Source of the DNA: a virus
IMG/VR virus record: IMGVR_UViG_3300045988_009698
Span: 1-5,134 of that record
Direction: 5' to 3' (one strand)
Length of the DNA stretch: 5,134 nucleotides
Of the stretch, positions 1 through 5,134 are shown piece by piece (position 1 is the first letter of the stretch; every line of letters begins with the position of its first letter). A program made the translations under genes and the position numbers. The notes beneath the pieces are model-generated. The model ran no database searches, was not told the origin of the DNA, and saw only the letters and a program-made list of their open reading frames with translations.

Positions 1-75
1 ATATCTATGAGAGGTAAATATATATCATGCCTCTTATATGGCGCAAGTTATATACAAGCTGAAAGGAGTTACAAA

Positions 76-294
76 ATGGATTCTTCTGTTTCTTTTCTGC
101 GCATGAATGAAATGGTTCCTTGTTCTCGTGAGTGTTTTCAAATTTTTGGTGGTTTAAAAAATTACCTTAAACATCTTGCATCTATTATTGATGAAGAGTT
201 TGTGATAATGCTTTACAATGGCTATTTCTATTGCGTTCCCTCGAAATATTCCTATCGTGTTTTTATTCAAGGTGGTGTTTTTGTGAATGAGTAG
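76..294 (+). CDS. Hypothetical 72-aa protein, the first cistron of the operon. It has no assignable microvirus function. Sequence: MDSSVSFLRMNEMVPCSRECFQIFGGLKNYLKHLASIIDEEFVIMLYNGYFYCVPSKYSYRVFIQGGVFVNE.
   Basis: The ORF is in the same frame as the 7..294 track ORF but is started at ATG 76, because a canonical SD (AAGGAG, 63-68) lies 7 nt upstream. The ATG at 7 lies inside or upstream of the predicted -10/TSS. The stop TAG at 292-294 overlaps the VP1 start (ATGAGTAG). Confidence 0.6.
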   Translation: MDSSVSFLRMNEMVPCSRECFQIFGGLKNYLKHLASIIDEEFVIMLYNGYFYCVPSKYSYRVFIQGGVFVNE

Positions 295-1891
295 ACATAG
301 TGTACAACACTTATTCAGTCAAGTTCCGACTGCTCAAATTCCACGTTCTAAATTTAATCGTTCTCATGGTTTAAAAACTACATTTGATAGTGGCTATTTG
401 GTTCCTATCTTTGTGGATGAAGTTCTTCCCGGTGATACATTTACAATGGATTGCACGTTGTTTAGCCGTGTTGCTACTTTAATTAGTCCTATTATGGACA
501 ATATGTATTTGGACACTTTTTGGTTTTATGTTCCGGAGAGATTGCTTTTTGAGCATTTTCAAGCTATGTGTGGCGAGCAGGATAACCCTAGTGATTCCAC
601 TGATTATCTGTTCCCGACTGTAACAGCTCCTGCAACTAAAGGCTTTGAAGTTGGTAGTTTAGCTGATTATTTTGGACTTCCTACCGGTGTACCAAATTTG
701 GAAGTTAGAGCAGAGCCGTTTCGAGCTTACAACCTTATTTATAATGAGTGGTTTCGTGATGAAAATCTTCAAGATTCAGTTCCCTTTACAAAAGCTGATT
801 CCGATGTCATCACTAACTATAATTTATTAAGACGTGGTAAGCGTCATGATTATTTTACTTCCGCTTTGCCTTGGCCGCAAAAAGGCCCTGGTGTTGAATT
901 ACCTATTGGTACTTCTGGTGCTCTATCGCTTACTAATGGTACTTTGATTGGCCCCGGCTATGATGTCGGTGCAGGCTCTTCAAATCAATATCAAGGTCAT
1001 ATGCTTGGCTATGGTACTTCTTTTAATCAAGAGTTGTATCAGACTAGCGTTTATGTTCATGGTAAACAAGCTTCTTCGCCGGTTTCAATTCCTAATGTTT
1101 CTTTAACCGGTAATGCTGACCTTACTAGCTTTTCAGCTGTTACCATTAACCAATTTCGTGAAGCCTTTCAAATTCAGCGTTGGTACGAACGAGCCGCTCG
1201 TGGTGGTACTCGCTACACGGAAATTATCCGTAGCTTCTTTGGTGTAGTTTCTCCGGATGCTCGACTTCAGCGCCCGGAATATCTCGGCGGTTCTAGCAAT
1301 CGTATTGATGTCAATGTTATTCCGCAGACTTCCGGTACTACCGATGTTTCTCCTCAAGCTAATCTTTCCGCTTTTGCTGTTGGAACTAATGGTAGAGGTA
1401 ATGGCTTCAGCAAGAGTTTTACCGAGCATGGTTGGATTATTGGTCTGATTAACGTTAGAGCTGATTTGACTTATCAACAAGGTGTTAATAGGATGTGGAC
1501 ACGTAGTACGAAATTTGATATGTATTGGCCTACGTTCGCCTTTTTGGGCGAACAGGCAGTGCTCAATAAAGAGATTTACGCACAAGGTAATGATGCCGAC
1601 GATCAAGTATTTGGCTATCAAGAAAGATATGCTGAGTATAGATATGCTCCTAGTCAAGTTACAGGTAAATTCCGTAGCACCTATGCACAGAGCCTTGATT
1701 CTTGGCACCTTGCACAGAAGTTTGAAAATTTGCCTAAGTTAAATGCTGAATTTATTGTAGATAATCCACCTATTGACAGAGTTATTGCTGTTCCGTCAGA
1801 GCCTCAATTCCTCTTAGATGCGTGGTTTAACTTATCTTGTGTCCGTCCGATGCCGGTCTATGGTGTGCCTGGCTTAATGGATCACTTTTGA
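287..1891 (+). CDS. VP1: Major capsid protein VP1 of the Gokushovirinae type (phiX174 F-like jelly-roll), 534 aa.
   Basis: The ORF is long and the N-terminal block (..FSQVPTAQIPRSKFNRSHGLKTTFDSGYLVPIFVDEVLPGDTF..) matches what I recall of gokushovirus VP1 proteins, including those of the Chlamydia phages. So do PIMDNMYLDTFWFYVPERL, CGEQDNPSDSTD and the block INQFREAFQIQRWYERAARGGTRYTEIIRSFFGV. A Gly/Ser/Thr-rich variable insertion lies between them. The SD AAGGTGGTG is at 269-277. Confidence 0.92.
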   Translation: MSRHSVQHLFSQVPTAQIPRSKFNRSHGLKTTFDSGYLVPIFVDEVLPGDTFTMDCTLFSRVATLISPIMDNMYLDTFWFYVPERLLFEHFQAMCGEQDNPSDSTDYLFPTVTAPATKGFEVGSLADYFGLPTGVPNLEVRAEPFRAYNLIYNEWFRDENLQDSVPFTKADSDVITNYNLLRRGKRHDYFTSALPWPQKGPGVELPIGTSGALSLTNGTLIGPGYDVGAGSSNQYQGHMLGYGTSFNQELYQTSVYVHGKQASSPVSIPNVSLTGNADLTSFSAVTINQFREAFQIQRWYERAARGGTRYTEIIRSFFGVVSPDARLQRPEYLGGSSNRIDVNVIPQTSGTTDVSPQANLSAFAVGTNGRGNGFSKSFTEHGWIIGLINVRADLTYQQGVNRMWTRSTKFDMYWPTFAFLGEQAVLNKEIYAQGNDADDQVFGYQERYAEYRYAPSQVTGKFRSTYAQSLDSWHLAQKFENLPKLNAEFIVDNPPIDRVIAVPSEPQFLLDAWFNLSCVRPMPVYGVPGLMDHF

Positions 1892-1905
1892 GAAAGGATG
1901 TTAGT

Positions 1906-1986
1906 ATGAATGAAATGCAAATATCTACAATGGCGATTGTCGCTTTATGTATTGTTGTTGTCCTGCGTAGCTTTGGTTTGATTTAA
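1906..1986 (+). CDS. 26-aa hydrophobic micro-ORF (MNEMQISTMAIVALCIVVVLRSFGLI), predicted to be a single transmembrane helix. It is a candidate small membrane or lysis peptide.
   Basis: An SD AAAGGA (1893-1898) lies 7 nt before ATG 1906. The stop TAA at 1984-1986 overlaps the VP2 ATG at 1986 (TAATG). The ORF exactly fills the 94-nt VP1-VP2 gap. Confidence 0.4.
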   Translation: MNEMQISTMAIVALCIVVVLRSFGLI

Positions 1987-2900
1987 TGGGTATGTTTAGC
2001 CTTGGCGGTATTGGTTCCTTTATTACTGATGCCGCTAGTTCCGCGTTTAATGCTCATCTTGGCCGCCAGAACGCCCGTAATAATGCCGCTTTATCTCTTG
2101 CAAATTGGAAATATATGCAGAGCAATGCTCATCAATTAGAAGTGGAGGATTTAAAAAACGCAGGCTTGAATCCTATATTAAGCGCTACTAATAGTCAGAT
2201 TGCCGGTATGGGTTCTGTTTCCGGTCAAAATGGTTCTTCTGATGGTTTAGGTTCTTCAATCCTTGCCGCCGCTTCTGCTAAGGAATTGAAGCGCATGGAT
2301 TTAGAGAATGAATTATTAAAAACTAAAGTTGATGCCGCTAAGAATGGTATTACTGTTAAGAATGATGGGAGCATTGAACGTACCGCCGCTGATGAGCGCT
2401 TTGGTGCTGGTACTGATAATCTTAAGGCTGATACTCGGTTAAAAAATGTTTCGTCTGATTATACGTCCGCTAAACAGTCTAATGAGGCTAAGTTGACACA
2501 AGCCGAATTTGAACGTATTCAGAACGATATACGCATTGCTAATGAGAAGTTACCTTATGAAATTAATAAGATTGTTGCTGATACTGAAAATGCACGTGCA
2601 ACTGCATCTTATATGCTTTCCATGGTTAAACTTAATGCCGCTAAAATTAAAATGACTGATAAGCAACGTGAACAAATTGAAGCTGATTTAAAAGACCCTA
2701 AAAAACTTATGGATAAACAGTTTTGGGAAAATGTTTTTCATTCCAATGAGGAAAAATTCAGATTGCTTCGTGCTTCTTATGAGCGTGGTCTTTCTAATGA
2801 TGTGTATTTTAATTTTTACGCTAATAGTCAAGGCTCCGGCCTTCAAGATGCTAATGACTTGGCCACTATTGGCGCTCGTATTAAATATTTTCTTAAGTGA
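1986..2900 (+). CDS. VP2: VP2 minor capsid / DNA pilot protein, 304 aa.
   Basis: Its position immediately after VP1 fits the gene order. The Gly/Ser-rich N-terminus and the NAGLNPILSA motif are features I recall from gokushovirus VP2 proteins. The long central K/E/A-rich predicted coiled-coil region resembles phiX174 H-type pilot proteins. The start is coupled to the upstream micro-ORF (TAATG). Confidence 0.8.
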   Translation: MGMFSLGGIGSFITDAASSAFNAHLGRQNARNNAALSLANWKYMQSNAHQLEVEDLKNAGLNPILSATNSQIAGMGSVSGQNGSSDGLGSSILAAASAKELKRMDLENELLKTKVDAAKNGITVKNDGSIERTAADERFGAGTDNLKADTRLKNVSSDYTSAKQSNEAKLTQAEFERIQNDIRIANEKLPYEINKIVADTENARATASYMLSMVKLNAAKIKMTDKQREQIEADLKDPKKLMDKQFWENVFHSNEEKFRLLRASYERGLSNDVYFNFYANSQGSGLQDANDLATIGARIKYFLK

Positions 2901-2909
2901 GGTGATATT

Positions 2910-2987
2910 ATGAATAAATGGTTCGCAGGTCTGTTTACTGCTATTGGTGCCTTTGTCGCGTATATTTTGGAGGTGACATTTAAATGA
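2910..2987 (+). CDS. 25-aa hydrophobic micro-ORF (MNKWFAGLFTAIGAFVAYILEVTFK), predicted to be a single transmembrane helix.
   Basis: A strong SD GAGGTGA (2899-2905) lies 4 nt before ATG 2910. The stop TGA at 2985-2987 overlaps the ATG at 2984 of the basic-protein gene (ATGA). The ORF fills the 83-nt VP2-ORF8 gap. Confidence 0.35.
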   Translation: MNKWFAGLFTAIGAFVAYILEVTFK

Positions 2988-3100
2988 AAAGACGTAAGAT
3001 GACTCGTAAAGGTTCTAAGCGTTTGTTTACTGCAACGGCTGATAAAACTAAGTCTATCAATACTGCTCCGCCGCCGATGCGTGGCGGTATCCGGTTATAA
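2984..3100 (+). CDS. VP8: Small, highly basic DNA-binding or packaging protein of 38 aa (MKRRKMTRKGSKRLFTATADKTKSINTAPPPMRGGIRL). It is functionally analogous to phiX174 J and to gokushovirus ORF8/VP8.
   Basis: The ORF is below the length cutoff of the track and was found by reading. It has 11 K/R residues in 38 aa and an N-terminal MKRRKM..RKGSKR stretch typical of microvirus DNA-condensing proteins. An SD GGAGGTGA (2969-2976) lies 7 nt before ATG 2984. The stop TAA at 3098-3100 overlaps the VP4 ATG at 3100 (TAATG). Confidence 0.7.
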   Translation: MKRRKMTRKGSKRLFTATADKTKSINTAPPPMRGGIRL

Positions 3101-4041
3101 TGGTTTGTTACCATCCAATAACAGCGTATCAGTTGCGCCAATGTAAATCTAACGGCAAGAAAGCTATAGTGTTTGGCGCACCGCCTACGCAACCTTTTGA
3201 TGTTGTTAATCTCCCTTGTGGTCAATGTATTGGCTGTCGCTTGGAACGTTCCCGTCAATGGGCAATAAGATGCATGCATGAAGCTAGTTTGCATTCGTGC
3301 AATAGTTTTTTAACGTTAACCTATGACGATGAGCATATTCGTTGGTCTAGTGTTACCGGTGAACAAACTCTTTTCAAGAGAGATTTGCAACTTTTCATAA
3401 AAAGACTTAGAAAATATTTAGAACCTATTAAAGTGAGGTTTTTCGCCTGTGGAGAGTATGGAGATAATACTTTTCGTCCTCATTATCATGTTATATTGTT
3501 TGGTTATGATTTTAGGTCAGACCGACGATTGTATAAAATGTCTAATGCAGGTTTCCCCTATTATATTAGCGATACTCTTAATCGCTTATGGAACCTTGGT
3601 TATTGTCTTGTGGCTGACGTTACATTTGACTCCTGCGCCTATGTTGCTCGCTATGTGACGAAGAAGCTTAACGGCGAAGCCGCGAAATTAAAGTATGAAG
3701 GCATTCAACCGGAGTTCGTTAATATGTCACGTCGTCCCGGTATTGGTGCTGATTGGTTCGCCAAATATAGCGGTGATGTTTATCCTTATGACCGGGTAAT
3801 AATGGTTGATAATGATAAAATTAGGAAATTAAGACCACCGAAATATTACGATAAATTGTATGACGCAATTAATCATGATGAGATGGAAATAATCAAGGAA
3901 AAACGTATTGAAAAAGCAAAACTCCATGAGCAGGAAATATATACGCCTGGTCGATTGGATGCGAAAGAAAAAGTAAAATTAGCTCAAATTAAGAGCTTAG
4001 AAAGAGGTAAAACGGATGAAACTTTACAGTGTTTACGATAA
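3100..4041 (+). CDS. VP4: VP4 rolling-circle replication initiation protein, an HUH endonuclease analogous to phiX174 protein A, 313 aa.
   Basis: RCR motif 1 is FLTLTY (nt 3307-3324). Motif 2 is HYHVILFG (nt 3481-3504). Motif 3, with two catalytic tyrosines, is AYVARYVTKK (Y at 3640-3642 and 3652-3654; compare phiX174 A, YVAKYVNK). An N-terminal Cys cluster C-x2-C-x2-C...C-x-H is also present. Confidence 0.92.
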   Translation: MVCYHPITAYQLRQCKSNGKKAIVFGAPPTQPFDVVNLPCGQCIGCRLERSRQWAIRCMHEASLHSCNSFLTLTYDDEHIRWSSVTGEQTLFKRDLQLFIKRLRKYLEPIKVRFFACGEYGDNTFRPHYHVILFGYDFRSDRRLYKMSNAGFPYYISDTLNRLWNLGYCLVADVTFDSCAYVARYVTKKLNGEAAKLKYEGIQPEFVNMSRRPGIGADWFAKYSGDVYPYDRVIMVDNDKIRKLRPPKYYDKLYDAINHDEMEIIKEKRIEKAKLHEQEIYTPGRLDAKEKVKLAQIKSLERGKTDETLQCLR

Positions 4042-4267
4042 AAAATCTATGATTTATGGTCAAATTATGACTTGTCAAGACGAAATCCAAGCCAAGAGAT
4101 TGTTTGAACGTGCTGTACATGATGACGAAACTATGTTGTTCCATTATCCGGAAGACTTTGTCCTTGTTGAAATCTGTTGTTTTGATGAGCATACCGGCAA
4201 TATTGCAACTATCCCCATGCCTAAACAAATTCTTGAAGCACAAGCCTGCTTTACAATCGACAAATAA
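4016..4267 (+). CDS. VP5: VP5 (ORF5-like) small protein of 83 aa. Its start lies inside the 3' end of VP4, in another frame.
   Basis: An SD GAGGT (4004-4008) lies 7 nt before ATG 4016. The 26-nt overlap with the VP4 end and the size and position match the ORF5 that follows ORF4 in gokushoviruses. The function is assigned by synteny only. Confidence 0.65.
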   Translation: MKLYSVYDKKSMIYGQIMTCQDEIQAKRLFERAVHDDETMLFHYPEDFVLVEICCFDEHTGNIATIPMPKQILEAQACFTIDK

Positions 4268-4334
4268 GTTCTAAACTCGTTTAGATCTTATTTGACGATT
4301 TGCCGCCGGCAGGCACTGAAAGGAGTTATACTGT

Positions 4335-4808
4335 ATGAGATTTAAGACAATTTTTGATACTTATGAAGAAAAGCAAGGTATCATTTTTAAAGAACCAACT
4401 ATGACTATTCAGTCCGAAAAAGATAATTGTGATATTAACGTTATTATGAATCGCTATGCTACCTGTGGCACTCCGCTTCCGGTGCGTACTGATGGTTTGC
4501 AACCTGTTTTTGCTGATGTATCTAAACTTGGTGACTACATGGAAAATTATAATCGTTGTAAGCATGCTGAGGAAGTGTTTAATAGTTTGCCCAGCGCACT
4601 TAGAAAAGAACTTGACAACAACCCGGCTAATCTGTTACCCTTTATTCAGAATGAAGCTAACAGAGAAAGGTGTGTTGAGTATGGACTCATTAATAAATCA
4701 ATTATGGAAGCTTCTAAAGCTCCTGTTGTTGTTAATCCTAATTCCGCTAATCCTGTTTCTAGCGGCTCGCCCGGTGCTGTCGTACATACAAATAGTGATG
4801 TTGAATAG
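4335..4808 (+). CDS. VP3: VP3 internal scaffolding protein, 157 aa.
   Basis: As I recall the Chlamydia-phage VP3 sequence, it carries blocks like KDNCDINVIMNRY and AEEVFNSLPSALRKELDNNPANLLPFIQNEANRERCVEYGLI, both present here. The SD AGGAG (4321-4325) lies 9 nt before the ATG. Confidence 0.85.
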   Translation: MRFKTIFDTYEEKQGIIFKEPTMTIQSEKDNCDINVIMNRYATCGTPLPVRTDGLQPVFADVSKLGDYMENYNRCKHAEEVFNSLPSALRKELDNNPANLLPFIQNEANRERCVEYGLINKSIMEASKAPVVVNPNSANPVSSGSPGAVVHTNSDVE

Positions 4809-4818
4809 CTGATTTCTT

Positions 4819-4845
4819 GACCGCCCTTGTGGCGGTCTTTTTTTT
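4819..4845 (+). terminator. Rho-independent terminator. The stem is GACCGCC (4819-4825) and GGCGGTC (4831-4837), the loop is CTTGT, and a T8 tract follows (4838-4845).
   Basis: A perfect 7-bp GC-rich stem with a 5-nt loop is followed directly by 8 T residues, 11 nt after the VP3 stop codon. Confidence 0.8.
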
Positions 4846-4867
4846 ATTGCGAACATTCGCTGAGGGT

Positions 4868-4904
4868 GTGGGAACAGTTGCCCTCTTGATGTAACTGTTC
4901 CCAC
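4868..4904. repeat. Perfect 12-bp inverted repeat GTGGGAACAGTT (4868-4879) / AACTGTTCCCAC (4893-4904) with a 13-nt loop. It is a candidate ssDNA hairpin, which could serve as a complementary-strand origin or packaging signal.
   Basis: The two arms are exact reverse complements. The repeat lies in the non-coding region downstream of the terminator. Confidence 0.7.
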
Positions 4905-4930
4905 TGACACCATTCGTCATTCTGACGATT

Positions 4931-4961
4931 GGTTCACGAACCTTTCCCCCGTCAAAGGTTC
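4931..4961. repeat. Nested inverted and direct repeats. GGTTC (4931-4935) is followed by AC and then GAACC (4938-4942). A larger 8-bp stem GAACCTTT (4938-4945) / AAAGGTTC (4954-4961) has the loop CCCCCGTC.
   Basis: Read directly from the sequence. Alternative pairings of the GGTTC, GAACC and GGTTC elements are possible. Confidence 0.55.
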
Positions 4962-5004
4962 TATAAAAATACGGCGTTCCTGCATAAATATTTTTTTCGG
5001 TCTT

Positions 5005-5022
5005 ATAGTTGATATTATGTTA
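5005..5022 (+). other. Origin-like sequence TAGTTGATATTATGTTAA. The core TTGATATTA is identical to the core of the phiX174 (+) origin nick site (CAACTTG^ATATTAATAAC).
   Basis: This is a 9/9-nt match to the phiX174 ori core, as I recall it. It lies in the only large intergenic region and overlaps the -35 hexamer. It is a candidate VP4 nicking site, with the putative G^A nick between 5011 and 5012. Confidence 0.35.
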
Positions 5023-5037
5023 AATTTCTGTTAGAAT
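5009..5037 (+). promoter_or_regulatory. Sigma70-type promoter: -35 TTGATA (5009-5014), 17-nt spacer, -10 TAGAAT (5032-5037, wrapping onto circular positions 1-2). An A/T-rich UP-like tract lies upstream (about 4985-5008). The predicted TSS is near circular position 9-10.
   Basis: Each hexamer matches consensus at 5/6 positions and the spacer is the optimal 17 nt. The promoter sits in the only sizeable non-coding region, immediately upstream of the first cistron. Confidence 0.55.
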
Positions 5038-5134
5038 ATCTATGAGAGGTAAATATATATCATGCCTCTTATATGGCGCAAGTTATATACAAGCTGAAAG
5101 GAGTTACAAAATGGATTCTTCTGTTTCTTTTCTG
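5036..5134. repeat. Terminal redundancy of a circular genome. Positions 5036-5134 are a base-for-base copy of 1-99, so the unit circle is 5035 nt.
   Basis: Direct comparison of the first 99 nt with the last 99 nt of the window shows them identical. The redundancy includes the RBS and the first 8 codons of the 72-aa ORF (ATG at 5111 corresponds to ATG at 76). Confidence 0.95.

What the first reader, a model, noticed from the sequence alone, without database searches (positions are those of the whole stretch)
1906..1986. SD-equipped 26-aa transmembrane micro-ORF filling the VP1-VP2 gap and coupled to VP2 by TAATG
The sequence MNEMQISTMAIVALCIVVVLRSFGLI is essentially one hydrophobic helix with a positive residue near its C-terminus. 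It has its own SD (AAAGGA, 7-nt spacing). Its stop codon overlaps the VP2 initiation codon, and VP2 has no SD of its own. Either the peptide is a real membrane micropeptide, or its translation exists to deliver ribosomes to VP2. Gokushoviruses lack a phiX174 E-type lysis gene, and their lysis mechanism is largely unresolved. A single-helix peptide is the classic form of a single-gene lysis inhibitor of cell-wall synthesis.
Basis: partly seen in the sequence, partly recalled or inferred. Interest (0 to 1): 0.55.

Follow-up and report, generated by a model that had tools for sequence, protein, structure and literature searches.

The report
Conserved 26-residue membrane micro-gene before VP2
A tiny unannotated gene for a 26-residue membrane peptide sits between the capsid and pilot genes of a clade of gut gokushoviruses; it is as strongly conserved as the capsid, feeds ribosomes to the pilot gene, and is a testable candidate for the missing lysis gene of this phage group.

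Summary

The window is a circular 5,035-nt gokushovirus genome. The ORF is a real gene rather than a chance hydrophobic ORF.
- All 32 clade genomes and prophages retrieved keep it at 26 codons (25 in the most distant).
- All have an SD. The start is TTG in 30 of 32.
- dN/dS is 0.14, and its amino-acid divergence equals that of the capsid C-terminus.
- The +1 frame and RNA-structure alternatives fail.

Its stop always lies within 9 nt of the VP2 start. In 14 genomes, including this one, VP2 has no SD, so coupling is likely. In the other 18 VP2 has its own SD, so coupling cannot be the sole role.

No database or GenBank record annotates the gene. Integrated relatives sit in Phascolarctobacterium (a diderm Firmicute) contigs.

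The function is unproven. It meets the published operational criteria for a single-gene-lysis candidate, but a second hydrophobic micro-ORF (2910-2987) and an overprinted ORF in VP4 are rival candidates.

Unrelated small hydrophobic ORFs occupy the same slot in about a fifth of distant gokushoviruses.

The parts
1893..1898 (+). Shine-Dalgarno sequence (AAAGGA) of the micro-ORF, 7 nt before its ATG
   Evidence: Read directly. Every relative has GGAGG, GAGGTG or AAGGAG 6-9 nt before the start codon.
1906..1986 (+). Micro-ORF A: 26 codons plus TAA, encoding MNEMQISTMAIVALCIVVVLRSFGLI. Hydrophobic core I6-L20, R21, hydrophobic tail SFGLI.
   Evidence: Intact in 32 of 32 clade genomes. dN/dS 0.14 and variable sites 13/5/22 by codon position. 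Kyte-Doolittle 15-residue maximum 2.96. Simple Hessa-scale sum -2.79 kcal/mol for I6-L20.
1984..1988 (+). TAATG: the micro-ORF stop overlaps the VP2 start codon (a termination-reinitiation junction)
   Evidence: No SD in the 23 nt before the VP2 ATG. The same TAATG occurs in 7 relatives, ATGA in 5 and TAG-T-ATG in L115.
1986..2900 (+). VP2 (DNA pilot protein, 304 aa), the downstream gene fed by the micro-ORF
   Evidence: PHROGs phrog_8693 'pilot protein for DNA ejection', E 1.3e-33. Annotated VP2 in relatives.
287..1891 (+). VP1 major capsid protein (534 aa), the upstream neighbour. Its stop lies 14 nt before the micro-ORF.
   Evidence: Pfam Phage_F, E 9.6e-191.
2910..2987 (+). Micro-ORF B: a second small hydrophobic ORF (25 aa, MNKWFAGLFTAIGAFVAYILEVTFK; SD GAGGTG; ATGA overlap with the basic 38-aa VP8-like gene). 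A possible partner or rival candidate.
   Evidence: Conserved after VP2 in 15 relatives, including L115. Less hydrophobic than A.

Best explanation
Micro-ORF A is a genuine, translated gene for a 26-residue single-pass membrane peptide. It belongs to a clade of gut gokushoviruses whose integrated relatives lie in Phascolarctobacterium genomes.

Proposed mechanism:
1. The gene is transcribed as part of the single long operon that runs from the promoter-like site near 5009-5037 to the terminator at 4819-4847.
2. Ribosomes start at a deliberately weak site. The start codon is TTG in 30 of 32 genomes; here it is ATG behind a weaker SD.
3. Ribosomes terminate on top of the VP2 start codon and re-initiate there. 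In this genome the micro-ORF therefore also sets the translation rate of the pilot protein VP2.
4. The peptide has a function of its own in the host inner membrane. It probably inserts N-out/C-in, with R21 at the cytoplasmic face.

My preferred role is host lysis. The peptide would act either as a minimal 'protein antibiotic' that blocks a membrane step of cell-wall precursor supply, or as a holin-like membrane-damaging peptide that accumulates with late gene expression.

What is shown: the anatomy, the conservation, the selection on the amino-acid sequence, and the juxtaposition with VP2. What is inferred: translation, membrane insertion, topology, coupling and the lysis role.

My probabilities: real protein-coding gene about 0.9; VP2 translation in this genome depends on it about 0.7; lysis role about 0.35.
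For: Anatomy.

Conservation:
- The ORF is 26 codons in all 31 members of the close clade, this window included, and 25 codons in the distant prophage L115.
- The family profile hits L115 at E 5e-11, sharing the C-terminus VVL[RK]SF.LI.

Selection:
- dN/dS is 0.14. pN is 0.079, the same as the last 100 codons of VP1 (0.086). Variable sites fall 13/5/22 by codon position.
- On the smaller set the chi-square p is 0.0005, and the +1 frame gives dN/dS 0.52.
- The junction RNA is not structured (z +1.05).

Expression signals:
- An SD is present in all genomes and a TTG start in 30 of 32.
- The stop lies 0-9 nt from the VP2 ATG in all. 14 genomes have no SD for VP2.
- A second TAATG junction without an SD (VP8 to VP4, position 3100) shows that this genome uses coupling routinely.

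Consistency with lysis:
- No muralytic or other lysis domain occurs in any of the nine ORFs.
- No gokushovirus lysis gene is known (PMC7062461).
- The ORF meets all three published screening criteria for single-gene-lysis candidates: at least 25 codons, an SD and a transmembrane domain (PMC7693330).
- A conserved weak start fits a dose-limited toxic product.
- The likely host is a diderm.
- In distant gokushoviruses the same slot holds unrelated small hydrophobic ORFs: 28 of 51 long gaps against 4.9 expected. In L037 and L059 such an ORF sits beside one with the H-x6-D ... H-x-H signature and sub-threshold hits to Peptidase_M15_4, VanY and hedgehog N-domain.
Against: - There is no direct evidence of translation, membrane insertion or any phenotype.
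- Hydrophobic ORFs arise easily in this T-rich genome.
- The hydrophobic core is only 15 residues, which is short for a membrane span.
- In the published screen only 33 of 293 candidates were functional, and 178 transmembrane-bearing candidates did nothing.
- The family is confined to one clade. 82 of 145 distant gokushoviruses have no room for any ORF at this junction. Enterobacterial gokushovirus-like prophages, phiMH2K and Chp2 have no ORF there either.
- The peptide is as conserved as the capsid, whereas known single-gene lysis proteins diverge fast.
- Micro-ORF B and an overprinted two-helix ORF in VP4 (3449-3658) are equally unassigned candidates.
- In coupled genomes the peptide must be made at least as often as VP2, which is a lot for an enzyme inhibitor.
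Confidence: 0.35

Rival explanations
1. VP2-linked accessory. The peptide works with the pilot protein. It could act as a membrane tether or chaperone that controls where and when VP2 is made or inserted: its nascent hydrophobic helix would bring the ribosome-mRNA complex to the membrane just before VP2 is translated. Alternatively it could be a partner during assembly or DNA delivery.
For: - Synteny is strict. The micro-ORF stop lies 0-9 nt from the VP2 start in 32 of 32 genomes, through four different junction designs.
- Unrelated small hydrophobic ORFs in distant gokushoviruses also end on or next to the VP2 start, for example L022, L026 and L065.
- VP2-like proteins are reported to have N-terminal transmembrane segments (PMC3394797).
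Against: - In these compact genomes any gene placed between VP1 and VP2 would abut VP2. Micro-ORF B abuts VP8 in the same way.
- There is no co-variation. The window's peptide is about 90% identical to that of L003 and L005 (88.5% by tblastn), while their VP2 proteins are about 33% identical.
- A conserved TTG start is odd for a stoichiometric partner.
- More than half of gokushoviruses manage VP2 without any such ORF.
Confidence: 0.2
2. Superinfection exclusion or another host-membrane modulator. The small inner-membrane peptide blocks DNA entry by related phages, or alters a host membrane protein, to the benefit of infected or lysogenic cells.
For: - Close relatives are integrated prophages flanked by bacterial genes (HflX, methionine gamma-lyase-like, thioesterase and LexA in L115; a sodium:alanine symporter in L102).
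- Gokushovirus carriage confers superinfection immunity by an unknown mechanism in E. coli (PMC7062461).
- Strong sequence conservation suits a specific protein-protein contact.
Against: - The gene sits in the middle of the structural operon. No convincing promoter of its own was found (only a 9/12 match at 1702-1729, within background), so expression from a repressed prophage is not evident.
- The E. coli gokushovirus-like prophage L104 has no ORF at this junction.
Confidence: 0.15
3. Pure leader ORF. Only the act of translating it matters, to load ribosomes onto VP2 or to tune VP2 output, and the peptide is discarded.
For: - TAATG, ATGA or TAG-T-ATG junctions with no SD for VP2 occur in 14 of 32 genomes.
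- A weak TTG start would suit the low VP2 dosage needed relative to the capsid protein.
Against: - The amino-acid sequence is under purifying selection as strong as on the capsid (dN/dS 0.14). A sequence-independent leader would not show this.
- 18 genomes give VP2 its own SD yet keep the ORF intact.
- 82 of 145 distant gokushoviruses simply place VP2 within 20 nt of VP1.
Confidence: 0.1
4. Chance ORF or non-coding element. The gap is a spacer or a DNA/RNA signal that merely happens to be open.
For: - Hydrophobic off-frame ORFs are common in this genome.
- Other gokushoviruses carry hairpins rather than ORFs in this gap: phiMH2K, Chp2, L074 and L076.
- Synonymous divergence is somewhat lower than in VP1 (0.41 against 0.62).
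Against: - The ORF is intact in 32 of 32 genomes at fixed length, with a third-position-biased substitution pattern.
- An SD and a start codon are conserved.
- The region folds no better than shuffled sequence.
- A homologue is recognisable at 32% identity in L115, where the DNA is no longer alignable.
Confidence: 0.03

Closest known systems
phiX174 lysis protein E (Bullavirinae; inhibits MraY)
   Same: A small membrane protein of a microvirus, whose lytic activity resides in a single N-terminal transmembrane helix. It is expressed at low level from a weak translation start. No muralytic enzyme is present in the genome.
   Different: E is 91 aa, is overprinted inside scaffold gene D and has a basic C-terminal domain. 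The present peptide is 26 aa, stands alone between VP1 and VP2 and has no soluble domain. It shows no sequence similarity to E (no Pfam hit). Its function is untested.
LysM / Sgl-M of levivirus M (37 aa; blocks the lipid II flippase MurJ) and other single-gene lysis proteins of ssRNA phages
   Same: Comparable size and plan: a short polar N-terminus followed by one transmembrane helix. It satisfies the same operational search criteria of at least 25 codons, an SD and a transmembrane domain (PMC7693330; PMC12506998, listed).
   Different: This is a DNA phage and the sequence is unrelated. It would be about 11 residues shorter than LysM. It is far more conserved among relatives than single-gene lysis proteins usually are. 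No lytic phenotype has been shown.
orfN of Bdellovibrio gokushovirus phiMH2K (AF306496, 3997-4326)
   Same: A small hydrophobic ORF of a gokushovirus. Its depositors annotated it 'similar to phiX174 E and K proteins', meaning a suspected membrane or lysis function.
   Different: orfN is 109 aa and is overprinted on the Vp4 gene. It is unrelated in sequence. The VP1-VP2 gap of phiMH2K holds a GC-rich hairpin and no ORF.
Translationally coupled gene pairs with overlapping stop and start (UAAUG / AUGA), e.g. gene V to gene VII of filamentous phage f1 (from my own knowledge)
   Same: The downstream gene lacks an SD and starts on the upstream stop codon. In f1 one partner is also a roughly 33-residue hydrophobic membrane peptide.
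   Different: In f1 the tiny hydrophobic gene is the downstream, dependent one, and its product is a virion component. Here the tiny gene is upstream. Coupling is replaced by an independent SD in 18 of 32 relatives.
   Same: They share the position, orientation, small size and hydrophobic segment, and they end on or next to the VP2 start.
   Different: There is no detectable sequence relationship. They are 30-60 aa rather than 26. None has a known function.

Membership tests
Single-gene lysis (Sgl) candidate, operational criteria of Chamakura et al. 2020 (PMC7693330) | ORF of at least 25 codons with an ATG, GTG or TTG start | tested here: met
   26 codons. ATG here and TTG in 30 of 32 relatives.
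Single-gene lysis (Sgl) candidate, operational criteria of Chamakura et al. 2020 (PMC7693330) | Legitimate Shine-Dalgarno sequence | tested here: met
   AAAGGA 7 nt upstream here. GGAGG, GAGGTG or AAGGAG 6-9 nt upstream in all relatives.
Single-gene lysis (Sgl) candidate, operational criteria of Chamakura et al. 2020 (PMC7693330) | Predicted transmembrane domain | tested here: inconclusive
   The hydropathy is strong: Kyte-Doolittle 15-residue mean 2.96 and simple Hessa sum -2.79 kcal/mol for I6-L20. But the uninterrupted core is only 15 residues, and no dedicated transmembrane predictor was available.
Single-gene lysis (Sgl) candidate, operational criteria of Chamakura et al. 2020 (PMC7693330) | Lysis or growth inhibition on induced expression | not testable with these tools
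   This needs cloning and induction. In the published screen only 33 of 293 candidates were functional.
phiX174 E-type lysis protein | Sequence homology to protein E | tested here: not met
   No Pfam, PHROGs or NCBIfam hit for the peptide, even at E up to 10 in NCBIfam.
phiX174 E-type lysis protein | Gene overprinted within the scaffolding gene, and a transmembrane helix followed by a basic C-terminal domain | tested here: not met
   The ORF is free-standing between VP1 and VP2. The peptide ends 5 residues after R21.
Holin of a holin-endolysin system | A muralytic enzyme gene in the same genome | tested here: not met
   None of the nine ORFs hits a peptidase, amidase or lysozyme family. L037 and L059 do carry a possible M15-like ORF in this slot, but only at sub-threshold scores.
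Holin of a holin-endolysin system | Transmembrane domain(s) plus a charged, hydrophilic C-terminal tail | tested here: not met
   There is one hydrophobic helix. The C-terminus is RSFGLI, with a single charge and no hydrophilic tail.
Translationally coupled upstream ORF (termination-reinitiation) | The upstream stop overlaps or abuts the downstream start | tested here: met
   TAATG at 1984-1988. The distance is 0-9 nt in 32 of 32 relatives.
Translationally coupled upstream ORF (termination-reinitiation) | The downstream gene has no ribosome-binding site of its own | tested here: met
   No SD before VP2 in the window or in 13 relatives. This is not met in the 18 relatives that have TGA-GGTGTT-nnn-ATG.
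Translationally coupled upstream ORF (termination-reinitiation) | Downstream translation falls when upstream translation is abolished | not testable with these tools
   This needs start-codon or nonsense mutants with a VP2 readout.

The most novel reading that the evidence does not exclude
The 26-residue peptide is the lysis protein of this gokushovirus clade. It would be the first lysis gene identified in the Gokushovirinae and the smallest phage 'protein antibiotic' known, acting on a membrane step of envelope synthesis in diderm Firmicutes. The VP1-VP2 junction would then be the general locus where gokushoviruses repeatedly evolve or acquire small membrane lysis genes.
Probability: 0.2. Interest if true: 0.8.

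Novelty: new member of a known kind. Interest (0 to 1): 0.55.

Why it matters
How gokushoviruses leave their hosts is unknown: they lack protein E, and most have no peptidase (PMC7062461, PMC3394797). They are the largest subfamily of microviruses, making up roughly half of the microviral genomes in one curated survey (PMC9239249).

This work turns a hunch into a defined object:
- an unannotated gene family with clear boundaries, start and stop;
- conserved residues: M1, V18, L20, L25 and I26 are invariant, and N2, T8, A10, V12, L14, I16, R21 (K in L115) and F23 nearly so;
- a probable host genus;
- two named rival candidates in the same genome.

If the peptide is lytic it would be a minimal template for a membrane-targeted antibacterial against Negativicutes.

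Even if it is not lytic, two points stand. Standard gene callers and all 13 GenBank records miss a gene that is as constrained as the capsid. And the essential pilot gene of some of these phages is probably translated only through it.

Tried and rejected
1. Searches with the bare peptide. The search for related loci and the search for homologous proteins refuse a 26-residue query. The 49-residue upstream-extended form, which a gene caller might emit, finds nothing among 5.8 billion proteins.

2. Family libraries. Pfam, PHROGs and NCBIfam give no hit.

3. The +1-frame ORF (1910-1981, 23 aa, ATG) as the real gene. Rejected: the variable sites would fall on its second codon position, its dN/dS is 0.52, and such an open +1 frame arises in 33-37% of random synonymous re-encodings of the peptide.

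4. Structured RNA or an attenuator in the gap. Rejected for this clade (z +1.05). It does apply to phiMH2K, Chp2, L074 and L076.

5. An N-terminal extension of VP2 by read-through or frameshift. Rejected because the frame relation between the micro-ORF and VP2 differs among the junction types. It is in frame with the 9-nt spacer and out of frame with TAATG, ATGA and TAG-T-ATG.

6. Upstream in-frame starts (TTG 1837, TTG 1888, or GTG inside the SD of some relatives). Rejected because they lack an SD or lie within VP1.

7. Wider homologues.
- An nhmmer DNA profile found nothing in the 69 distant loci then in hand.
- A protein HMM found nothing in about 160 distant gokushovirus loci apart from L115.
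- A looser DNA pattern in IMG/VR added one clade member and three chance hits. I therefore did not spend the metagenome scan.

8. Relatives of L115 in IMG/VR. None is closer than 58% VP1 identity.

9. The L037/L059 junction ORF as an M15 peptidase. Only sub-threshold hits were obtained.

10. Which frame of the 55-60-aa 'MD..K' junction family is coding. The test was indicative only: 0.34 against 0.60, on partly different sequence sets.

Full report
**What the window is.** The 5,134 bases are one circular genome of 5,035 nt. The first 99 bases are repeated at the end. All nine plausible genes lie on the + strand:
- an unknown 72-aa ORF (76-294);
- VP1 (287-1891);
- the micro-ORF under study (1906-1986);
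- VP2 (1986-2900);
- a second small hydrophobic ORF (2910-2987);
- a basic 38-aa VP8-like gene (2984-3100);
- VP4 (3100-4041), VP5 (4016-4267) and VP3 (4335-4808).

A strong terminator-like hairpin follows VP3 (4819-4847). The best + strand promoter-like site (5009-5037) precedes the first ORF. The genes therefore look like one operon. The nearest GenBank genomes are pig and monkey faecal gokushoviruses at about 83% nucleotide identity.

**Checking the observation.**
- AAAGGA at 1893-1898;
- ATG at 1906;
- 26 codons reading MNEMQISTMAIVALCIVVVLRSFGLI;
- TAA at 1984-1986, sharing its last A with the VP2 ATG.

The 23 nt before VP2 contain no SD. Six of the other seven genes have AGGAG/GAGGT-type sites, and VP1 has a weaker, more distant GGTGG. 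The only other gene without one, VP4, also starts on a TAATG.

Hydrophobicity by itself is weak evidence here. The coding strand is 33% T, and several off-frame ORFs are about as hydrophobic. The case rests on comparison with relatives.

**Conservation and selection.** I collected three sets of relatives:
- 13 GenBank genomes that carry the ORF (the nine nearest, L001-L009, plus L098-L101), 16 IMG/VR genomes (L010-L020, L094-L097, L208), and a prophage in a Phascolarctobacterium MAG contig (L102);
- a more distant integrated prophage in a 112-kb Phascolarctobacterium contig (L115, VP1 59% identical);
- about 160 distant gokushovirus loci.

Every one of the 30 close relatives and L115 has the ORF in the same place. 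It is 26 codons everywhere except L115, where it is 25. A profile of the family finds L115 at E 5e-11. The shared C-terminus is VVL[RK]SF.LI, although overall identity is only 32% and the DNA no longer aligns.

Across 26 distinct DNA sequences, variable sites fall 13, 5 and 22 on codon positions 1, 2 and 3. Nei-Gojobori pS is 0.41, pN is 0.079 and dN/dS is 0.14. The last 100 codons of the capsid gene in the same genomes give pN 0.086. The peptide is thus as constrained at the amino-acid level as the most conserved part of the capsid, while the VP2 next to it varies from 33 to 65% identity.

The ATG-initiated +1-frame ORF (1910-1981) is open in all members but is a by-product. Its dN/dS is 0.52, the variable sites would sit on its second codon position, and a third of random synonymous re-encodings keep it open. 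The junction RNA folds no better than shuffled sequence (z +1.05).

**Translation signals.** All members have GGAGG, GAGGTG or AAGGAG 6-9 nt before the start. The start codon is TTG in 30 of 32 and ATG only in this window and L018. In this window every other gene starts with ATG. A weak start kept on one gene suggests selection for low output. The window pairs its ATG with a weaker SD.

At the 3' end there are four designs:
- TGA followed by 9 nt and the VP2 ATG, with the stop embedded in a GAGGT SD for VP2 (18 genomes);
- TAATG (8 genomes, including the window);
- ATGA (5 genomes);
- TAG-T-ATG (L115).

In the last three designs VP2 has no SD of its own. Translation of an essential virion protein then very probably depends on ribosomes that have just finished the micro-ORF. 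This is indirect evidence that the micro-ORF is translated. Because 18 genomes give VP2 an independent SD yet retain the ORF under the same selection, ribosome delivery cannot be its only purpose. The frame relation to VP2 differs among the designs, which excludes a conserved read-through or frameshift fusion.

**The peptide.** The N-terminus is short, polar and net-acidic (M-N-[ED]-x-Q/H). The hydrophobic core is 15 residues (I6-L20). A basic residue at position 21 is invariant in kind (R, or K in L115). A hydrophobic tail with conserved F23, L25 and I26 ends the chain.

The core scores 2.96 on a 15-residue Kyte-Doolittle window, and -2.79 kcal/mol on a simple Hessa sum. With the tail it could span a bilayer as a 21-residue helix. 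By the positive-inside rule the likely orientation is N-out/C-in.

**Host.** The VP1 scan of bacterial genomes found the same micro-ORF family in two Phascolarctobacterium contigs. Both prophages are flanked by ordinary bacterial genes:
- in L115: HflX, a methionine gamma-lyase-like enzyme, a thioesterase and LexA;
- in L102: a sodium:alanine symporter.

Phascolarctobacterium belongs to the Negativicutes, which are diderm Firmicutes (my own knowledge). Reliance on SD sequences also argues against a Bacteroidota host.

**Wider context.** The sequence family stops at this clade, but the position is reused.

Among 145 distant gokushovirus loci, the VP1-VP2 gap is 20 nt or less in 82, and 75-300 nt in 51. 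Of those 51, 28 hold a hydrophobic ORF of at least 20 codons, against 4.9 expected from shuffled gaps. These ORFs form several unrelated families:
- a 55-60-aa MD..K...RKY.AP..IGALVVWL group. A second overlapping frame is also open. The first frame has the lower dN/dS, 0.34 against 0.60, on partly different sequence sets;
- a roughly 35-aa MEWMSLVVLILN...NRKR group;
- a roughly 30-aa NW.TI group, found both alone and next to an ORF with the H-x6-D/H-x-H signature. That ORF has only sub-threshold hits to M15/VanY/hedgehog-type zinc peptidases;
- a lipobox-bearing ORF (L126).

Many of these ORFs end on or beside the VP2 start.

Cultured gokushoviruses differ. phiMH2K and Chp2 carry hairpins in the gap. 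phiMH2K has an overprinted orfN annotated as E/K-like. An enterobacterial gokushovirus-like prophage has a 40-nt gap.

**Known or not.**
- None of the 13 GenBank records that contain the ORF annotates it; four run a 'VP2' feature up to its last base.
- No family library knows it.
- The protein collection holds no version of it.
- Eight full-text searches found no description of a small membrane ORF at this junction.
- The papers retrieved state that gokushoviruses lack a recognised lysis gene apart from occasional acquired peptidases.

**What it most likely does.** I am confident (about 0.9) that this is a translated gene for a small membrane peptide. I am fairly confident (about 0.7) that in this genome it is the entry point for VP2 translation.

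For the peptide's own role I favour lysis (about 0.35), for these reasons:
- the genome has no other recognisable lysis function;
- the ORF passes the three published screening criteria for single-gene lysis candidates;
- its start is kept weak;
- the host is a diderm;
- the slot is repeatedly occupied by small membrane ORFs, sometimes beside a possible peptidase.

Against lysis:
- most ORFs that pass that screen are inert;
- the peptide is unusually well conserved for a lysis protein;
- more than half of gokushoviruses have nothing at this position;
- micro-ORF B and the overprinted two-helix ORF in VP4 (open in 21 of the 27 relatives compared) are equally unassigned.

The rivals are a VP2-linked membrane-targeting or chaperone role (0.2), superinfection exclusion or another host-membrane effect (0.15), a pure leader (0.1, disfavoured by the selection on sequence) and chance (0.03).

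**Verdict.** The object is a new, unannotated family of a known kind (small phage membrane peptides and coupled upstream ORFs). It is of moderate to good interest because it gives the open question of gokushovirus lysis a precise, cheap experiment.

Noticed in passing
window 2910-2987 (+): A second small hydrophobic ORF (25 aa, MNKWFAGLFTAIGAFVAYILEVTFK; SD GAGGTG; ATG start) lies between VP2 and the basic VP8-like gene, with an ATGA overlap onto the latter. It is conserved as MNKWFSALCVAIGAAATYLGQF.FGK in 14 relatives. An analogue (MDKEKLQNALLAALAGFVGALFGINIPINF) occurs in L115. In relatives its stop is embedded in the SD of the next gene, the same design as micro-ORF A to VP2.
   Followed up: partly
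window 3449-3658 (+), inside VP4: An overprinted 69-codon ORF (GTG; ATG at 3458) with two hydrophobic stretches. It stays open in 21 of the 27 relatives compared. It is truncated in L010 and L014, altered by indels in L011 and L018, and broken in L101 and L115. Its position recalls orfN of phiMH2K, annotated 'similar to phiX174 E and K'. It is a rival lysis-gene candidate.
   Followed up: partly
window 4860-4911 (+), non-coding region after VP3: A roughly 50-nt element that is 90-98% identical in otherwise unrelated gokushoviruses (Dulem virus 198 and 172, KT264773, MG945531, Kummerowia gokushovirus). It folds as a 14-bp DNA hairpin (z -3.8). The loop contains CTTGAT, which resembles the phiX174 origin core CTTG/ATA as I recall it. 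It is a candidate replication origin.
   Followed up: partly
window 3098-3102 (+): A second TAATG junction: the VP8-like stop overlaps the VP4 start, and VP4 has no SD. Termination-reinitiation coupling seems to be used more than once in this genome.
   Followed up: no
window 76-294 (+): A 72-aa ORF with a strong SD (AAGGAG), overlapping the VP1 start by 8 nt. It has no hit in Pfam, PHROGs or NCBIfam. An ORF in the same position is annotated as a hypothetical protein in MG945506.
   Followed up: no
L102 (JBJDXD010000014.1) and L115 (UQXH01000004.1, locus 3998-8597): Gokushovirus prophages of this lineage are integrated in Phascolarctobacterium MAG contigs and flanked by bacterial genes. In L115 the prophage lies directly beside a LexA gene. 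This gives a probable host genus, and evidence of lysogeny, for a gut gokushovirus clade outside the Enterobacteriaceae.
   Followed up: partly
L026, L029, L035, L036, L038, L041, L042, L049, L050, L055, L057, L058, L060, L063, L065, L068, L070, L086, L106: VP1-VP2 gaps: Environmental gokushoviruses carry a 55-60-aa one-helix ORF (MD..K...R[KR]...P...G.LV.WL.AN...W..VC..A..L.I.V.EC) that ends on the VP2 start. A second, fully overlapping hydrophobic frame (MLWI...) is also open in nearly all of them. The first frame has the lower dN/dS, 0.34 against 0.60, on partly different sequence sets. This may be a dual-coding region.
   Followed up: partly
L037 2291-2617 and L059 2477-2800 (between VP1 and VP2): ORFs of 107-108 aa carrying an H-x6-D ... 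H-x-H signature. They have only sub-threshold hits to Peptidase_M15_4, VanY and the hedgehog N-domain, all LAS-type zinc peptidases. Each is followed by a roughly 30-aa hydrophobic ORF just before VP2. The arrangement resembles an endolysin plus holin.
   Followed up: partly
L074 2878-2995, L076 2232-2351 (also L077, L080, L087): A roughly 117-nt VP1-VP2 gap with no ORF but a long nested GC-rich hairpin (ACGGGTTATT...AATAACCCGT enclosing CCCGC...GCGGG). In this lineage a structured element occupies the slot instead of a micro-ORF.
   Followed up: no
L126 (VP1-VP2 gap, 282 nt): A 76-aa ORF with a lipoprotein-like signal and lipobox (MMREKVKVFPIIVLLACCLFGCG...) plus a C-terminal hydrophobic segment and a KKKKG tail. 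It sits in the same slot of a distant gokushovirus.
   Followed up: no
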